Source: an uncultured Bacteroidia bacterium (GTDB lineage: Bacteria > Bacteroidota > Bacteroidia > JANWVE01). Taken from it: a stretch of DNA of 64,000 bases. Positions within the stretch are counted from its first letter, which is position 1; each line of letters begins with the position of its first letter. Of this stretch, positions 1 to 64,000 are shown one piece after another. The translations under genes and the position numbers were made by a program. The notes below the pieces were generated by a model. It saw nothing but the letters and a program-made list of their open reading frames with translations, ran no database searches and had not been told where the DNA came from. Location of the stretch: positions 192 to 64,191 of the forward strand of contig CALIZB010000045.1 of the NCBI GenBank assembly GCA_938028625.1, given 5' to 3'.

Positions 1-1
1 T

Positions 2-334
2 CAAGAAGGATATAGCGGGACTAACTTTATAGGATGCCCAGATAGTGGACAAAACTGCTTTTGGCCTCCTGTTGAAGTTTGTGGTAACTGTACTTCACAT
101 ATTCCTGTACTAGAAGAAGTGTTTAATACAGTACAAAATAGTAGTAGTGCAGACATTGTAGAGATATTCACTCTATACCGTGATGTCCCTGTTGAATACT
201 ACCATGACGAGTATGTGGACGGGGTCATCAGTGGAACTTATAGTGCAGGTTACTCACTACTTGACAATATTCATTATTTAAGATTTAAGCAAAACAATCA
301 AACTATTGCTGTATATCCACTTGTAATGCCATAA
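2..334 (+). CDS. Hypothetical Cys-rich protein, C-terminal fragment (gene begins upstream of window). Stop overlaps the ATG of the next gene.
   Basis: Open frame from base 2 with no stop until 332-334. ORF-track piece is 119..334. Stop/start overlap (taATGa) suggests an operon with 334..1512. Confidence 0.3.
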   Translation, partial: QEGYSGTNFIGCPDSGQNCFWPPVEVCGNCTSHIPVLEEVFNTVQNSSSADIVEIFTLYRDVPVEYYHDEYVDGVISGTYSAGYSLLDNIHYLRFKQNNQTIAVYPLVMP

Positions 335-1512
335 TGAAAAGAATTATCAACTATATGCTCGTAGTTATTTGTACCCTGTTCGTTATACTAACAGGGTGCA
401 AAACTACTAAAAAGCCTCCTTTTGAAAAAAAAAGAAGTGTTTCTATTACATTGCCTTATGCACCTGAGTCAAGATACTTGTTTGCACAAAATGATACTGT
501 ATATTTTTGTTCTTACAATTATAATACCTACAAACAAGTAGATATTTATGATACGTTTTATGGAGAGCGGATAAACCAGATAAGTTTAAATCATCTGTTT
601 TTACCTTATGGGGTAAGTTTTATTAAAGTAAAAAACACCGACAGTATACTTATGCTTGCAAATGATACTAACATACTGTATTTAATCAATAAACAAGGTA
701 AAATTTTACAAAAAATTGATATAGACAGTCTGATAAAAAAACACATATGCTTTACGTATCCTGTCCGAGTATGGGCACTATCATCTGATAAAATCTTGTA
801 CAAAAATGATATTATACTGCACGTAGCCAAAGATAAACCTATCAAAGAAAGCAATAGTGTATACCAATCCCAGGTTCAACATAATCAAAATCATATTTCA
901 CTACCCGGCTTTGTTTATATCTCTAACTTTCTCAATGTTAGTTCAAGTGTTGTATGTGACTCTTTACCTGTTATGAGCAAATATATGAAACAAAATGAGT
1001 ATTTTCCTATGATAATAAATTACTTTATGCATAGAGATACCTTATATTTTTATACGGGGTTTCATGATAAAGTAGTAAGATACAATGCAAAAAGTTTAGA
1101 ATACATAGACGAATTAAAGATTCACTCTGAATATACGAGATTAAAGTATCCTGTACCTGTAATTACTGAAGAGAATATTGATAAAGTTTTTCAGAATACA
1201 GGACACCTAATTAGTCGTTTAGGTTTCATTGTACAGATAGGATTTTATCCTAAAAAACAGCATTTTTACGTGTATGTTTCTCATAGTCATCGTGAATATC
1301 AGGAACAAAAAGAATACACACTACCTGTAAACATTGATGAAAGAAAAAGTTCTATAATTGTATATGATAAAAATTGGAAGAAAATATCAGAATATATGTT
1401 ACCTGATACAGAAAAAGATGTTTATTTTTTGGAAGACGGAAATTTTGTTACCTATACAAAATCCAAAAATCCGCGTAATATTACCCTCAATTTTTACCAA
1501 TGGACAGAATAA
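334..1512 (+). CDS. Hypothetical lipoprotein (signal peptide + lipobox LTGC). Possibly a beta-propeller-like Bacteroidota lipoprotein family.
   Basis: 392-aa ORF. N-terminus MKRIINYMLVVICTLFVILTGC is a textbook lipoprotein signal. No catalytic motif recognised. Confidence 0.5.
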   Translation: MKRIINYMLVVICTLFVILTGCKTTKKPPFEKKRSVSITLPYAPESRYLFAQNDTVYFCSYNYNTYKQVDIYDTFYGERINQISLNHLFLPYGVSFIKVKNTDSILMLANDTNILYLINKQGKILQKIDIDSLIKKHICFTYPVRVWALSSDKILYKNDIILHVAKDKPIKESNSVYQSQVQHNQNHISLPGFVYISNFLNVSSSVVCDSLPVMSKYMKQNEYFPMIINYFMHRDTLYFYTGFHDKVVRYNAKSLEYIDELKIHSEYTRLKYPVPVITEENIDKVFQNTGHLISRLGFIVQIGFYPKKQHFYVYVSHSHREYQEQKEYTLPVNIDERKSSIIVYDKNWKKISEYMLPDTEKDVYFLEDGNFVTYTKSKNPRNITLNFYQWTE

Positions 1513-1515
1513 ATT

Positions 1516-1968
1516 ATGAAAAAATGGTGTTTTTTAGCTGTTTTAACTTTGTTTTATCTTGTCTCCTGTGTACAAAAACAAGGTAAAAAAGACTTAAAAA
1601 CGTACTTCAAGCAAGAATTTAACACTGAACTCCCCGCACACGTACATACACTTATTGTGTTAGATGAAGTAGGTTGTAAAGGTTGTAATGTCAGCTTATC
1701 TAATTGGATACAAAAAAAAGCTCTCAACCATGAAAAAATATGGGTTTTAGTTACGGCTGCAGGTGCGCACCTAGATATTTCTCCGTATCTTAATGTAAGA
1801 TATAAAAATGTATTCATAGAGCAGAATATTGGAGCATTCCGAGAGTTACAATTGTGTGGTTCTTCGGGGATTATTCTGTTAGAACAAGGTAAAATACAAA
1901 AAACAGAGTGTCTTACTGCACAACAATTAGAAACACAATTCCAATTATTGGAAGAGAGAATAAAATAA
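1516..1968 (+). CDS. Small lipoprotein with CxxC (GCKGC) motif, possibly thioredoxin-like.
   Basis: 150-aa ORF 4 nt after the previous gene. N-terminus MKKWCFLAVLTLFYLVSC is a lipobox. Single CKGC dithiol motif. Confidence 0.45.
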   Translation: MKKWCFLAVLTLFYLVSCVQKQGKKDLKTYFKQEFNTELPAHVHTLIVLDEVGCKGCNVSLSNWIQKKALNHEKIWVLVTAAGAHLDISPYLNVRYKNVFIEQNIGAFRELQLCGSSGIILLEQGKIQKTECLTAQQLETQFQLLEERIK

Positions 1969-1994
1969 GATTTTATGAGTAAACTTTATTACTT

Positions 1995-2690
1995 TTGTGT
2001 ATGTTTATTGTTATTATCGCTTTGTTGCCCGTAGTGTTAATTAACACTTTTGTTTATGTAAAAGATAAAAAAGATAAAGAACCTATAAAAAACCTTGCTA
2101 TTTCTTTTATTTTAGGAGGGTTAAGTATCTTTTTTGTGGGCATACAACTCATTCTCCATGAGGCAAAAATCATAGGTACATGGGATAATTCTAAAAATGT
2201 AACAGATATTTTTTTACATGCGTTTATAGAAGTAGCCTTAGTAGAGGAGTTAGGTAAATACGTCATGTTGCGCGGGTATGCGTATAGAAGAGAAGCGTTT
2301 AATGAACCTTTTGATGGTATTGTGTATTCGGTTATGGTATCTATGGGATTTGCGGGCTTTGAAAACATTATGTATTCTTTACAAGGGTTAAGTACGGCTA
2401 TTTTAAGGGCTTTTACGGCTGTTCCTGCGCATGCTACTTTTGCCGTAGCTATGGGCTATTATGTGGGGTTAGCCAAATTTAACCCTGAAAAAAGCAGATT
2501 ATATCAATTTATAGGAGTGAGTTTAGCGGTTATTTTTCATGGTTTTTATGATTTCTTTTTGATGTCGCAAGAGCAAATAGGTATGTTTCTGGGAGCATTT
2601 GTTACACTCATTGTGGGCATAGTATTGAGCTTAAAAGCCATAAAACGCCATAAAGCCTTAAAAGAACAACATTTTGCTCAAAACACATAA
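1995..2690 (+). CDS. PrsW-family intramembrane protease-like membrane protein.
   Basis: 231 aa, multi-TM. Carries EELGKY (EExxK), FAGFEN and HATFAVAMG/FHGFYD motifs resembling PrsW/CPBP-type glutamic proteases. Confidence 0.5.
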   Translation: MCMFIVIIALLPVVLINTFVYVKDKKDKEPIKNLAISFILGGLSIFFVGIQLILHEAKIIGTWDNSKNVTDIFLHAFIEVALVEELGKYVMLRGYAYRREAFNEPFDGIVYSVMVSMGFAGFENIMYSLQGLSTAILRAFTAVPAHATFAVAMGYYVGLAKFNPEKSRLYQFIGVSLAVIFHGFYDFFLMSQEQIGMFLGAFVTLIVGIVLSLKAIKRHKALKEQHFAQNT

Positions 2691-2698
2691 AAAATTCA

Positions 2699-5399
2699 TC
2701 AATAGCCCATAAAATAACTTATCTCTATTTGTACATATCGGGACATAAGCCGTTGATTTTGTATGGTATAGTTAAAATCTGTGAAGTTTATTTGTCTGAA
2801 TTGCTGATTGTTGAGTAGGTTATTAACTTTTACTCCCAAAGAAAAATGGTTTTTTTGATATTCGGCAAAAACATTGAGAAAATACGGCATATTGAGCTTT
2901 TGTCCGCGTATCATAAGATATTCAGAGGATATACCTGCACGAAATTTTAAGCTCAATGTATAAGATAAATCTAAAAATACATGTGTAGTCTGATTATATT
3001 GACGGTTAGTATTACTAGTTGCTATGTTATTAGCTACGGAATAAGTATGATTTTGTTGTACTTGAGCATGATAATTGAATACCTTAAATCCTGAACGCAG
3101 ACTTACAGAATAAAAGTGCGAATAGGTTATATTTTGCCTTTCCACGTTATTAACATAGTTAAAATATCGGAACTGATGAAGAGAATAAGTGCCGCGTAAA
3201 GCCGAAGTAATTTGTTTAAAGTACTGTGACACATTCGTGTTTATCATAAGCATTGTATTAGATTTATCTTTACTTACAAAAGCCATTTGATTTTGATTAG
3301 CTACAGTACTTATAAGATTTTCATACAATATGGGACGCTGCATAAGGTTGTACATAAGAATAGTATTCCATTTGAATTTACTTTGATTAGTGTTAAAAAA
3401 GTTGATAAAAGTAAAACTGTGTGAAGGTGAGATGTTAAACTGTCCTAATCCGAATGTGCCACCCTGAAAGTTTTGCAAAATATATCCGTCAAATACACTT
3501 TGAAAAGGACTTATATCCAATTTTCGTTCATAGTTAAGTGAAGTCATAAAAGGGCGCTTGTTGTATTGAACACTTATTTTTGGCAAAAAATAAGGCATTT
3601 GTAAAGTTTTTTGGTTATAGGTAAAATTCAAATATCCAGCTTCCGTAGTAAGATTAAGGCTATAATTTTCATGATTATATTTATGTTCTATGTATGCATA
3701 GTAACGTTGTGTAGTAGGTACACCAAGCCGATTAAGTGTATCAAAAAAAGTGCTGTAATCTGTAAAAAAAGCGGTTTTTATACGTTGTTTTTCATGTTCT
3801 GCACCGATAGTAGCGGTAAAATAGTATTTTTTGTGGTTAGTATTGTAAATAGCATTGAGTTTTGCATTTTGATGGGGCTGTTCAATGGTTTGTTGTATAT
3901 GTGCGTATCCTGTATCTTGTAATATAGGAACAAACTGATTACGATATAAATTATAGTGTTGTGTAAAATCAAATTCAGTTTGATAAAGTGTAATTAAGCG
4001 AATAGCTTGCTTTTTAGTAATTTGGTAGGTATATTCTGTATTTTCAAATAAAGTTTTTCTGAATGTGCGCAGGTGCTGTGTATAAGGTCTGCCATTAAAA
4101 AGTATCTCTTCATGATGGAATTTTTCAGTATAACTCAATCCATTTATCCATCTAAAAAGATGACGAGATTTAAGTTTGGAGAGGTAAGTACTCACATCTG
4201 TATTTAGAGGTTTGTAAGTAAGGCTGTGGCGTTGTGTATTTTGAATGGTATCAGAATTGGGCAAAATAAAACCTTGTGTATATTCCTGAAACATTTGATT
4301 TTTACCTGTGATTAAAGATGCAGTGCTTTTGAACTCCCATTTTTTGGGCAGTTTGAAAAGATAGGCTTGTTCTAGGTTGTAGCTTTGGTTAAAATTAGAG
4401 ATAGGTGTATTAAAATTGGATATAGTGGAGTAGTTTGGAAAATTGAGTATAGCTGTAGTTGGCGACATATCATAACTACTATTGGGATTAAGTAGGCTTA
4501 AATAATTTCCTGAAAAGAAGAAATCTGCGGTTTTTTCTAAATTCAGGTTATCGGTATCGCCTATGTTATTTGTTTTGGCAGAGAGAATAGTTTTGAATTT
4601 TTTACGAAGGAGCATTTCTTCTATTTTTACCTTGTAACGTGGTGCGTAATGTGCATCTATACCTGCGGATATGCTATATTCTCCTGTCCACACATTACGG
4701 GCTTTGGCATTGAGTTTTAAGTTAAGAACTTTTTCATCGGTGCTTTGAATTTTTGTAAGCAAAGGATTATCAGAGTATTTGTCTATTACTTGAATGGTAT
4801 CTACGGATTGTGCAGGGAGCGTTTTAGTAATTTTTTGATAATTATTTCCTTTAAGGTCATCACCGTCAATGAGTACGCGCGAGATTATTTTGCCATTATG
4901 TTTTATTTTACCTTTTTCATCAATTTCCACTCCCGGAATTTTTTTGAGAACATCTTCTATTTTTTTATCACCAGGTTGAATAAGGTCTTTTACTTTGTAG
5001 TCTAAGGTGTCTTTTATGGCAGGAGGCTTATTTTCTATGATAACTGTTTCTTTTAATTTGACTGTTGTAGGCACTAAAATAATATCAAAAAATTGAGTAG
5101 TTTTAGTAGTATCTATAATAAAAGAACGTGTTTTATAGCCAAGTAGTGCGATATCCAGGGTTAAATTAGGTTTTTTAGGTACTTCTATTTCAAAATTACC
5201 TTTGCTGTTTGTTTCACTAAATTGTAAGATATAACCTTCGGGGACTTGTTTTATTGTAACAATAGCTCCTGATATACTTTTTTGGTTAGTGCTGTCTTTT
5301 ACAGTTCCTTGAAGAAGAATATTTTGTGCATGAAGCGAGTAGCTAAAAAAAAAATTGTGTTACACAGAGCAGAAAATAAAAAAACAGGTTATTTTTCAT
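2699..5399 (-). pseudogene. TonB-dependent-receptor-like outer-membrane beta-barrel protein with N-terminal CarboxypepD_reg domain. The signal-peptide start (ATG 5397-5399) is out of frame with the body because of an A10/T10 homopolymer.
   Basis: Track ORF 2699..5074 starts at GTG. The same frame stays open upstream to a TAA at 5360-5362 and encodes ...FFFSYSLHAQNILLQGTVKDS (signal-peptidase site plus CarboxypepD_reg). Plug-like motif NLKLNAKARNVW follows. C-terminal aromatic residue (…FMGY). A perfect signal peptide MKNNLFFYFLLCVTQFFF sits in the -1 frame and terminates right after the T10 run. Confidence 0.6.
5345..5354. repeat. Homopolymer A10 (T10 on the coding strand) at the signal-peptide/mature-protein junction of the OMP gene. 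Candidate slipped-strand phase-variation switch.
   Basis: Ten consecutive A at 5345-5354. 9 or 12 T would fuse signal peptide and body in frame. Confidence 0.5.
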
Positions 5400-5576
5400 A
5401 GCTGATTAATTTTGATGAGTTCAAATGTATAGTATGTTAATTTATTTAATTTTAATACGTTGAAAATGACAAAACCAAAAAAAGATTATTATGTTTTATT
5501 ATACAATCGGGGCATTATGTATCTCTTTTTGCGCAAAAATATAATAGATGTATTAAGTTTGCAATACCTAAATTTT

Positions 5577-6353
5577 TCATTCAAATTCTATTTCCCATTC
5601 AGGGACAATGCTTTTATATTGAAAATGATATTTTACACGTTCTTCTTCGGGCGAGCGTTCTTCTTCGGCATTCATTTGTGCAGTAATTTCCTTAATTTTT
5701 TTATCTATGCGGGTTTTATAGTGTTCTTTATATTCTTGCCATGAAGTTTTTACATCATTTTTATGATAGGGGATAGAGGAATAGTTTTGTAAAATTTTTT
5801 GTATATTATCTTGTTTTACAGGTATTTCTATTTCATTACATTGTAGTACGATAACACTGTCCTGTGTATAAGCAGTAAGGATTAAACCAGGTAGTCCATG
5901 TAATTTCCATGGTCCAAATTTGATGGGGATTTGTGGCGTAAACCATGCTTGCCAAGTACGTCCCCTAAATGTTGTTATGGCTTTTTGACAGGTATAATTT
6001 TGTATTTTTTTCGTTTCAGGACAAATTTGCCATTTTATTTTTGGAATACCATGAGGTTCATACGTGTACACTCTATACGCAGGAATAACTGTGCGGATAC
6101 ACATCTGGTTTTTTGCAGAATACGTGTAAATTACATTTCCTATATTTTCTCTTTTATCTCTTTCTGCATCATAAACAAAAATAGCGGTTTGTTCGTTGTA
6201 GTACAGGAATGTAGGAATATTTTTTATTTCCTGTTGTTGTGCAGAGAGAGTGTCATTTTTGAATGAAAGACTGTAATAAATTATTCCATTGTTTATCTGA
6301 GACTTGCAATGAAAAGATACTATTACCAATAAGCTGATATGCCATATTTTCAT
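5577..6353 (-). CDS. GLPGLI-family protein (Bacteroidota-specific paralogous family of unknown function) with signal peptide.
   Basis: 258 aa. Literal GLPGLIL motif within ...FRGRTWQAWFTPQIPIKFGPWKLHGLPGLILTAY. N-terminal signal MKIWHISLLVIVSFHC. Paralog of 6791..7798. Confidence 0.7.
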   Translation of the reverse strand: MKIWHISLLVIVSFHCKSQINNGIIYYSLSFKNDTLSAQQQEIKNIPTFLYYNEQTAIFVYDAERDKRENIGNVIYTYSAKNQMCIRTVIPAYRVYTYEPHGIPKIKWQICPETKKIQNYTCQKAITTFRGRTWQAWFTPQIPIKFGPWKLHGLPGLILTAYTQDSVIVLQCNEIEIPVKQDNIQKILQNYSSIPYHKNDVKTSWQEYKEHYKTRIDKKIKEITAQMNAEEERSPEEERVKYHFQYKSIVPEWEIEFE

Positions 6354-6428
6354 AATACCATTAAATAAACGATATTTAAATTTAAGTCTGATTTGTTGTT
6401 TAATAAAACCAGGCTTTTACAAAAAAGT

Positions 6429-6671
6429 TTACTTTGTTAGAATATCACATAATTTTCCTGCATTTGCACCTGCTTTTTTACATGCTTTTTCATAATTACT
6501 TCCTTCACCGTAACCAGTTATAGTACCGCCTGCACATTGTATAGTAACGGTACAAGATACTATTTGTACATCTTTTTTGGGTTCTACCTTTTCAGGTTTA
6601 TTCTCTGCCCAACTCATTACGGGGAGCAACATTAACGCCGCTACAACCCAAATTTTTCTTACCTTTTTCAT
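6429..6671 (-). CDS. Small secreted cysteine-rich peptide A (80 aa; Sec signal + ~54-aa mature peptide with 4 Cys and a GYGEG motif).
   Basis: N-terminus MKKVRKIWVVAALMLLPVMSWA|ENKPE. Mature part has C-x6-C … GYGEG … AC … C. Sits directly upstream of a GLPGLI gene. Paralog at 7824..8099. Confidence 0.6.
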   Translation of the reverse strand: MKKVRKIWVVAALMLLPVMSWAENKPEKVEPKKDVQIVSCTVTIQCAGGTITGYGEGSNYEKACKKAGANAGKLCDILTK

Positions 6672-6786
6672 AGCTTATTTATGAGATTAAATGCACCGCA
6701 GAAATCTAAAAAAAAAAATACAAGTCAAGTTTTATATAAAAAATATTTCTATTTTTCTTGTATCTCTTTGAAAAAGAGTTTTTTAT
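6589..6786. repeat. Copy A of a ~200 bp direct repeat (~96% identical to 8017..8218). Covers the first ~27 codons (signal peptide), 5'UTR and promoter of the small-peptide gene.
   Basis: Base-by-base comparison with 8017..8218 shows ~6 substitutions plus a 2-nt homopolymer length difference. Homology ends abruptly after ENKPE codons. Confidence 0.8.
6708..6718. promoter_or_regulatory. Poly(A)11 / poly(T)11 tract in the putative promoter spacer of peptide gene A (~37 nt upstream of its ATG).
   Basis: In minus-strand orientation: …AACTTGACTTGTA-T11-AGATTTCTGCGG…ATG. Flanked by TTG (-33-like) and TAgaTTTC (Bacteroidota -7 TAnnTTTG-like) elements. Copy B has T13. Confidence 0.4.
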
Positions 6787-6790
6787 AGAT

Positions 6791-7798
6791 TTAGTATTCA
6801 AATTCTAATTCTATCTGAGGTTCTTCACATACAGCTCCCATTTTTATCATTCTAAAACTATTACCTCTACTTTGATATTCTGCATTTAATTGTTTTGTGT
6901 ACTCATCAATTTTCTTTTGAGTTAAAGTTCTATAATAGTCTTTGTAATCCTCCCAAGTTGCATTCAACTTACCGTCCCGATAAGGTTTTATTTCTAGTCC
7001 AATATCTTCCAGAATAAGTTTATTGGTAGCAGGAATTTCTATCTCTTCAAACAAGAAATTAATTTTTTTATCTTTATCATATACTTCTAAAATTAAGCCG
7101 GGTAAGCCATAGAACTTCCAAGGACCCATTTTAATAGGAATATCAGGACAAAACCATGCTTCCCAATGCCTTCCCCTGAAATAACAGGTAGCTTTGTAAC
7201 AAGTAAAAGAACCTAATCTTCGGGTTTCTGTGGTAATACTCCAATTAAATTTAGGAAATTTATCGCCATTCTCTTCTATGATAGCTAATCCTAATAAAAA
7301 AACACCATCTCTGTGCACCATTTCTTTGGTTAGTATGTTTTTATATATTACTTCGCCGGTGTTATCAAATTTTGTTTTTGTATTAGGTATTTTTTTACTG
7401 CCATACATGTACACAGAAGCATAATCATTAAAAAGCAAAAAAGACGGATTAACCGTAGAACTTTTTCGATCGAGCATAATAATACTATAAACACTATCAG
7501 GTATGTTTTGATTAACTTCAAATATTTGTTTGTAAGTAACTAAACCTGTTGTGTTTTGTGTATAAACTAAATAATTGAAGCAAGATAACAAGATAATTAT
7601 AGTGCTTAGTTTCATGGCGAGATAATTACATAATATATTGATGAATAAATTTGAAAATGCTGGTATTTTAATTGTATGAATAGCTATTTTAAACTTACTT
7701 AGCATACCATTTTTATGCTTAAGGGTATCTATCACACTTTGAAATACCAGTTCAAGGTTATTAGAAAATTTGTTATTTAATACACATTTATGACTCAA
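6791..7798 (-). CDS. GLPGLI-family protein, second paralog. The track ORF starts at TTG 7798. Probable true start is the signal-peptide Met at ~7614 (MKLSTIIILLSCFNYLVYTQN).
   Basis: …FRGRHWEAWFCPDIPIKMGPWKFYGLPGLILEVY… aligns with the 5577..6353 product. The internal Met begins a clear signal peptide. Confidence 0.65.
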   Translation of the reverse strand: MSHKCVLNNKFSNNLELVFQSVIDTLKHKNGMLSKFKIAIHTIKIPAFSNLFINILCNYLAMKLSTIIILLSCFNYLVYTQNTTGLVTYKQIFEVNQNIPDSVYSIIMLDRKSSTVNPSFLLFNDYASVYMYGSKKIPNTKTKFDNTGEVIYKNILTKEMVHRDGVFLLGLAIIEENGDKFPKFNWSITTETRRLGSFTCYKATCYFRGRHWEAWFCPDIPIKMGPWKFYGLPGLILEVYDKDKKINFLFEEIEIPATNKLILEDIGLEIKPYRDGKLNATWEDYKDYYRTLTQKKIDEYTKQLNAEYQSRGNSFRMIKMGAVCEEPQIELEFEY

Positions 7799-7823
7799 TC
7801 ATCAAATAGTATTTGAGAAATGA

Positions 7824-8099
7824 TTATAGTAGGGCAAATACCGTACACATAGCTAATGCTGACACATATGCTTCTGCACAAGCACTTGCCTGGTCCACAC
7901 CCTCACCATACCCATATACCCAACCGTCTGTCCACTCGCTACATTTAGTAGCTAATACACAAGGGATCTGTTGTACTTGTTTTGTGTTTTCTATTTTTAC
8001 TTCATTTCTTGGAGTATTTTCAGGCTTATTCTCTGCCCAACTCATTACGGGGAGCAACACTAACGCCGCTACAACCCAAATTTTTCTTACCTTTTTCAT
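7824..8099 (-). CDS. Small secreted cysteine-rich peptide B (91 aa), paralog of peptide A. Near-identical signal peptide, divergent mature region.
   Basis: N-terminus MKKVRKIWVVAALVLLPVMSWAENKPE. Mature part again has C-x5/6-C … GYGEG … AC … C. Located upstream of the second GLPGLI gene. Confidence 0.6.
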   Translation of the reverse strand: MKKVRKIWVVAALVLLPVMSWAENKPENTPRNEVKIENTKQVQQIPCVLATKCSEWTDGWVYGYGEGVDQASACAEAYVSALAMCTVFALL

Positions 8100-8218
8100 A
8101 GCTTGTTTATGAGATTAAATGCACCGCAAAAATCTAAAAAAAAAAAAATACAAGTCAAGTTTTATATAAAAAATATTTCTATTTTTCTTGTATGTGTTTG
8201 AAAAAGAGTTATTTTTAT
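8017..8218. repeat. Copy B of the ~200 bp promoter + leader direct repeat (see 6589..6786).
   Basis: Direct comparison. Contains an A13 tract (8136-8148) instead of A11. Confidence 0.8.
8136..8148. promoter_or_regulatory. Poly(A)13 / poly(T)13 tract in the promoter spacer of peptide gene B.
   Basis: Same context as 6708-6718 but two nucleotides longer. Confidence 0.4.
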
Positions 8219-8389
8219 ATATTGGTGTTAGAATTACAACCAAAATACTTTTTTTGTATTGTTAAATAAGCAAACCTATATTGAGTCTAACTAATAATAA
8301 TTCAAGTTATGCATTGAGAAGTTAAATGTAAAGTGGATATAAGAAAAATTTGTTTGTTTAGAGATAATTCTTGTAAATTGCATGCGGAT

Positions 8390-9859
8390 ATGGAGAATCT
8401 TACATTAGACCTTTTACAAAGTCTACCCTTAATTTTACTGTTAGTGATGGCACTTTTTTTAATGATTGCCGAAGCTATTGACCGTAAGAGCGTAGTAGTA
8501 CCTTATATTGGCATAGTGGCTTTATTAGTTTCTGCGGTATTAGAATTTCCTTTTGATGATAAAAATGGAGATATGTATCGTAGTGTGGCAATATACAATG
8601 GTATGCTGAAAGTGAGAGGAATAGCTTCTTTGTTTCATGTAATTTTATGTTTAACAGGTGCATTTGCTTTATCTTTTGTTGTACCTTATTTGCGAAAACT
8701 TAAAGAATTTAAAGATGACATAACAGGTGAAATAACTGTACTAACCATTTTTGCAGTAATAGGCATGATACTATTAGCTAATGCAAATGATTTGATTATA
8801 ACTTTCATTGGATTAGAAACCATGTCTGTTTGTTTGTATATTATGGCAGGTTCATTAAAGACGCGTAAAGAGAGCAATGAAGCAGGAATTAAATACTTTT
8901 TACTTGGGGCATTTGCATCAGCATTTTTGTTGTATGGCATAGCGCTTATTTATGGAGCATCAGGCAGTACAAATTACAACAAAATGAACATGGCATTGTT
9001 ACAGAACTCTCCTTTGTTTTTTGCAGGTACAGGTCTGATACTGGTAGGTTTTCTCTTTAAGATATCCGCTTTTCCGTTTCATTTCTGGGCACCTGATGTA
9101 TATCAAGGGGCGCCCACACCTATGGTGGGCTTTATGGCAACGGCATCAAAAAGTGCATCTTTCTGGGGACTGATGCTGTTTATTGTAGCGATGAGTACCG
9201 TACCTAAACTGAATACACTTTTGCAAATTATTGCCGTACTTACTATGATTTGGGGTAATTTTATGGCTATCCGTCAGACAAATTTAAAGCGAGTATTAGC
9301 ATATTCTAGCGTAGCTCATGCAGGATATGTATTGCTTGCTATGGCTTCACACTCTAATATGGGCTTTCAGGCGGTAGTGTTTTACATGATAGCTTATACC
9401 CTTATGAACCTTGCTACTTTTGGAGTTATTTCTTTGATAGAAGGAGAAAAATTTAGTACTAATGCAAAAGAATTACAAGGATTGTATTATCAAAAACCTG
9501 CATACGCCATAATTCTCTCCATGTGTATGCTGGCATTATCTGGTATTCCGCCATTTATAGGATTTATAGGCAAATATCAAGTATTTGCAGCAGCTATAAA
9601 AGCAGATATGGTTGTTCCTGCCATTATTGGTATCATAACTTCTGTGGTATCCGCTTTTTATTATTTGAGTGTTATTCGTAGGATTTGTTTTATCAAACCT
9701 GACGAAAAATATCTACATACACCTTTTGTCGCAGACGGATTAAGCTATACTGCTTTGGGCATACTTGTTTTTGCCATAGTGGTTTTGGGCTGTTATCCAA
9801 GTCCTGTTTTGAATCTTGTTAATAAATTGTATTTGTACTCTGTTGCTTTTATTGGTTAA
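8390..9859 (+). CDS. NuoN-like proton-translocating membrane subunit (complex I subunit N / NADH dehydrogenase subunit 2 family, PF00361). Orphan: no other nuo genes nearby in this window.
   Basis: ~14 TM segments. Diagnostic stretch KISAFPFHFWAPDVYQGAPTPMVGFMATASKSASF plus LYGIALIYGASGSTNY, typical of NuoN/ND2. Probable start is MENLTLDLLQ (8390), not the upstream ATG at 8333. Confidence 0.65.
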   Translation: MENLTLDLLQSLPLILLLVMALFLMIAEAIDRKSVVVPYIGIVALLVSAVLEFPFDDKNGDMYRSVAIYNGMLKVRGIASLFHVILCLTGAFALSFVVPYLRKLKEFKDDITGEITVLTIFAVIGMILLANANDLIITFIGLETMSVCLYIMAGSLKTRKESNEAGIKYFLLGAFASAFLLYGIALIYGASGSTNYNKMNMALLQNSPLFFAGTGLILVGFLFKISAFPFHFWAPDVYQGAPTPMVGFMATASKSASFWGLMLFIVAMSTVPKLNTLLQIIAVLTMIWGNFMAIRQTNLKRVLAYSSVAHAGYVLLAMASHSNMGFQAVVFYMIAYTLMNLATFGVISLIEGEKFSTNAKELQGLYYQKPAYAIILSMCMLALSGIPPFIGFIGKYQVFAAAIKADMVVPAIIGIITSVVSAFYYLSVIRRICFIKPDEKYLHTPFVADGLSYTALGILVFAIVVLGCYPSPVLNLVNKLYLYSVAFIG

Positions 9860-9860
9860 C

Positions 9861-10796
9861 ATGGCAGAATATCTTGTTTTTGCAAGCGAAGGATATGTAT
9901 ATCTAGAAGAGAAACTTGTTTCTCTGCTTCCTGGTGCGGAACATGGCACGGCAGAAAAAAAGGTATTTCCTGACGGAGAAATCTATCATCGTATTGTGTC
10001 TGATGTACAGGATAAAAACATTATTTTTGTTGTAGATACGACTACTGAACAGGCGGTACTCAACGGATATGATGTAGCCTGTGCTATGGTTAAGTACGGG
10101 GCAGAAAGTCTGACATTAGTTATTCCGTATTTTGCATATAGCACTATGGAACGCGCAATAAAACAAGGTGAAGTAGTAAAAGCTAAAACAAGAGCAAGAT
10201 TATTTTCTAATATTCCCCAAGCACACAGAGGTAACCATATCATCTTGATAGATTTGCATGCCGAAGGCATACCGCATTACTTTGAAAATGACGTAATATG
10301 CACACATTTGTACGCAAAACCTGTCGTTATACAGGCAATAAGGGAATTTGGCGGAGAGGATTTTATATTAGCTTCCACAGATGCGGGACGTGCCAAATGG
10401 GTAGAGTCATTAGCTTCGGAGGTGCAAGTACCAAGTGCTTTTGTCTATAAAACAAGGTTAAGCGGTTCTGAAACCAAAATTACAGGTATCAACGCATCAG
10501 TACAAGGTAAAACGGTAGTTATCTATGATGATATGATACGTACAGGAGGTTCTCTCATAAACGCCGCCACAGCCTATCTTGAACACGGAGCAAAAGAAAT
10601 ATATGCGGTAGCTACACATTTAGTTTTACCTGAGGGCAGTTTAGAAAAAATACAGCAGAGCAATACCATTAAAAAAATAGCAGGAACAAATACACACCCC
10701 AACAGCCAAAAATATATTGCATCTGACTTTATTAAAGTGCATGACATCAGCAGTATTGTGGCTACTGCTATACACAAAAAAATAAAAATTGCATAA
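9861..10796 (+). CDS. Ribose-phosphate pyrophosphokinase (PRPP synthetase) family protein, divergent. Starts 1 nt after the NuoN-like stop.
   Basis: VFPDGEI (cf. FSDGE), VIPYFAYSTMER (cf. VIPYFGYARQDR), DLHAEGIPHYF (cf. DLHAEQIQGFF), DDMIRTGGS (cf. DDMIDTGGT), YKTR (cf. DKRR). Confidence 0.65.
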   Translation: MAEYLVFASEGYVYLEEKLVSLLPGAEHGTAEKKVFPDGEIYHRIVSDVQDKNIIFVVDTTTEQAVLNGYDVACAMVKYGAESLTLVIPYFAYSTMERAIKQGEVVKAKTRARLFSNIPQAHRGNHIILIDLHAEGIPHYFENDVICTHLYAKPVVIQAIREFGGEDFILASTDAGRAKWVESLASEVQVPSAFVYKTRLSGSETKITGINASVQGKTVVIYDDMIRTGGSLINAATAYLEHGAKEIYAVATHLVLPEGSLEKIQQSNTIKKIAGTNTHPNSQKYIASDFIKVHDISSIVATAIHKKIKIA

Positions 10797-10805
10797 CGTT
10801 GCCGT

Positions 10806-11372
10806 ATGAAAGTATGGAAAAAACGCCTTATAAGATGGACCTCTGTTTTGTTTTTTTTTGCAGGGATTTTTCTTTTTATGGATTACAGGCGTATCGGAAA
10901 GGTTATCAATGAATACAACGGAGTTCCTATTTATTACAATGGATTAGTATTTCAATCGCCTAAAAAGCCGCATAAAAGTGAAAAAGGGGTCTATTATGGC
11001 ATAAAATGGGAAAGCACAGAGTTTGTTCGCAGATATTATTATGAAAAGCTAAAGTATTATATTCCTGCAAAATATCATTATGCTATTAGTTGGGTAGGAT
11101 ATGGAGTTAAAGCAGGCGAGAGAAACCCTATTGGATTGCGTCAGTACTATAACGGCGGTACAGTTAAACCTCAAAAAGACGATATAATAGTGTTTAAAAA
11201 CAAAAAATACGGACATTGCGCCCTCATAGCCGAAGTGTACGACAATGACTTGATTGTACTGTATCAGCAGAATGTATGGGGCTGGTCTAAAGAAAAATGT
11301 AAGCTCAAAAAAGAAAATAACCGCTATTATATAGGAAGTTACCTTACCCCGATAGCCTGGATGAGAAAATAA
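10806..11372 (+). CDS. Hypothetical N-terminally membrane-anchored protein. Weak CHAP-like (GHCALIAEV) resemblance.
   Basis: 188 aa with one N-terminal TM (TSVLFFFAGIFLFM). C-terminal …IIVFKNKKYGHCALIAEV resembles the His motif of CHAP amidases, but the Cys motif is not clear. Confidence 0.3.
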   Translation: MKVWKKRLIRWTSVLFFFAGIFLFMDYRRIGKVINEYNGVPIYYNGLVFQSPKKPHKSEKGVYYGIKWESTEFVRRYYYEKLKYYIPAKYHYAISWVGYGVKAGERNPIGLRQYYNGGTVKPQKDDIIVFKNKKYGHCALIAEVYDNDLIVLYQQNVWGWSKEKCKLKKENNRYYIGSYLTPIAWMRK

Positions 11373-11457
11373 GCATAAGGCGGAAAAATCATGTAAAGAT
11401 ATAGTTGCTGTATTTTTATCATGTATAACATCATACCAGCCATTCATTGCAATTTTT

Positions 11458-12045
11458 TTGATATACTTTCCAACCTTTTTTATATTTATTTACTCTTTAT
11501 GGCAAAGAACTGTGAATATCTCCGAAGAGACACTCATTCAGGGCTGTGTACAGCAGGACAGGCGTTATCAGAAATTGTTGTATGAAAGATACTGCGAAGC
11601 TATGTTTACTGTAGCTGTGCGTTTGTGTAATTCTTACGAAGATGCCGAAGATGCGTTACAGGAGGCTTTTGTAGAGATATTCAGGAATATTCAACAGTTT
11701 CGTAAAGAAAGTACACTCGGTGCCTGGATAAAAAAAATTGTGGTACGCTCTGCTATCAGAAAAACAAGAAAAGATACAAAATACACTGAATACGAAATAA
11801 TACATGATATTACTGATGACCTTGATACATACATTACTCAGGAAACTGACATGGAGTATCTTGAAAAATGTATTTTATCTTTACCCGAAAAATGCAGACA
11901 GATATTTGTTCTATCAGAAATTGAAGGATATGCACACGAGGAAATTGCCCAGATGCTCAATATTTCCATAGGTACGTCTAAATCGCAACTACATTATGCT
12001 AAACAACTTTTAAAGCAAAAACTACAAATTATACTTAAAAACTGA
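11458..12045 (+). CDS. ECF-type RNA polymerase sigma-70 factor.
   Basis: Region 2 (LYERYCEAMFTVAVRLCNSYEDAEDALQEAFVEIF) and region 4 HTH (YAHEEIAQMLNISIGTSKSQL). True start may be the internal GTG (~11509). Confidence 0.75.
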   Translation: MIYFPTFFIFIYSLWQRTVNISEETLIQGCVQQDRRYQKLLYERYCEAMFTVAVRLCNSYEDAEDALQEAFVEIFRNIQQFRKESTLGAWIKKIVVRSAIRKTRKDTKYTEYEIIHDITDDLDTYITQETDMEYLEKCILSLPEKCRQIFVLSEIEGYAHEEIAQMLNISIGTSKSQLHYAKQLLKQKLQIILKN

Positions 12046-12047
12046 AT

Positions 12048-12560
12048 ATGAAAACAAATTTATACCAAAAATTACCTGTATATAAACCCTCTGACAAGGT
12101 ATGGCAGAATATTGAAAAAGAACTTGATGCTCTGCAAAAAGTACAATCCAACGTAAAATATGTTTATTTGTGGCCTCTTGTAGCAGGTTTTATATTGGTT
12201 TTTTTTGCCACTTTATTGTTTGTAAATAGACAGAGTGAAGTAGCCAAAAATCATCAGAGTTTGCAGATTACGTATTCTGAGGAAATACTAGACTCTGTAT
12301 TAGTACAAAAAGTTCAGACTGACACCGTTTCTGATACAGAAATAGAAAATATTTGTGAGATGCAACCTGTAAAATGTGAAGACGAATATGCAAAATCTTT
12401 ACTCAAACAGATACAGGACTTATCTCAAGCATATTTAGAATTAGACCAAAGTACCGCAGAACAGTCCATTCCTGATGTAACTGTACAAAAGCAAAAAGCC
12501 CATTTAGAAAAAGAAAAACACAAGCGAATCAAAAAACTGAAACGTTATCTAAATGAATAA
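12048..12560 (+). CDS. Putative anti-sigma factor (single-pass membrane protein) cognate to the upstream ECF sigma.
   Basis: Starts 2 nt after the sigma gene. One TM (YLWPLVAGFILVFFATLLFV). Inferred from position only. Confidence 0.4.
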   Translation: MKTNLYQKLPVYKPSDKVWQNIEKELDALQKVQSNVKYVYLWPLVAGFILVFFATLLFVNRQSEVAKNHQSLQITYSEEILDSVLVQKVQTDTVSDTEIENICEMQPVKCEDEYAKSLLKQIQDLSQAYLELDQSTAEQSIPDVTVQKQKAHLEKEKHKRIKKLKRYLNE

Positions 12561-12585
12561 AAATGCTTATTTTTGTGGTTAAGCC

Positions 12586-13341
12586 ATGTTAAGTATAGAG
12601 AATGCGAGCAAAATTTTTGTTATAGATGAACATACACGCATTTATGGATTGAATGAAGTTTCTTTATCCTTACAAAAAGAGGACTTTCTGATACTTATTG
12701 GCAGTAATGGCAGTGGAAAAAGCACTTTGCTTAATGCTATCAGCGGGTATATTGCTTTGAATTCAGGTAAAATTCTGCTCAATGGCAAAGAAATTACACA
12801 CCTATCTGCCCGTGAACGAAGCAAAAGTATTGTCAGAATAGCACAAAATCCTGCAACTAATACGGTTTCAGAACTTTCTGTGGTTCAGAATTTCAGATTG
12901 GCTTATTTGAGAAAACGAAGTACTGGACTGAAAAAAGCTATAGATAGGTCTTTTTACAAAGAGGTTCAGGAAAAAGTAAGTCTGCTCAATATGGGATTAG
13001 AAAACAAACTTAATCAGGAAATGAGCAAACTTTCAGGAGGACAAAGGCAGGCTTTGTCTGTACTCATGTATACTTGGCATAAACCTGAACTGTTGTTGTT
13101 AGATGAACCCACAGCCGCATTAGATGTAAAATCTGCTGATACTGTAATGAATATCGTGCAATATATCACAAAAGAGCATAAAATTCCTTGTATCCTGATT
13201 ACGCATAATCTTAAAGATATGATACAGTACGGAAATCGCTTAATACAACTGAACCAAGGTAAAATTATCAGGAATATTACTGAACAAGAAAAACAAAACT
13301 TATCTACCTCAGAAATTCTTGCGTGGCTGTCGGAGATGTAA
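12586..13341 (+). CDS. ABC transporter ATP-binding protein (no adjacent permease gene).
   Basis: Walker A GSNGSGKST, signature LSGGQRQALSV, Walker B LLLLDEPTAALD. Confidence 0.75.
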   Translation: MLSIENASKIFVIDEHTRIYGLNEVSLSLQKEDFLILIGSNGSGKSTLLNAISGYIALNSGKILLNGKEITHLSARERSKSIVRIAQNPATNTVSELSVVQNFRLAYLRKRSTGLKKAIDRSFYKEVQEKVSLLNMGLENKLNQEMSKLSGGQRQALSVLMYTWHKPELLLLDEPTAALDVKSADTVMNIVQYITKEHKIPCILITHNLKDMIQYGNRLIQLNQGKIIRNITEQEKQNLSTSEILAWLSEM

Positions 13342-13384
13342 ACCATCAAACTCTTTAAGCAAGCATAAAAAAATAGATTTTTTA

Positions 13385-14488
13385 TTACTTTCCTAATTGT
13401 TTTTTCAAGTCTTTATAGGCGTTTTGTGCTTCTAAATTATTAGGATTGAATTTTACAGCGAGCTTATAATCTTCCAACGCTCTTTCTTTATTGTCAAGAG
13501 CTTCGTTGCATGTACCACGCATGTATAAAGCATCAGAAAAAGTATTGTCCAATTGAATGGCACGGGTAAAATCTTCGCGAGCAAAGGCATACTGTTTTTT
13601 CTCCCATTGTATCAAACCTCTGTTGTAGTACGCATTTTTATAGGAAGGATTGATAAACAGACATTTGTTATATGCAAAAATCGCTTTATCCAATTCTTGG
13701 TTTTCCTGCAACAAAACTCCCATATTATAGTGTGCATTAGCGTTATTTTCGTTGAATTTAATTGATTTTTGATAATAATTTAGGGCTTGTTGGTATAAGT
13801 TAGAAGCCTCTTTTTTTTGTGTTTTAGCTAATTTCCATTCTTCATGTGCCATCTGACCAAGTTCTAAGTGTGCATTAGAAAAAGTGCTATCATATTCAAG
13901 TGTTTTTTCAAAATATTTACGTGCTTCTGTGTTATTATTTTTATTGCGATACACTAATCCTAGTCCAAAGTAGGCAGGGGGATAGTTAGGAGATTTTTCC
14001 AGAGCTATCTGAAATAATTTTTGAGCGTTATCTACTTTACCTTGATAAAAAAGAATAGTAGCCGCTGCGGCGTAAATAGCAGGATTATTTGTACCTAATT
14101 TAATAGCTTCTTGATACGCATTAAGGGCTTCGTCATCTTTAGCTAATACATATTCGTATATTCCCAACTGGTAATGATAATCAGGGTTTTTAGGTTCTAA
14201 TTCAATAGCACGCTTAACATCTAAAACAGCCGTATTAACTTCACCTTTCTGAAAGTTAAGCACAGAACGGCGATAATATAAATCAGGTTTAGGTGCAAAT
14301 TTTTCTAAACTATCTGTAATATCTTTTATACCTTTTTCTATAATTTTCAGTTGTTTTTCAGTATCAGATAGTTGTATGTTTGTTTTTTGTTGTAGGCTAT
14401 CTTTTTTAGTTGTTTTTTTATCTGAACTACAATCGGTGAGCAAAACAGCAGATATGAGCAGTAAAAAAAGGAAAATACTTTTTTGCAT
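13385..14488 (-). CDS. TPR-repeat lipoprotein.
   Basis: Lipobox LLTDC. Multiple 34-aa TPR-like repeats (…AYYNRGL…, …AHYNMGV…). Confidence 0.7.
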   Translation of the reverse strand: MQKSIFLFLLLISAVLLTDCSSDKKTTKKDSLQQKTNIQLSDTEKQLKIIEKGIKDITDSLEKFAPKPDLYYRRSVLNFQKGEVNTAVLDVKRAIELEPKNPDYHYQLGIYEYVLAKDDEALNAYQEAIKLGTNNPAIYAAAATILFYQGKVDNAQKLFQIALEKSPNYPPAYFGLGLVYRNKNNNTEARKYFEKTLEYDSTFSNAHLELGQMAHEEWKLAKTQKKEASNLYQQALNYYQKSIKFNENNANAHYNMGVLLQENQELDKAIFAYNKCLFINPSYKNAYYNRGLIQWEKKQYAFAREDFTRAIQLDNTFSDALYMRGTCNEALDNKERALEDYKLAVKFNPNNLEAQNAYKDLKKQLGK

Positions 14489-14496
14489 AGGTTAAT

Positions 14497-15354
14497 TTAT
14501 TTTTGTTCAGGGTATATGTAAAACCCTTTACCTGTTTTTCTTCCCCAGAATTTAGCTTCTACTTTTTTCTGTTGAATAAGATTAGGTCTAAAACGAGCAT
14601 CTTGGTAAAAAGCATTAAATAAAGAAACCGTTACAGAAAAATTGACGTCTACCCCAATTAAGTCCATCAATTTGAATGCGCCCATTTTAAATCCTGTGGC
14701 TTCTAAAAGTTCGTCTATTTGTTCCATCTCTGCAGCCTGTTCAGAAAGAATTTTTAGACTTTCTCCGTAAAAATGGCGTGCCACTCGATTGACAATAAAT
14801 CCAGGGTAATCTTTAACTAAAATAGCCGTTTTTTGCATATTTTCGGCTACTTTTTTAACTATGTCTACAAGTTTTGTATCTGAGGCTTCACCTGCTATTA
14901 CTTCTACTAATTTCATCACAGGAGCGGGATTAAAAAAGTGCATACCTATTACACGTTCAGGATATTTGCATGCAGACGCAATTTGTGTAATAGGAATAGA
15001 GGAGGTATTACTGCAAAAAATAGTATTAGCAGGCATACGCTCTTCTAATGCAGAGAATAAATCCTGTTTAGCTTTAAGATTTTCTACAATAGCCTCAATA
15101 ACTAAATCTGCATTGATTTCAGAAAATTCTGATGTATATGTGATGCGATGTAAAGAAGCGTTTTTTTGCTCTGTGGTGATTTTTTGTTTCTGTGCAAGGT
15201 TTTCCAGCGCAATTTCTATATTCAGTTTGGCTTTTTTGAGTGCTACGTCATTGATATCAAACAGAATAGTACGGTAACCGTGCATGGCGGCTACTTGGGC
15301 AATACCCGTACCCATAGTTCCAGAACCAATAACAGCAATAGTTTTTATATCCAT
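14497..15354 (-). CDS. 3-hydroxyacyl-CoA / 3-hydroxybutyryl-CoA dehydrogenase (NAD-binding).
   Basis: N-terminal Rossmann IAVIGSGTMGTGIAQV plus Hbd/PaaH-like body. Confidence 0.75.
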   Translation of the reverse strand: MDIKTIAVIGSGTMGTGIAQVAAMHGYRTILFDINDVALKKAKLNIEIALENLAQKQKITTEQKNASLHRITYTSEFSEINADLVIEAIVENLKAKQDLFSALEERMPANTIFCSNTSSIPITQIASACKYPERVIGMHFFNPAPVMKLVEVIAGEASDTKLVDIVKKVAENMQKTAILVKDYPGFIVNRVARHFYGESLKILSEQAAEMEQIDELLEATGFKMGAFKLMDLIGVDVNFSVTVSLFNAFYQDARFRPNLIQQKKVEAKFWGRKTGKGFYIYPEQK

Positions 15355-15373
15355 AATGCAAAGATAGAGTTTT

Positions 15374-15886
15374 TTAATCTCTTAAACGGAAGGAATTCAT
15401 ATCTCTTACAAGGCGTTCATCTTTTTCTATGTAGTAAGAAGCTAATAAACAAAGTATTATGCTAATAATCGGAAAAATTACCCCTATCTGTAAGTTACTA
15501 CCTTGTAAGGCATTTGCTCCTGCAAATTGGCTAATCTGGTTCTGTGTATAGTATGCTCTTGCAAAAATATAACTAGCTTGTAAAAAAGCAATTCCTGCCG
15601 ACAGCCACGCGATACGTTTCTGCAAACGTCTTTTTTTATACAGAAAAATACATACTACTGTACTGATGATAAATAAAACACTTAAAATAAGTACCCATCT
15701 TATAGGATAAGTAGTGTTGTAGATAGAAACCACATTACTTAAATTTTTAATGTATTGTCCATGAAAAACAATCACAGCCTGACTGTTCACGGAGTTAAAT
15801 TCAAATCGCCAGAGTTCTGTAAATAAAGTAAAAGTATTTAACACACCCGCTAAAAACAACCAGACTGTCTGAATTCTTTGTATCAT
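15374..15886 (-). CDS. Hypothetical 4-TM membrane protein (DUF4293-like).
   Basis: 170 aa with four hydrophobic segments. No motif recognised. Confidence 0.4.
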   Translation of the reverse strand: MIQRIQTVWLFLAGVLNTFTLFTELWRFEFNSVNSQAVIVFHGQYIKNLSNVVSIYNTTYPIRWVLILSVLFIISTVVCIFLYKKRRLQKRIAWLSAGIAFLQASYIFARAYYTQNQISQFAGANALQGSNLQIGVIFPIISIILCLLASYYIEKDERLVRDMNSFRLRD

Positions 15887-15993
15887 ATTAAAAAATATAG
15901 AATTTTAAGTTTTTACATCTAAATTTTACTTTGTTTGCAAAGGTAGTAATAAATTAGCAATTACAAGTTTTATGAGTATTCATTTTTCTTTTT

Positions 15994-16130
15994 TTGGGCG
16001 TGTCCTTCACCCTTCGGCAAGCTCAGGGTTCAGGTCGGCGTGCTTTGGGCTACGCTATCGCTTCGGTGCTACGCACTGTGCTCACGCACACCCTTCGCAT
16101 GCCTCACGCAATTCCTAAATCAAAATTCCT
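15994..16130. other. GC-rich (~60% GC) ~135-nt island in an AT-rich intergenic region, with several CUUCGG-type hairpin motifs and short direct repeats. Possible structured small RNA or foreign remnant.
   Basis: Sequence gggcgtgtccttcacccttcggcaag…cgcttcggtgctacgcac…cccttcgcatgcctcacgca. Lies directly 3' of ettA on the minus strand and upstream of 15886. Confidence 0.25.
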
Positions 16131-16137
16131 GATTGTA

Positions 16138-17808
16138 TTACATAAGTTTTTTGTATTTAATCCGTTTGGGTATGGCATCTTTACCCAGTTTCTTTTTACG
16201 GTCTTCTTCATATTCTTGGAAGTTCCCTTCAAAAAACCGCACTTGACTATCCCCTTCAAAAGCTAAAATATGCGTAGCTACACGGTCTAAAAACCATCTA
16301 TCGTGAGAGATAATCAAAGCGCATCCTGCGTAATTATTAATAGCTTCTTCTAATGCCCGCAAGGTATTTACATCAATGTCGTTAGTAGGTTCGTCTAATA
16401 ACAGTACATTACTCCCCGATTTAAGCATAGATGCGAGATGCAAACGGTTTCTTTCTCCCCCTGAAAGCTGACTTACTTTTTTAGATTGGTCACTACCTGT
16501 AAAATTAAATTTGCTCAAATAAGCCCGTGCATTCATAGTTCTATTACCAATAACAATATTTTCATTTCCTTCTGAAATAAACTCATAGATAGATTTATCT
16601 GCATTAGCTACAAGGTTATCATGTTCTTGGTCTACATAGCCTAAATCCACGGTTTCTCCTATGCGGATAGAACCTGTATCAGGTTTTTCTTTACCTACAA
16701 TCATGCGGAATAGCGTAGTTTTACCTGCACCATTAGGTCCGATAATTCCTACTACTGCACCTTTGGGAATGCTAAATGTAGTGTTTTCTATTAAAAGTTT
16801 ATCTCCATAGCTTTTAGAAACATTATCAAATTCTATCACTACATTACCAAGTGGTCTGGATACAGGAATAAATATCTCTAATTCTTCAATTTTAGATTTG
16901 TTTTCTTCCGAAAGTAGTTTTTCATACGCACTAATACGGGCTTTGTTTTTGGTACGCCTGCCTGAGGGCGTCATGTTTATCCATTCTAATTCTCTTTCCA
17001 AAGTTTTCTGCCGTTGTGAGGCTTGTTTTTCTTCCTGTTCCAAACGTTTTTTCTTTTGCTGTAACCAAGAAGAATAATTTCCATGCCAAGGTATACCTTG
17101 TCCTCTATCTAATTCCAAAATCCATTCGGCTACATTATCCAAAAAATAACGGTCATGCGTAACGGCAATAACCGTACCTTTATATTGTTGTAAATGCTGT
17201 TCTAACCAATGCACGCTTTCTGCATCTAAATGGTTAGTAGGTTCATCTAATAAAAGAATATCAGGCTGTTGAAGTAATAAACGACATAAAGCTACGCGTC
17301 TTTTTTCTCCCCCTGATAGATGTTCTATACGAGCATCAGGTTCAGGACAACGAAGTGCGTCCATAGCTTTTTCTAAAACAATATCTATTTCCCATGCGTT
17401 TTTGGCATCTATTTGGTCTTGAAGTTCTGCTTGGCGAGCTAAAAGTTTATCATAATCGGCATCAGGGTCTGCAAATTTTTCATTCACGGCTTCGTATTCA
17501 GCGAGTAAATCCATGATGGGTTTTACACCTTCTCTGACTATCTCTATAACCGTTTTATTTTTATCTAATTCAGGTTCTTGGGGCAGATAGCCTACGGTAT
17601 ACCCTTGTGAAAGTACAGCTTTCCCTAGATAGTCTTGGTCTATACCTGCCATAATGCGTAATAAAGAAGATTTTCCCGCACCATTCAACCCGAGTACGCC
17701 AATCTTTGCTCCATAAAAATAGGATAAATAGATATCTTTGAGTACTTGCTTATTAGGGGGATATATTTTACCTACCCCTTCCATAGAATAAATAACTTGT
17801 CTGGACAT
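16138..17808 (-). CDS. ettA: ABC-F family ATPase, energy-dependent translational throttle EttA.
   Basis: 556 aa with two ABC cassettes. N-terminus MSRQVIYSMEGVGKIYPPNKQVLKDI… is characteristic of EttA/YjjK. Two Walker A (GLNGAGKSS, GPNGAGKTT) and two LSGGE signatures. Confidence 0.8.
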   Translation of the reverse strand: MSRQVIYSMEGVGKIYPPNKQVLKDIYLSYFYGAKIGVLGLNGAGKSSLLRIMAGIDQDYLGKAVLSQGYTVGYLPQEPELDKNKTVIEIVREGVKPIMDLLAEYEAVNEKFADPDADYDKLLARQAELQDQIDAKNAWEIDIVLEKAMDALRCPEPDARIEHLSGGEKRRVALCRLLLQQPDILLLDEPTNHLDAESVHWLEQHLQQYKGTVIAVTHDRYFLDNVAEWILELDRGQGIPWHGNYSSWLQQKKKRLEQEEKQASQRQKTLERELEWINMTPSGRRTKNKARISAYEKLLSEENKSKIEELEIFIPVSRPLGNVVIEFDNVSKSYGDKLLIENTTFSIPKGAVVGIIGPNGAGKTTLFRMIVGKEKPDTGSIRIGETVDLGYVDQEHDNLVANADKSIYEFISEGNENIVIGNRTMNARAYLSKFNFTGSDQSKKVSQLSGGERNRLHLASMLKSGSNVLLLDEPTNDIDVNTLRALEEAINNYAGCALIISHDRWFLDRVATHILAFEGDSQVRFFEGNFQEYEEDRKKKLGKDAIPKRIKYKKLM

Positions 17809-17952
17809 GCCACAAAAATACAGTAAAAATAAAAATACAAAATCAAACTTTTTGACTATTTCCCAGCATTTTCAAAAAATATTAGATGCTTTTTTACGAT
17901 TTTGAACTTTTTTACAATTTTGTTTTTTTATTTGCGCGTCAAACTACTAAAT

Positions 17953-18282
17953 ATGAAAACACACGAAATAGAATTTATTTTTCAAGAATCTGATAAAAAA
18001 CCTGTTACTATCAAAGCTGTGGAAGGAGAAAGTATATTAGAAGCGGCATTAGATGCAGGTATCCATATACAACACAATTGCGGAGGCGTGTGTGCATGCA
18101 CAACATGCCATGTGTACATAGAAGAAGGCATGGAGAACCTATCCGAAATGAGTGAAAAAGAACAAGACCGCATAGACCTTGCGGATAATGTAAAATTAGA
18201 ATCCCGATTAGCCTGTCAGTGTGAAGTATATGGTAGAGTAAAAGTACTTGTACCTGACCAAAGTGTGTATTTGGGGCATTAA
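17953..18282 (+). CDS. 2Fe-2S ferredoxin (adrenodoxin/Fdx type).
   Basis: Cys ligands in HNCGGVCACTTCHVY … RLACQCEV. Start taken at MKTHEIEF. Confidence 0.75.
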   Translation: MKTHEIEFIFQESDKKPVTIKAVEGESILEAALDAGIHIQHNCGGVCACTTCHVYIEEGMENLSEMSEKEQDRIDLADNVKLESRLACQCEVYGRVKVLVPDQSVYLGH

Positions 18283-18840
18283 AATAAAAATACAAATTAC
18301 TTTAAACAAAGTAAGTGTAATTTATTCATTCAAAAACAGATATATCGGAACTTTTTAACATAAACCTTGACAAGAGTAAAAAATCATCTTACTTTTGCAG
18401 TCCGCTTTTGAATATGACGCAAAACCGCACTATTGTTTTTGTAGCAGTTTCTGTTACCGCATACCTTACACAGATTGTATGCAAGCGCGGGCGCATGTGG
18501 ACAAAATTATCCCATATTCAAGAAGAAAGTTTTGCATTATTTAACTCTATTGTAGAAAAATTAGCAGACCTTATGGACAAAAAACCTGTCATTATTTTTG
18601 TCCCCGTATGTTTATTATTTTGGTCTGCAACAGAAAACAGCACTTTTTTTGTCAATGAAGTAGAATTAAGCAAGATAGGACAGTTTTGTGCTGCACCATA
18701 ACTATCCATTTGTTCATTACTGTCTGTTTTTTTACTGTTCAACCTGTTACAAATTATCTCATTGCCAATTCTTTATTGTCAATTATCTATAATTCATTAT
18801 CCATCACAAATTTTCAATTTTAATTATTTCAACTTAATAT

Positions 18841-21800
18841 ATGCGAAACAGAAATCTCATATTAGTATTTACTGCCTTATTGGCACTCATCTGTATCTAT
18901 CAGTTGTACTTTACATTTGCATCTTATCAGGACGACAAACGCATCAACAGAATGTCCAAAGCCAACCGCGAAAAGTACTTTGAAAATCCAAAAAATTACC
19001 AAAGCTATTTAGATACCAAAGGAAAAGCTATTAACCTTGGATTAGACCTTCGCGGAGGTATGCACGTAGTTTTAGAAGTTCAGGTATCGGAATTAGTTCG
19101 TAATCTTGCCAATAATCCTGCGGACCCAACACTAAACAAGGCTATCGCAGAAGCACGCGAACTACAAAAAAACCGAAATGCTTCATTTGTTAAACTCATG
19201 ATAGAAAGCTACTTAAAACTCAATCCTAATGGCAGATTAGCTACACTTTATGCTAATGCTACAAATGGGTTAAGTTTAAGTTCTTCTAATAGCGAAGTAG
19301 AGGCTTATCTCAACAAACGTGTAGAAGATGCTAACGAAAATGCTTTCAAGGTACTCCGCAAACGTATTGACAAATTCGGGCTTACTCAGCCTAATATTCA
19401 GCGAGTTCCTAATACAGACCGTATTACCGTAGAACTACCCGGGGTAACAGATACGCTCTCTGTAAAACGTGTACGCCAACTTTTACAAGGTTCTGCTAAA
19501 TTAGAGTTTTGGACAACGTACGAATTTCAGGATATTGTGCAATACTTACAACAAGCTAACGACCGTGCCAAAGAAATTCTAAACGAACAGCCTAAACCTG
19601 AACTTAAAACAAAAGAAGATAGCTTAAAGTACGAGGCACAGCAAAAATTAGAAAAACAAATTCAGGAATATCGCAGAAAAACTACCGAAGAACTCAAAAA
19701 AGATACAGTTTTAGCTAAAAATGCCGTCCTTAAAGCCAAAGTGGATTCTATTCGCAAACGCGACTCCTTGATTTCCAAAGATGCTAATCAGAGTGAAGCA
19801 GAATTCAAAAAAGAAAATCCGCTTTTTGGTATGCTCAACTACTTTTTGTTAGGAAACCAAAACCGCTTGGGTAAAGGTCCTATGGTAGGTGCAGCGCACA
19901 GAGCAGATACCAGCAAAATCAATAAAATTCTTAAACATCCTTACGTAAAATCTATACTTCCTGCTGATGTAAAATTCTTATGGGCGGCTAAACCTATGAC
20001 TAAACAGGAAGCAGGTACAGATAAACTCATAGGTGCTATAGAATTAATAGCCATTCGTACTAATAAAGAAAATAAAGCTCCATTAGAAGGTGATGTTGTA
20101 GTAGAAGCTACACAAGGTTTTAACCAAGATAACAACGAAGCCGAAGTAAATATGACTATGAATGCACGCGGTACTCAGATTTGGAGAAGATTGACCAGTG
20201 ATAACGTAGGTAAAGCTATTGCTATTGTATTAGATGATGTAGTGTATTCTTATCCACGTGTAAATTATGCTATTACAGGCGGACGTTCTCAAATTACAGG
20301 TAACTTTACCGTTAATGAAGCCAAAGACTTAGCAAACGTACTGGTTTCAGGTAGAATGATGGCACCTATTGTGATAGCACAAGAGCAAGTAATAGGACCT
20401 TCTTTGGGACAAAAAGCTGTTAAGCAAGGGCTTTGGTCTATGATTATAGCCACTATACTGATTATGATAGCTATGGGCTTTTACTATAATAAAGCAGGTA
20501 GAATAGCCGATATTGTACTTATTGCTAATATATTCTTTATTATTGGAGTGTTAGCTTCGTTTGGATTAGCTTTAACATTACCTGGTATTGCAGGTTTAGT
20601 ATTAACTATCGGTATTGCCGTAGATGCTAACGTACTTGTATACGAACGTATACGTGAAGAATTAGCACTCGGAAAACGCTTAAAACTTGCTATTAGTGAA
20701 GGTTTTAAAAACGCTCTTTCCTCTATCCTTGACGCTAACATTACTACTTTGCTCATTGGTATTATCTTGTATCGCTTCGGTTCAGGACCTATTCAAGGTT
20801 TTGCTACTACGCTCATTATTGGTATTTTATGTTCATTATTTACCGTAGTACTTCTGACACGTATTGTTTTTGATTATCTTGCCGCTAAAAATGACGATAC
20901 TGTTATCACTTTTGGTAACCGATATACCATGAATCTACTCAAAGGCTTTAACTTTGATTTCGTAGGCAAACGCAGATACTTTATTATAGGTTCATGGGCT
21001 TTGATTGCCTTGGGGATTATTTCTATGGCAACACGCGGCTTAAACTATGGTGTAGATTTCAAAGGAGGACGTGAGTATTATGTGGCTTTTAATAAACCCA
21101 TAGAAACTTCTGATATTCGTACTAAACTTTCACAACCTTTACAAAGCGCCCCCGAAGTAAAAACCTATGGTAGCGCTAACCAAGTACTTATTCGCACAAA
21201 CTACAAAGTAGATAACCGTGATGAAAAAACTGCCCAAGAAGTAGAAAACTTATTGATAAGTTCGCTCAAATCTAGCTTCCCTGGTAGCGACCCTAAAATT
21301 CTCTCATCTCAACTCGTAGGACCTACTGTGGCAAAAGACATTACATATAGTGCGTTCAAGTCTATATTTTTGTCTTTAATAGTTGTATTTGCGTATCTCT
21401 TTATTCGCTTCCGCAGATGGACATTCAGTACAGGTGCAGTAGTAGCCCTCGCACATGACGTACTCATGATTTTCTCTGTTTTCTCTCTACTTAATGGTAT
21501 TGTACCTTTCTCGTTAGAACTTGACCAAGCATTTATTGCGGCAGTACTAACCATTATGGGTTATTCTATGAATGACACCGTAGTTGTATTTGACCGTATC
21601 CGCGAAAAAATACGTAATAACCCTTCTATTGATGAACGTACCAATATCAATCAGGCAATTAACGAAACACTCAGCCGTACTTTGATGACCTCTATCCTGA
21701 CCTTGATTGCGGTAATTGTATTGTTCTTTGCAGGAGATACCCTGCGCGGATTTAACTTTGCTTTGTTGATTGGTATTATTGTAGGTACATATTCTTCTAT

Positions 21801-21879
21801 CTTTATTGCAACTCCTGTGGTATTAGATTTTGGTAAGAAAAAACCTGCAACAGTTACAGAAACATCTAAAACGAAATAA
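18841..21879 (+). CDS. secDF: Protein-export membrane protein SecDF (fused SecD/SecF).
   Basis: 1012 aa. Periplasmic domain followed by two RND-like 6-TM bundles, matching fused Bacteroidota SecDF architecture. Confidence 0.85.
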   Translation: MRNRNLILVFTALLALICIYQLYFTFASYQDDKRINRMSKANREKYFENPKNYQSYLDTKGKAINLGLDLRGGMHVVLEVQVSELVRNLANNPADPTLNKAIAEARELQKNRNASFVKLMIESYLKLNPNGRLATLYANATNGLSLSSSNSEVEAYLNKRVEDANENAFKVLRKRIDKFGLTQPNIQRVPNTDRITVELPGVTDTLSVKRVRQLLQGSAKLEFWTTYEFQDIVQYLQQANDRAKEILNEQPKPELKTKEDSLKYEAQQKLEKQIQEYRRKTTEELKKDTVLAKNAVLKAKVDSIRKRDSLISKDANQSEAEFKKENPLFGMLNYFLLGNQNRLGKGPMVGAAHRADTSKINKILKHPYVKSILPADVKFLWAAKPMTKQEAGTDKLIGAIELIAIRTNKENKAPLEGDVVVEATQGFNQDNNEAEVNMTMNARGTQIWRRLTSDNVGKAIAIVLDDVVYSYPRVNYAITGGRSQITGNFTVNEAKDLANVLVSGRMMAPIVIAQEQVIGPSLGQKAVKQGLWSMIIATILIMIAMGFYYNKAGRIADIVLIANIFFIIGVLASFGLALTLPGIAGLVLTIGIAVDANVLVYERIREELALGKRLKLAISEGFKNALSSILDANITTLLIGIILYRFGSGPIQGFATTLIIGILCSLFTVVLLTRIVFDYLAAKNDDTVITFGNRYTMNLLKGFNFDFVGKRRYFIIGSWALIALGIISMATRGLNYGVDFKGGREYYVAFNKPIETSDIRTKLSQPLQSAPEVKTYGSANQVLIRTNYKVDNRDEKTAQEVENLLISSLKSSFPGSDPKILSSQLVGPTVAKDITYSAFKSIFLSLIVVFAYLFIRFRRWTFSTGAVVALAHDVLMIFSVFSLLNGIVPFSLELDQAFIAAVLTIMGYSMNDTVVVFDRIREKIRNNPSIDERTNINQAINETLSRTLMTSILTLIAVIVLFFAGDTLRGFNFALLIGIIVGTYSSIFIATPVVLDFGKKKPATVTETSKTK

Positions 21880-21898
21880 AGCTAGTCATTTAACCTTG

Positions 21899-21936
21899 AA
21901 ATCCCTTATTCTCTTACGAATAAGGGATTTTTTATG
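21899..21936 (+). terminator. Rho-independent terminator after secDF.
   Basis: 13-bp perfect stem aaatcccttattc / gaataagggattt, loop tcttac, then a T-run. Confidence 0.7.
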
Positions 21937-21966
21937 TACAGCAAGTTATTTTCTTACTTTTGCACT

Positions 21967-22983
21967 ATGAAACATTTTAATATATGTTTGACAATTATTC
22001 TCTTCCTCGTTACAACGCTTTATGCTTGTAAAACGAGTAAATCCAATGTTAAAAACACTAAAAAAACAGAAGAGAAGGAAATCACGGTAATAAAAAAAGA
22101 CGTTAAAGCCAATATTCTTTTTGATGCAACCAAAGCCGAAATGGCAGGCAACGCAGACTGGGTTATAGATGCTGATATGTATAACCTTGGTACCGTCAAT
22201 AATGGAAAAATGGGCATCAGTAAAAAAGGTGAAGCTAATCCACAACGCTATCCTACACCCAGCATAGATAAAATCACTCCTTCCGATACCGAAGATATTT
22301 GGAAAGGGGCTTTATCCGCATGGGGAATAAGTTTAGTTAAAGCAAATTATGGTGTAGAAACTTTACCTTATGATGGAAAAATTACCTATAAAGACCCTTC
22401 TAATCCACAAGATTTAAGCCATTATAAGGTTTTTGTTGTTTGCGAACCCAATATTTTATTCACTCCTGATGAAAAAAAAGCTATTTTAGCCTTTGTGCGC
22501 GATGGCGGAGGTTTATTTATGATTGCCGACCACCACAAATCTGACCGTAATAATGACGGTTGCGATTCGCCTTGTGTTTGGAATGACCTTATGGAAACTA
22601 ATCCCTTTGGTATGCAATTTGACCAAAAATACTTTAATGAAATTACTGATAACGTGCTTACTTCGGACAAAAATCTTATTAACGGCACACATGGTAAAGT
22701 TAGAAGAGTAAAGTTTAGCGGTGGAACGTCTTTAACCTTGTTTCCTGATGTAAATCCTACGGTAAAAGGCGTAATATACAGCAAAAAAGGACAGTTAAAT
22801 AGCAACAAAGATGTTTTTTGTGCATACGCACAGTACGGACGTGGTAAAGTAGTAGCTCTTGGCGATAGTTCTCCCGCAGATGACGGCACAGGCGACCCTA
22901 ACGACAAACTTTACAAAGGCTGGACAGAAATTGACGGACACGCTCCACTTATCCTCAATGCAACAGAATGGTTAGCCAAATAA
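21967..22983 (+). CDS. Hypothetical lipoprotein.
   Basis: Signal MKHFNICLTIILFLVTTLYAC. Body unrecognised (…GGGLFMIADHH…, …VVALGDSSPADDGTGDP…). Confidence 0.45.
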   Translation: MKHFNICLTIILFLVTTLYACKTSKSNVKNTKKTEEKEITVIKKDVKANILFDATKAEMAGNADWVIDADMYNLGTVNNGKMGISKKGEANPQRYPTPSIDKITPSDTEDIWKGALSAWGISLVKANYGVETLPYDGKITYKDPSNPQDLSHYKVFVVCEPNILFTPDEKKAILAFVRDGGGLFMIADHHKSDRNNDGCDSPCVWNDLMETNPFGMQFDQKYFNEITDNVLTSDKNLINGTHGKVRRVKFSGGTSLTLFPDVNPTVKGVIYSKKGQLNSNKDVFCAYAQYGRGKVVALGDSSPADDGTGDPNDKLYKGWTEIDGHAPLILNATEWLAK

Positions 22984-23087
22984 TTCTTAATCAAAAGATG
23001 AGAGATTTTTTGGTATTTCAAAAGTTTTTATTCGTTATTGGTCATATTGTAAAAAAGTCATAGTCAAATTTTAGCGTATTTTGTACT

Positions 23088-24332
23088 ATGCTATGGGTCA
23101 ATATTAAAGAAGCCATACAAGCTACGCGAGCTAATTTGTTACGTACAATTCTGACAATGCTCATTATTGCTTTTGGAATAATGGCGTTAGTAGGCATTCT
23201 TACCGCTATTGACGGAATAAAATATGCTATGACAGATAAATTCTCACTGATGGGGGCGAATACGTTCAAAATTATGAACCAATCCTCTAAAATACGCATT
23301 GGGGGTAAAAAACGTCCTCGCTCTTCTGAAAAGAAAAATCCTGAAATTACTCAAAAAAACATACAAGATTTTATACAAAACTATACTTTTCCTGCCACTA
23401 TCAGTATCAGCAGTGCCAATATGCAGTTGGGTCAGGTAAAATATGAAAACCGTAAAACTAATCCCAATATCAGCATCAAAGGGGGAGATGAAGGTTTTTT
23501 AGTTGTAGAAGGATACAGTATAGCACAAGGTAGAAATTTTAATCTATTTGAGGTAAAAGAAGGTTTACCTGTGGTTATTATTGGGGAACAAGTGCGAAAA
23601 GAACTATTTCCTTATCAAAATCCTTTGCAAAAACAAGTAACGATTAACGGAAAACATTTTACAGTAATTGGTGTGTTTGAAGAAAAAGGTTCAGCATTAG
23701 GTTTTGGAGGAGATAAAATTGTGGTTATGCCATATCTCACTTTGGATAAAAATTTTGCCAATCTTACAGGAAATAAAAACTATCAAATCAATGTAACGGT
23801 AAAAGAAAATACATTATTAGACCCTGCCATAGAAGAAGCTCGTGCGGTGATGCGCAAGGTAAGAGGGTTAAATGTTCAGCAGGAAGATAATTTTGGTTTT
23901 ATCAAGTCTGATGCGCTCTCTACGCTTTTAATGGACGAGTTAGCTATTGTGAGAATTGCGGCTACGTTTATTGGTCTGATTACGCTTACAGGTGCCGCAG
24001 TAGGTTTGATGAACATTATGTTAGTCAGTGTAACAGAAAGAACTCGTGAGATAGGTATACGTAAATCTCTGGGGGCAACTAAGAAAAACATATTAAGTCA
24101 GTTTCTTACCGAAGCTGTGGTAATTTGTCAGTTAGGTGGGCTATTGGGCATTATATTAGGCATTTTGATAGGTAACCTTGTATCTGTTGCTATTGGTACT
24201 GCATTTATTATACCTTGGCTGTGGATAGGGGTAGCTGTTACCCTGTGTCTGATAGTGGGACTGGTTTCGGGCATATACCCTGCATGGAAAGCCGCCAATT
24301 TAGACCCTATTGAAGCATTGAGATACGAGTAG
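23088..24332 (+). CDS. ABC transporter permease, FtsX/MacB-like (MacB periplasmic core + 4-TM FtsX domain).
   Basis: 414 aa. N-terminal TM, large periplasmic domain and C-terminal FtsX-like TMs (…[18 protein letters not shown]…). Confidence 0.7.
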
Positions 24333-24333
24333 A

Positions 24334-24900
24334 TTATTTTCCGAAAAGTTCTTGTTCTACTCTTGCACAAAGTAAATGCGCAATAAGTTCATGTCCTTCT
24401 TGAATACGGGCTACATCAGTAGAATCTATACAAAAACAGTATTGGCATAAATCAAGCATTTTTCCCCCTGTTTTACCTGTAAAACCGATAGTTATACATT
24501 GTTTTTTAACAGCTGTTTCTAATGCTAAAAGCACATTTTTAGAATTTCCTGAGGTAGAAATGCCCATTACTACATCACCAGGATTAGCTAATGCCGAGAG
24601 TGGTTTTTGAAAAATATACTCAAATCCGAAGTCATTCCCAATAGCAGTAACTTCTGAGGAATTAGCAGTAAGAGCTATAGCAGGTAAAGACGCCCGTTTT
24701 CTGTTATAGAATGAACCTGAAAATTCCGCCGCCCAGTGTTGTGCATCAGCCGCAGAACCGCCGTTGCCAAAGATAAGCAGTTTATTGCCTTGTCTAAAAG
24801 CATGTATAAGTATCTGTGCTACCTGTTCTATGTATTGAGCTTGTGATAGAAGTTGTTGTTTTATCCGAATAGCTTCTTGTATTTCGTTATGAATGTACAT
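24334..24900 (-). CDS. gmhA: SIS-domain phosphoheptose isomerase (GmhA/DiaA family).
   Basis: LLIFGNGGSAADAQHWAAEF … GISTSGNSKNV, typical of D-sedoheptulose-7-phosphate isomerase. Confidence 0.6.
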   Translation of the reverse strand: MYIHNEIQEAIRIKQQLLSQAQYIEQVAQILIHAFRQGNKLLIFGNGGSAADAQHWAAEFSGSFYNRKRASLPAIALTANSSEVTAIGNDFGFEYIFQKPLSALANPGDVVMGISTSGNSKNVLLALETAVKKQCITIGFTGKTGGKMLDLCQYCFCIDSTDVARIQEGHELIAHLLCARVEQELFGK

Positions 24901-25036
24901 TTAAAGGACAAAAATACATTTTATCACGCGGTTATACAAATTCTATTTTTATATGTACAGCGTATAAACTTCAAAGTTTTTGATTATTTTCTTTTTTAGA
25001 TGGTGTTTGTCAAAAAATATAAGTACATTTGTTGTT

Positions 25037-25912
25037 ATGAACTTATATCAAAAACCACCACGCAGTCTGCCGTTTATACAGCAGTTATGTATTATTTTTG
25101 GAGGCATAGTTCAAGCTATTGGTTGGGTATTTTTTTGTGTAGGTTCTTTATTTATTGCTGTTTTTGGATACACAAGCGAACCTATCATAAAACCTAATAC
25201 AAAAAAATGGGATATTGTACAAGGTGTAGTGCGGCAAACATCGGCTACGTCTAGCTCTGAAAATAAAAGACAAATATACAAAATTACGTCTAACTATTTA
25301 TACAAAGGAATTACTTACGAAAACATATCCTACAAAGTAGGTATGCCATTAAGCATAGGTCAAAATATTTCTATAAAAGTGAATCCTAACAATCCAAGTG
25401 AAAGTGAAGCAGAAGGTTTAAGAACCCAACCCTTTTCAGGAATTGTAGTTATTTTTTTATCACCTTTTTTGATTTTTAGCTTATTTTTGATTATTCCGAA
25501 TGCAAGAAAAAATCTCAAAGCGCGTAATTTACTGCTATTTGGTGAGTTTACCCGTGGTACGCTAAAAGAAAAAAGAGCAACAAATACTACCATTACTATC
25601 AATAATGTAAGGTATCCTGTGTATTATTACATCTTTGAATTTGAATATATGGGCAAAAAACATGAAGCTCATGGAAAAACACATAAAGGCTGGCTGTTAG
25701 AAGACGAAGCCAAGGAAAAAATACTATTTAATCCTGTAAATCCTGCTGAAAATGTTATTTATGATGCTATACCTACAATGCCTAAAATAGACCCGCAAGG
25801 TAACGCAACCCTTACTGCCCAAAGTTATGGTAATTTAATTTTACCTGCTATCGGTATTTTATTATTTGTATTTTTCACTATTCCTATTCTGATGCGGCTG
25901 TTAGGGCTTTGA
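25037..25912 (+). CDS. DUF3592-like membrane protein (two DUF3592-type domains).
   Basis: TM segments followed by repeated …YxYxVxGxxY…NPxNPxE… modules. Confidence 0.4.
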   Translation: MNLYQKPPRSLPFIQQLCIIFGGIVQAIGWVFFCVGSLFIAVFGYTSEPIIKPNTKKWDIVQGVVRQTSATSSSENKRQIYKITSNYLYKGITYENISYKVGMPLSIGQNISIKVNPNNPSESEAEGLRTQPFSGIVVIFLSPFLIFSLFLIIPNARKNLKARNLLLFGEFTRGTLKEKRATNTTITINNVRYPVYYYIFEFEYMGKKHEAHGKTHKGWLLEDEAKEKILFNPVNPAENVIYDAIPTMPKIDPQGNATLTAQSYGNLILPAIGILLFVFFTIPILMRLLGL

Positions 25913-25944
25913 TAAATTTTATTGTGTATTTTTATGCACAAAAA

Positions 25945-27357
25945 ATGAAGTTATTCACTATACAAACATTTATTACAAACTGTTTTCCTTTGTATGTTTT
26001 AATTTTAAGCCTAGCTATTCGTTTGATATACACCTTACAATATCCTTTGCTTTTAGGTGATGGATATGAATATCATCAAGAAGCCGTAAATATACTCAAA
26101 TACGGTATTTTTTCTCGCAGTGAGTATCCGCCTATTGAACCTACCTACACGCGCGTACCTGGGTATCCTTTATTTTTGGCAGGAATATATTTCATTTTTG
26201 GAATACATTATCAATATGCACTTATTGTACAGGTTATATTATCTACCATAACCGCGTACTGGATATATCGTTTAATACTAGATAGTGCTATACCGAAGGC
26301 AAAGCAGATTGCATACATTTTTTTAGTACTAAATGCCGTATATTTTAGAGCAGATATATTTGTCAATCATATTTTAAGCGAGACTCTGACTACATTTATT
26401 ACAGTAGGTACAGCATATTACCTCATTCATCAAAAAAATCTCTATAAAACTGCTTTTTTATTAGGCTACGGCATGATAATACGCGTAGATATGGTTATTT
26501 TACCTGTTTTTATCTTGTTTTTTTTATGGTTATACCGAAATAAATATAAATTTTCATACAAAAAAGCGATTATTTCCATAGTTCTGCTGATGTTTCCTAT
26601 AAGTCTTTGGACACTTCGCAATGCTATTACTTTTGGAATATTTATGCCTGTTTCTGCGCCGTTTCCTGTGCATAGCGTATCTAAATCAGGGTTTGCGCTG
26701 TGGTGCAAAACATGGATTACCCAAGAAAATGAAATGCAAAAAGGACATTGGAGCATAATGTTTTGTGAATATCAAGATTTTGGTAAAGCAGATATTCCTG
26801 AATATGCTTTTGGGTCAGAACAGGAAAAAAAAGACATTTTACAGATACAAAATGAAATCAATGCTACACATAGTTATACTACTCAAATGGATAGTATTTT
26901 TAGACATTATGCTCATGAACATATTCAAAAAAAACCATTTAAGGTATTTGTTATTAATCCTATTCTCACCGCATGGCATTTATGGGTGCATACAGGTTCA
27001 GAGTATTTTTGGTTTTTGCAAGGAATATCTTTGTCTGATGCTTTAAAGCAACCTTTTACTTTGTTGCATAGCTTTAAAGTTGTATTGAGTGTGTTATACC
27101 TTTGTTTGTTAGTTTTAGCATTTGTGGGAATGATATATTTTTTTACTCACAAACTATGGAGATACAACCTATTCGTTTTTATACTTTTGATTTGGTTACA
27201 TAGAACGTCTTTTTACATGTTTTTATTTTTACCTGAACACAGATACATGACTTCTGCTATATGGGTGGTGTATGTATTTAGCATAATAGGTTTATTATAT
27301 ACGGTGTATGCCGTCAGAAATAAAGGTTTTTACCATTTGAATTCTTTGCCCCAGTAG
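25945..27357 (+). CDS. Polytopic membrane protein, possibly a GT39/ArnT-like glycosyltransferase.
   Basis: ~12 TM segments. First periplasmic loop LGDGYEYHQEAVN is weakly ArnT/PMT-like. Confidence 0.35.
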   Translation: MKLFTIQTFITNCFPLYVLILSLAIRLIYTLQYPLLLGDGYEYHQEAVNILKYGIFSRSEYPPIEPTYTRVPGYPLFLAGIYFIFGIHYQYALIVQVILSTITAYWIYRLILDSAIPKAKQIAYIFLVLNAVYFRADIFVNHILSETLTTFITVGTAYYLIHQKNLYKTAFLLGYGMIIRVDMVILPVFILFFLWLYRNKYKFSYKKAIISIVLLMFPISLWTLRNAITFGIFMPVSAPFPVHSVSKSGFALWCKTWITQENEMQKGHWSIMFCEYQDFGKADIPEYAFGSEQEKKDILQIQNEINATHSYTTQMDSIFRHYAHEHIQKKPFKVFVINPILTAWHLWVHTGSEYFWFLQGISLSDALKQPFTLLHSFKVVLSVLYLCLLVLAFVGMIYFFTHKLWRYNLFVFILLIWLHRTSFYMFLFLPEHRYMTSAIWVVYVFSIIGLLYTVYAVRNKGFYHLNSLPQ

Positions 27358-29075
27358 TATTCATCTTTTGATTTATCTTTGGGGGGAGGTGGAAATTGTT
27401 TTAAGGTTTGGAGTATCTGTCCTTTGGTTTTGTCGCTATACAAAATGACTTTTGTAACTTTATTTTTGTTGTAGGTTGCTTTGTAAATGGGGAATTTTTT
27501 GAGTGAGTAAGCCGTACACGTACCGTCAAGGTCATTGGCGTCAAAATAGCCTTCCCAGAGTAAAATCCCTGTATTTTTTTCATAAACTTTCCATTTTCCT
27601 TCTTTGAAACTATCTTCGTACATACCAATTTGTATCGTTTGCATACCGTTCCAATTAAGATCTTCTTCTTTCCAGATGCCGTTTTTTTTACCATCTATGT
27701 ACATTCCGTAATAGTCAAAGCAAGAGTCTTTGGTATTGATAATTTTCCATATACCTTGTTTTGTTCCCTCTTCATACATTCCGATGAGGTTTTTTTCTTG
27801 CCAAATTCCTGTTTTTTCGCCTTTTTTAAATTCACCTTTGGCAATAATTTTTCCTGTGCTATCTCTGAATATCCATATACCTTCTTTTTCGTCATCAACG
27901 TATTTTCCTGAACTGTTTCCTTCTTGCCATATTCCTTGCCTTTTGCTATTTATATATTCCCCTTGTTCTACAAAATTTTCCAACCAAATTCCTACTTTTT
28001 CACCTTTTTCATACCTTCCGCGAGATTTAGTAAGTCCATTTTCGTCAAATTCTACCCAGATACTATCTTCTTTACCATCTAAATACTTTCCTATGGCACT
28101 AATAGCTCCATTTTTATGATAATACCGCCAGATTCCTGTTTCTGCACCTTGTAAATTAAAATATCCCGAAGATTTTATTTTTTTGAAGTGCTCGTCCCAG
28201 AATGCGTTATATTTGCCTACGGGGATATGTTCATTGGTTTTGGGGTTTGTAATACATTCAAATTGTGCAATCAGGCTTTCTGTTTTTACTTGGCATATTT
28301 CTACTTTGGACTCATACATGACTTTACCTTGTTTGTACGCCGCTACCATGTCGCGAAGTCCGTTGGGTTGAAAAGAAAGCCACCTACCATCTTTTTTGCC
28401 TGCATAATATAGCCCTTCGGTTTTAAGTTGTTTATTAGGATGATAAGCGATATACTCTCCGTGTAATAAACCACCAAGATAATTTTCTTGTGCTTCAGTG
28501 TTTCCATTTTCATAGAAATATTCCCATAATCCTGTTTTTTGGTCATAATAGTACTGTCCTGTAACGGCTATATTTCCATTTGGGTAGAATCGTTGAAATT
28601 GTCCGTTCATTTTATCATCTGTGTAGGTCGTAATTTCATGAATTTTACCATCAGGGTAATAAAATTTGAATATGCCATTTTTTTTACCATTTTTATATGT
28701 TCCTTCTTCTTGCAAAATACCATTTTCGTTATATTCTTTACAGTATCCATGTTTAACATTGTTTTGGTAAAAGGCTTCATATCTTGGGCGATTTTCTGTG
28801 TAGTATTCTATCCATAAAGAGTCTTTTTGTCCATAAATATATTTGCCACTTACCAAAAGATAACTTCCTGTACTGTCCCAACGCTTATAGTATCCGTGAT
28901 AGAGTGGTTTTTTATACTCATCTTTGATATACTGATATTGCAGAATAATTTTTTTGGCTTTATTTTTTTCTGTATAGGTTTCTAGATATAGTTTGGGTGG
29001 TTTAGATTTTTGAGCATACAGCAACGGAGTTAGAAAGCCAAAAAAGAACAGTAACAGAAAGGTTTTTGTCATCAT
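27330..29075 (-). CDS. MORN-variant (YwqK-family) repeat protein, secreted.
   Basis: Signal peptide MMTKTFLLLFFFGFLTPLLYAQ plus >15 copies of the Y..NG.K.G.W repeat. Confidence 0.65.
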   Translation of the reverse strand: MMTKTFLLLFFFGFLTPLLYAQKSKPPKLYLETYTEKNKAKKIILQYQYIKDEYKKPLYHGYYKRWDSTGSYLLVSGKYIYGQKDSLWIEYYTENRPRYEAFYQNNVKHGYCKEYNENGILQEEGTYKNGKKNGIFKFYYPDGKIHEITTYTDDKMNGQFQRFYPNGNIAVTGQYYYDQKTGLWEYFYENGNTEAQENYLGGLLHGEYIAYHPNKQLKTEGLYYAGKKDGRWLSFQPNGLRDMVAAYKQGKVMYESKVEICQVKTESLIAQFECITNPKTNEHIPVGKYNAFWDEHFKKIKSSGYFNLQGAETGIWRYYHKNGAISAIGKYLDGKEDSIWVEFDENGLTKSRGRYEKGEKVGIWLENFVEQGEYINSKRQGIWQEGNSSGKYVDDEKEGIWIFRDSTGKIIAKGEFKKGEKTGIWQEKNLIGMYEEGTKQGIWKIINTKDSCFDYYGMYIDGKKNGIWKEEDLNWNGMQTIQIGMYEDSFKEGKWKVYEKNTGILLWEGYFDANDLDGTCTAYSLKKFPIYKATYNKNKVTKVILYSDKTKGQILQTLKQFPPPPKDKSKDEYYWGKEFKW

Positions 29076-29104
29076 TGTCAGGCAAAGTTAAGAGATTTTA
29101 GGTG

Positions 29105-29300
29105 ATGTTATGCAAATACAATGTACATGTTGCATTTTTGCTGAAAGAGTGAACCGTAGGGTGAGTGTCTTCGTCACAATGAGGATAGCAATTGAGTAGA
29201 GTGGTGATTGAGTAGCCCGAAGTGTGGTCAATGAACTCGCCAAACTGTACCGAAGTCGCTGATAAAAAAAGTTATTTCAGTACACTGCGCTACTCAATGA
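29105..29300. other. Intergenic segment of raised GC with inverted and direct repeats (attgagtag x2; gattgagtagc / gctactcaatg inverted pair).
   Basis: Direct reading. Lies in the 5' region of the MORN gene. Confidence 0.2.
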
Positions 29301-29403
29301 CTGCATTTTGAATGACAATCTGGAATAAACCCTAATAACAGGCATAAAAAAATACAGGAATACTTTTTGGGATATTCCTGTAAATTTTATCCGAAACTTA
29401 TAG

Positions 29404-31797
29404 CTATTGTGTGATTATTTTTTGTGCATAAACTTTTTCCTGTGTGCGTGCTACAATGATGTACATACCCTTGGCTAAATGACCAAGATTAAGCGTTTCC
29501 ACTACATTATCTTGAATGATATTTTGCGGAACTTTGCTGTATACTTTCTGCCCTTTTATATCCAATACTTCAATGGTAGAATTTTGGGAGTAAGCAGCAC
29601 TATACTGTACAATAAAACTACCTTCACTAACCGTAGGATATACAAACACATTTTCGTTTATATCAAAGCACTGTACCTGAACAGGAGCAAAATACTGATG
29701 TTGTCCGTTTTTGTTGATGTTTTTTAAGCGATAATAATAATCTATTCCTTTTTTAGCCGTTTTATCTGTGTATTCATACTGTTGCACTGATGTGGTTGTA
29801 CCTGCACCGTTAAGAGTTGCAATAGTTTCCCAAGTTACTTCTACGCTTCCTGTGGGTACAAAACCGCGTTCTAATACAAATTTTTCATTTTCTTTTTCGC
29901 TTTCTGTATTCCATTGAATAACAACATGGTCATTAGGTAAGCATTGTGCATTAAAATTAAGCAGTTTTACAGGTAAAACTACACAAGGTATGCTCACTCT
30001 CGCGCCTGTCGTTATGGCTACCGAAGCTACAAAACCATTACCACAAGCTACTACTTCATTACTTGCAGGATTTATAGCTACATCATATACTACATTTGCA
30101 GTAGCTGCAGAGGACACTAAACCCAGAGCAGAGTTAAACTTATATACTCCTGTACTTGAACCCACGTAGATATTTCCGAGTGCGTCTGCATCTAAACCGC
30201 TATTATTGGGAGATATCCCGTCAAAAGAAGTAGTATGACTACCCCCAGGTATGACTACCGAACCTAATACGCCCCCACCAAAATTTCTCTTATGTAAAGT
30301 AGAACCACTACGAGTGTATAAAAAGTTGCCGTCTGAAATCATACCGCTAAAACCCATATTGCCATCTATGGAATAAGTTGGAGTACTATAAGAAAAGTTA
30401 TAGATATTCACGTCCTTATAGTTTAAGGTCATACCTGAACTCATTTCACCAATAGAGTCTAATGTAGAAAAGGCAAAGTTGTTACCTGGTGTAGCGCAAA
30501 GCGTTCTTACTTCTTTAATTTTTGGTAATGCTGTCCAGCCTACGGGTAGAAAACTAAGTACAGCACCTGAACTCATATTGAGATTTATCATTACACCGCG
30601 ATAGTTACTTAAAGAAAAAGGATTAGGGGCACGCATACCTCCACAAACTAATTGGGTATAATCACAATTAAAGTCTAATTTCCAGTATTCATATAAAGGT
30701 CCGAATGCACCATTAGGATTATTAAACCATACCGATGCTCCTGCTGTACTAATACAGCGAATTTGTCCATTAGAACCCGAAGTAATATAACTAACCCCCG
30801 TATTCGGATTAGTTCTCAATGTGCCTAACCAAAAATTTGCGGTATCCCAGGTAGTGTTATAAGTCCAAAGTAAAACTCCTGCGGAAGTATATTTACGTAA
30901 GCGCAAAGGTGTATCTCCTCCGTATGCATATACGTTTCCTGTATTATCGGTTTCTATTTCCCAAACTCTGTTAGAGTTACTGAATGAAGGCGCAATAGAC
31001 CATGGGTCCAATATGATAGTTTCAGTAACATTGTATGGGTCTAATTCAAAGGTTAGCAAATTTGAACTTAATTTTTTGAACCTTGAACCTATGGTCAGCC
31101 CAGAGTTATTGTGATAATATGTATGTGGTGCATAATCAATAATATCGCCGTACATGGTGGTATAATGCAAATTCCCGCTTGCATCAATACTGGGTGAGAC
31201 ATTGCTCTCTACTTTCATCTGAATAAGATTAGGATTAGAACCTGGATGCAGAATAAAACTGTACTTGAACCCTTTACTAGGGTGAATGGTATATTCCAAA
31301 TCAGTATTAGGATAAATGTTTTTATACAGCAGTTTTTTGTATCCTTTAATGTAGTTTGCAGGTTTAAGTTCTCCATTTACATTTACAGTATAGTTTGAGT
31401 AGTCTTGAGCAAGGTCTAATGGTATAATTTGTACGTTAGGATTTGCGTTCAGCCATTTTATGCAAACAGTTTCTGTAATAACATTGAGTTTAATATTCTG
31501 CATGCGAAGACGCATTTCATATTCAGGACCGCTTTCATTTTCTTTACGAATATGTTGAGGTGTTTTTTCCACTTTATCTAAACAATAGATAAAAGCGTCA
31601 TGGGTAAAAAGCACTTGCATTCTTCCTTCATCTATGGCATACGGTACAGGTACGTTCTTATACTGATTTTTACCTTGAAATTGTCCGATATTTTCTATAA
31701 AACGGGCGTGATTCTGGTCTAACCAGTTCACTAAACCGCTTTGAGCAAGACTTTGTACAACAAGAAATAATACAATACAGGTAAATATACTTTTCAT
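29404..31797 (-). CDS. Secreted beta-propeller-like protein with T9SS C-terminal sorting domain.
   Basis: Signal MKSIFTCIVLFLVVQSLAQS. C-terminal ~80 aa (…VLDIKGQKVYS…GMYIIVARTQEKVYAQKIITQ) fits the T9SS type-A CTD. N-terminal FIENIGQF motif is shared with the next gene. Confidence 0.7.
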   Translation of the reverse strand: MKSIFTCIVLFLVVQSLAQSGLVNWLDQNHARFIENIGQFQGKNQYKNVPVPYAIDEGRMQVLFTHDAFIYCLDKVEKTPQHIRKENESGPEYEMRLRMQNIKLNVITETVCIKWLNANPNVQIIPLDLAQDYSNYTVNVNGELKPANYIKGYKKLLYKNIYPNTDLEYTIHPSKGFKYSFILHPGSNPNLIQMKVESNVSPSIDASGNLHYTTMYGDIIDYAPHTYYHNNSGLTIGSRFKKLSSNLLTFELDPYNVTETIILDPWSIAPSFSNSNRVWEIETDNTGNVYAYGGDTPLRLRKYTSAGVLLWTYNTTWDTANFWLGTLRTNPNTGVSYITSGSNGQIRCISTAGASVWFNNPNGAFGPLYEYWKLDFNCDYTQLVCGGMRAPNPFSLSNYRGVMINLNMSSGAVLSFLPVGWTALPKIKEVRTLCATPGNNFAFSTLDSIGEMSSGMTLNYKDVNIYNFSYSTPTYSIDGNMGFSGMISDGNFLYTRSGSTLHKRNFGGGVLGSVVIPGGSHTTSFDGISPNNSGLDADALGNIYVGSSTGVYKFNSALGLVSSAATANVVYDVAINPASNEVVACGNGFVASVAITTGARVSIPCVVLPVKLLNFNAQCLPNDHVVIQWNTESEKENEKFVLERGFVPTGSVEVTWETIATLNGAGTTTSVQQYEYTDKTAKKGIDYYYRLKNINKNGQHQYFAPVQVQCFDINENVFVYPTVSEGSFIVQYSAAYSQNSTIEVLDIKGQKVYSKVPQNIIQDNVVETLNLGHLAKGMYIIVARTQEKVYAQKIITQ

Positions 31798-31907
31798 GGC
31801 AATTTTAATTTTATGTTAGTGCAAAATAAAAAAGAAGTAAATAAAAAAACAGTAGGGCTACCCCCTCAAAAGAAAGTAGCCCATATACATAAACAGAATA
31901 AATGTTG

Positions 31908-34694
31908 TTATTGAATTACAACAGGAGAATAGAACACCTGTGCGTTTGAAGTATTAACGTATAAGATATAAGCACCTTTGGAAGTATTTTCTGCAAATTG
32001 TAAGAACAGTTTTCCGCTGCTCACTTGAACCGTATGAACTTCTGCTACTGCTCCTTTGCTGTCTATCAAAGTGCAGGTGGCTGTACCTGTATAGTTTGAA
32101 GACAAGGTAACATTACATCTTTCCTTTATAGGATTAGGATAAACCCACATTTCACCATTGGCTTTTGGTTTGTAATCCAGTTCTACAACGTTACTATAAG
32201 CTACACGCCCGTCTTTACTAATTGCCTGTATGCGGTAAAGGTTTGTACCCACCTGAATATCCTGCGTGGCAAAAGAATACTGGTTGTTTCCGTTATATAA
32301 TACTTGAGATACTTTCTGCGGGGCGTTGTTTTTGAGTTTTTCCACTACAAAATAATTGATTTCTGTATTTTGCTCTACCTCCCAAGATAAAATATGAGTA
32401 TTATCTTGATTTATGCCACGTAAAATAAACTTTTGTAAAGGTAAAGGTCCGCAAGGGGGTGCATTTCCTACTTTTAACAAGTATCCATCATCACCGCCAT
32501 TGGCAGTACCATCAAAATAGGCTGTGCCGCCAGGGTTTACAGTGGGAATATTTGTAGAAGTACCATGCAGACAGGCATAAAAGTTACCAGAAGCATCACA
32601 GACAGCGAAGTTTCCGCTTGTAAACATGTGGTCATGTCCATTGCCCCCAAAATAGGTAGACCATGTCATCGCATTTGTAGCACTGAAAGAAGCAATAAGA
32701 TAATCTGCGGGACCTGCATTAGTACCTTGAAAATATGTTCCTCCGCCTGGGTTAAACAAGGGTACGCTTGCAGTGCTTTCTGCACCTCCTGCTATGTAAA
32801 TATTTCCCGCAAAATCGGTAGCTATACCTACTCCGCAGTGTTCTGTGCTGTTACCACCGTAGTAGGTTGCCCACAAACGCACCCCTGTATTGCTGAATCT
32901 AAGAATAACATAATCGGTCATGTCATATTGGGTACCTGAGTAGAATGCGCCTCCACCTGGGTTGAAGGTAGGCATAGTACTAGCGCCTTGTGTAAGCCCT
33001 ATGGCGCAAAGGTTATTGTTACCATCAACACTTACACTCATACCTATAAACTCATTAGCACTTCCTCCATAATAAGTAGCCCACTGTCTAACTCCTGCAT
33101 TGTTAAATTTAAGAAATACAAAATCTCCGCTTCCTCCATTAGTACCTTGAAAATACGCTCCTCCGCCAGGATTAAGTGTAGGAAAGTTTGTAGAGCTAGT
33201 AAATCCGCCGATAAACAAATTTCCTGACGCATCAGTATCTGCACCAAGTCCCCAGCTTTCTGTACCTGAACCGCCATAATAAGTAGACCAAGTCATAGCC
33301 ATAGTGGCACTGAATTTTACAATAACCATATCCTGACCACCAGCATTTGTGCCCTGAAAATACACGCCTCCGCCAGGGTTGACTACGGGAAAGTTTGTAG
33401 AACTGGTATGTCCTACTACAAACACATTGTTTGCACCGTCAGTGCATACACTTGCGCCATAAGCATACCCCGAGTCTGAACCTGAACCTCCAAGATAAGT
33501 AGCATGTATTCTTACTCCTGAACTATTGAATTTTATCACACCCATATCATTACCTCCTGCATTAGTTGCCTGATAATAAGCCCCACCTCCTGCATTAAGC
33601 ACAGGCATATTTGTAGAGTTGGTAGGAATAAGTGCGATTACATTATTCATACGGTCAGTCGTAATATCAAAACCGTAGTAGTTTGAACCTTCTGTACCTG
33701 TACCTCCGTAGTAAGTAGCCCATAAACGGGTAGCATTAAAATCAAATTTTACGATGAGTGCGTCGCTTGTTCCTGATAAAGTACCCTGAAAATAAGCACC
33801 CCCGCCCGGATTAAGTGTAGGAAAGTTTGTAGATTGAGTGTATCCAATCATTACTATATTGCATAATTCATCAGCATCTATGTTGTTAAATTGGTCTAAT
33901 CCAGAGCCTCCGTAATAAGTACTCCATGACAAAGGAGGGTCTATAACCAAAGTCTGTGCAGGATTATAGCTTGCAATATTAAAAGAAAAAACACTGTCCT
34001 GCTTATGGTAGCTTACTGCAACAGCATTAGTGCCTGTATAGGCTTTTGGAGTATTTTCTGTAACATATCCCAAAGGGGTCTGAAATTTTATTTCGGTACT
34101 GTTATGGGATATGTCTGCCCATTTGTAATACCATTTGATAAGATTAGGATTTCCTCCTGGTCTGACAATAAAGTCGTATTTCAAGTGTCCTTCTGTGTCA
34201 AAATAAATAACCCAGTCTATGTGAGGATATACTTCACTGAAAGTGATTTTTTTGTAGGAACTTACCTGTTCTATCCCATTCGGACAGTGTGCATAATAAT
34301 AATTGTATTTAGTAATCTGAGGTTCTTTATACTGCATATTGGCTTTGGAAAGGTTTGCGCCTATGAGGCACATGTCCACTCTCGCAAAATTCAGGTCAGG
34401 TATTTTAGAGTCCTGCATAAAGGGGTTATGAAGCGGGTCTTGGTCTTTGTTTGTCGCCTGCTGATGCAGAAATACATAACTGATTCCTTGTTGCGTAAGG
34501 TAAACGTCTATTCCTTTGGCTGAGGACTTTGCCAACACAAAAGGTATAGCTTCCTGATTTGAACCTACAAACTGCCCTAAATTTTCTATAAAGGCTTGTG
34601 TAGTGTTGTCTGCATTTGAAAACCTCAATACGGTTATCAATACACTGAATAATAAAAAACGTTTCGTACGCTGTATAGTAATAATATTACACAA
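31908..34694 (-). CDS. SBBP (beta-propeller) repeat protein with T9SS C-terminal sorting domain.
   Basis: ~9 repeats of …YYGGSG.D.G..….D..GN.Y..G.T.STNFPT… (PF06739-like). C-terminal …ILYVNTSNAQVFYSPVVIQ sorting domain. N-terminal FIENLGQF. Confidence 0.7.
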   Translation of the reverse strand: MCNIITIQRTKRFLLFSVLITVLRFSNADNTTQAFIENLGQFVGSNQEAIPFVLAKSSAKGIDVYLTQQGISYVFLHQQATNKDQDPLHNPFMQDSKIPDLNFARVDMCLIGANLSKANMQYKEPQITKYNYYYAHCPNGIEQVSSYKKITFSEVYPHIDWVIYFDTEGHLKYDFIVRPGGNPNLIKWYYKWADISHNSTEIKFQTPLGYVTENTPKAYTGTNAVAVSYHKQDSVFSFNIASYNPAQTLVIDPPLSWSTYYGGSGLDQFNNIDADELCNIVMIGYTQSTNFPTLNPGGGAYFQGTLSGTSDALIVKFDFNATRLWATYYGGTGTEGSNYYGFDITTDRMNNVIALIPTNSTNMPVLNAGGGAYYQATNAGGNDMGVIKFNSSGVRIHATYLGGSGSDSGYAYGASVCTDGANNVFVVGHTSSTNFPVVNPGGGVYFQGTNAGGQDMVIVKFSATMAMTWSTYYGGSGTESWGLGADTDASGNLFIGGFTSSTNFPTLNPGGGAYFQGTNGGSGDFVFLKFNNAGVRQWATYYGGSANEFIGMSVSVDGNNNLCAIGLTQGASTMPTFNPGGGAFYSGTQYDMTDYVILRFSNTGVRLWATYYGGNSTEHCGVGIATDFAGNIYIAGGAESTASVPLFNPGGGTYFQGTNAGPADYLIASFSATNAMTWSTYFGGNGHDHMFTSGNFAVCDASGNFYACLHGTSTNIPTVNPGGTAYFDGTANGGDDGYLLKVGNAPPCGPLPLQKFILRGINQDNTHILSWEVEQNTEINYFVVEKLKNNAPQKVSQVLYNGNNQYSFATQDIQVGTNLYRIQAISKDGRVAYSNVVELDYKPKANGEMWVYPNPIKERCNVTLSSNYTGTATCTLIDSKGAVAEVHTVQVSSGKLFLQFAENTSKGAYILYVNTSNAQVFYSPVVIQ

Positions 34695-34839
34695 ATATAC
34701 TCAAACTTATGTTACATACAAAAAATTTATACTTCAATTTATCATTTTTATCTATTTTGTCTTCTTCAAAACAAAGACAACTATTCGTTTTTGAAACATG
34801 CAGACAGGTTCAGGATTAAATTTTACTTTACTTTGCGGT

Positions 34840-36264
34840 ATGAATAAACTTGTGTGGATTTTTCGGGCAGTTACCGTACTGATTGTTTTGCTGTTTTGTT
34901 TTTGGAATTTAGGAAAGAATCCCCTTAATGAATTTGACGAAGCAAGATATGGTGTGAATGCTTTTGAAATGATGCAAAACGGTGATTATATCAATCTTTA
35001 CTTTGGTCAAAAACCTGATACTTGGGTATTTAGACCACCCCTTTGGAGTTGGTGTATTATTATCAGCTATAAAATTTTTGGATATAATGCATGGGCTTTG
35101 CGTTTTCCTGCGGCACTTTGTACACTGGGATATTTTTTCTTTACATACAGGTGGATAAAACTGTACAGAAGTGAGTTTTTTGCATTGTGCGTTGTAGTTT
35201 TATTAGCTATCAGTAAAGGAATTACAGGTTTTCATGTAAGCCGTAGTGCAGACATGGACGCTATTTTATTACTTGGGTTAAGTGTTTTTTTATATTATTT
35301 CTCAAAGTTTTTACAAGAATATACGTCTAGAAATGCTATTTTATCAGGAATAGGCTTACTTATTGCGTTTTATACCAAAACTACTGCTTCTTTATTGTTT
35401 TTACCTGGTATAGTGTTATTTTTAATCATAGAAAAAGAACTCAAAACAGTTCTTCAAAAAAGAAATACATGGATAGGATTGAGTGTATACGTTGGAGGTA
35501 TATTGCTTTGGTTTATTATAGTCCAATTATTTGGAAACAAAGAAATTCACAACGAATATGATAACAATAAAAAGAGTAATGTATGGTCTCAAATGATTAT
35601 CTATGATACATGGAAACGTTTTACGGCTTCTGAATTTGACGGACATCCTGTACCTAAAAATTATGCTTTTTTTATAGAAAATATAGACTCTGTATTCAAT
35701 CCATGGAATTATGTTTTTTATCTTGCTTTGCTTTGGGTGCTTATTCAGTACGTACAAAAAAAACGAAATAAACAACCTTACAAACTGGATACTCTCTTAA
35801 AGTACTCTATATGCATTGCTATACCTATAATTGTTTTGCTTACTTTTGGAAGGCATAAATTACATTGGTATTCTGCTCCTGTATTAGTATTTTTGGCAGT
35901 ATGGGTAGTAGAGTTCTTGTTTTATATACATACCTTCCATCGTTTTGCATGGGTAATTACTGTATTGCTTTTCAGTGTATTCGGAACAGTGCATTTTGTC
36001 AAAGATATTCTCAATGTAGAAAAAAATATTCTTAGCTACCCTTACGATACTCAGAAAGAATGGATTTTTTTAGATATTGTACCCGCCCATATTCTTTTGC
36101 ACACCTTGTGGAACGGAAATGCCACACATTATTCCAGAAGTATTAAAAACCCTCCGCTTATGAAAAATGTGTATTATGTTACCAATACTGTTATGGACAG
36201 TACATTCTTTACTTTCATACATCAGGACAAAAGGCACAGAGTGTATGTATTAAGGCAAAAATGA
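34840..36264 (+). CDS. ArnT/PMT-family (GT83/GT39) membrane glycosyltransferase.
   Basis: N-terminal TM then EFDEARYGVNAFEMMQNGDY (DE-x-RY-x-E motif of ArnT-like enzymes), followed by multiple TMs. Confidence 0.6.
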   Translation: MNKLVWIFRAVTVLIVLLFCFWNLGKNPLNEFDEARYGVNAFEMMQNGDYINLYFGQKPDTWVFRPPLWSWCIIISYKIFGYNAWALRFPAALCTLGYFFFTYRWIKLYRSEFFALCVVVLLAISKGITGFHVSRSADMDAILLLGLSVFLYYFSKFLQEYTSRNAILSGIGLLIAFYTKTTASLLFLPGIVLFLIIEKELKTVLQKRNTWIGLSVYVGGILLWFIIVQLFGNKEIHNEYDNNKKSNVWSQMIIYDTWKRFTASEFDGHPVPKNYAFFIENIDSVFNPWNYVFYLALLWVLIQYVQKKRNKQPYKLDTLLKYSICIAIPIIVLLTFGRHKLHWYSAPVLVFLAVWVVEFLFYIHTFHRFAWVITVLLFSVFGTVHFVKDILNVEKNILSYPYDTQKEWIFLDIVPAHILLHTLWNGNATHYSRSIKNPPLMKNVYYVTNTVMDSTFFTFIHQDKRHRVYVLRQK

Positions 36265-36319
36265 TACTATTTTTCAGGTTATTTTTTGCAAAAAAGTATA
36301 ATTATAGTAATTTTGAGGA

Positions 36320-36511
36320 GTGAAAGATAAATTTAATTCTGCCAAAAAAGTAGAGGCTTTTGATTTTATTATTATGAATGAATACTTTAAGAATGGCTTT
36401 GGTGCATTGGGAAAAGGAGATATTGACCTTATTTTTTATCATGCACTTACACAGTACGGTAACATTAATGAATCTCATAAAACAGACTATGAACGGAGTA
36501 AAATGCTATAG
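36320..36511 (+). CDS. Hypothetical small ORF. In the same frame as 36527..37048 and separated only by two TAG codons.
   Basis: ORF track only. Could be the 5' part of a disrupted gene. Confidence 0.2.
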   Translation: MKDKFNSAKKVEAFDFIIMNEYFKNGFGALGKGDIDLIFYHALTQYGNINESHKTDYERSKML

Positions 36512-36526
36512 ATTACATAGGCAAGA

Positions 36527-37048
36527 GTGCACAGTCTGAAAATCAAACAAGGACCTAAATATGCCCCTATGGACAAACAGGCTGTTCAGGAAGTGTTTCT
36601 GGAAAAAGCCCAGTTTGCAAGATTAGAAGAAGACGGTAAACGTATTTCTATTCCTGTGTATGACCCCAATGTATTTATTGAACTGGAACACCTGATAGAA
36701 AGTCAGAACGGGTATGTGGAAGTACAACTTAACCCCAAGATACTTACAGTCCGTATAGACCAGTTTATTGGCTTGCTGATATGTTTTCATGCCATAGAAA
36801 CTAATAAGGAAGTAAAAACGGTTCAGCAGGAATATATAAAAAGTATTCAGGAAGTTGTAAAAAGAGAAAAGAAATTTAGTGAGAAATTAGAAATCAAAGA
36901 AAGCAGTTTCTCCTTTAAGCAGATTCAGAAAAATCTGTTGGAAAACGGAGTTGAATTTGGTCTAGAATTACTCGTAGAAGCTATACCTGGCGGAGGTATG
37001 GCAAAAAAAGTTACTGAAACCCTGTTCAAATTACTGTTTAAAAAATAA
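36527..37048 (+). CDS. Hypothetical protein (GTG start).
   Basis: 173-aa ORF with no recognised motifs. Confidence 0.3.
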   Translation: MHSLKIKQGPKYAPMDKQAVQEVFLEKAQFARLEEDGKRISIPVYDPNVFIELEHLIESQNGYVEVQLNPKILTVRIDQFIGLLICFHAIETNKEVKTVQQEYIKSIQEVVKREKKFSEKLEIKESSFSFKQIQKNLLENGVEFGLELLVEAIPGGGMAKKVTETLFKLLFKK

Positions 37049-37062
37049 AAATCATTAAAAAC

Positions 37063-38529
37063 ATGAAACGTGTTCTTTCGGTATTGCTTATCTTGATACA
37101 AATGACCTTTTATGCAAATTATCTCTTTGCTCAGGCGTGGCAGTCATGCAGGGATAGTGCAGAGTATTACAACCGAAAAAATGAGTACAATAAAACGATT
37201 TTTTGGTACAGCAAAGCTATAAAAAAAGCAGAACAATCCCTTTCTCCCAAAGATACAGTGTTAATGCATCTTAATTATACTGCAGGAACGTTTTATATGG
37301 CACTAGGAGATAAAATAAAAGCAGAAAAATGTTTTACAATTAGTGCTAATATAGCTAAACAAAATTTTGGAGAAAATCATACTATATATGCAAAAAGTCT
37401 TAATGAAATAGGACATGCCCAAGCTATGCAAGGAAACTATTCTGTGGCAGAGAAAACTTTTCTCTCTTCTATGGAGATATTTATGGCTAAGCAAGATAAT
37501 ACTTCATTAGAATACGCTGATTTGCAAGCATACAGAGCTTCTATGTATAGGTATAAAAATGAGTATCATCTCTCTGAACCTTTATTTAGAGAGGCTATTT
37601 CTATTTATAAGGAGTACATGAATAAAAATCCTGAACATAATTACGATAAGTATTGTAATAATTTATGTGGACTGGGGCTTATCTATCAAGATATGGGATA
37701 TTTTGACCCTTTACCTAAAATATGGCAAGAACTTTTAGATATTTTTCAAAATAAACCGCATGAAATAGCAAATTATGGAGTTATTACAAATAATTATGCC
37801 TTAATGTATCACTCTCAAGAAAATTATAAAGAAGCTATCTCGTATTATAAGAAAGCTATTGAAATTCAGATAAAACTTGACGGTAAAGAAAACGATAATT
37901 ACGCAGCTTATATCAATAATCTTGCAGGGTGTTATCATAAACTCGGATATCTCAGACAATCTGATAGTTTATTACAAGAATGCCTTGCTATATATGAAAA
38001 ATTAGTAGGCAAAGACCATTATGACTATGTTGAAACCACCTATAATATATCAAATCTTCATTTAGATATGGGTAATACAACTTCTGCCCTACAACTTTTG
38101 CAGGAAACAGAAAAAGTACAGGCTAAAGTATTGGGCAAAAAGCATTTTAGATACATGGCTACTTTAAATACCCTGTCAAATATGTATCTAGTTAATAATA
38201 ATCATAAGGCATCAGATACATTGTTAAGACAAATTTTAGATGCCCGTCTGTATCAGCTTAATACCTTTATGCCTGTATTAAGCGAAAAAGAACGTCAAAT
38301 TTATGGAAAGAATGTAAGAACAGCTTGTAGCAATTTTTACAGCTATGCTATACCTCTTGCTAAAACACAATCCCAGTTCATTGAGGATATGTATAATTAT
38401 CAATTGATGACAAAAGGTATCTTGCTTCGGGCAACCCAAAAACTGAAACAACAAATTTTTAATAGCAAAGATACTGTTCTTATTCATCATTATCAGAAAT
38501 GGATAGCAAACAAAAATTTACTGTTGTAG
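37063..38529 (+). CDS. TPR-repeat protein with signal peptide. Most likely the intact N-terminal part of a decayed TPR–CHAT protein.
   Basis: Signal MKRVLSVLLILIQMTFYANYLFAQA and TPR_10/12-type repeats. Immediately followed by a CHAT C-terminal remnant in another frame. Confidence 0.65.
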   Translation: MKRVLSVLLILIQMTFYANYLFAQAWQSCRDSAEYYNRKNEYNKTIFWYSKAIKKAEQSLSPKDTVLMHLNYTAGTFYMALGDKIKAEKCFTISANIAKQNFGENHTIYAKSLNEIGHAQAMQGNYSVAEKTFLSSMEIFMAKQDNTSLEYADLQAYRASMYRYKNEYHLSEPLFREAISIYKEYMNKNPEHNYDKYCNNLCGLGLIYQDMGYFDPLPKIWQELLDIFQNKPHEIANYGVITNNYALMYHSQENYKEAISYYKKAIEIQIKLDGKENDNYAAYINNLAGCYHKLGYLRQSDSLLQECLAIYEKLVGKDHYDYVETTYNISNLHLDMGNTTSALQLLQETEKVQAKVLGKKHFRYMATLNTLSNMYLVNNNHKASDTLLRQILDARLYQLNTFMPVLSEKERQIYGKNVRTACSNFYSYAIPLAKTQSQFIEDMYNYQLMTKGILLRATQKLKQQIFNSKDTVLIHHYQKWIANKNLLL

Positions 38530-38726
38530 CAGGGGCAAAAAGTTTAATTGTTTCTTTATGGAAAGTGAACGATGAAGCTACTCAGATTTTAATGACGGCT
38601 TTTTACCAGAACTGGATAGCCAAAAAACAAGATAAATACACAGCTCTGCTCAATGCACAGAAAGAACTATAAAAAAAATATCCTGACCCATACTATTGGG
38701 GAGCATTTATTTTATTGGGCAGGTAG
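38466..38726 (+). pseudogene. C-terminal remnant of a CHAT (caspase-like protease) domain. Frame differs from the TPR ORF and it contains an in-frame TAA.
   Basis: Frame-0 translation …FTVVAGAKSLIVSLWKVNDEATQILMTAFYQNWIAKKQDKYTALLNAQKEL*KKYPDPYYWGAFILLGR* matches the conserved CHAT tail (…AGA…v.SLW.V.D.aT..lM..FY……ALr.Aq……hPyyWAaF.L.G). The catalytic His/Cys core (~250 aa) is absent. Confidence 0.6.
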
Positions 38727-38760
38727 TACAAGCAATGCAAAAAACGTATATTTTTGCACC

Positions 38761-40191
38761 ATGAACTATACAGATTTTGCTACTCTGCATCAAGACCTGA
38801 AATCCCAAAAAATCTCTTGTCAGGAAATACTTCGCTATTATCTCAATAAAATTGAAGCAAATAAACATCTGAACGCATTTTTGGAAATTTTTGAACAAAG
38901 CGCCGTACAAAAAGCACGAGAGATTGATGAAAAAATAAAACAGGGTAAAGAAGTAGGCAGGTTAGCAGGTATGGTAATCGGTATCAAAGATGTATTTGCT
39001 TACAAAGGACACGGGTTAAATGCCTCCTCCAAAATTCTTGGAAATTTCAAGAGTATTTACACAGCTACTTGCGTACAGCGCTTGCTTAATGAAGATGCCA
39101 TTATCATAGGTAGATTGAATTGCGATGAATTTGCTATGGGTTCGTCTAATGAAAATTCAGCTTTTGGTAATGTACTCAATCCTTTGAATACAGAATATGT
39201 TCCTGGTGGTTCGTCAGGAGGTTCTGCTGTGGCTGTAGCCGTAGATTTATGTTGGGCAAGTCTGGGTACAGATACAGGTGGTTCTATTCGTCAGCCTGCT
39301 TCTTTTTGTGGAATAATTGGGTTCAAGCCGTCTTATGGGAGAATTTCTCGTTATGGCATGGTAGCATATGCGTCCTCATTTGACCAAGCAGGAACATTTA
39401 CTAAAAATATAGAAGATGCGGCTTTATTACTTTCTATCATGTCAGGCAGTGATGAGTATGATGCTACAGTATCTGAACGTCCTGTGGAAAATTATACAGA
39501 AGTTATTAAGACCAAACCCGAAAAACTAAAATTTGCCGTACTAAAAGCAACTCTAGAAAATGAAGGGCTTGCCGATTACGTTAAATCTGCTTTTGAAAAC
39601 AAGATAAAAGAATTTGAAAAACAAGGTCATACTATTGAGTACATAGACTTTCCATATCTGGATTATCTTATTCCTACATACTATGTACTTACCACAGCAG
39701 AAGCCTCCTCTAATTTAGCCCGTTATGATGGTATACGTTATGGATACAGAAGCGAGAATATTACTGACAGTGAAACGGCATTAGAACAAACGTATATCAA
39801 AAGCCGCAGTGAAGGTTTTGGTAAAGAAGTTAAACGAAGAATTATGCTCGGTACATTTGTACTCAGTGCAGGATATTATGATGCGTATTACACCAAAGCA
39901 CAAAAAGCCCGTAGGTTAATATATGATTTTCTTAAAAATACTTTTGTACAATATGATGCTATTTTACTTCCTACTACTCCTACTTCTGCATTTAAATTTG
40001 GTGAAAAAACCAAAGACCCTGTGAGTATGTATCTGTCAGATATTTACACGGTTTTAGCTAATCTGGGGGGTAATCCTGCCATTTCTGTTCCTTTGGGCAA
40101 AAATCCAAGTACAGAAATGCCTTTCGGAATACAAATTATTACAGATACTTTTAATGACAGCAAACTATTACAAATTGCAAAATATCTATGA
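38761..40191 (+). CDS. gatA: Glutamyl-tRNA(Gln)/aspartyl-tRNA(Asn) amidotransferase subunit A.
   Basis: Amidase signature GGSSGGSAVAVA…GTDTGGSIRQPA and overall GatA architecture. Start taken at MNYTDFATLHQDL. Confidence 0.85.
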   Translation: MNYTDFATLHQDLKSQKISCQEILRYYLNKIEANKHLNAFLEIFEQSAVQKAREIDEKIKQGKEVGRLAGMVIGIKDVFAYKGHGLNASSKILGNFKSIYTATCVQRLLNEDAIIIGRLNCDEFAMGSSNENSAFGNVLNPLNTEYVPGGSSGGSAVAVAVDLCWASLGTDTGGSIRQPASFCGIIGFKPSYGRISRYGMVAYASSFDQAGTFTKNIEDAALLLSIMSGSDEYDATVSERPVENYTEVIKTKPEKLKFAVLKATLENEGLADYVKSAFENKIKEFEKQGHTIEYIDFPYLDYLIPTYYVLTTAEASSNLARYDGIRYGYRSENITDSETALEQTYIKSRSEGFGKEVKRRIMLGTFVLSAGYYDAYYTKAQKARRLIYDFLKNTFVQYDAILLPTTPTSAFKFGEKTKDPVSMYLSDIYTVLANLGGNPAISVPLGKNPSTEMPFGIQIITDTFNDSKLLQIAKYL

Positions 40192-40736
40192 AAACAACGT
40201 TAAAAATTTGGAGTTTAATTTTACTATTTTCTACAATGATTATTCACAATAGCTATGCACAATTACAAGAAGCATGGCTAGGACATTGGAAAGGTAAATT
40301 AGAAATTTTTGATGCTAAAACCGTAAAACAAACGATACACATGGAGTTAGAAATCCATAAAATAGACTCAACTAAATGGCAGTGGAAAATGGTCTATGGA
40401 GAAGGAGATAAAAAGGATATAAGAGATTATGAATTGATACTCAAAAATGCAGAAAAAGGACACTACGTTATAGACGAAAAAAACACTATTTCTATGGATA
40501 TGCAATTGTATTATAGGCATTTTAGCTCTATTTTTAGTGTAGAAGGAGCTTTATTGTGTATCACTTATACCCTTAAAGATGACAAAACGCTTGTTTTTGA
40601 AGTTATCTCCGCGAGTGAAAAACAAAAATATACAACCGGTAAAGGTGATAAAGATATTCCTTTTGTAGTGTCTTATCCTTGCAATGGGTATCAAAAAGCA
40701 GTACTGCATAAGACACACAAAGTTGTGAAATCATAA
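40188..40736 (+). CDS. Hypothetical secreted protein (overlaps gatA stop by 4 nt).
   Basis: Signal MKTTLKIWSLILLFSTMIIHNSYAQ. Confidence 0.45.
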   Translation: MKTTLKIWSLILLFSTMIIHNSYAQLQEAWLGHWKGKLEIFDAKTVKQTIHMELEIHKIDSTKWQWKMVYGEGDKKDIRDYELILKNAEKGHYVIDEKNTISMDMQLYYRHFSSIFSVEGALLCITYTLKDDKTLVFEVISASEKQKYTTGKGDKDIPFVVSYPCNGYQKAVLHKTHKVVKS

Positions 40737-40778
40737 TGCATTAATTATTTTGAGTTGTATTAGTGTTTTTTTGTATTT

Positions 40779-41396
40779 TTGCGTACCATGAAGTCATTAG
40801 ACCCAAGAATTAACCGTTTTGATATAGAAAAAGTTCCTGTTGATACTCTTTCAGAAAACGAACTGGAACAGTGGCAGACTTATGAAGTGTTTCATCAGAA
40901 AAAAGCAAGTGAGGTTCATATACATGTAGGTGCAGTACACGCTAGTAATCCCGAAGTTGCGTTTTTATTTGCCAAAGAACAGTATGCAAGGCGTTTGCAG
41001 TGTTATAATTTGTGGGTTGCGAAAACAGCTGATATTTTTGCGTTTAACATGGAAAGAAACGAAAATGACAACTTTATTTCAGAAGAAATATCCTCCCATA
41101 CAGAATCTGCTTATGATATTTTTTATCAATATCGCAGAGGAGAACACCCAAAATATACAGGCACAGTAGTAGCCATACACCCTGAAAAAGCAATACAGTC
41201 GGCACAAAAACACTTTGGAAAAGATACTTTTATGATTTGGGCTATTCCACAAAATAAAGTGTATAAACAACCTGTTGAACAAGCAGAAATGTACACTTAT
41301 GTGCCTAAAAAAAGTTACCGTGATGCTACAGGCTATAAAGTAATGGCAAAACTTAATAAAATCAGAAAAGCAAGAAAACAACATGAGCAACAATAA
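40779..41396 (+). CDS. Tandem PaaB-like domain protein (two phenylacetate-CoA oxygenase subunit B-like folds). No other paa genes nearby.
   Basis: Two copies of the PaaB pattern W/Y..YEVF…H.HVG..HA…A…Y.RR….WV: WQTYEVFHQKK…HVGAVHASNPEVAF…YARRLQCYNLWV and YDIFYQYRRGEHPKYTGTVVAIHPEKAI…FMIWAIP. Confidence 0.45.
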   Translation: MRTMKSLDPRINRFDIEKVPVDTLSENELEQWQTYEVFHQKKASEVHIHVGAVHASNPEVAFLFAKEQYARRLQCYNLWVAKTADIFAFNMERNENDNFISEEISSHTESAYDIFYQYRRGEHPKYTGTVVAIHPEKAIQSAQKHFGKDTFMIWAIPQNKVYKQPVEQAEMYTYVPKKSYRDATGYKVMAKLNKIRKARKQHEQQ

Positions 41397-42000
41397 TTCA
41401 GAAAATACGACAAAAAAGATTAACCTCGCAATTTTTGCTTCAGGTAATGGCAGTAATGCAGAAGCGCTTATGGAACGTTTCAAACGCCATAAACTTATTC
41501 AGGTTACAGGAATTGTAACTAACAACCCCGAAGCAGGAGTAATTAAAAAAGCAAAAGGTTTTGGAAAACCTACTATTATTCTAAATCCCGAAAAGATAAA
41601 TGATGGTGAAGCTATTTATGAACAAATTAAACACTTAGAACCTGATTATTTGGTTTTAGCGGGCTATCTCAAACTTATACCCTCCACTTTGATAGAAAAA
41701 TTTCCAAGACGCATTTTTAATATACACCCTTCCCTATTGCCTAAATACGGTGGTCAAGGTATGTATGGATATCGTATTCATGAAGCGGTTAAAGCGAATA
41801 GAGAAAAAGAAAGCGGCATTACCATACATTATGTAAGTGAAAACTATGACGAAGGTGAGATTATATTCCAAAAAGTAAAACGTCTTGACCAAACTTGGAG
41901 TGCAGAAATTATAGGTAGAGAAATTCTGCTTTTGGAACATGAATGGTACGGCAAAGTCATTGAAAAAACCATTATGAGTCACATTACCCAAAACTCCTGA
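41383..42000 (+). CDS. purN: Phosphoribosylglycinamide formyltransferase.
   Basis: INLAIFASGNGSNAEAL…YLVLAGYLKLIP…NIHPSLLPKYGG…. Confidence 0.85.
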   Translation: MSNNNSENTTKKINLAIFASGNGSNAEALMERFKRHKLIQVTGIVTNNPEAGVIKKAKGFGKPTIILNPEKINDGEAIYEQIKHLEPDYLVLAGYLKLIPSTLIEKFPRRIFNIHPSLLPKYGGQGMYGYRIHEAVKANREKESGITIHYVSENYDEGEIIFQKVKRLDQTWSAEIIGREILLLEHEWYGKVIEKTIMSHITQNS

Positions 42001-42008
42001 CTTTTCTC

Positions 42009-43052
42009 ATGGATACCTCCGAAGAATCTGTAAAAAAAAGCAAAAAAAAGTATATTATTCTTGGTGCAGTTGCTCTCACAGCAATTCTTGCGGTGTATTT
42101 TGCTTATGCCTTATTTGCCAAAGCCGCTAAAAAAGATATTGTCATATATGTAAAAAACGGTACTGCCTTACAGGAAATTACAGAGCAGTTGTCTCAGAAT
42201 GAAGCACTTGTCAGTAAAAGTAATTTTACTTTAACAGCAAAACTCATGGGATTAAATAGTAAAACCTTAAAAACAGGTGCTTACAAGATACAAAAAGGTT
42301 CTTCCAATGCTAAAATAGCCAATATTCTACTCAAAGGCAGACAGATGCCAATAAATGTTGTCTTCCGAACGGTTCGTACCCCCGAGGACTTCGCAGAATT
42401 TGTAGCAGAAAAGTTTTATGTTCATCAAGATAGCATGTTAAATACACTTAAAAATAATGAATTGCTCAAAGAATTTGGTGTTAAAGATACTACCGTAATG
42501 AGTATTCTTATTCCTGATACTTACCAAATGTATTGGACAGCTAAACCCAAAGAAATTATTCAAAAACTCTATCAAGGTTATCAAAAATTCTGGAACGCAG
42601 AACGCATACAAAGGGCAAATGAAATAGGTCTAACCCCGCTACAGATAACGGTACTAGCTTCTATTGTGGAAGCAGAAACCCAAAAAAATGATGAAAAACC
42701 TATAATTGCAGGAGTGTATCTCAATCGTTATTTCAAAAAAATGAAGTTACAAGCAGACCCCACAGCTGTTTTTGCTGCACAAGACTTTACTATAAAACGA
42801 GTAACAAGCGATATTCTTAAAACAGACAGTCCTTACAATACTTATATATATCAAGGTTTGCCCCCAGGACCTATCAATAATCCATCTAAAACGTCTATTG
42901 ATGCTGTATTAAATTATCAAAAACATAACTACTTATTTTTTTGTGCCAAAGCAGACTTTTCAGGATACCACGCCTTCGCAGAAGACTATGAAACCCATAA
43001 AAAAAATGCACGGTTATATCAGCAGGCACTAAATATGAAAGGTATACAATAG
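42009..43052 (+). CDS. mltG: Endolytic murein transglycosylase MltG (YceG family).
   Basis: N-terminal TM, YceG-like body, and C-terminal …GYHAFAEDYETHKKNARLYQ… characteristic of MltG. Confidence 0.75.
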   Translation: MDTSEESVKKSKKKYIILGAVALTAILAVYFAYALFAKAAKKDIVIYVKNGTALQEITEQLSQNEALVSKSNFTLTAKLMGLNSKTLKTGAYKIQKGSSNAKIANILLKGRQMPINVVFRTVRTPEDFAEFVAEKFYVHQDSMLNTLKNNELLKEFGVKDTTVMSILIPDTYQMYWTAKPKEIIQKLYQGYQKFWNAERIQRANEIGLTPLQITVLASIVEAETQKNDEKPIIAGVYLNRYFKKMKLQADPTAVFAAQDFTIKRVTSDILKTDSPYNTYIYQGLPPGPINNPSKTSIDAVLNYQKHNYLFFCAKADFSGYHAFAEDYETHKKNARLYQQALNMKGIQ

Positions 43053-43135
43053 TTTTTAGATTTTTTTTAAAAATCCTTTGCATAATTAAATCATATCTCT
43101 TATTTTTGCATTAGCAATCTTTACTTATTATCTTT

Positions 43136-46100
43136 GTGAAACATGTAAAACAATATGTTATTACTTTTCTTGCAATATTTATTTTAGGTTTTAGCCAAGA
43201 AAGTTTGGCTTCTCATGGCATGGGTTGGGATATTTCTTATACCCATCTCGGTGGAAATCAGTACCGCGTACGATTATCGTTTTAAAGAGACTGTAACGGT
43301 ATTACAGAAGGTAGCAGCCAGTATATCAGTATTACCAATGGATGTGGTTTTACCAATCCTTCTCTAACTGTGAATTTATTAGCAGGCTACCCGCAAGATG
43401 TATCGCCTTTATGTGGTACAGCTGTGAGTGTTTGTGCGGGAGGTACAGCAAATCCTGCGGTACAATTATATGCGTACGAAGGTGTGGTAACTCTACCCGG
43501 TGCTTGTGCAGACTGGCGATTTGCGTACTCTTCTTGCTGCCGAAATGCTAGTATTACTACTATTACCTCTCCGGACACTCAAAGTTATTATGTAGAAGCA
43601 CTGCTTAATAACACTATGGCCCCTGGCAATACTGCACCTACATTTACTAATCAACCTGTTGGTGCTATCTGTGTAAATCAAATATGGAATTTTAATAATG
43701 GTGCCGTAGAACCTGATGGTGATATCTTAGTGTACAGTTTAATTGCCGCAAAAACCACTGCTTTTACCGCTGATGTTCCTTATCTTGCAGGATTTTCAGG
43801 TACACAACCTTTTACTACTGTTCCTGCCGCAGGTACTTCCATTAACCCTGCAACAGGTCAAATAACAGTAAACGTACCGAGTGTAATCGGGCAGGTTACG
43901 GTATTTGGAGTATTAGTAGAAGAATATAGAGGTTCTATTGCCCCTGCCAATAAAGTAGGACACGTAATGCGAGATTTACAAATTTCTGTACAAAACTGTA
44001 CTAATATCAATCCTACTGTTCCAACAGGTTTTGGTAGTGTTTCAGGAGGTAATGTTACAGGACCTCTTACTGTACAAACTTGTCCTGGGGCAAATCTTAA
44101 TTTAACTTTTAATATTACAGACCCTAATACAGGACAAGTGATTACAGTTACATGGAATAATGGCATTCCCGGAGGTACGTTTAGTAGTACAGGAACTAAT
44201 CCCGTAACTTCTACTTTCACTTGGACGCCTGGTGCAGGAGATGTAGGAACACATTATTTTACAGTTACCGCCACAGACAACAACTGTCCCGTAGTAGGGC
44301 AATCTACTTTTACCGTAACTGTACAAGTACTACAAGGTACAGATGCGGGTCCTGACCAAGTTACTTACTGTGGAGTACCTATTCAACTCAATGCTACGGG
44401 AGGAACAACCTTTACATGGACAACCTTAGGTGGAGGTCCTCCAATAGGGTTAAGCTGCGCTACATGTCCTAATCCTATTGCTACCCCAGCCGTAACTACT
44501 ACATACGTAGTACAAAGTAATGTTCCACCTCCCTGTCCTGATAGAGATACGATTACTGTTGTTGTAGCGCCTGGGTTTAATCTCACTATGAGTCCTGATG
44601 TAACTATATGTAGAACATCTTCTACAGTTATAACTGCTACTCCTGATGTGCCTTCTACTTATACTTACTCATGGAATCCTGTTACCGGTTTGTCTAGTGC
44701 TACGGTATCTAATCCAACAGCAAGTCCTACGGTAACTACAACATATACTTGTACTGTAACTGACGTGGTTACAGGTTGTCAGAGAACAGGTACTGTAACT
44801 GTCACCGTTGTAGCTGCAGATATTAACGTAACCAGCGTAACCTCTACTCCTCCAGATTTTCCTTGTGTAGGGGGTGCAAACACTCTAACCGCTAATATTG
44901 TTGCAGGTGATTGCAATGTATATCAGCGTACAGCCATACCATACGCGGCACCGCCCGCAGGGGGATATACCACAGAACCCACTACTGATGGTTGTGATGA
45001 CTGTGTTTCAGGTGCTATACCTATAGGTTTCACTTTTACTTATTACTGCACAAATTATACTAATGTGTATATTAGTTCTAATGGATTTATTAGTTTTGAC
45101 GCCGCACCTGGTTCGGGCTGTTGTTCAGGACAAAATATTCCTAATACTACTGCACCTAATAATCTTGTGGCTTTGTGTTGGACGGACCTTAACCCAGGTT
45201 CTGCGGGTAGTATTCGCTACAAAACCATAGGTACTGCACCCAATAGACAATTTATTGTATTTTATGATAATGTTCGCCACTATGGAAGCAGTTCTTTAAA
45301 TGTAACAGGATACATTATTCTACACGAAACTACAAACTATATTGACATCATGAGTACCCAAATAGATAATAATGGAGGTATTATGACGCAAGGAGTAGAA
45401 CGTGCAGGAGGAACTGCCGCTGTGCCTTCACCTGGCAGAAATGCTACTTCATGGGGTGCTACTAATGACGGTAATAGATTTCAGCCTACGCTTACTCCTT
45501 ATACTGTTACCTGGTATATCGGGGCAACGCCTATCGGTTCAGGCAATCCTTTTGCTACTACTACCATGGCTACTACTACTTATACTGCCGTAGTATCTCC
45601 TACCTCAGGTCCTCCATGCACCGCCACAGGTAGTGTAACTGTAAACGTAGGTTGTCCTTTACCTATTGAACTTACAGAATTTAAAGGACATCTCGCAGGC
45701 AGAGATGGCGTACTGAACTGGTATACTCAAACCGAAGCTAATGCCAAAGGGTTTGATGTAGAACGTTCCACTGATGGTACTAATTTTACCAAAATTGGTT
45801 TTGTTAAAGCGTATGGAAACTCTGCTAATATGCAAAGCTATACCTTCACAGATAAAAATCTTTCTGATGGTAAGTACTTCTATCGCTTGCGTATTGTCAG
45901 TATGGACGGGCAGTCCACTTACTCTAATATCGTAGAACTTAAACTCTCTGATGTATACAGTTCATTTGAATTATTAGGTTTATATCCTAATCCTGCGGAT
46001 AATAATGTTACTATTTCTTATGCTCTTCACAAAGCAGGAGATTTGAAAATTGATGTTATAGATTTACTTGGTAAACAGGTATTAAGCGTAGAAGATGTTC

Positions 46101-46222
46101 AGAAACCCACAGGAAATCATCAGAGTACTTTCTCTGTAAGAAATTTACCCTCCGGACAGTATATCATTAAATGTCAGCATGGTGGTAAAAATGAATTTTA
46201 CAAACTTGCTGTAACACACTAA
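43136..46222 (+). pseudogene. Large secreted adhesin-like protein with T9SS C-terminal sorting domain. Interrupted by a single in-frame TAA (43283-43285) 49 codons after a GTG start with signal peptide.
   Basis: Frame 2 reads (GTG)KHVKQYVITFLAIFILGFSQESLASHGMGWDISYTHLGGNQYRVRLSF*RDCNGITEG…VNLLAGYP… and is continuous with track ORF 43370..46222. The stop replaces the Tyr of the conserved N-terminal Y-RDC motif. C-terminal …LYPNPADNNVTISY…GQYIIKCQHGGKNEFYKLAVTH is a T9SS CTD. Confidence 0.6.
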
Positions 46223-46244
46223 AAAAACAAATACTACAAAATAA

Positions 46245-46279
46245 AACAGGTGTATCTAAAACGATATACCTGTTTTTTG
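46245..46279 (+). terminator. Rho-independent terminator after the T9SS adhesin gene.
   Basis: 12-bp stem aacaggtgtatc / gatatacctgtt (one G·U pair) then TTTTTT. Confidence 0.6.
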
Positions 46280-46484
46280 TTTAAAGAAAATGGATATAGA
46301 AATTTTACGTTTTATGGTATTATTTGCATATTTCATACTACTTTTTGTAATGTAAATACTCGTGCCGATGCTTATATGGATTGAACACGTGAAATTTGGC
46401 ATAATATCCTTTAATATAAAAGCGTGCTGTCTTAAAAAACAGCACGCATCAACCTTATATTATGAAACCAACTATATAAGAACT

Positions 46485-46925
46485 TTACGATTTTTTCTGC
46501 AAAACCGCTTTAATTTGTTTGCTTTCATCTATACAATATCCTATAGTAGAGTGGTTTATCTGATACAGGGAAGTAATTTCTTTGTTTGGGTCGTAGATAA
46601 CTTTATGTACATTTGGGTGATGTATGTATGAAAAGTAAGTAAGTTCCATAGCATCTGTGGTAATAAGTACAATCTGTATATTTTGTTTGAGCAAAGACTT
46701 ATAGTGTTTTTTTATATGTTCCAGATTTGAGGTCAGGGTTTGGGAATTTTCAGAAAACAGGAGTAGCATTTTGCTGTTTTGTATACCTTTATTGACACTA
46801 AACAGTTCTCCTCCTTTCTGATTGATGGCAACAAAATTAAGGGCTTTATCTCCTATTCGCAATTGAGAAAAAACTACTTGTGAATACAGTAAAATAAACA
46901 TTATAATGAAAGCTAAACGTTTCAT
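46485..46925 (-). CDS. Secreted thioredoxin-fold (redoxin-like) protein lacking a CxxC motif.
   Basis: Signal MKRLAFIIMFILLYSQVVFSQ. …ALNFVAINQKGGELFS…LLLFS… resembles TlpA/redoxin spacing, but no catalytic Cys. Confidence 0.35.
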   Translation of the reverse strand: MKRLAFIIMFILLYSQVVFSQLRIGDKALNFVAINQKGGELFSVNKGIQNSKMLLLFSENSQTLTSNLEHIKKHYKSLLKQNIQIVLITTDAMELTYFSYIHHPNVHKVIYDPNKEITSLYQINHSTIGYCIDESKQIKAVLQKKS

Positions 46926-47051
46926 ATATTTTTATGAACAACTATGCAAGTATACGAAACTTCGCTTTACGTAGTATATGTGTTTTGTATAAATTTTATG
47001 TAAAATATCTGTAAAAAATTGATAATCAGGAAGAAAAATTTTAATTTTGTT

Positions 47052-47768
47052 TCAAGAAATCTGCCCGTCTTTAATATAAAGCACCCTATGGGACTGTGCG
47101 GCTAATTCAGGATTATGGGTAGCAATAAGAAAAGTTTGCTTAAATTCCTGAGAAAGCTGAAAAAACAAATTATGTAAATGTTTTGCATTGTTGGAGTCTA
47201 AATTTCCTGAGGGTTCATCTGCCAGTATGAGCTTGGGTGCGTTAATCAGAGAACGGGCTACAGCTACTCTTTGCTGTTCTCCGCCAGAGAGTTGATTAGG
47301 TTTGTGATGCATACGCTCTTGCAAACCAAGATAACTTAACCATTTTTTAGCTTCAGCAACATATTCATTTTTAGGTCTTTTTTGAATCATGGCAGGAATA
47401 CAAACATTTTCCAATGCTGTAAATTCAGGTAAAAGATAATGAAACTGAAAAATCAAACCGATATTTTGGTTACGGTATTTCGCCATAGCTTTTGAGGACA
47501 ATGTATGTACAGAAATGCCTTCAAAAATAATTTCGCCTTTGTCTGCTGTATCTAATCCTGCAATAAGATGCAACAAAGTAGATTTGCCTGCCCCTGATGC
47601 CCCTACCAAAGAAAGTACCTCTCCCTGACTGATACTGAGATTTATATCTTTGAGAATTTCTAAATTTCCGTAGCTTTTGTGCAAATGTTTTACTTCCAGC
47701 ATTGGTGCAAAAGTACAGGTTTTTTTATTCCTGTATTCTGATTTTTCTATAATCCCTGGATTTTTCAT
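47052..47768 (-). CDS. ABC transporter ATP-binding protein, LolD/MacB-ATPase-like (likely start at MLEVKHL, ~47702).
   Basis: GASGAGKST, LSGGEQQRVAVAR, LILADEPSGNLD. Confidence 0.7.
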   Translation of the reverse strand: MKNPGIIEKSEYRNKKTCTFAPMLEVKHLHKSYGNLEILKDINLSISQGEVLSLVGASGAGKSTLLHLIAGLDTADKGEIIFEGISVHTLSSKAMAKYRNQNIGLIFQFHYLLPEFTALENVCIPAMIQKRPKNEYVAEAKKWLSYLGLQERMHHKPNQLSGGEQQRVAVARSLINAPKLILADEPSGNLDSNNAKHLHNLFFQLSQEFKQTFLIATHNPELAAQSHRVLYIKDGQIS

Positions 47769-47858
47769 AGTTTATTATGCTGATAATCAATGTTTTATAT
47801 TGAATATCCGTATAAGTACGTATTTCTGCGTGTATAATTTCACGTAAAATTGTGCCAT

Positions 47859-50237
47859 ATGAAAAGTACGTTTTTTATATTACTTTTAATAGTTCTCCAT
47901 GGGTACTACATAATGGCCCAAGATAAAATATGGTTTGAAGAGAACTTTGATAACAATAAAAAAAACTGGTATTTACCAAGTGGAAGCAGTTTCAACGCAA
48001 AAATTGAAAATGGTAAATATGTAGTACATGTAAACAACGATAATCTGCAAACTATATCCAAAAATGTATATATAGACAGCGAAAAAAATTATGTATTCAC
48101 TATGAACTATATTCACAAAGAAGGTTCAGGAGATATAGGCATGGTTATACAAGGCAAGAATAATCATCTCTATGCCGTATACATTAACGGTTCTCAAAAA
48201 TTGGTCAAATTTGCAGGTATAGATAAGAATGGAAATAAATACACTTACCTGCCTAGCAAAAGAATGAAAAAAATGAAGCCCTTAGGTGAACCTAATGAGT
48301 TCATGATAAAATACAGTCCTAAAAGTGTAGCTTTTTATCTAAACAAAAAGAAGTTTTACAGTGGTTCATTGAAAAAAGAAATTCTTAATTGGGAAAATGG
48401 AAGTTTTACTTTTATGTTTAATGGTAAAGGAACATACGAAATAGATAAAGTTACGGTATATCAAGATAACGAACTCAACTTAGTCAAAGATTTAGATACT
48501 ACTTTGGTGGTTGTTCCTTTAAGTACAAATGTTAATGACCCTAAATGTAAAGACCATCTTTCACCCCTAGTTAGTCCTGATGGTAAGTACTTGTATTTTG
48601 TGAGAGATTATGGAAAAAATCAAGACATTTATGTATCCGAATGGCAAGATACAGCATGGTCATTAGCGAAACCTGTAAAAGAACTCAATAATTTAAGTGC
48701 CAACAGTTTTATTTCTATTACGCCTGATAATAATATGGCATTTTTACGGGGAGAATATGAAACAGGAAGTAATTATTCTAAACCAGGTTTTTCTATTAGT
48801 TACAGAACGGCTAATGGCTGGGGACAACCTGAAAAAGTAAATATGAAAAATTTCTATAATCATAATCAGTATAGTGAATTTTGTATGTCTGCTGATGGTA
48901 AAGTAATGATATTATCCATAGAGCGTGATGATACACACGGAGGAAAGGATTTATATGTTTCTTTCTTAAAAAGAAAAGGTAAAAAATGGTCAGAACCAGA
49001 AAATATGGGTAAAGTAATTAATCGTTTTGGTGATGAAGCTACCCCCTTTCTTGCCGCAGATGGTAGAACGCTTTACTTTGCTTCTAGTTCTCACCCTGGC
49101 TACGGTTTTTATGACATTTTTGTATCCCGCAGAATAGGAAACGGATATAAAAAATGGACAAAACCTGAAAATCTCGGTCCTATTATCAATACAGATGGTT
49201 TTGATGCTTATTATACTGTACCTGCTTCAGGAGAATACGCATATATTACGCGGGGAGATAAAATATGTAAAATCGGACTACCTAAATCTGTACGCCCAAA
49301 ACCTGTTATCTTGGTAGAAGGTAAAGTATTAAACAGTAAAGATAATACTCCCATAGAAGCTGAAATTACTTATTATGATGCTGATAATCCCAAAGAAGAA
49401 CTCGGTATTGCACGTTCAAATCCTGTTGATGGTAGCTATAAAATCGCTCTCCCCGCAGGTACAAAGTATACGTTCAGTGCAGAGAAAGAAAACTTTAATC
49501 CCACTACTGAAAAAGTAGATGCTACCAATATCACAGAATACACAGAAATTCATAGAGATTTGTATCTTACTCCCAAAGAAATGCAAGTTAAAAAACAAGC
49601 AAATTTTATTCTCAAAGGTGTAGTCTATAATGCTAAAACTAAAACCCCTATCCGTGCTAACGTAACTTTACGCGATGAAATGGGAAATTTTGCCGTAGCG
49701 GTTATTGGTTCGGATTCTACTACAGGTGCGTACAGTGTAGAAATTCCCTACAATGCTAATAATACCAAAGGATACGGTATTATAGGTACTCAAGAAGGCT
49801 ATATCCCTGCCACAGACAGAGTAGATGCTTCTAATATCAGTGAAGGTAAAGAAATTATAAAAGATTTATACCTTAATCCTATTGAAGTAGGAGTGGTAGT
49901 ACGCTTAAATAATATATTCTTTGATTTCGGTAAAGCTACCATACGTCAAGATGAGTCTATTACTGAACTCAACAGAGTAATTAAATTCTTAAAAGATAAT
50001 TCCACAGTTCAAATTGAAATTGGCGGACATACAGATAACGTAGGGGATAATGCTTATAACCAAAAACTCTCCGAAGAAAGAGCTAATGCCGTTAGAAAAT
50101 TCTTGATAGAACGCGGCGTAAGAGAGAACCAAGTTACTGCCAAAGGCTATGGCGAAACTAAACCTGTAGCTGATAATAATACCGAAGAAGGAAAACAACA
50201 AAATCGCAGAGTAGAATTTACTATTCTCAAAAAATAA
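47859..50237 (+). CDS. OmpA-family outer-membrane protein with Tol-Pal-like beta-propeller and CarboxypepD_reg-like repeats.
   Basis: Signal MKSTFFILLLIVLHGYYIMAQ. C-terminal OmpA_C domain …NNIFFDFGKATIRQD…GHTDNVGDNAYNQKLSEERANAV…RRVEF. Confidence 0.8.
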   Translation: MKSTFFILLLIVLHGYYIMAQDKIWFEENFDNNKKNWYLPSGSSFNAKIENGKYVVHVNNDNLQTISKNVYIDSEKNYVFTMNYIHKEGSGDIGMVIQGKNNHLYAVYINGSQKLVKFAGIDKNGNKYTYLPSKRMKKMKPLGEPNEFMIKYSPKSVAFYLNKKKFYSGSLKKEILNWENGSFTFMFNGKGTYEIDKVTVYQDNELNLVKDLDTTLVVVPLSTNVNDPKCKDHLSPLVSPDGKYLYFVRDYGKNQDIYVSEWQDTAWSLAKPVKELNNLSANSFISITPDNNMAFLRGEYETGSNYSKPGFSISYRTANGWGQPEKVNMKNFYNHNQYSEFCMSADGKVMILSIERDDTHGGKDLYVSFLKRKGKKWSEPENMGKVINRFGDEATPFLAADGRTLYFASSSHPGYGFYDIFVSRRIGNGYKKWTKPENLGPIINTDGFDAYYTVPASGEYAYITRGDKICKIGLPKSVRPKPVILVEGKVLNSKDNTPIEAEITYYDADNPKEELGIARSNPVDGSYKIALPAGTKYTFSAEKENFNPTTEKVDATNITEYTEIHRDLYLTPKEMQVKKQANFILKGVVYNAKTKTPIRANVTLRDEMGNFAVAVIGSDSTTGAYSVEIPYNANNTKGYGIIGTQEGYIPATDRVDASNISEGKEIIKDLYLNPIEVGVVVRLNNIFFDFGKATIRQDESITELNRVIKFLKDNSTVQIEIGGHTDNVGDNAYNQKLSEERANAVRKFLIERGVRENQVTAKGYGETKPVADNNTEEGKQQNRRVEFTILKK

Positions 50238-50264
50238 CGCCCTTTACATAGCAAGGTTGATATA

Positions 50265-50309
50265 GACCAGTTTACACACGCTTTTAAGGTTGTAAATTGG
50301 TCTTTTTAG
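50265..50309 (+). terminator. Rho-independent terminator after the OmpA-family gene.
   Basis: 13-bp stem agaccagtttaca / tgtaaattggtct then TTTTT. Confidence 0.6.
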
Positions 50310-50348
50310 CTTATAATTGCCAAAATTTTCTGTATTTTTGCATAAAAT

Positions 50349-51080
50349 ATGAACTATAAAATTTCTTTGCCCGTTTTTGAAGGTCCTTTTGATTTATTGC
50401 TTTTTTTTATTGAACGAGATGAACTAGACATCTATGATATTCCTATTCATACTTTAACCAATGATTTTTTGGCATATATTCAGCAAATGGAACAGAAAGA
50501 TATAGAACTGAGTGCAGAGTTTATGATAGTTGCCGCTACGCTCATGAATATCAAAGCAAGAATGCTTATTCCAAGACTTTCTGTAAACGAAAAAGGTGAG
50601 AAAACAGACCCGCGCGAAGAACTTGTCAACCGAATTTTAGAATACAAACGCTATAAAGTAGCCGTAGCAGAACTGCAACTATTAGAAAATATCCGTTTAG
50701 AACAATTTAATAGAGGTTTTACTCAAAAAGAACAAGAATTTCTTAAAAACAGCATTGCTCCCGAAGAAGAACTTTTGCCTGTAAATCTTTATACTCTGCT
50801 TAAAACTTATAAGAAACTTTTAGAACGGCATCATTTGCAAAAAAACATTACGCCGCATACCGTAGTACAATATCCTTATACTATTGAAACGCAGATAGAA
50901 TTTTTAGATACACAACTCTATCAACAAGATAAACTCTCTTTTATTCAGATTATCAGTATCAATTCTCACCGACTTTTTTTGCTTTTTACCTTTCTTGCTA
51001 TTCTGCAATTAGTTCAGGAACAGAAAATACAAATCATTGTCGGAGAGGGCTATAACAACTTTTGGATTGTAAGAAATTAA
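50349..51080 (+). CDS. scpA: Segregation and condensation protein A.
   Basis: N-terminal FEGPFDLLLFFIERDELDIYDIPI motif of ScpA. Confidence 0.8.
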   Translation: MNYKISLPVFEGPFDLLLFFIERDELDIYDIPIHTLTNDFLAYIQQMEQKDIELSAEFMIVAATLMNIKARMLIPRLSVNEKGEKTDPREELVNRILEYKRYKVAVAELQLLENIRLEQFNRGFTQKEQEFLKNSIAPEEELLPVNLYTLLKTYKKLLERHHLQKNITPHTVVQYPYTIETQIEFLDTQLYQQDKLSFIQIISINSHRLFLLFTFLAILQLVQEQKIQIIVGEGYNNFWIVRN

Positions 51081-51139
51081 AGTGATTAGGATAAAAATCA
51101 CATGTTTTTTGGCTTACGTTTCTTTTTTGTATTTTTACC

Positions 51140-52471
51140 GTGATGATTACAATAGTAGGTGCAGGATTAGCAGGTTCTTTGATGGCTGTTTATCTTGCAA
51201 AAAAAGGATATGCCGTACAAATTTATGAACGCCGCCCAGACATGCGCATCAATAACTGGGAACGCGGACGTTCTATCAATTTAGCCATTTCTCAAAGAGG
51301 TATTCATGCGCTGGAACAAGTAAACCTGTGGCAAGATATACTTAAAATTGCTATTCCTATGCGAGGGCGCATGATACATGATAGACAACAAAACCTTACT
51401 TTTCAACCGTATGGCATACATGAACACGAAGTTATTTATTCCGTTTCCCGTTCTGCACTAAATATCGCACTTATGAACGCCGCAGAACAACTCGGAGTAA
51501 GTATGCATTTCAATCACCGCTGTATTAACGTAGAAAAACACGAAAATCACGTAAATCTGTACTTTTGGCACGAAATAGAAAATAAAGAAATTATTCATAC
51601 CGCAAACACTGTCATTGGGGCTGACGGTGCATTCTCTGCTATAAGACAAAACACCTTCAAATTAGAACGCTTTACCTATTCTCAAACTTTCTTGGACTGG
51701 GGTTACAAAGAACTCACTATTCCCGCAGGTGAGAATGGTAGTTTTCAGATAGAAAAAAACGCTCTCCATATATGGCCCCGCCATGATTACATGCTTATTG
51801 CTCTGCCTAATACTGACGGTTCTTTTACTTGTACCTTGTTTTTGCCTTTTGAAGGTGAAATCAGTTTTGAAAATATAGCCACTGATGACCAGATAAACGC
51901 TTTTTTTGAACAAAACTTCCCTGATGCCAAAGCCCTCATGCCAAATTTGATACAAGAGTATAAAGCTAATCCTGTATCTACATTAGTTTATATACAATGT
52001 TCTCCTTGGTATTACAAAGATAAAATTGCCCTCATAGGTGATGCCTGCCATGCCGTAGTACCTTTTTACGGACAAGGCGCCAATGCGTCTTTTGAAGACT
52101 GTTTCGTACTACAGTCCATTATTGATAAGTATCCCAATCAGTGGGGTAGAATATTTGAAGAGTACCACAAAGCCCGCAAAATAAACGCTGATGCTATATG
52201 TCAGCTCGCTTTACAGAACTTTGTAGAAATGCAATCCAAAGTGGCAGATAAAAAATTCCTGCTCCGCAAACAAATTGAACAAAAACTCTACGAAAAACAC
52301 GGTAAAAAATTCACCCCGCAGTATAATCTTGTTACTCATACGAATATCCCTTATTCCGAAGCCCTGCGCATAGGAAAATTACAGGACGGTTTTTTACAGG
52401 AACTCGCAAACCGCATCAATGACATCTCAGAATTAGACTTTGATAAAATACAAATTCCTCAATTTGAATAA
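51140..52471 (+). CDS. kmo: Kynurenine 3-monooxygenase (FAD-dependent).
   Basis: FAD fingerprint IVGAGLAGSL…YERR. KMO-specific GRSINLAIS and ALHIWPRHDYMLIALPNTDGSFTCTLFL (cf. Pseudomonas KMO [28 protein letters not shown]). Confidence 0.8.
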   Translation: MMITIVGAGLAGSLMAVYLAKKGYAVQIYERRPDMRINNWERGRSINLAISQRGIHALEQVNLWQDILKIAIPMRGRMIHDRQQNLTFQPYGIHEHEVIYSVSRSALNIALMNAAEQLGVSMHFNHRCINVEKHENHVNLYFWHEIENKEIIHTANTVIGADGAFSAIRQNTFKLERFTYSQTFLDWGYKELTIPAGENGSFQIEKNALHIWPRHDYMLIALPNTDGSFTCTLFLPFEGEISFENIATDDQINAFFEQNFPDAKALMPNLIQEYKANPVSTLVYIQCSPWYYKDKIALIGDACHAVVPFYGQGANASFEDCFVLQSIIDKYPNQWGRIFEEYHKARKINADAICQLALQNFVEMQSKVADKKFLLRKQIEQKLYEKHGKKFTPQYNLVTHTNIPYSEALRIGKLQDGFLQELANRINDISELDFDKIQIPQFE

Positions 52472-52477
52472 CAAACT

Positions 52478-52909
52478 ATGATACAGGAAATTTCATCAGA
52501 ACAAACGTATCCTTTACGGTCAGAAATTTTGAGATGGGGACAAGTCCCCCCTGAAAAATGTGGTAACCCCGAAGATATTCTGGACGGCAGTTTTCACCTT
52601 GGATATTTTGAAAATAACAAACTTGTCGGTATTGCATCTTTTCACATTGAACCTATGCCCGATAACCCAAATAAAGCTTATCGCTTGCGTGGTATGGCTG
52701 TGGCTAAATCACATCAAAATAAGGGTATCGGTAAAAAACTTGTACAATATGCCATTGAATTACTCAAAAATAAAAACGTTGAATACTTATGGTGCAATGC
52801 TCGCACTTCTGCTAAATATTTCTATGAGAAAATGAACTTTGAAACCTTCTCCGAAGAATTTGAAATTCCTAACATAGGACCTCATTACCGTATGCGTATT
52901 AAACTTTGA
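52478..52909 (+). CDS. GNAT-family N-acetyltransferase.
   Basis: Acetyl-CoA binding motif LRGMAVAKSHQNKGIGKKLV. Confidence 0.7.
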   Translation: MIQEISSEQTYPLRSEILRWGQVPPEKCGNPEDILDGSFHLGYFENNKLVGIASFHIEPMPDNPNKAYRLRGMAVAKSHQNKGIGKKLVQYAIELLKNKNVEYLWCNARTSAKYFYEKMNFETFSEEFEIPNIGPHYRMRIKL

Positions 52910-52912
52910 ATT

Positions 52913-54175
52913 ATGGAAAAACGAACTTTCTTACAGACTTTACTTACAATGGGACTTTCTACTGCCTTTTGGCAAGAATTATCTGCACTTGATGTCAGTT
53001 CTGAATATAAAATTCTTTCAGATATCCAAGATGATGAAAAATTTTGGAAGCATATCCGAAGTTTGTATATGCTCAAAGAGGAGTATATTAACCTTGAAAA
53101 TGGTTGGTATAATTTTTTACCTAAACCTATTCTCAAAGCCTATTTTGAACAAGTAGAAAAACTCAACCGTGAAGCCACATACTATATGCGCACACGCCTG
53201 TTTGATGATAACATTGAAATCCGCAAGCAATTAGCGCAGGTTGTAGGATGCCGTTATGAGGAATTAGTGATTACAAGAAATACCACAGAGTCCATAGATA
53301 CTATTATCATAGGTACAGACTGGAAACCAGGTGATGAAGTAATATTTAATGCACAGGAATATCCTGCCATGATAGATATGTTCAAGATACAAGCACGCAG
53401 ATATGGCATTGTCAATAAAATAATATCTATTCCCAATAATCCCAAGAGTGATGAGGAAATTGTAGAAATATACCGAAAAGCAATAACTCCTAAAACAAAA
53501 ATGATACTCATCAGCCATATGATTAACATTACAGGACAAATTCTACCTGTAAAAAAAATATGCGACATGGCACGTGAAAAAGGTATTTTTACCATAGTTG
53601 ACGGCGCACATGCTATTGCACACATAGATTTCAAAATATCTGACCTTAATTGTGATGTGTATGCATCCAGTTTGCATAAATGGCTATCCGTTCCATTAGG
53701 AGCAGGTTTGCTTTATGTACGTAAAGATAAAATTAAAGATATATGGTGTTTATTTGGTGAAACAGGCTATCCTGATGATGATATTCGTAAGTTAAACCAT
53801 ACAGGTACGCACCCTGCACATACTGTCCTGACCATTCCCGCATCTATTGAGTTTTATCAAAACATAGGTGCAAAACGCAAAGAAAACCGCCTGCGCTACA
53901 TACAGGAATATTGGACACAAAAAGTAAGAAATCTACCCAATGTAATACTCAACACTCCTGAACAAAGTGAACGTGCCTGTGGCATTGCAAACGTGGGTAT
54001 AAAACACATCAAACCTGCTGACCTTGCCAAAATCCTGTTAGAAAAATACAAAATATGGACAGTTGCCATTGAACACCCCGAAGTACAAGGCGTAAGAATT
54101 ACGCCTAATGTATTTACTACTACACAAGAATTAGATAGATTAGTGCAGGCTGTTATAGAGTTGAGCAAAACATAA
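52913..54175 (+). CDS. Aminotransferase class-V fold PLP enzyme (isopenicillin-N-epimerase / cysteine-desulfurase-like) with Tat-like N-terminal signal.
   Basis: N-terminus MEKRTFLQTLLTMGLSTAFWQELSA (KR-variant twin-arginine-like). SLHKWL PLP-lysine region. Confidence 0.6.
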   Translation: MEKRTFLQTLLTMGLSTAFWQELSALDVSSEYKILSDIQDDEKFWKHIRSLYMLKEEYINLENGWYNFLPKPILKAYFEQVEKLNREATYYMRTRLFDDNIEIRKQLAQVVGCRYEELVITRNTTESIDTIIIGTDWKPGDEVIFNAQEYPAMIDMFKIQARRYGIVNKIISIPNNPKSDEEIVEIYRKAITPKTKMILISHMINITGQILPVKKICDMAREKGIFTIVDGAHAIAHIDFKISDLNCDVYASSLHKWLSVPLGAGLLYVRKDKIKDIWCLFGETGYPDDDIRKLNHTGTHPAHTVLTIPASIEFYQNIGAKRKENRLRYIQEYWTQKVRNLPNVILNTPEQSERACGIANVGIKHIKPADLAKILLEKYKIWTVAIEHPEVQGVRITPNVFTTTQELDRLVQAVIELSKT

Positions 54176-54303
54176 AACAAGAAAATGATTTATCTACTCT
54201 TTAATCTCTGATTTTTTCAGAACTATTCATAACAAGTCTAATTTGTCCGCGTAAAGAAAATTTGTGAAAACTCCATAAATACATACGATAAAAACAAAAC
54301 ATC

Positions 54304-55083
54304 TCATACCGCCACAGGCGCTTTAATAGCTGGGTGATACTGATAGTTATGCAAGATAATATCGGAGTAGGTAAAATCAAAAATGTTTTTGACTTCGGGA
54401 TTTAATTCTATTTTGGGTAATGGATAAGGTTCTCTACTTAATTGCAAGTTTACCTGTTCCAGATGATTCTGATAAATATGAGTATCGCCTCCTGTCCAGA
54501 TAAATTCATGTGGAATTTTATCTGTTACCTGCGCTACCATCATTAAAAGCAACGCATAAGAAGCAATGTTAAAAGGTAAACCTAAAAAAACATCACAACT
54601 TCGCTGATATAACTGCAAACTTAATTTATCTCCTTGACAATAAAACTGAAATAGAATATGACAAGGAGGTAATTTCATTTTTGGAATTTCAGCAACATTC
54701 CAAGCACTAACTATCATTCTTCGGCTATCAGGATTTTTTTTGATAGTGTCTATTACTTCCTGAATTTGATTATGTCCGTTCCAATCAACCCACTGTTTGC
54801 CATATACAGGACCTAAATCTCCGTTTTCATCTGCCCATTCGTCCCATATCGTAACACCGTTTTCTTGCAAGTATTTTACATTAGTATCTCCCTTTAAAAA
54901 CCATAAAAGTTCATATACTACGGATTTGAAATGCACTTTTTTGGTAGTAATTAACGGAAATCCTTCATCAAGATTAAAACGTAGCTGTCTGCCAAATACA
55001 GAATATGTACCTGTACCTGTTCTGTCTTGTTTGAAAGTGCCGTTTTGTAAAATATCCCGCAGTAGGTCATGATAAACGTTCAT
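54304..55083 (-). CDS. thyA: Thymidylate synthase.
   Basis: [31 protein letters not shown]…, PPCH, and other ThyA hallmarks. Confidence 0.9.
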
Positions 55084-55256
55084 GGTTGCGAAGATACGAA
55101 TTAAATAAAGCAAAAAGAAAGGATCTTTTCATAATTTTTAGCTGTGCTTTTTTAGAACAGTATCTCAAGAAAATATGACCCAACTCTGTAAATCTACAAA
55201 AAATTATGGTATAATATCAAAATAGACGTACTCAGGATATACTCGCAAAATGATGC

Positions 55257-56162
55257 CTAACTGAGTTTTTTGGCTACCTGTTCAGGTGAAGGAATATGAA
55301 AAGTACTCCATTTGTGCAATATAACATTATCCTTTACTAGTACACAACTCGGAAAAGAGCGTATCATTGTTTTGAGCAGGTCTTTATCCGTGCTGTAAAT
55401 AGGAAAATGCGGTTTTTTGACTTCATTAAAAAACTTAATATCCGATTTTACTTCGCCAGATAAACCAATAACTGTGTAAGGTGCTTGTTCTTGTAAAGCT
55501 AATTTTTCTAAACTATTCCACTGTGGAATAGGCTTTTTTACATCAAGAATAATAATGAGATACGTCCCTTTGGATAAATCTTTTTCTATACCCGTAATAG
55601 GAAAAGGATTACCATTTTTATATTCATGAAATTCTATTAAGGGTATGTTTCTGTACGAATAAATAGTTATCCAACCACTGATAACCGTGAACAGCGCTAC
55701 GGTAAGATTTACCCATACTTCATTTTTGAGGTAAGGTAAAATTTCTTTACGTTGTCTAAATATCACACTGATAAAAACCATTAAAATAATATCTTTGATA
55801 AAAGATTGTTTTGGAGTAAATTTTATAGCTTCTCCAAAACAACCACAACTTTTTACCGCACCTGTAAGGGCAGAATATCCTGTAAGAAAAGTAAAATACA
55901 ACATCATCAGTAAGGCTATCCATGCTGTAATACGCATCTTAAAACCTACCAACATAGCCGCACCTACGGCAATTTCTAATACAGAAATAAACATGGCTAA
56001 ACCTACAGAATACGCATCTAAAAAAGGTAAATGAAATACCTTATGAAAATACTCATCTAATTTTCGGCTAAATGCCACAGGGTCTACTACTTTTACAAAA
56101 CCTGATATAATGAACCATATTCCACATATCCATAAACTTAACCATGTAAAAACTGTACGCAT
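55257..56162 (-). CDS. MauE/DoxX-like membrane protein fused to a C-terminal thioredoxin-like domain.
   Basis: 4 TM segments. CGCFGE motif typical of the MauE/DoxX family. The C-terminal ~150 aa is soluble. Confidence 0.45.
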   Translation of the reverse strand: MRTVFTWLSLWICGIWFIISGFVKVVDPVAFSRKLDEYFHKVFHLPFLDAYSVGLAMFISVLEIAVGAAMLVGFKMRITAWIALLMMLYFTFLTGYSALTGAVKSCGCFGEAIKFTPKQSFIKDIILMVFISVIFRQRKEILPYLKNEVWVNLTVALFTVISGWITIYSYRNIPLIEFHEYKNGNPFPITGIEKDLSKGTYLIIILDVKKPIPQWNSLEKLALQEQAPYTVIGLSGEVKSDIKFFNEVKKPHFPIYSTDKDLLKTMIRSFPSCVLVKDNVILHKWSTFHIPSPEQVAKKLS

Positions 56163-56250
56163 AGCGGCAAAAATATAACTCTCATACCAAAATTCAAAAT
56201 ACGTACTTATACGGATAGACTGCCATTTTACTTTGTTTTACTTTTGTAAC

Positions 56251-57192
56251 ATGAAAACAGCATACATTATTTTATCATATTTTGTTTGTGCACTAGTTTT
56301 TGCACAGTATGAAGGTCAGCCTACCTTAAATCTTGGCTACGGATTTTCAGGAGGACGCTTTGACAATGGTATATTCAAAGCCCGATATAATACTGACCAA
56401 GGAAAAGCAGAAATAAATAAGGTCACAGATGAAAATAAGTATCAAACTAATTTGTACCCCATAGAAATTGAAATTCTAACAAAAAACATCTTATTCAGAA
56501 CAGGATATTGGATACCCGGGAGTGAAGAAAATAACTATTATTCCAAAGCCTACGTAGTACCAGCCTATCAATTAGAGATGGCTTTTGGCGGGTATGCGGG
56601 ACGTTTTGGCTTATTTGGAGGCTTTCATTACTTTGGAACAGTTATGAAAGGTACTGTAAAAACTGACAATTCTCTATGGAAAAACTATGGTGCTACTTTA
56701 CCTACAGCTATAACCTCTCCTGTACAAATACGCCCACAAGATACCGCATTCAAGTACTATTATGTCAGTAAAATGGGCTGGAACGAACAAGGATTAAATG
56801 CACATCTTTGTATTGGGAAAAAAAGGCTTAAAAAATTCAGTTATTACATAAATCTTACTTCCACCAGTGCCAATTTTATGGACGTAAAGCAAAAAGCACG
56901 CGGCATAGGACATGTGTTTGAGTTCAGCACTATTATTCCGTTTAATAAAAACAAAGACTGGGGACTATTCTACCGCTTTGGTGTAAGAGTAAATGAAACT
57001 AAACAACTTGTCATAGACCAAAGCTACTTTCCTGCTACACGTGTAACTCAAACCTATTTTATGGTAGGCTTATTTTTACCTGCTACTATACTTACTGTTT
57101 GTACAGAAGAAAGCGGTAGTAGTAGCAACAGAGATAACCCCTTAAAAAGATGGGGAGAAATGTGGTATGATTATAGTAAAAATAGAAGATAA
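56251..57192 (+). CDS. Hypothetical secreted / outer-membrane protein.
   Basis: Signal MKTAYIILSYFVCALVFAQ. Rich in aromatic/Gly beta-strand-like segments. Confidence 0.35.
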   Translation: MKTAYIILSYFVCALVFAQYEGQPTLNLGYGFSGGRFDNGIFKARYNTDQGKAEINKVTDENKYQTNLYPIEIEILTKNILFRTGYWIPGSEENNYYSKAYVVPAYQLEMAFGGYAGRFGLFGGFHYFGTVMKGTVKTDNSLWKNYGATLPTAITSPVQIRPQDTAFKYYYVSKMGWNEQGLNAHLCIGKKRLKKFSYYINLTSTSANFMDVKQKARGIGHVFEFSTIIPFNKNKDWGLFYRFGVRVNETKQLVIDQSYFPATRVTQTYFMVGLFLPATILTVCTEESGSSSNRDNPLKRWGEMWYDYSKNRR

Positions 57193-57245
57193 AAATATAT
57201 TACCATAACATCAAATTCAGTGTGCTAATAAGTATATATTGAAAT

Positions 57246-58295
57246 ATGAAAACATATAACATCAAACCTAGTAAATTGATAGCCGTTTTTATTCTTTACA
57301 TAGTTGTTCAAAATGTTAGTGTATTGAATATTTTTGGACAAAATCCTCATATCAATGCAATTAAACATGTGAGAATCAGCCCCACAGGAAAATATGCTAT
57401 TTCTACATCAGATAATATACTGTGTATATGGTCATTAACGGAGAAAAAACTACTACATACCTTACAAGAATATACCGTAGATGTAGCCTTTATTACTGAT
57501 GAAACCTTCTATAAAGTAGAATATCAAAACAAAAAATGTATAGTCTCTTTGTATAATACTGTTTCAGGTAAAAAAGAAAAAACAGTCTTTGAAAAAGAAA
57601 ATATACTAAATGTTGTGTTATCTCCTAAAGGCAACTTCTTAGCAGGCAGACTTAATGGGACACATTTATATGTAGTAAACTTAAAGACAAATCAAGAAAT
57701 AGAAAAATTTACGACCTATCCCAGCATGGCAACTTCCACAAATTTATTATTTACTTATGATGAGAAGTATCTTTATCAGGTTTCAAACCTTAAAGTATTT
57801 AGCCGTTATATCGTTGAAACAGGAAAAAAAGATTGGGAAGTCATTAAGGAATTTAATGATAAACTGATGATTAAAACAATTGCTCATATTCAGAATAAGT
57901 GTCTGATAGCAGGAGATTTTACGATTACTTTTGATGATAATCAAGCAAAAAACTTTTACTTTTTTGGTGAAAACAAATATGAGATTTATAGTTGGCGAGA
58001 TACAAAATATACACCGTATAAGTGCATAACTAATCCTGTAACGCAAAATGAGGTTATAATGGCTTGTTCTAATAATGAAGTGGTGTTTACTTCTGGTGTG
58101 AGCAACGATATAACTCTCCAAAAACCTAAAATTAAAACAAAAAACTTTTTGAGAGATATAGACATATCTCAAAATGGGCAATTTTTAATAGTAAGCTCTT
58201 CTAGTGGTTATGTTCAAACCAAACCCGGTGAAAAAGGGTATGCAAAAATAGAAATATACGACTGGATAGATAAAAAGAAAATTATAGAATTCTGA
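57246..58295 (+). CDS. Hypothetical secreted beta-propeller-like protein.
   Basis: Signal-like N-terminus and WD40-like strands (…ISTSDNILCIWSL…). Confidence 0.35.
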   Translation: MKTYNIKPSKLIAVFILYIVVQNVSVLNIFGQNPHINAIKHVRISPTGKYAISTSDNILCIWSLTEKKLLHTLQEYTVDVAFITDETFYKVEYQNKKCIVSLYNTVSGKKEKTVFEKENILNVVLSPKGNFLAGRLNGTHLYVVNLKTNQEIEKFTTYPSMATSTNLLFTYDEKYLYQVSNLKVFSRYIVETGKKDWEVIKEFNDKLMIKTIAHIQNKCLIAGDFTITFDDNQAKNFYFFGENKYEIYSWRDTKYTPYKCITNPVTQNEVIMACSNNEVVFTSGVSNDITLQKPKIKTKNFLRDIDISQNGQFLIVSSSSGYVQTKPGEKGYAKIEIYDWIDKKKIIEF

Positions 58296-58381
58296 TACAC
58301 AAATTTAAGTATAGCAATAAAAACTTCAATATTTGCGTACACAGCAATATAAAAAAACCTATTTATGTTTCTCTTTAATAA

Positions 58382-58416
58382 GCCCGAACATCAAAACTCG
58401 GGCATTATTTTTTTTA
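58382..58416 (+). terminator. Rho-independent terminator after 57246..58295.
   Basis: gcccga–loop–tcgggc followed by attattttttttt. Confidence 0.55.
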
Positions 58417-58506
58417 TAATACCCTCCTGAATTCAAATTGAGGGGTTAGCACTCTAACTTTTAGATTTTCACGGTTATATTTTTGTAACATAATCTTAAC
58501 CTGAAT

Positions 58507-59784
58507 ATGAAAAGATATACTTTTACTTTATTTACTATAATGTTATTCTGTGTTGTTTCTGCCACAGCACAAAGCCAGTTTATTTATTATTATCCTTTGA
58601 ACAACAATGCCAACAACAATCCTTTTAATGCTAACGTGAACTCTTTTCTTAATACTACTGACGCCACCAATGGTACACCTGTGGGCTGTTATAATGCAGA
58701 TATATCTGCCCAGAATAACAATGGCACTTGGGTGGTAAGTTCAGGCAACCGTTCTCCAAAATGGACAAACAGTGGTACTACATTCAGTATGTTGCTGGAA
58801 ACCGACTGGGCTAATGCTTCCAATGCAAGCCGTATCAATCTGACAATTACCTTTAAGCAAGGGGTTAATCCTGTAAATGTATCAGGAGTAACTTTTAACA
58901 TATATGACATCAATTCAGCGATATGCGGTACTACTACGGGTATTTTTATAGACTCTGTTTCTGTGAGAGGACGCAATACTGCCAGTGTATACCAAAACAT
59001 GACGTTAAGCAGTGTTAATTCTTGTATTACAGCAACAGGAAGCGGTACTTCCACGACTACTTTCAGAGGAGGAGCATCCTGCGGTGCCAACGCACTTTCT
59101 GCTACGGTTACATTTTCAGCACCTATCAGTACATTAGAAATTACTTATGCTTCGGGCAGAGGCTATCCTGCTAATGTAACTCTACCCTGTGCTTCTCCGT
59201 TTCCGCTTACTAGCTCTCAAGATACCCGTGTGCAACACATTATTATATCACCTATCAATCTTGGAGGATGTCCTCCTTTACCTTTACATGACTTTTCCCT
59301 CAAAGCCCTGTCCGACAACAATAAAACTGTTTTACAATGGAATACCAATTATTTTGATACAGAATCTGATTATATCATTGAAAAAAGCATAAATGGTGTA
59401 GATTTTTACAAAATCACTGATATTACTTCCTATACAGGAACTTATTATGACCATGATATATTCGGACAGTCTACTTTATATTACCGGATAGCAAAAACTT
59501 CCAAAGATGGGCAGGTATTTTATTCCAGTATTGAACAAATAACCTTAAAAAATGAACCATTTTTCACTGTTTTTCCTAATCCTGCACAAAACATTATACA
59601 CATACAGACAAACAGCACTTATTATATGAATACTCCAATCTACATATTTGATTATACAGGCAAAAAAGTAACTGAAATTATGCTCTCTTCTACTACCACA
59701 GAAATAGATATAAGTATATTATCACAAGGACTTTATTTCATACGTTCTACTGACGGACAAGTACGTTCATTTGTCAAAAAATAA
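58507..59784 (+). CDS. Secreted protein with T9SS C-terminal sorting domain.
   Basis: Signal MKRYTFTLFTIMLFCVVSATAQS. C-terminal …FPNPAQNIIHIQT…GLYFIRSTDGQVRSFVKK. Confidence 0.6.
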   Translation: MKRYTFTLFTIMLFCVVSATAQSQFIYYYPLNNNANNNPFNANVNSFLNTTDATNGTPVGCYNADISAQNNNGTWVVSSGNRSPKWTNSGTTFSMLLETDWANASNASRINLTITFKQGVNPVNVSGVTFNIYDINSAICGTTTGIFIDSVSVRGRNTASVYQNMTLSSVNSCITATGSGTSTTTFRGGASCGANALSATVTFSAPISTLEITYASGRGYPANVTLPCASPFPLTSSQDTRVQHIIISPINLGGCPPLPLHDFSLKALSDNNKTVLQWNTNYFDTESDYIIEKSINGVDFYKITDITSYTGTYYDHDIFGQSTLYYRIAKTSKDGQVFYSSIEQITLKNEPFFTVFPNPAQNIIHIQTNSTYYMNTPIYIFDYTGKKVTEIMLSSTTTEIDISILSQGLYFIRSTDGQVRSFVKK

Positions 59785-59847
59785 ACCCAAAAAACCATAA
59801 GCTCTGTGATGTGATACTTTTTTATACTTTTGCAGGGTTTTACTTCC

Positions 59848-60819
59848 ATGCAAGAGATAATTATCAGCAGAACAGACGCTATCGGAGATGTGGTTTTAAC
59901 CCTACCCTTGTGCGGCATACTCAAAAAACATTTTCCTGATACGAAAATTACTTTTCTTGGACAATCTTACACACAACCTGTTATAGCAACTTGTCAACAT
60001 GTAGATACTTTTCTTGATGTAAAAACCTTACCAAGCTATATTCCCAAAGTTGATATTATTATTCATGTTTTCCCGCAAAAACATATTCTCAAATGGGCAT
60101 ATCAGCATAAAATTCCTGTACGTATATGTACATATAGCCGCTTATATGCGTGGTTGTACGCTAATAGATTAGTATCTCTACACCGTAAAAATTCTGATTT
60201 GCATGAAGCCCAGCTTAATCTCAAACTTCTTAAACCATTGGGTATAAGTACAGAATACTCTTTGCAGGAAATCCGTCAGCATTATGGTATGACAAAAATA
60301 CCGCCTTTACCTTATTACATTCAGCAGTTAATTGACCCTAACAAACAAAATTGGATAATTCACCCTACTTCACAAGGTAGTGCAAGAGAATGGGGATTAC
60401 ATAAATACAAACAACTTATAGAACACCTCAATCCTGAACAATACAATATATTCATTACAGGTACAGAAAAAGACAAACTTTTTCTTAAAGAATGGATAAA
60501 AAATTTACCTCCGTATATCCATGACCTTACGGGCAAACTCTCTTTACAGGATTTAATTGCATTTATTAGCAAAATTGACGGTTTAGTTGCAGGCAGTACA
60601 GGACCTTTGCATATTGCTTCGGCATTAGGTAAAAAGGCTATTGGAATTTATCCTTCCATACGACCTATGCACCCTCAAAGATGGCAACCTGTGGGTACAC
60701 AGGCACAGTATGTAAGCATAGACAAAGACTGTACTGAATGTAAAAAAACACCCCAACATTGTGCTTGCTTGCAAAATATAAACTATACAACAGTACTCCA
60801 AAAAATGAACCTCTCTTGA
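59848..60819 (+). CDS. Glycosyltransferase family 9 (ADP-heptose:LPS heptosyltransferase-like).
   Basis: N-terminal IIISRTDAIGDVVLTLPL and GT9 body. Confidence 0.7.
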   Translation: MQEIIISRTDAIGDVVLTLPLCGILKKHFPDTKITFLGQSYTQPVIATCQHVDTFLDVKTLPSYIPKVDIIIHVFPQKHILKWAYQHKIPVRICTYSRLYAWLYANRLVSLHRKNSDLHEAQLNLKLLKPLGISTEYSLQEIRQHYGMTKIPPLPYYIQQLIDPNKQNWIIHPTSQGSAREWGLHKYKQLIEHLNPEQYNIFITGTEKDKLFLKEWIKNLPPYIHDLTGKLSLQDLIAFISKIDGLVAGSTGPLHIASALGKKAIGIYPSIRPMHPQRWQPVGTQAQYVSIDKDCTECKKTPQHCACLQNINYTTVLQKMNLS

Positions 60820-60870
60820 TAAGTATGTAAATATGATTTTTGTACAGACGCTTTTCTTTATTTTTGCAAT

Positions 60871-61488
60871 ATGACCTACTTTATTGGTATTACGGGGGGC
60901 AGTGCATCAGGTAAAACGTATCTGCTCAATAGAATTCAGGAAGCTTTTACGGATAAAGAAATCAGCCTTATCTCGCAAGATAACTATTATTTTGAATATG
61001 AAAAACAAATTAAAGAACCCGACGGAAGTGTGAATTTTGACCACCCCCAATCCGTAGATTTATTAGCATTAGCCCATGATATAGAACTCCTTAAACAAGG
61101 TAAAACCATTTCACGTAAAGAATATACCTTTAATAATCGTGATAAGATACCAGCTATTATTACTGTTCAACCTTCACCTATTATTATTGTAGAAGGTTTA
61201 TTCATTTATTACCAGCCTGAAATAGCTCGTCAGATAGACCTTAAAATATTTATAGAATCTCATGAATATGTGCGTTTAACGCGCAGGATTATCCGTGACC
61301 AAAGAGAACGCGGTAGAACTTTGGAAGATGTTTTAGAAGAATATAACAAGTATGTTGCACCCATGTATAAACGCTATGTAGAACCTTTCCGCGATGATGC
61401 GGATATTATTATTCCTAACCATAAAAGCATGACCAAATCTGTGGATATGGTTATTTTATATCTCAAACACCTGCTCCAAAACGGATAA
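60871..61488 (+). CDS. udk: Uridine kinase.
   Basis: P-loop IGITGGSASGKT and Udk-like body. Confidence 0.85.
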   Translation: MTYFIGITGGSASGKTYLLNRIQEAFTDKEISLISQDNYYFEYEKQIKEPDGSVNFDHPQSVDLLALAHDIELLKQGKTISRKEYTFNNRDKIPAIITVQPSPIIIVEGLFIYYQPEIARQIDLKIFIESHEYVRLTRRIIRDQRERGRTLEDVLEEYNKYVAPMYKRYVEPFRDDADIIIPNHKSMTKSVDMVILYLKHLLQNG

Positions 61489-61573
61489 AAACAATATTAG
61501 TGTTGAGTAAATTTTGTAATTTTTATATCGTATAAAGTTTTATCCTATCAAAATATACAGAATTAAAGTTCAA

Positions 61574-62230
61574 CTATATACTATTTTCTAAAACTAAAAG
61601 TAAATCTCCACTTTGATACGTAATACGTACTAATCCATTTTGCAAAACCTCGTTGCTTGTTCCGTTACGATAGCCTAAACGCAATTCTTCGCTTTTAAGC
61701 GGATATTTAAGGTTTTCTGTAATAATTCCTGTTACGGTACCTAACGGAATAAGTGAAACCACTGTACCTTTTGTAAAATACTCTTCAAAATGTTTGGGTA
61801 ATGGCATACATACAGAATAATCATCATACAAAATAATTTTCTCAAAAACAGAGCTAAACCTTGCTATATTTACCACATTATTGATAGTATGGTCTAAACG
61901 TTTGCCTGTTGCCCACAGAATATTTACCATTCTAAACTCATTCTCTTGTAACCAATACAATATCTTTTCTAAATCTGTATATTCTTGGTCAGGGGTGTGA
62001 ATAATTTTAATTCTTGGATACCTTGCTATAATTTCTTTCTCGTCTAAATAATGGTCAAAATCTCCTGCCCATACATCAGGAATGAGGTTATATTTTTGGC
62101 AATGTTCTATACCCCCGTCTAATACTATTATGAGCGAATTAGGATGTTTTCTAAAAATTTTACTTAATAATTCTTCTGAACAAGGTTCTCCATTAGCAAA
62201 AACCAAGGCATCTTTAAATGTTTTATTCAT
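61574..62230 (-). CDS. Thiamine diphosphokinase (TPK).
   Basis: …PDVWAGDFDHY… catalytic motif and TPK-size C-terminal thiamine-binding domain. Confidence 0.5.
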   Translation of the reverse strand: MNKTFKDALVFANGEPCSEELLSKIFRKHPNSLIIVLDGGIEHCQKYNLIPDVWAGDFDHYLDEKEIIARYPRIKIIHTPDQEYTDLEKILYWLQENEFRMVNILWATGKRLDHTINNVVNIARFSSVFEKIILYDDYSVCMPLPKHFEEYFTKGTVVSLIPLGTVTGIITENLKYPLKSEELRLGYRNGTSNEVLQNGLVRITYQSGDLLLVLENSI

Positions 62231-63350
62231 ATCTTCTTTCTTTCCATGTAAAATTAGGACGCAAACTTACTATTCCTGCCCATATTACATATAAAACTTG
62301 AAAAATTTGACTAAATACAAAAATAGCACTACACTTCCATAAGTTTTGTCTAAAAAATATAAACATTTGTACCATTATACTGTATTCTGAAACTATTTTA
62401 CCTATCCAATAACTTATGCAAAGCATTCTTATTTCACTCAACCATACAGAAAACACTGTATTTAATATCAAAACAAGATAAAAAGCATATAAAAACATCA
62501 GTTCTATGGTTAAGCCTTTTCTTTGATAGTGTGTTGCTTTGGATATCCAGCGTTTGCGTTGTTGTATAAATTCTTTTAATGTATGCTGTGCAGGCGTATA
62601 CACAATTGCGTCAGAATGCTTGCAAAAGCGTATACTCTCCGGGTTTTTGTACTTTGCATGTATTTTGTGCATTAAAAGTTCATCATCACCAGAAGCTAAA
62701 TGTGTACTACCTTCATAACCATTAACTCCTATAAAAGCACTTTTACGATATGCAAGATTAGCCCCATTACACAAATTAGGTCTATTGTGATATATAGCTC
62801 CCGCGCCTATACCTACCAAGCCCATAAGTTCTATTTGCTGTATTTTTTCAAACCATGTATTTGCTTGTAATAATACAGGTGCAGAAACGAACTGTACTTT
62901 ATCCTCAAAACAGGATAGAATCGTGTATAGCCAATACTCGTTCATAGTACAATCTGCGTCTGTGGTAATGATAATTTCGTATTTTGCGTGTGCTATTCCA
63001 TATTCTATGGCTTGTTTTTTACCTTGTTTTTCTTTGGGAATACGCAGATATTCTATCTCATGAAGATAACTTTTGATTCTATTATACAAATCGTCTTGAC
63101 TATGGTCATTGATAATAAGGATTTGTACAGGTATAGATATATTTTTTTGGCTTAAAAGGCTTTTTATCAGATGCGGTATATGATGAGCATCATTTCGTAC
63201 AGGAACAAGAATACTTACACCTTTAAGAGAAACGTTTTTATCAATAATTTTTGTTTCATATATTCCCACAGCATGATACAACATAAAAATAATATAGTAT
63301 GCTAAAAGCACTATACAAAAAACATAAAAACCATACAAAAAGTACAGCAT
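62223..63350 (-). CDS. Family-2 glycosyltransferase, membrane-associated.
   Basis: VSILVPVRNDAHHI…IINDHSQDD…TDADC (DxD-type GT2 motifs) plus C-terminal TMs. Confidence 0.65.
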   Translation of the reverse strand: MLYFLYGFYVFCIVLLAYYIIFMLYHAVGIYETKIIDKNVSLKGVSILVPVRNDAHHIPHLIKSLLSQKNISIPVQILIINDHSQDDLYNRIKSYLHEIEYLRIPKEKQGKKQAIEYGIAHAKYEIIITTDADCTMNEYWLYTILSCFEDKVQFVSAPVLLQANTWFEKIQQIELMGLVGIGAGAIYHNRPNLCNGANLAYRKSAFIGVNGYEGSTHLASGDDELLMHKIHAKYKNPESIRFCKHSDAIVYTPAQHTLKEFIQQRKRWISKATHYQRKGLTIELMFLYAFYLVLILNTVFSVWLSEIRMLCISYWIGKIVSEYSIMVQMFIFFRQNLWKCSAIFVFSQIFQVLYVIWAGIVSLRPNFTWKERRYE

Positions 63351-63355
63351 AGTAT

Positions 63356-63682
63356 TTATTTAACCCATTTTGGAGGTGTCCAGTACCAACCTTTTTCGGA
63401 TTGTGTCCAGTGACCAGGCTGATATTTTTTACCTGATTTACCTTTTATCCATTTTCCTTTTACCCAGGAATAACTTTGCGTTTTGCCGTTCCATTTCCAG
63501 TAGCCATCTACCCAAAAGGTATTTTTAGGCTGCTTAGGTTTAACCTCCTCTTTGGGTACAGGTGGTGCCACCGAAATATACATTATTTTAGGTTCTTTGG
63601 ACTTTTTTTGGGCATACAGGTTGGGTGCATACAGCATGCAGCACAAGGTAAAAAAGGTTGTAATCATTATTTTTAACTTCAT
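63356..63682 (-). CDS. Small secreted protein with W-x-x-G-x-W type repeats.
   Basis: Signal peptide MKLKIMITTFFTLCCMLYAPNLYAQ, then GYWKWNG / YSWVKGKW / GWYWTPPKW repeats. Confidence 0.45.
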   Translation of the reverse strand: MKLKIMITTFFTLCCMLYAPNLYAQKKSKEPKIMYISVAPPVPKEEVKPKQPKNTFWVDGYWKWNGKTQSYSWVKGKWIKGKSGKKYQPGHWTQSEKGWYWTPPKWVK

Positions 63683-64000
63683 AAGCGTTCAAAAATAGAA
63701 AAAAATTATGAAAGTCAATACTTTTGACACACATCTATTCTAATGCTTATTCAAAAAAGCTATCTTATCAAATTTTATGCTTTTTTAGTGGAAATAAGTT
63801 TAATTATATTTTTTTGTCAAAGATTTGCTTTGTATAGTTTTATTTTGCATTTTTGTAATGTAGTTCTTTGAAATAGCGGGGTATTTTTTATTTGTACAGG
63901 ACATATAAAGTGGTACTATATTTTGCTAAACTTTTTCCATTATGTACGAGGTTTATTGAGGTTTAGCATACTTCTATCATGTTTCAATTTCTTTACTTCA

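Follow-up and report, generated by a model that had tools for sequence, protein, structure and literature searches.

Within the window analysed here, a stretch of 64,000 nucleotides from an uncultured Bacteroidia bacterium (contig CALIZB010000045.1), a gene for an outer membrane protein (OMP) is split between its signal peptide and its mature part by a run of ten T residues. The question raised by this locus is whether the run is a reversible switch, a sequencing error, or a lesion that has put the gene out of use. On the minus strand, the reading frame opened by ATG 5399-5397 runs through 18 codons (MKNNLFFYFLLCVTQFFF) and terminates at TAG 5345-5343, which comes directly after the T10 run (5354-5345); the sequence around the tract is CAA UUU UUU UUU UAG C. 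The main frame of 2.65 kb is open from 5359, just past TAA 5362-5360, where it reads HNFFFSYSLHAQNILLQGTVKD..., and its first ATG/GTG/TTG is the GTG at 5074, from which the listed 791-aa ORF (P0001) begins. When the tract was edited in silico to T9, a single ORF of 899 aa was obtained, and T12 gave 900 aa. The features of the gene are as follows.

2699..5359, minus strand: main (+1) frame of the OMP gene, with its stop at 2699-2701 and no canonical start before GTG 5074-5072
2702..5038, minus strand: plug-like region and beta-barrel with a predicted TonB-dependent-transporter-like fold (AlphaFold2 and Foldseek)
5039..5314, minus strand: CarboxypepD_reg-like N-terminal domain, residues 29-120 of the repaired protein (Pfam PF13715 CarbopepD_reg_2, E = 1.1e-10)
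5324..5329, minus strand: predicted signal peptidase I site LHA↓Q (Ala24 5329-5327 and Gln25 5326-5324, T9-repaired numbering)
5343..5399, minus strand: 18-codon leader ORF, the orphaned signal peptide of the OMP, by translation and by its match to the N-terminus of an ortholog
5345..5354, minus strand: T10 homopolymer (A10 on the plus strand), by direct reading
5422..5429, minus strand: TACATTTG, matching TAnnTTTG exactly and lying 22 nt upstream of the OMP ATG (pattern match only)

The T9-repaired protein combines a signal peptide, an A↓Q cleavage site, the CarboxypepD_reg-like domain and the predicted transporter-like fold. Direct translation confirmed the anatomy described in the original prediction (signal peptide, T10, frameshift, repair by T9 or T12), including the lack of a start before the internal GTG. 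A start at this GTG was considered and rejected, since the product would be devoid of the signal peptide and of the N-terminal 108 residues and could not reach the outer membrane. The cleavage site agrees with the Q-rule of Bacteroidota (PMC5837995); the Gln after it was at least 90% conserved among 90 family members, and A↓Q was also present in other secreted ORFs of the window. The intact family members have 884-898 aa, an N-terminal signal and the AQ site.

The AlphaFold2 model of the OMP (pLDDT 86.6, pTM 0.77) predicted a plugged large beta-barrel with a fold like that of TonB-dependent transporters. All of the 50 PDB matches listed by Foldseek were such transporters (Cir, HasR, OprC, FpvA, BtuB), with a probability of 1.00 and E down to 1.6e-16, but with TM scores of only 0.30-0.51. 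The plug PF07715 and the barrel PF00593 gave no Pfam match in the OMP even at E up to 5, CarbopepD_reg_2 and CarboxypepD_reg being the only ones found, and no NCBIfam profile matched it. Distant family members carry PF14905, and three carry PF07715 and PF00593. Between the N-terminal domain and the plug-like region there is a motif with the family consensus LxEVxI (LKETVII in the window protein), which seems to resemble the TonB boxes of Bacteroidota. The description of the gene as encoding a TonB-receptor-like OMP was upheld.

The OMP gene is the last member of a conserved module of small peptide, GLPGLI and receptor genes, whose remaining parts in the window are listed here.

5577..6353, minus strand: copy 2 of the GLPGLI family protein, 258 aa, next to the OMP gene on its upstream side (TIGR01200, E = 2.4e-33; Pfam Porph_ging and PNGase_F-II_N)
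6429..6671, minus strand: gene for an 80-aa secreted Cys-containing peptide, paralog of the 91-aa one
6708..6718, minus strand: T11 tract in the conserved promoter-like upstream repeat of the 80-aa peptide gene (T9 in L004 and L089)
6791..7705, minus strand: GLPGLI family protein, copy 1 (TIGR01200, E = 2.2e-41)
7824..8099, minus strand: gene for a 91-aa secreted Cys-containing peptide
8136..8148, minus strand: T13 tract in the upstream repeat of the 91-aa peptide gene (T9 in L004, T8 in L005)

For GLPGLI copy 1, gene callers placed the start at 7705, and a signal-peptide-like start lies at 7615. The TIGR01200 and Pfam matches, with the peptide genes as described, agreed with the peptide/GLPGLI module that had been predicted beside the OMP gene. 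A receptor gene lies directly 3' of the GLPGLI gene(s) in the window, in Polaribacter sp. WD7 (L091) and in Ornithobacterium (L092), and a small secreted peptide gene often precedes the GLPGLI and receptor genes. The TAnnTTTG pattern is the -7 promoter consensus of Bacteroidota, known from Bacteroides promoters. A scan for sigma-70 promoters and terminators did not rise above shuffled sequences, gave no terminators and was uninformative on co-transcription, and Rfam at gathering thresholds gave no match in the window.

Compared with a 65%-identical ortholog, which has an uninterrupted N-terminus (MKNTFLFYFTLYTAFLTALKTEAQDILLKGSVKD), both pieces of the window gene, each in its own frame, aligned colinearly. 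The alignment fits the T9 length, and M1, K2, N3, F7, Y8, F9, L11, T14 and F16 are common to the window leader and the ortholog. Since both pieces align with the ortholog N-terminus at the T9 length, the break is a real frameshift relative to the ancestral gene, and we infer that the ancestral tract was T9, encoding Phe-Phe-Phe in the h-region of the signal peptide. At the equivalent site the ortholog, itself disrupted by other frameshifts, reads GCATTTTTGACTGCG and has no T tract.

The related lineages carried lesions of other kinds. In the sister lineage L005 (approximately 90% nucleotide identity), the region corresponding to 3304-6336 of the window, which holds the GLPGLI gene and roughly the first 700 codons of the OMP gene, is deleted; furthermore, the peptide gene is short of 156 bp and a premature stop interrupts the OMP remnant. 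The four assemblies of species B (65% amino-acid identity) have in common an A4-to-A5 frameshift near codon 269; strains L093 and L095 have additional strain-specific indels, and the GLPGLI gene is present as remnants only. Judged from these sequences, the module is undergoing independent loss in related lineages, by deletion in L005 and by frameshifts in species B, which marks it as dispensable there. An alignment-based scan of genome contigs with the OMP gave no relative, a genome-contig scan with SecDF gave relatives at 41-45% identity only (Cytophagales and others), and a SecDF protein search gave matches at 96% and 82% identity and then at 49% or less. No OMP paralog able to compensate for the loss was found in the window.

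The long-term dN/dS between the window and species B was about 0.07 (dN 0.22, with dS saturated), suggesting that the OMP gene was under strong constraint and functional until recently, which fits young lesions. Among the four strains that carry the T10 tract, the main frame has eight SNPs (five synonymous and three nonsynonymous) and no further lesions. All five transitions are synonymous (naive P about 0.004, from only eight SNPs); three of them lie together with one nonsynonymous transversion within 25 bp, a cluster that may be one recombination import, and its removal leaves 2 synonymous to 2 nonsynonymous changes.

On balance, the locus is probably a recent, population-wide loss-of-function allele, that is, a young pseudogene, of a TonB-dependent-transporter-like OMP gene in a decaying module. 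By replication slippage, the T9 run that spells three Phe codons in the signal peptide would have grown to T10. Translation from ATG 5399 then halts at UAG after 18 residues, and because the other 881 codons, in the +1 frame, are left with neither start codon nor export signal, no OMP would be expected, except from rare slipped molecules. Since T10 is slippery for DNA polymerase, RNA polymerase and ribosomes alike, residual or revertible expression would be physically expected, and the pseudogene may be leaky via transcriptional slippage or +1 shifty-stop frameshifting. The frame is disrupted relative to the intact homologs, with most of the protein cut off from a start and an export signal, and the lesion is predominant (T10 in four of four assemblies, whose samples may share one project). 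Counting against a pseudogene, all four strains have an undamaged 2.65-kb frame once the single T is set aside, and the peptide and GLPGLI genes upstream are undamaged too, as is a good -7 promoter box.

Homopolymer frameshifts of this sort are an ordinary kind of event. The autotransporter genes of Campylobacter reportedly show lineage-associated decay and exemplify homopolymer-frameshift pseudogenes of surface genes. In such cases, as here, a single-base indel in a 5' mononucleotide run kills an OMP gene, and related lineages carry other lesions; what differs here is the host, an uncultured deep-branching member of the Bacteroidota, and the poly-T tract encoding Phe codons of a signal peptide. 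A T10 run is also not beyond chance in the window, with 7 overlapping 10-mer matches against a mean of 5.5 and 39 of 100 dinucleotide shuffles reaching 7.

An unlikely alternative is that a constant low level of full-length receptor is kept by selection, being made through RNA polymerase slippage, which would give U9 or U12 transcripts, and/or through a +1 slip of tRNA-Phe at UUU-UAG. The motif for this is present, since T10 followed by UAG is able to restore the frame, and the P-site tRNA-Phe would re-pair perfectly in the +1 frame while the stop fills the A site. In bacteria, RNA polymerase slips on A/T runs of 9 or more (PMC5009743), and about 20-25% of the tssM1 products of Citrobacter rodentium return to frame at an A11 run that a stop codon follows directly (PMC4256274). 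Poly(A) frameshifts of Buchnera and Blochmannia rescued by RNA polymerase slippage are cited in PMC5009743. In these three, as in the window gene, an in-frame stop follows directly on an A/T run of at least 9-11 residues, and the essential remainder is in another frame. The intact ORF of the four strains and the SNP pattern, which hints at constraint, would also suit recoding. However, the tssM1, Buchnera and Blochmannia sites are conserved or were shown experimentally to yield product, and conservation is the rule for maintained recoding sites, whereas the arrangement here was found only within one species-level population (99.7% identity or above) and the ortholog lacks it. The +1 frameshift of prfB (RF2) at CUU UGA C likewise has a P-site tRNA re-pairing on UUU with a stop in the A site, but prfB is widely conserved in bacteria and is assisted by an SD-like stimulator upstream of the site, neither of which holds at T10. 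No RNA structure was found downstream of the tract (fold z = +0.97) and no Shine-Dalgarno-like (GGAGG-like) element in the sequence upstream of it; therefore, there is no sign of a programmed recoding site. Moreover, maintenance by selection sits badly with related lineages that are losing the gene.

The original prediction saw in the tract the geometry of a contingency locus switched ON and OFF by homopolymer slippage. In such a locus, DNA slippage would toggle T10 (OFF) and T9/T12 (ON) at high frequency and the receptor would be displayed by a subpopulation. If this holds, most cells in the habitats sampled would be OFF, for instance because phages or bacteriocins target the receptor. We regard such a switch as unlikely. 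In its favour, the gene has a repeat of hypermutable type within the signal-peptide codons of a surface protein, as SSR contingency loci do, although ten is a borderline length for an A/T tract; apart from the frameshift the ORF is undamaged, and the main-frame SNPs hint weakly at purifying selection. Furthermore, two promoter poly-T tracts of the same module, within 3 kb of the OMP tract, are T13/T11 in one strain and T9/T9 in another at 99.7% identity. These differences are the sole indels in the 15 kb compared between the strains, and across strains and species the promoter tracts range from T7 to T13.

If the OMP tract were such a switch, its length should vary too, but T10 was identical in the window, L001, L002 and L004. 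These haplotypes are separated by 3 to 36 SNPs, and T10 is the tract in four of the four, with no T9 or T12 among them. These assemblies stand for at least three samples, including per-run Logan assemblies of two different runs; the ENA runs behind them have similar numbers and may all derive from one habitat, perhaps one project, so that the T10/OFF consensus could be habitat-specific. No 899/900-aa or N-terminal ON-form protein was present among approximately 5.8 billion protein clusters, and the OMP cluster contains only two 791-aa forms and a 115-aa remnant. Scans of metagenome contigs by DNA pattern gave no match, either with the OMP tract flanks and a variable gap or with the promoter repeat, and searching for exact copies of the GLPGLI copy 1 protein brought up no other contig that spans a tract. 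Assemblies are consensus sequences, by which a minority of ON cells cannot be revealed; within that scope, the switch found no positive support in length polymorphism, in an ON allele or in a tract shared with the ortholog. A comparative study of H. influenzae concluded that, within ORFs, A/T runs of 9-10 do not act as phase-variation tracts (PMC2651432). The comparison of orthologs proposed together with the switch was run as well: the nearest ortholog is devoid of the tract and the orthologs in two related lineages are inactivated by unrelated, non-repeat lesions, which is the picture of a fixed pseudogene with orthologs also frameshifted that the original prediction had itself set against contingency.

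In Helicobacter pylori, oipA, sabA and hopZ have CT repeats in the signal-peptide coding region, and a poly-T tract in the sabA promoter acts as a 'rheostat'. As in the window, a repeat in the signal sequence parts the start codon from the mature protein and the promoter poly-T is strain-variable, but in H. pylori the repeats are known to vary within every collection of strains, whereas the OMP tract shows no such variation. The hpuA/hpuB (and hmbR) genes of Neisseria meningitidis share with it a 5' coding homopolymer in a TonB-dependent (haemoglobin) receptor system, and an HpuA frameshift yields a very short fragment of 23 aa (bioRxiv 10.1101/2022.02.25.481912). The Neisseria tract, however, is poly-G, varies in length between and within strains and has measured switching, whereas the tract here is poly-T, invariant in four strains and without counterpart in the ortholog.

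A wider form of the same idea is also unlikely, namely that the OMP T10 is one of three poly-T switches which, with the two promoter tracts, govern the Cys-peptide/GLPGLI/receptor module as an SSR-type contingency island of an environmental, deep-branching Bacteroidota lineage, the receptor being made from T10 via reversible DNA slippage and/or transcriptional slippage with shifty-stop frameshifting. Phase variation in Bacteroidota is known mainly through DNA inversion. Should read data show mixed tract lengths, the locus with its strain-variable promoter poly-T would become one of the few candidates in this phylum for phase variation mediated by repeats.

Sequencing or assembly error, the fallback of the original prediction, with a true T9 and an intact gene, is very unlikely, because, even though errors are common in homopolymers and the window comes from a metagenome assembly, the same T10 stands in four SNP-distinct assemblies, two different runs included, and all 21 other coding A/T runs of at least 8 in the window (A9 at 425-433, T9 at 10851-10859 and nineteen A8/T8) are in frame. 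The window is otherwise healthy, with 93.6% of it in open frames of at least 100 codons.

Read as a young pseudogene, the locus would document that three related lineages of an uncultured clade of Bacteroidota have recently and in parallel lost the peptide/GLPGLI/receptor module, a point of interest for the function of GLPGLI modules. The 791-aa ORFs that start from GTG in public databases (P0001 and P0092) would be artefacts of a frameshifted 899-aa gene, and their annotation needs to be flagged.

The outer-membrane protein (OMP) gene was read on the minus strand across its T10 tract, where the features are as follows.

ATG 5399-5397 to stop 5345-5343, minus strand: leader ORF, MKNNLFFYFLLCVTQFFF
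5354-5345, minus strand (A10 on the plus strand): T10 tract, exactly ten T, running directly into the stop
Open from 5359 to stop 2699-2701, minus strand: main +1 frame, reading ...FFFSYSLHAQNILLQGTVKD...

The leader codons at the tract are CAA TTT TTT TTT TAG. The +1 frame is bounded upstream of 5359 by a TAA at 5362-5360, and its first ATG, GTG or TTG is GTG 5074, from which the mechanical ORF list starts a 791-aa ORF. Three-frame translation bore out, base for base, the original prediction that the T10 splits the signal peptide from the mature protein; deletion of one T gave a single 899-aa ORF and T12 would give 900 aa, as had also been claimed. A T10 by itself is statistically ordinary in this 34.7% G+C window, and it is the position of the tract, not its existence, that carries significance. 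At 22 nt upstream of the OMP ATG, TACATTTG is an exact pattern match to the Bacteroidota -7 promoter consensus.

Pfam recognised one domain only, the expected CarboxypepD_reg-like domain at the N-terminus (residues 29-120, E = 1.1e-10); Plug and TonB_dep_Rec stayed unmatched in Pfam with the threshold relaxed to E = 5, and NCBIfam gave no match. Full-length homologs (at most 27% identical, 884-898 aa) were found in Polaribacter, Tenacibaculum, Ornithobacterium and many metagenomes. Among homologs at greater distance PF14905 is present, and a few have both PF07715 and PF00593. When an AlphaFold2 model from 90 homologs (pLDDT 86.6, pTM 0.77) was compared with the PDB by Foldseek, all 50 matches listed were TonB-dependent transporters (Cir, HasR, OprC, FpvA, BtuB; best E 1.6e-16), with low TM-scores of 0.3-0.5. 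Since these matches are all transporters and the Pfam and NCBIfam profiles show no plug or barrel, the label "TonB-receptor-like" is fair for the predicted fold, but sequence profiles do not establish it. The predicted signal-peptidase site, LHA|Q, is intact as claimed and agrees with the Bacteroidota Q-rule (PMC5837995); its Gln is at least 90% conserved across the OMP family, and the A|Q pattern also occurs in other secreted ORFs of the window.

The gene does adjoin a peptide/GLPGLI module. Directly upstream, on the same strand (window 5577-8099), are two tandem units (Pfam, TIGR01200), each a small secreted Cys-containing peptide gene followed by a GLPGLI gene (TIGR01200, E = 2e-41 and 2e-33).

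7824-8099, minus strand: gene for a 91-aa secreted Cys-containing peptide
6429-6671, minus strand: gene for an 80-aa secreted Cys-containing peptide
8100-8235 and 6672-6795, minus strand: duplicated, highly conserved upstream regions of ~130 bp preceding the small-peptide genes
8136-8148 (T13) and 6708-6718 (T11), minus strand: poly-T tracts of these upstream regions

The order peptide, GLPGLI, receptor was also found in Polaribacter sp. WD7 (L091 4154-8667), and GLPGLI plus receptor, without the peptide gene, in Ornithobacterium (L092 5274-8685). Because the arrangement recurs, the receptor gene closes a conserved module. The host is an uncultured, deep-branching Bacteroidota: two relatives of its SecDF reach 96% and 82% identity, and all others lie at 49% or below. 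From this lineage to Polaribacter and, minus the peptide gene, Ornithobacterium, the module has been kept. Almost no published work on GLPGLI was found. In L089 (ERR9287625), a contig of the same module, the upstream flank typical of the 91-aa unit is joined straight to the 80-aa peptide gene (1-1071), reflecting either a single-unit strain formed by recombination between promoter repeats or an assembler jump over the repeat.

The nearest ortholog (Logan contig L003, 65-67% amino-acid identity) has an unbroken N-terminus, MKNTFLFYFTLYTAFLTALKTEAQDILLKGSVKD, which aligns to the leader ORF and then to the main frame with zero length change given the T9 repair; a T run is absent from its equivalent site. 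Because both parts align colinearly at T9 length, they come from one ancestral gene, and we infer an ancestral T9 encoding Phe-Phe-Phe. The same locus was retrieved via exact-protein look-ups from the Logan assemblies L001 (ERR9287890) and L002 (ERR9287621) and a second MAG contig, L004 (ERZ6864144). Since 3, 7 and 36 substitutions, respectively, separate them from the window, the four are distinct haplotypes, and all carry T10.

The sister lineage L005 (SRR27723350; ~90% nucleotide identity, flanking NuoN and PrsW genes as in the window) lacks window 3304-6336, a stretch spanning GLPGLI and some 700 codons from the start of the OMP gene. Its peptide gene misses 156 bp, signal peptide included, and its OMP remnant has small deletions and a premature TAA; at 7840-8700 the module is shrunk to a promoter, a 27-codon peptide-gene remnant and ~600 bp from the 3' end of the OMP gene. 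In species B (L003 and L093-L095; two "Bacteroidia bacterium" MAGs, GCA_025056095.1 and GCA_033578305.1, and two Logan runs, SRR15826901 and SRR25904939), an A4-to-A5 frameshift near codon 269 of the OMP ortholog is common to all four assemblies, with a further A in L093 and two further nt in L095. Only the last codons of its upstream GLPGLI gene are left, and the NCBI entry for the 655-aa C-terminal OMP piece is a hypothetical protein (MCS7029451.1). The dN/dS between window and species B OMP genes was ~0.07 (Nei-Gojobori; dN 0.22, dS saturated), which places the gene under strong constraint through most of its past and makes the lesions in all three lineages recent. That one clade holds three independent recent inactivations indicates that the module is now dispensable there. 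We thus lean, by a modest degree, toward a young pseudogene, frameshifted across the whole population, within a peptide/GLPGLI/receptor module that is decaying: T9 would have lengthened to T10, a recent frameshift and the module's first lesion in this lineage. Such an event is of an ordinary kind, another instance of a known phenomenon.

Functional leaky recoding at the T10 and stop, with no DNA change, is unlikely. What speaks for it, and equally for the switch discussed below, is that all four strains keep the rest of the OMP frame intact; for recoding in particular, a T10 with a stop directly behind it is well suited to rescue without a genetic change. RNA-polymerase slippage occurs in bacteria at A/T runs of at least 9 (PMC5009743), and in Citrobacter rodentium tssM1 an A11 before the stop, where the OMP has T10, restores the frame at ~20-25% (PMC4256274). 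Moreover, CAA UUU UUU UUU UAG C lets the P-site tRNA-Phe re-pair +1 opposite the stop (a "shifty stop"). However, neither a stimulatory RNA structure (z = +0.97) nor an SD-like element was found with the T10 site, and the arrangement is unconserved outside the window's population. Leaky expression from the T10 allele is judged physically likely; its functional use is only proposed. The eight SNPs in the OMP frame are five synonymous (all five transitions) and three nonsynonymous. Three of the synonymous transitions and one of the nonsynonymous changes, a transversion, sit within 25 bp of one another and were perhaps imported together by one recombination event; leaving these four out gives 2 synonymous versus 2 nonsynonymous. 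SNPs that separate the window from L004 (window 1-1200 against 8390-15080) are very unevenly spread: the first 210 bp hold 9, the 392-aa ORF 8 and the 6.7 kb rightward 1, a pattern suggesting recombination tracts and restricting what any selection test can show.

True phase variation, with the T10 as an ON/OFF contingency switch, is improbable. Its defining evidence is tract-length polymorphism yielding ON and OFF alleles, and none was found in the consensus assemblies of the four haplotypes. With the repaired protein as query, neither the ON form (899/900 aa) nor its N-terminal fragment was found among ~5.8 billion protein clusters; the 90% cluster of the OMP holds only two 791-aa forms and one 115-aa remnant. 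Orthologs gave the switch no support either, the species B gene being frameshifted, with no T run in L003, and the L005 gene mostly deleted. Given homopolymer indel rates, reversion of a T10 is expected at a much higher frequency than a base substitution; since the OFF consensus nevertheless persists, the ON state is implied not to be favoured where the strains were sampled. In contrast, the upstream poly-T tracts, flanked by ACTTGACTTGTA and AGATTT[T/C]TGCGG and lying 38 nt before the peptide-gene ATG, are T13 and T11 in the window but T9 and T9 in L004 (99.7% identical), the sole indels in 15 kb. Because these two differ, poly-T tracts do change on this strain timescale in this organism, while the OMP tract stayed unchanged. 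The proposed switch is unsupported at the consensus level, below which some switching may occur. A sequencing or assembly error, the other option originally raised, is very unlikely, given a T10 common to four distinct haplotypes and 21 other coding A/T runs of at least 8 in the window (one A9 and one T9 included) that are all in frame; 93.6% of the window sequence lies in open frames of 100 codons or more.

In L089, L005 and species B the corresponding upstream tract measures T9, T8 and T7, respectively, and a sigma-70-like TTGACT-16-TAGATT match was found in the T13 copy only. The upstream poly-T may act as a promoter-spacer switch or rheostat, and this strain-variable pair is a more promising lead for repeat-mediated regulation than the OMP tract. 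All five A/T runs of at least 9 in the 64-kb window fall in its first 11 kb (425, 5345, 6708, 8136, 10851). At PrsW (1965-2690, plus strand), position 1980 is T in the window and C in the other three strains, so that codon 6 of their 241-aa call, CAA, is TAA in the window. Since the window ORF and the NCBIfam PrsW alignment both start at TTG 1995, the difference is probably harmless.

Follow-up and report, generated by a model that had tools for sequence, protein, structure and literature searches.

What might two consecutive secreted-peptide genes, each followed by a gene for a GLPGLI-family protein, be doing in the genome of an uncultured Bacteroidia bacterium? We addressed this question in a window of 64,000 nucleotides, i.e., the whole stretch of DNA that was analysed, for which PRPP synthetase hits served to infer the taxonomy. 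An earlier note on this DNA had described two minus-strand units of the same architecture, and the corresponding open reading frames, pep2 with GLPGLI2 and pep1 with GLPGLI1, are indeed there as described. Its unit of two genes, a peptide and a GLPGLI protein, leaves out a third, which encodes an outer-membrane protein and lies at 2699-5399 on the minus strand. The module has three components (peptide, GLPGLI protein and an outer-membrane protein of ~900 amino acids) and is carried by an accessory island. Its most likely organisation is a promoter/leader cassette, a secreted four-Cys miniprotein and a cognate GLPGLI protein, this unit occurring twice and being followed by a single SusC/Oar-like outer-membrane protein. 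The features, in window coordinates, are as follows.

1995-2690, plus strand: PrsW protease gene, bordering the island on one side.
2690-8340, minus strand: the whole accessory island (5.65 kb), comprising two peptide-GLPGLI units and the outer-membrane protein gene.
2699-5399, minus strand: gene for the ~900-aa outer-membrane protein, with a signal peptide, a CarboxypepD_reg domain (SusC-type N-terminal extension), a plug-like region and a long C-terminal part.
5577-6353, minus strand: GLPGLI1, 258 aa, signal peptide ending KSQ.
6429-6671, minus strand: pep1, an 80-aa precursor with the same leader as pep2 and a diverged four-Cys mature domain.
6672-6790, minus strand: non-coding part of cassette copy 1, which as a whole spans 6589-6790; T11 tract, 6708-6718.
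6791-7615, minus strand: GLPGLI2, 274 aa from MKLST, with a signal peptide ending YTQ, a LolA-like open beta-barrel and then C-terminal helices (the longest reading frame reaches 7798; the start at 7615 was chosen on homologues).
7824-8099, minus strand: pep2, a 91-aa precursor with a Sec signal peptide (predicted cleavage after SWA), an ENKPEN... linker and a four-Cys mature domain.
8100-8220, minus strand: non-coding part of cassette copy 2, which as a whole spans 8017-8220; it holds the putative pep2 promoter and 5'UTR.
8333-9859, plus strand: nuoN, bordering the island on the other side.

The accessory character of the island is apparent from related genomes. In two of these (L084 and L086) the island is absent and only ~20-60 bp separate PrsW from nuoN, and blastn places the homology breakpoints against relatives at window positions 2689 and 8341. 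Another genome, L088, has an island relic of ~1 kb at the syntenic site, in which the 3' end of pep1 is retained at 97% identity. We looked for an integrase or flanking repeats at the island borders and saw none, nor were Rfam families detected in the whole window, or terminators by a terminator scan across 2500-8500. The island itself (2690-8340) encodes no ABC transporter, no maturase and no dedicated disulfide oxidoreductase.

The two units share a promoter/5'UTR/signal-peptide cassette of ~205 bp that is 94-97% identical between them. Where the earlier note had estimated ~96% identity over ~200 bp, repeat detection and alignment give 97% for 6589-6718 versus 8017-8146 and 94% for 6708-6790 versus 8138-8220. 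The repeat extends from just past the GLPGLI2 stop codon to exactly past the ENKPE codons, and a 39-nt leader probe matched only the two cassettes, where zero matches were expected by chance. In copy 2, whose region is also conserved in the metagenomic locus L001, the putative promoter consists of TTGACT, a T13 tract at 8136-8148 and TAGATT; a sigma-70-like match lies at 8158-8131, in a scan that performed no better than on shuffled sequences and whose model is not meant for Bacteroidota promoters. A spurious 42-aa reading frame (8115-8243) overlaps this cassette.

Recombination of the cassette, which the earlier note had also proposed, is borne out by two observations. Between pep1 and pep2, dS is 0.066 in the leader versus ~1.06 in the mature part, a 16-fold contrast. 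In addition, of the 50 differences from a 99.7%-identical strain, 12 sit within the two cassettes; those of the 12 that are base substitutions are swaps of paralogous variants, in exchanged combinations, a mosaic exchange between the strains. The low leader dS and the variants swapped between strains show that gene conversion homogenises the cassette; the mature peptides and the GLPGLI partners, in contrast, have diverged.

The signal peptide of both units, previously given as MKKVRKIWVVAAL(M/V)LLPVMSWAENKPE, is correct. That the mature peptides "diverge completely" was overstated, as they are 34% identical, but the scaffold of four Cys and GYGEG that they were said to share is present, in the common pattern C-x5-C...GYGEG...AC...C. 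AlphaFold2 models the mature domain of pep1 as a beta-hairpin (38-57) and a helix (60-79) with a pLDDT of 86-90, and two disulfides probably staple the domain. A protein identical to pep2 occurs in public assemblies (P0001), and a homologue (P0003) is 43% identical over the mature part. In L001 and in a second metagenomic locus, L083, the orthologous GLPGLI genes are likewise preceded by peptide homologues with the same four-Cys pattern; the four Cys, whose conservation the earlier note had proposed to check, are thus kept in two other genomes. Because these homologues precede orthologous GLPGLI genes and the predicted fold is confident, the small reading frames are confirmed as real genes.

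The mature peptides are the fastest-changing part of the module: against orthologues, dN is 0.10 for the signal peptide, 0.13 for the outer-membrane protein, 0.14 for GLPGLI1, 0.33 for GLPGLI2 and 0.53 for the mature peptide. With dS saturated (>1) in every orthologue comparison, this divergence is not in itself a sign of diversifying selection (dN/dS above 1); pN is below pS in all comparisons of the small reading frames. Most of the mature peptides have an acidic pI (4.1-4.9; pep1, 8.4), which sets them apart from classical cationic membrane-active peptides and counts against the bacteriocin-like reading favored below.

The window peptides match no Pfam or NCBIfam family, including bacteriocin leader models and TIGR04149, and a word-indexed search of 5.8 billion proteins yielded only three clusters for the family. 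Several apparent similarities were considered and rejected. Two large surface proteins found with HMMER among 1.84 billion representatives contain Listeria-Bacteroides-type repeats (YTVTAQCDSTQGTVTGSGTY) that resemble the peptide hairpin, with E-values of 2e-5 and 4e-4 that are summed over 7-8 repeats, and we regard this as motif resemblance and not homology. A match to the Pfam dsrm model, which might suggest RNA binding, is below threshold (E 0.0015) and reflects a generic motif in a peptide that is Sec-exported. Finally, an HMM of Bacteroidales-type four-Cys peptides gives the window peptides only ~7 bits, over the C-TVTI-C-x-G hairpin; we therefore treat these peptides and those of the window as analogous, homology not being established.

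Is the pairing peculiar to this locus? In a survey of 79 GTDB loci, a reading frame with a Sec signal and at least 4 Cys lies upstream of 24 of the 119 GLPGLI genes, as against 0 of 283 control reading frames (Fisher p = 3e-14), so that the association anticipated by the earlier note was found. Arrays reach six units, with a common leader and differing mature parts (L066, L065, L058 and L027). In four loci (L010, L012, L013 and L047), bacteriocin or RiPP precursors with a GG leader directly precede the GLPGLI gene. Precursors in this position match TIGR04149 (E 4e-11 and 1e-9) or have an NF047798 leader, and the GLPGLI gene is located either between the precursor and a radical-SAM maturase (TIGR04148, E 5e-151) or beside a TlpA-like thioredoxin; L010, L012 and L013 have both the TIGR04149 precursor and the TIGR04148 maturase. 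GLPGLI genes are thus systematically accompanied by genes for secreted Cys-rich peptides, and these belong to no fewer than three unrelated kinds: Sec-type four-Cys miniproteins, radical-SAM RiPP precursors and Chryseobacterium-type GG-leader peptides. The TIGR04149/TIGR04148 clusters and the NF047798 "leader_Chryseo" peptides have the GLPGLI partner in common with the window, whose peptides nevertheless differ in matching neither model, in using the Sec route and in lacking a maturase in the island. For 82 of the 119 GLPGLI genes there is no peptide.

Against this background, it is scarcely credible, and largely refuted, that the small frames are chance products of duplicated AT-rich intergenic DNA whose adjacency to GLPGLI genes is meaningless: they are short, belong to no Pfam or NCBIfam family, have very few relatives and share their cassette with a frame that does seem spurious, but they encode a canonical signal peptide, keep the four Cys and the G-x-G-x-G/AC motifs in three genomes despite 34-43% mature identity, have pN below pS throughout and a confident fold, belong to a class of frames enriched ahead of GLPGLI genes, and are predicted by gene callers in independent assemblies.

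Both partner proteins are clear members of the GLPGLI family by TIGR01200 (142.8 and 115.8 bits, cutoff 50; E 2.4e-33 for GLPGLI1) and PF09697, Porph_ging (48.5 and 42.5 bits, cutoff 25). They are 36% identical (E 8e-47), as fits their earlier description as homologous yet diverged; GLPGLI1 is 76% identical to its orthologue in L083, and GLPGLI2 is 59-62% identical to its counterpart in L001. Both are exported proteins in which Q comes directly after a type-I signal peptide. The name-giving motif reads YGLPGLIL in GLPGLI2 and HGLPGLIL in GLPGLI1. Across 85 sequences, L171, P172, G173, L174 and I175 are invariant, and the conserved block FRGR.WEAWF...IP..GPWKF.GLPGLI contains 10 invariant columns.

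Structure comparison reveals a LolA/RseB-like unclosed antiparallel beta-barrel, a fold that in other systems serves as a periplasmic holder of hydrophobic or peptide ligands. It is important to emphasize that the sequence identity with LolA, LolB, RseB and MucB carriers and sensors is only 6-14%, that the likeness is no evidence for lipoprotein or anti-sigma ligands, and that LolA proteins lack the GLPGLI motif. The only solved GLPGLI relative is the N-terminal bowl-like (NBL) domain of PNGase F-II (PDB 4R4X/4R4Z, 7ZGN), which is of unknown function; GLPGLI1 matches the corresponding model (PF22252, PNGase_F-II_N) with 45.1 bits (cutoff 27.6), and also structurally. The NBL domain is fused to a glycosidase, whereas the window's GLPGLI proteins stand alone, have C-terminal helices and are paired with a peptide gene. 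The assertions that GLPGLI proteins have no known function and that the pairing is undescribed fit the literature that we found, in which GLPGLI figures only in gene lists and a module of peptide, GLPGLI and outer-membrane protein is not described.

The outer-membrane protein is 78% identical to the protein downstream in L001. Its N-terminal domain matches PF13715 (E 1e-10, 41.9 bits, cutoff 32.2), and a profile of ten homologues aligns to SusC homologues (NTE chains) over positions 7-158, corresponding to SusC residues 16-159. The remainder (~780 aa) has no sequence match in Pfam (including Plug and TonB_dep_Rec), NCBIfam or the PDB. By our reading of the sequence, it has a plug-like motif (IEDVLKKIPGVEID..G.I...G), a TonB-box-like start and a C-terminal aromatic residue. 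Oar and SusC-like transporters similarly begin with a CarboxypepD_reg-type domain and continue into a plug-like region; the window protein differs in lacking a SusD partner and in its unmatched remainder. In both strains examined, the gene is frameshifted where a T10 run (5345-5354) falls among the codons for the signal peptide. The N-terminal domain keeps the frame, the start codon does not, and a T9 run would give 899 aa. Homologues lie downstream of 18 of 56 GLPGLI arrays, namely 11 of 12 with Sec-type peptides versus 7 of 44 others (p = 2e-6), and no GG-type array has one. GLPGLI accompanies peptides of any export route, and the outer-membrane protein accompanies Sec-type peptides.

Given these components, the reading that we favor, while regarding it as tentative, is that a polymorphic peptide is secreted and that its cognate GLPGLI protein binds it in the periplasm and confers immunity. 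The peptides would be bacteriocin-like effectors, each GLPGLI protein would sequester its own peptide in the periplasm for self-protection, and the outer-membrane protein would let peptides exported by Sec cross the outer membrane. The conserved leader cassette might act as a recombination handle by which peptide/partner cassettes are duplicated, swapped and lost. The locus has the attributes of a polymorphic cassette: a conserved 5' part, a variable secreted part, a variable partner after each and recombination between copies. Bacteriocin-immunity and polymorphic-toxin arrays (class II bacteriocin operons, CDI/Rhs orphan modules; PMC3482391) likewise combine a conserved 5' or N-terminal part with a variable secreted part and have a variable partner per variant, tandem units, recombination via the conserved part, patchy distribution and decayed copies. 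However, the partner here is large, is exported and combines the LolA fold with an invariant block, and the conserved part is a promoter, 5'UTR and signal peptide where polymorphic toxins have a trafficking domain. The position of GLPGLI genes directly after bacteriocin or RiPP precursors also suggests an immunity gene, as such genes usually occupy the slot beside the precursor. That relatives have lost the island from this position, or retain only a decayed form of it or none at all, fits a competition locus, and the many GLPGLI genes without a peptide fit orphan immunity genes. Oar and PopC provide a precedent for protein export via a TonB-dependent transporter (PMC6434023).

Several observations count against immunity. 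The invariant motif block points to a common conserved partner or ligand, which is unusual for an immunity family, and the N-terminal position of a GLPGLI-type domain in the secreted enzyme PNGase F-II is easier to reconcile with a carrier or docking role. TonB-dependent transporters normally import, and the frameshift in both strains is a further caveat. Bacteroides have been reported to lack general disulfide machinery; with no oxidoreductase in the module, the four Cys might stay unpaired in some hosts. The closest characterised Cys-peptide toxins of Bacteroidota, the bacteroidetocins, have no immunity protein (PMC6671954). These class IIf bacteriocins (PMC6671954, PMC8546649) resemble the window peptides in being small, secreted, four-Cys products of small accessory loci that vary between strains of Bacteroidota. 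They have a 15-aa double-glycine leader, an ABC exporter with a C39 peptidase, a thiol oxidoreductase and a five-TM protein (PMC6671954); the window peptides, by contrast, carry a Sec signal peptide and are unlike bacteroidetocins in sequence, and in place of those genes, all of them absent, they have GLPGLI and outer-membrane-protein partners.

The main rival explanation, possible but rather unlikely, is that GLPGLI is an export adaptor, i.e., a periplasmic carrier whose variable surfaces capture the Sec-exported peptide and whose conserved block docks on the outer-membrane protein, which moves the cargo (a toxin, adhesin or signal) to the surface or medium. The LolA-like carrier fold, the invariant block within a variable remainder, the tight coupling of Sec-type peptides to the outer-membrane protein and the use of a single such protein for up to several peptide-GLPGLI pairs all agree with this, as do the fusion of the PNGase F-II domain to a secreted enzyme, for whose catalysis it is dispensable (PMC9522356), as expected of a transport or docking module, and the requirement of PopC secretion for Oar (PMC6434023). 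However, GLPGLI also follows GG-leader precursors at loci without the outer-membrane protein, and such leaders normally use a dedicated peptidase and ABC exporter. A separate, highly diverged paralogue per cargo is moreover uneconomical compared with a shared export signal, and most GLPGLI genes adjoin neither a peptide nor the outer-membrane protein. It is less likely still that GLPGLI and the PNGase F-II N-terminal domain in general are cargo adaptors of an unrecognised Bacteroidota outer-membrane export route, in which adaptors with a LolA fold would deliver their cargo (Sec-exported miniproteins or fused enzymes) to a dedicated, outward-working SusC/Oar-like barrel of TonB-dependent type.

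We consider it improbable that the module serves uptake or signalling, with the peptide released as a pheromone or a metal- or nutrient-scavenging miniprotein, re-imported by the outer-membrane protein and received by its cognate GLPGLI. The SusC-type extension and the apparent TonB-box-like and plug-like start are typical of importers, and in Chryseobacterium GLPGLI genes lie upstream of other TonB-dependent receptors (796-aa and 1052-aa proteins). Four conserved Cys could bind metal, and methanobactin operons, in which a peptide gene accompanies genes for a TonB-dependent transporter and a periplasmic binding protein, are comparable. On the other hand, hypervariable tandem ligands with a private binder each are not what one expects of nutrient scavenging, a peptide that relies on Sec alone has no evident exit except the same outer-membrane protein, and neither the window nor L001 nor the inspected GTDB loci have a linked regulator or sensor.

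The locus is a clean small-scale case of concerted evolution, in which a promoter/leader cassette sits beside fast-diverging cargo. GLPGLI (TIGR01200/PF09697), a large, Bacteroidota-wide family with many paralogues per genome, gains its first functional context. Its proposed role, to bind a cognate peptide either for immunity, which we favor, or as an adaptor in export, is testable. Should peptides leave the cell through the outer-membrane protein, this would be a new outward use of a TonB-dependent-type barrel, and the general export route, if true, would amount to a new secretion pathway and a function for the GLPGLI family. If the peptides are antagonistic, they would represent widespread, unannotated peptide weaponry in gut, oral and environmental Bacteroidota.

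The two consecutive minus-strand units proposed in the earlier note, each a small secreted four-cysteine peptide followed by a GLPGLI protein (family TIGR01200/PF09697), are borne out by the open reading frames:

7824-8099, minus strand: pep2, 91 aa, the first gene of unit 2
6791-7798, minus strand: open reading frame of GLPGLI2; the homologue-supported start MKLST at 7615 gives 274 aa
6429-6671, minus strand: pep1, 80 aa, the first gene of unit 1
5577-6353, minus strand: GLPGLI1, 258 aa

Against TIGR01200 the two GLPGLI proteins score 142.8 and 115.8 bits (cutoff 50), and both also exceed the PF09697 cutoff, so that we regard them as bona fide family members. They are homologous yet diverged, as had been proposed, with 36% identity (E 8e-47). 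Each unit is headed by a copy of a direct repeat of about 205 bp, which begins right past the GLPGLI2 stop codon and ends at the final ENKPE codon. The near-identity ascribed to this repeat holds (97% for 6589-6718 vs 8017-8146, 94% for 6708-6790 vs 8138-8220), and a leader probe finds two sites in the window, both in the repeat copies, where chance would give 0. Both precursors share MKKVRKIWVVAAL(M/V)LLPVMSWAENKPE. To say that the mature peptides then diverge completely was an overstatement, since they are 34% identical; the scaffold reported for them, C-x5-C...GYGEG...AC...C, is indeed kept in both. A 42-aa open reading frame at 8115-8243 (minus strand), with an equivalent in the relative L088, overlaps the promoter cassette; its position on conserved non-coding promoter DNA makes it almost certainly spurious.

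The small peptide reading frames are real genes, and the alternative that they are spurious is essentially excluded. A public protein from another sample (P0003, Logan SRR27215045, locus L001) shares its leader and four cysteines with the window peptides. A GLPGLI2 orthologue follows it, and next comes a large protein with 78% identity to the window's open reading frame downstream of GLPGLI1. In a third genome (L083, 1-1857), a partial peptide ending in ...CTAYVYCSITGTYISGYGYGGTPEEACDGAIKDARNKCSIWI precedes a GLPGLI2-type gene, and a GLPGLI1-type gene follows 38 bp later with no peptide gene in between; unit composition therefore varies between close relatives. The family is extremely rare: it forms three clusters in a search of 5.8 billion proteins, and no further credible member came up when 1.84 billion representatives were scanned in full with HMMER. 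Two large LRR/T9SS-type surface proteins (P0126, 1751 aa; P0127, 1231 aa), with 7-8 Listeria-Bacteroides-type repeats (YTVTAQCDSTQGTVTGSGTY...), match the peptide hairpin weakly; we judged this to be motif resemblance only and rejected them as homologues. The sequences are those of exported, Cys-rich miniproteins.

The promoter/leader cassette had been described as recombining, and two observations agree with this. The synonymous divergence between pep1 and pep2 is 0.066 over the 27 leader codons vs about 1.06 in the mature part, a difference for which purifying selection on the signal peptide cannot account. Moreover, comparison of the window with a second assembly, from a strain (L002) that is 99.72% identical, gives 50 differences over 18.1 kb, and 12 of these sit in the two cassettes (about 2% of the compared sequence). 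A four-way alignment shows that the substitutions among these are paralogous variants reshuffled between copies: three sites of L002 unit 2 have unit-1 states, and two sites of its unit 1, the M14V codon among them, have unit-2 states. This pattern is ongoing gene conversion, and the two cassettes undergo concerted evolution. The other cassette differences lie in the length of a poly-T tract between TTGACT and TAGATT (T13 in unit 2, 8136-8148; T11 in unit 1, 6708-6718; T9 in both L002 copies), and such variation in spacer length could tune or switch promoter activity. Judging from dN (mature peptide 0.53, outer-membrane protein 0.13, leader 0.10), the mature peptide evolves at about four times the rate of the outer-membrane protein gene that follows the units and about five times that of its own leader.

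That outer-membrane protein (OMP), a SusC-like protein of about 900 aa encoded at 2699-5399 on the minus strand, is a third gene that was left out when the module was described as peptide plus GLPGLI; these two components stand. A 791-aa open reading frame (2699-5074) forms its body, and the CarboxypepD_reg domain extends it in frame as far as 5353. A T10 run at 5345-5354 (minus strand), in the signal-peptide coding region, puts the start codon (5399) and signal peptide MKNNLFFYFLLCVTQFFF into another frame; T9 in its place would give an 899-aa protein. Strain L002 has the same T10 length and frameshifted state; phase variation, early decay and a homopolymer assembly error are candidate explanations. 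The N-terminal domain matches PF13715 (E 1e-10), and a profile of ten homologues aligns with SusC homologues at positions 7-158 (the N-terminal extension and the start of the plug). Sequence searches with the rest of the protein gave no match in Pfam, NCBIfam or PDB.

By synteny, the stretch 2690-8340 is as a whole an accessory island. In two relatives whose PRPP synthetases are 87% and 83% identical (L084 and L086), PrsW adjoins nuoN and the module is cleanly absent, with homology breakpoints at 2689 and 8341 of the window. At the same site a third relative, L088, has an island relic of about 1 kb, in which the cassette with the first leader codons runs straight into a pep1 3' end (97% identical to window 6337-6505), to which the OMP gene's 3' end is joined in turn. 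The whole module is an insertion/deletion polymorphism between PrsW and nuoN. The genomic context of the L001 module is unrelated to that of the window. In a relative from the same sample as L001 (L089, 3-737; PRPP synthetase 90% identical), a DsbD/CcdA-like thiol-disulfide gene lies upstream of nuoN, where the module or PrsW would stand, a further variant of this site. The source is a low-GC (34.7%) uncultured Bacteroidia bacterium; its closest named PRPP synthetase is from 'MAG: Bacteroidia bacterium' (74%), followed by Cytophagales (about 55%).

We surveyed one genome per GTDB species with a GLPGLI alignment, obtaining 79 loci with 119 GLPGLI genes. A same-strand open reading frame of 40-135 aa that encodes a Sec-type signal peptide and four or more Cys lies no more than 250 bp upstream of 24 of the 119 vs 0 of 283 other open reading frames of at least 200 aa from the same loci (Fisher p = 3e-14), so the association suggested by the earlier note extends to other genomes. 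These pairs occur in Bacteroidales, Flavobacteriales (Aquimarina, Tenacibaculum) and Sphingobacterium. Tandem arrays are common and reach six peptide-GLPGLI units, the signal peptide being kept from unit to unit while the mature part varies. In one such array (L066), unrelated C...C...C...C domains come after the leader MKK(K/R)ILALAFVAAMT(M/L)GLAKTAGSNDW, the same design as in the window. The surveyed Sec-type peptides resemble the window type at about 7 bits, in a C-TVTI-C-x-G hairpin only, which does not establish homology. In L020, a GLPGLI-GLPGLI-OMP array is preceded by an open reading frame (4222-4560) in which the N-terminus of a BlaI-like repressor is fused to the second, C-terminal half of a four-Cys peptide (…GSKASGYVCSDEDLAEFIRAFCKIEINIEIIS); it resembles what a deletion would leave of a peptide gene.

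A second set of GLPGLI genes sits behind Cys-rich precursors with double-glycine (GG) leaders from recognised families, namely TIGR04149 radical-SAM RiPP precursors (E 4e-11 and 1e-9) and the NF047798 'leader_Chryseo' precursor (E 5e-6). In L010, precursor and GLPGLI are followed by a TIGR04148 radical-SAM maturase (E 5e-151), and in L019 a TlpA-like thioredoxin is next in line after GLPGLI. Behind GG-leader peptide pairs in Chryseobacterium (L016, L047), a multi-pass membrane protein of about 502 aa is encoded some 70-235 bp 3' of GLPGLI; by our reading it combines CxxC motifs with a thioredoxin-like C-terminus. It has no NCBIfam match at E <= 1e-5, and may be a dedicated disulfide-forming enzyme. 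Among the 56 arrays with enough flanking sequence, OMP homologues lie directly 3' of 18: 11 of the 12 Sec-type peptide arrays vs 7 of the 44 others (p = 2e-6). No GG-type array has one there. Pairing with GLPGLI is therefore recurrent, and for Sec-type peptides so is pairing with the OMP.

Each peptide is paired with a GLPGLI gene of its own, whose product has a LolA fold. An N-terminal type-I signal peptide followed by Q is found in 72 of 85 GLPGLI members, and few have a lipobox; under the Bacteroidetes 'Q-rule', Q after the signal peptide marks an exported protein processed by signal peptidase I. HMMER and Pfam pick up a sequence link to PNGase F-II, whose GLPGLI-like domain is not needed for catalysis (PMC9522356).

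Because GLPGLI accompanies three unrelated peptide classes, whatever their export route, in the usual slot of an immunity gene, we infer that it would bind its cognate peptide in the periplasm for self-protection; on this view, the 82 of 119 GLPGLI genes that are orphans would be orphan immunity genes. Since the only peptides that the OMP accompanies are those that Sec leaves in the periplasm, it would be their way out, and Oar/PopC offers a precedent for export via a TonB-dependent-type barrel (PMC6434023). This combination is the most economical reading. Its caveats are that the mature peptides are mostly acidic and that the OMP gene is frameshifted in both strains. The island contains no disulfide oxidoreductase gene, and Bacteroides is reported to have no general disulfide machinery (PMC6671954). 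The main rival, in which GLPGLI is an export adaptor, draws on the invariant motif block of the family, the fusion of a GLPGLI-like domain to a secreted enzyme, and the presence of several peptide-GLPGLI pairs per OMP. A role of the module in uptake or signalling is less likely.

The closest characterised systems are the bacteroidetocins, which share the four cysteines. However, they are defined by a GG leader, an ABC/C39 exporter and a thiol oxidoreductase, none of which the window system has, and they have no immunity protein (PMC6671954). Its design works like bacteriocin/immunity or polymorphic-toxin cassette arrays. In the full-text literature, GLPGLI, PF09697, TIGR01200, TIGR04148 and TIGR04149 appear in gene lists and PNGase papers only. 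The set of components, a Sec-type miniprotein, a LolA-fold GLPGLI protein and a SusC-like OMP, does not match any described system, and there is a real chance that the module represents a new export route.

Follow-up and report, generated by a model that had tools for sequence, protein, structure and literature searches.

The window, by which we mean the whole 64-kb stretch of DNA analyzed here, is AT-rich (34.7% GC) and carries five consecutive genes on the minus strand between positions 8220 and 2699. Two genes for small secreted peptides are each followed by a gene of the GLPGLI family, and a gene for an outer-membrane protein closes the cluster. The genes are listed from the upstream end; P0005 and contig L092 belong to a related species that is described below.

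7824..8099, minus strand: peptide B, 91 aa, a paralogue of peptide A (50% overall, with a near-identical signal peptide) and the orthologue of P0005 (55%)
6791..7615, minus strand: GLPGLI-2, a member of the GLPGLI family behind peptide B; 36% to GLPGLI-1 and 59% to the L092 orthologue
6429..6671, minus strand: peptide A, 80 aa, consisting of the signal peptide MKKVRKIWVVAALMLLPVMSWA and a mature part of 58 aa that contains 4 Cys
5577..6353, minus strand: GLPGLI-1, a GLPGLI family protein (TIGR01200) behind peptide A
2699..5399, minus strand: outer-membrane protein, the last gene of the cluster, with a CarbopepD_reg domain; the gene is interrupted by a T10 (5345-5354) located in the codons of its signal peptide

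Both GLPGLI proteins were recognized by the family model (TIGR01200), with scores of 115.8 and 142.8 bits for a cut-off of 50, and Pfam Porph_ging was also matched. In keeping with an origin in an uncultured member of the Bacteroidia, the window further encodes a T9SS cargo protein (Por_Secre_tail) and a PRPP synthetase that shares 74% identity with its counterpart in the MAG "Bacteroidia bacterium SKYG108," the next matches being to Bacteroidia and Cytophagales MAGs.

The signal peptide of the small peptides ends in PVMSWA, followed by ENKPE, and has no Cys at +1, hence no lipobox; the mature products are Cys peptides of 58 to 69 aa. Neither peptide gave anything above the cut-off in Pfam or NCBIfam, and when peptide A was used in a word-seeded protein search, the two peptides of the window were all that came back. 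One genuine relative, P0005, emerged from a profile search against 1.84 billion representatives, which also gave two weak matches to repeat proteins that we regard as spurious. The AlphaFold model of the peptide consists of a beta-hairpin plus a helix (pLDDT 80.6) and found no significant match in the PDB. The peptides appear to constitute an orphan family of small, disulfide-type secreted proteins, whose genes always precede GLPGLI genes and that of a dedicated outer-membrane protein.

Poly-T tracts in a duplicated 5' module

The two peptide genes begin within a repeat of about 202 nt (6589-6790 and 8017-8220), the copies of which differ by 6 substitutions and a single indel (about 97% identity). 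The repeat is more than a promoter alone: it takes in the 5' leader and the complete signal-peptide sequence as far as AENKPE, in addition to some 120 nt ahead of the ATG. Its sole indel is a 2-nt difference in the length of a T run, as the start-to-start spacing shows by changing between 1428 and 1430 across the tract. On the minus strand, copy A contains T11 at 6708-6718 and copy B contains T13 at 8136-8148 (A11 and A13 on the plus strand), and the distance from the end of the run to the ATG is 36 nt in both copies (ATG at 6671 and 8099). An earlier note on this DNA had reported runs of these lengths at these positions, about 37 nt from the ATG, in a repeat of about 96% identity with the T run as its only length polymorphism, and our measurements agree with it on all these points. 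The elements of the module are the following.

6589..6790, minus strand: 5' module, copy A, comprising a conserved upstream block, TTGACT, the T tract, a -7-like box, the leader, and signal-peptide codons
8017..8220, minus strand: 5' module, copy B; identity of about 97% with copy A and about 79% with the related species' module
6708..6718, minus strand: poly-T tract of copy A, T11 in the window and T9 in ERZ6864144 and ERR9287625
8136..8148, minus strand: poly-T tract of copy B, T13 in the window and T9 in ERZ6864144; the orthologous run is T10 at 6136-6145 of L092
6723..6728, minus strand: TTGACT of copy A, candidate -33 element (TTG), invariant in all five module sequences
8153..8158, minus strand: TTGACT of copy B, candidate -33 element, invariant in all five module sequences
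6699..6708, minus strand: candidate -7 region of copy A, TAGATTTCTG, in which TAGATTTC has 5/6 of the specified bases of TAnnTTTG and GATTTCTG has 4/6
8127..8136, minus strand: candidate -7 region of copy B, TAGATTTTTG, in which TAGATTTT and GATTTTTG each have 5/6 of the specified bases

Among the homopolymers of the 64-kb window, T13 and T11 rank first and second in length, and the third longest, the T10 of the outer-membrane protein gene, lies in the same gene cluster. The iid expectation for 64 kb at this GC content is 0.39 A/T runs of at least 11 nt and 0.04 of at least 13 nt, a comparison in which the two tracts do not count as independent, being copies of one module. Outside the module, the units have diverged: the mature parts of peptides A and B are about 35% identical in amino acids and the GLPGLI paralogues 36%. 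Beyond the repeat, the two peptide-GLPGLI units are old paralogues.

By exact-protein look-up, the locus was also found in other samples: on a 59-kb contig of assembly ERZ6864144 and in the Logan assemblies of runs ERR9287621, ERR9287625, and ERR9287890. ERZ6864144 represents the same species, is 99.7% identical to the window over 17.7 kb, and has T9 at both promoters, and the Logan assembly of ERR9287625 has T9 at the single promoter recovered. Over 17,708 aligned nt, the window and ERZ6864144 are separated by 42 substitutions and only 3 indel events, of -2 (tract A), -4 (tract B), and +1 (an intergenic T7 at 15989), those at the two tracts being the largest that distinguish the assemblies; a further 20.7 kb yielded 3 additional indels (at a T8 at 43061, beside an A8 at 38671, and a 3-nt indel outside any repeat). 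The T8 at 43061, which is intergenic, measures 8/9/10/9 across four samples. All the coding A/T runs of at least 7 nt that could be compared between assemblies were identical (68/68, including T10, A9, and T9), which makes homopolymer sequencing error unlikely at the tracts, and the differences at the promoters are best read as real alleles or majority alleles. Intergenic A/T runs of at least 7 nt behave otherwise, since about 5 of 11 differ between samples, so that variation alone does not mark a contingency locus. Length drift is general among the intergenic runs of this species, and what sets the promoter tracts apart is their location and the size of their changes, 2 and 4 nt as against 1 to 2 nt at other runs. 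For each tract there are three or four independent observations, all of them assembly consensus inside a 200-nt repeat where phasing is uncertain, and few of the Logan contigs extend across a tract, because they break off at the repeat. Taken together, these comparisons show a tract that varies in length between samples and is prone to slippage.

The promoter module, sought by exact patterns, had no match in genome_contigs or metagenome_contigs, and the conserved signal-peptide DNA likewise had none in the contig collections, from which we conclude that the window's species is absent from those collections. A related species was reached through the profile search: P0005 (89 aa), the third member of the peptide family, is encoded in Logan sample SRR27215045 on a 9.8-kb contig, L092, with the gene order peptide, GLPGLI, outer-membrane protein. 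The outer-membrane proteins of L092 and the window are 76% identical in amino acids (about 78% in nucleotides), the L092 GLPGLI protein shares 59% identity with GLPGLI-2, and P0005 shares 55% with peptide B. The 5' module aligns with L092 at 79 to 80% over 200 to 240 nt, on par with the coding genes, whereas no alignment was found between the window and L092 for the GLPGLI-outer-membrane protein intergenic region. The L092 module keeps TTGACT, an uninterrupted T10, AGACTTTTGC, and GTGCATTTAATCT, and its T10 is the longest run in a contig from a species at about 21% nucleotide divergence. TTGACT, a pure T run, AGAyTTyTGC, GTGCATTTAATCT, and long stretches of signal-peptide DNA, synonymous positions included, are invariant in all five module sequences. 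With the module conserved as well as the coding genes, and the GLPGLI-outer-membrane protein intergenic region not alignable, the T tract is a retained part of a constrained regulatory block.

The candidate promoter and a possible role of tract length

The local promoter grammar was derived from the window's own sequence. Exact TAnnTTTG boxes, mostly TATTTTTG or TACTTTTG, precede the ATG of long ORFs at 19 sites in the window. They end 0 to 10 nt (mostly 4 to 8) upstream of the ATG, the 5 to 6 nt that precede them are T-rich, and a TTG or TTTG is mostly found 16 to 23 nt upstream of the box. In F. psychrophilum, the -7 box occupies positions -12 to -5 (PMC9723704), according to which most transcripts from the exact boxes would here be leaderless or nearly so. 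The -7-like box of the peptide genes, unlike the exact boxes, ends 27 to 29 nt before the ATG and implies a leader of about 23 to 25 nt, which is the usual length in B. thetaiotaomicron and F. psychrophilum (PMC7366714, PMC9723704). The spacer between the promoter elements is of variable length in B. thetaiotaomicron (PMC7366714).

In the module, the T run is flanked by TTGACTTGTA upstream and, downstream, by TAGATTTC in copy A and TAGATTTT in copy B. Read as TAGAyTTy, the box borrows the final T of the run and its end lies 29 nt upstream of the ATG; read as GAyTTyTG, which is GACTTTTG in L092 and GATTTTTG in window copy B, it ends 27 nt before the ATG. The box has at best 5/6 of the specified bases, and neither alignment is the best one across the five module sequences. 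With a run of n T's, the spacer between TTG and the box is n+6 for the first reading and n+8 for the second.

T9: spacer of 15 (n+6) or 17 (n+8)
T10: spacer of 16 (n+6) or 18 (n+8)
T11: spacer of 17 (n+6) or 19 (n+8)
T13: spacer of 19 (n+6) or 21 (n+8)

The resulting spacers, 15 to 19 or 17 to 21, straddle the local range of about 16 to 23. At the F. johnsoniae ompA promoter, a 19-nt spacer is reportedly the optimum. Since spacing is loose both locally and in B. thetaiotaomicron, a strict ON/OFF effect of 2 to 4 nt is not implied. A C/T polymorphism within the -7 region (6701 versus 8129) would add to the differences between the two copies.

The earlier note had taken the tract to be variable, which the samples bear out (T11/T13 versus T9/T9 versus T9, with invariant coding runs), and had placed it between a TTG and a -7-like element. 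Both elements are conserved in the related species, but the box is inexact, with 5/6 of the specified bases only. Because the flanking elements are conserved and the spacers fit around the local range, we find the placement of the tract in a promoter spacer reasonable. Other boxes can be drawn in the same region: TA plus the T run itself forms a TATTTTTT box with one mismatch, another such box lies 66 nt upstream of the ATG, and a box with two mismatches (TAAATAAG / TAAACAAG) is all that the window copies have near the ATG. For these candidates (TATTTTTT at the run, TATTTTTT at 66 nt, and TAAATAAG by the ATG), no conserved counterpart was found in L092.

Several other roles were considered and set aside. 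The region 5300-8500 contains no terminator-like site, and no G+C-rich hairpin lies directly upstream of the T run, as an intrinsic terminator would have. No significant RNA structure was detected at the tract and leader (folding z-scores of -0.9 and -0.1), and no Rfam family matched at the tract. An invertible promoter was rejected on the grounds that no conserved inverted repeats flank the module; the inverted matches nearby are weak and AT-rich (23 nt at 83%), with one arm within the GLPGLI-1 gene, and the small palindrome seen in copy A has no conserved counterpart in copy B or L092. A sigma-70-type reading, TTGACT-16-TAGATT, is available only in the T13 copy, and we did not rely on it because Bacteroidota sigma-A works without -35/-10 boxes (PMC7366714) and such sites are no commoner here than in shuffled sequence.

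Our working hypothesis, to which we assign a probability of about 0.45, is that slippage in the embedded T run tunes the promoter in a graded manner. The module (TTGACT, 4 nt, T(n), and AGAyTTyTGC) would be a conserved promoter-like unit with a slippage-prone run in its core, driving the small secreted peptide gene and probably also the GLPGLI gene behind it. Replication slippage would alter n, for which 9, 10, 11, and 13 were observed, and with it how far the -33-like TTG stands from the -7-like box. The outcome would be a heritable and reversible tuning that sets the transcription of the two peptide-GLPGLI units independently of one another, and a graded effect is expected over a clean ON/OFF switch because spacing in this lineage is loosely constrained. 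The module resembles the local promoters in being T-rich just upstream of the -7 box and in the approximate distance of its TTG. Counting against tuning are the imperfect -7-like box, situated 27 to 29 nt before the ATG, and the broad tolerance in spacer length, owing to which 2 to 4 nt may matter little. We infer both that the tract lies in the promoter spacer and that its length affects expression, and phase variation at the locus is plausible. A broader scheme, which we hold to be rather improbable, would be a multi-tract contingency system: the two slipping promoter tracts and the T10 of the outer-membrane protein gene would combinatorially set the expression of the peptide-GLPGLI-outer-membrane protein cassette, and gene conversion would keep the shared promoter and signal-peptide module uniform while the secreted peptides diversify.

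The main rival to promoter tuning is neutral length drift, which we regard as doubtful yet a serious contender. The tract would then simply be T-rich DNA of an ordinary promoter, in its spacer or upstream, slipping often without a meaningful effect on expression and not maintained for switching. Drift is enough to explain the variation as such, since at least three other intergenic A/T runs vary between the same samples. It is favored by the contrast between intergenic runs, of which about 5 of 11 differ, and coding runs, which never do; by the presence of runs without an obvious regulatory position among the variable ones (15989, and 43061, which is upstream of a -33 element); and by the breadth of TTG-to-box spacing, locally and in B. 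thetaiotaomicron (PMC7366714). It accounts less well for a tract that is long and uninterrupted (at least 9 T) throughout the copies and samples, as well as in a species with about 21% nucleotide divergence, within a module conserved like coding sequence, and for length changes larger than those at other runs.

It is unlikely, in our view, that the tract lies outside the spacer, with the promoter either downstream, near the ATG (in the leaderless style, the T run being UP-like or bending the DNA), or upstream, so that the T run is transcribed in the leader and RNA-polymerase slippage or U-tract effects become possible. Most clear promoters of the window do place the -7 box 4 to 8 nt before the ATG, L092 has AAACTTTG ending 8 nt upstream of its ATG, and the 1-mismatch TATTTTTT boxes lie upstream of and at the tract. 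However, conservation between the window and L092 covers TTGACT and AGAyTTyTGC but none of these downstream and upstream candidates; the window copies offer only the 2-mismatch box near the ATG, and the leader shows no significant RNA structure. Very improbable, finally, is an artifact, in which homopolymer miscalls or an arbitrary assembly path through the 200-nt repeat would take the place of real alleles. All the sequences are metagenome assemblies, SNPs within the two modules are swapped between copies across assemblies, and in one Logan contig, L001, peptide A is preceded by the upstream flank of copy B, showing that phasing in the repeat is unreliable. Against an artifact stand the agreement of all 68 coding runs, T9 in three assemblies as opposed to T11/T13 in one, a consensus difference of 2 to 4 nt that is atypical of short-read error, and the T10 of an independent species.

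Significance and relation to known systems

Should expression depend on tract length, the locus would exemplify slipped-strand promoter variation under the Bacteroidota -33/-7 grammar, and the function worth varying would be that of orphan secreted peptides ahead of GLPGLI genes and a dedicated outer-membrane protein. A multi-tract system, if real, would bring repeat-driven phase variation to a phylum known for invertible promoters and would provide a first functional handle on the uncharacterized GLPGLI family. If the variation is neutral, the tract would be an ordinary hypermutable homopolymer, valuable as a strain marker and as a warning on assembling short repeats.

In architecture, the closest analogue appears to be the vlp family of Mycoplasma hyorhinis, in which a poly(A) tract is said to lie in the promoter spacer. 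The vlp genes have a sigma-70-type -35/-10 promoter with a defined ON length, and Vlp proteins are lipoproteins with repeat domains. Both systems have clustered paralogues in which a conserved 5' block, made of an A/T-homopolymer promoter plus a signal peptide, precedes divergent mature regions, and each copy has its own tract, so that copies could vary independently. Unlike Vlp, the peptides described here have a signal peptide devoid of a lipobox (SWA followed by E) and mature parts that are Cys peptides of 58 to 69 aa; the phylum and the promoter grammar are also different, and the ON length of vlp is a demonstrated one.

Homopolymers in or near promoters occur elsewhere: a poly-G/C run lies between -35 and -10 in porA and opc of Neisseria, and the effect of the poly-T tract of Helicobacter pylori sabA was later described as graded. 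Slippage varies the poly-T of the H. pylori sabA promoter (PMC2715451) and the poly-A of that of N. meningitidis nspA (PMC6389960). The sabA tract measures 13 to 19 T, exists as length alleles within and between strains, and is accompanied by a second repeat in the coding region (PMC2715451); the poly-T tracts of the window are of similar length and would also lie in a promoter region, and the coding-region repeat is comparable to the T10 of the outer-membrane protein gene. The sabA tract, however, adjoins the core promoter, whereas the tracts here would lie between the elements, and within-strain heterogeneity has been measured for sabA, whereas the lengths given here are assembly consensus. 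As in nspA (PMC6389960), porA, and opc, where the homopolymer modulates the transcription of surface or secreted proteins, the run here would be in or near the promoter spacer; the Neisseria cases concern sigma-70 promoters of host-adapted pathogens with proven expression effects, whereas ours concerns an uncultured Bacteroidia bacterium with a -33/-7 grammar.

Within the phylum, a review of phase variation covers Bacteroidota only in terms of DNA inversion (PMC11868660), and the invertible promoters of Bacteroidales switch by site-specific inversion between inverted repeats (PMC11868660). Those promoters share with the present locus the phylum and, on our reading, heritable variation in how surface or secreted factors are expressed. 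The mechanism differs, since the module has no conserved flanking inverted repeats and, if functional, would vary by slippage. Promoter switches of the slippage type are already a well-known kind, of which the duplicated module described here would be a plausible new case.

The secreted peptide family and its surroundings in relatives

The small secreted peptides preceding the two GLPGLI genes belong to an orphan family, of which only four members were found in collections of ~15 billion proteins, one of the four being known from its C-terminal part alone:

Window 6429-6671, minus strand: peptide A
Window 7824-8099, minus strand: peptide B
L092 6186-6455: peptide on a contig of a related species (SRR27215045)
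L094 1-159: peptide on a relative's contig (SRR32459160)

Common to the family are a near-invariant signal peptide and a core of the form C-x5-C...G-Y/S-G-x-G...AC...C, predicted to fold as a beta-hairpin plus a helix, and a GLPGLI gene lies directly 3' of every member (4/4). Further along the SRR32459160 contig (L094 231-1857), a GLPGLI-1-like gene comes immediately after a GLPGLI-2-like gene. The lack of a peptide gene between the two makes peptide A, together with the 5' module in front of it, look like an insertion or duplication particular to the window's lineage. In the MAG SKYG108, the closest named relative, dnaB and GC-rich repeats lie 5' of nuoN (L008 1-1530) instead of the peptide-GLPGLI cassette, which is therefore not syntenic at this locus.

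The intergenic segment 15996-16125 (GC 58-62%) is the sole stretch of the 64-kb window with at least 55% GC. It has no Rfam match, folding of its RNA gives a z-score of -2.1, and the SKYG108 locus contains several related copies (81% over 91 nt, together with fragments). The segment resembles a dispersed GC-rich repeat element.

Possible module exchange and homopolymeric T runs

Few SNPs tell apart the two 5' modules, the near-identical repeats before the peptide genes, and these are swapped between the copies in another assembly of the locus (L003).

Window 6632, 6677, 8105, 8129, 8194, 8196: module SNP positions compared with L003
Window 5345-5354, minus strand: T10 run within the signal-peptide coding part of an outer-membrane protein gene (2699-5399, CarbopepD_reg domain), downstream of the peptide-GLPGLI genes
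Window 43061-43068, plus strand: T8 run, ~10 nt 5' of a canonical promoter's -33 element

One Logan contig (L001 1-250) fuses the sequence that flanks copy B upstream with the mature region of peptide A. The swapped SNPs and this junction stem either from exchange between the repeats, by gene conversion or recombination, or from assembly mis-phasing.

Owing to the T10 run, the ATG at 5399 is not in frame with the remainder of the gene; with T9 instead, the predicted outer-membrane protein would be intact, with 899 aa and a normal signal peptide. This run is T10 in 4/4 assemblies, whereas the intergenic runs differ in length, and the orthologue on L092 is intact and without a run of this type. 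Possible readings of the T10 gene are a fixed pseudogene, a gene in a phase-OFF state, and one rescued by transcriptional slippage. The T8 run, which measures 8, 9, 10 and 9 across four samples, lies upstream of a promoter that reads TTTG-N20-TATTTTTG and serves the gene for a 1028-aa T9SS cargo (43136-46222).

Promoter boxes close to start codons

Exact TAnnTTTG boxes occur at 19 sites in the window, with the box ending 0-10 nt (mostly 4-8) 5' of the ATG of a long ORF, for example:

17820, minus strand: box near ATG of long ORF
25024, plus strand: likewise
40774, plus strand: likewise
56239, plus strand: likewise
60859, plus strand: likewise

Such spacing would imply that mRNAs in this organism are leaderless or near-leaderless as a rule. 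Leaderless mRNAs account for only 3.7% in B. thetaiotaomicron (PMC7366714) and only 5.5% in F. psychrophilum (PMC9723704).
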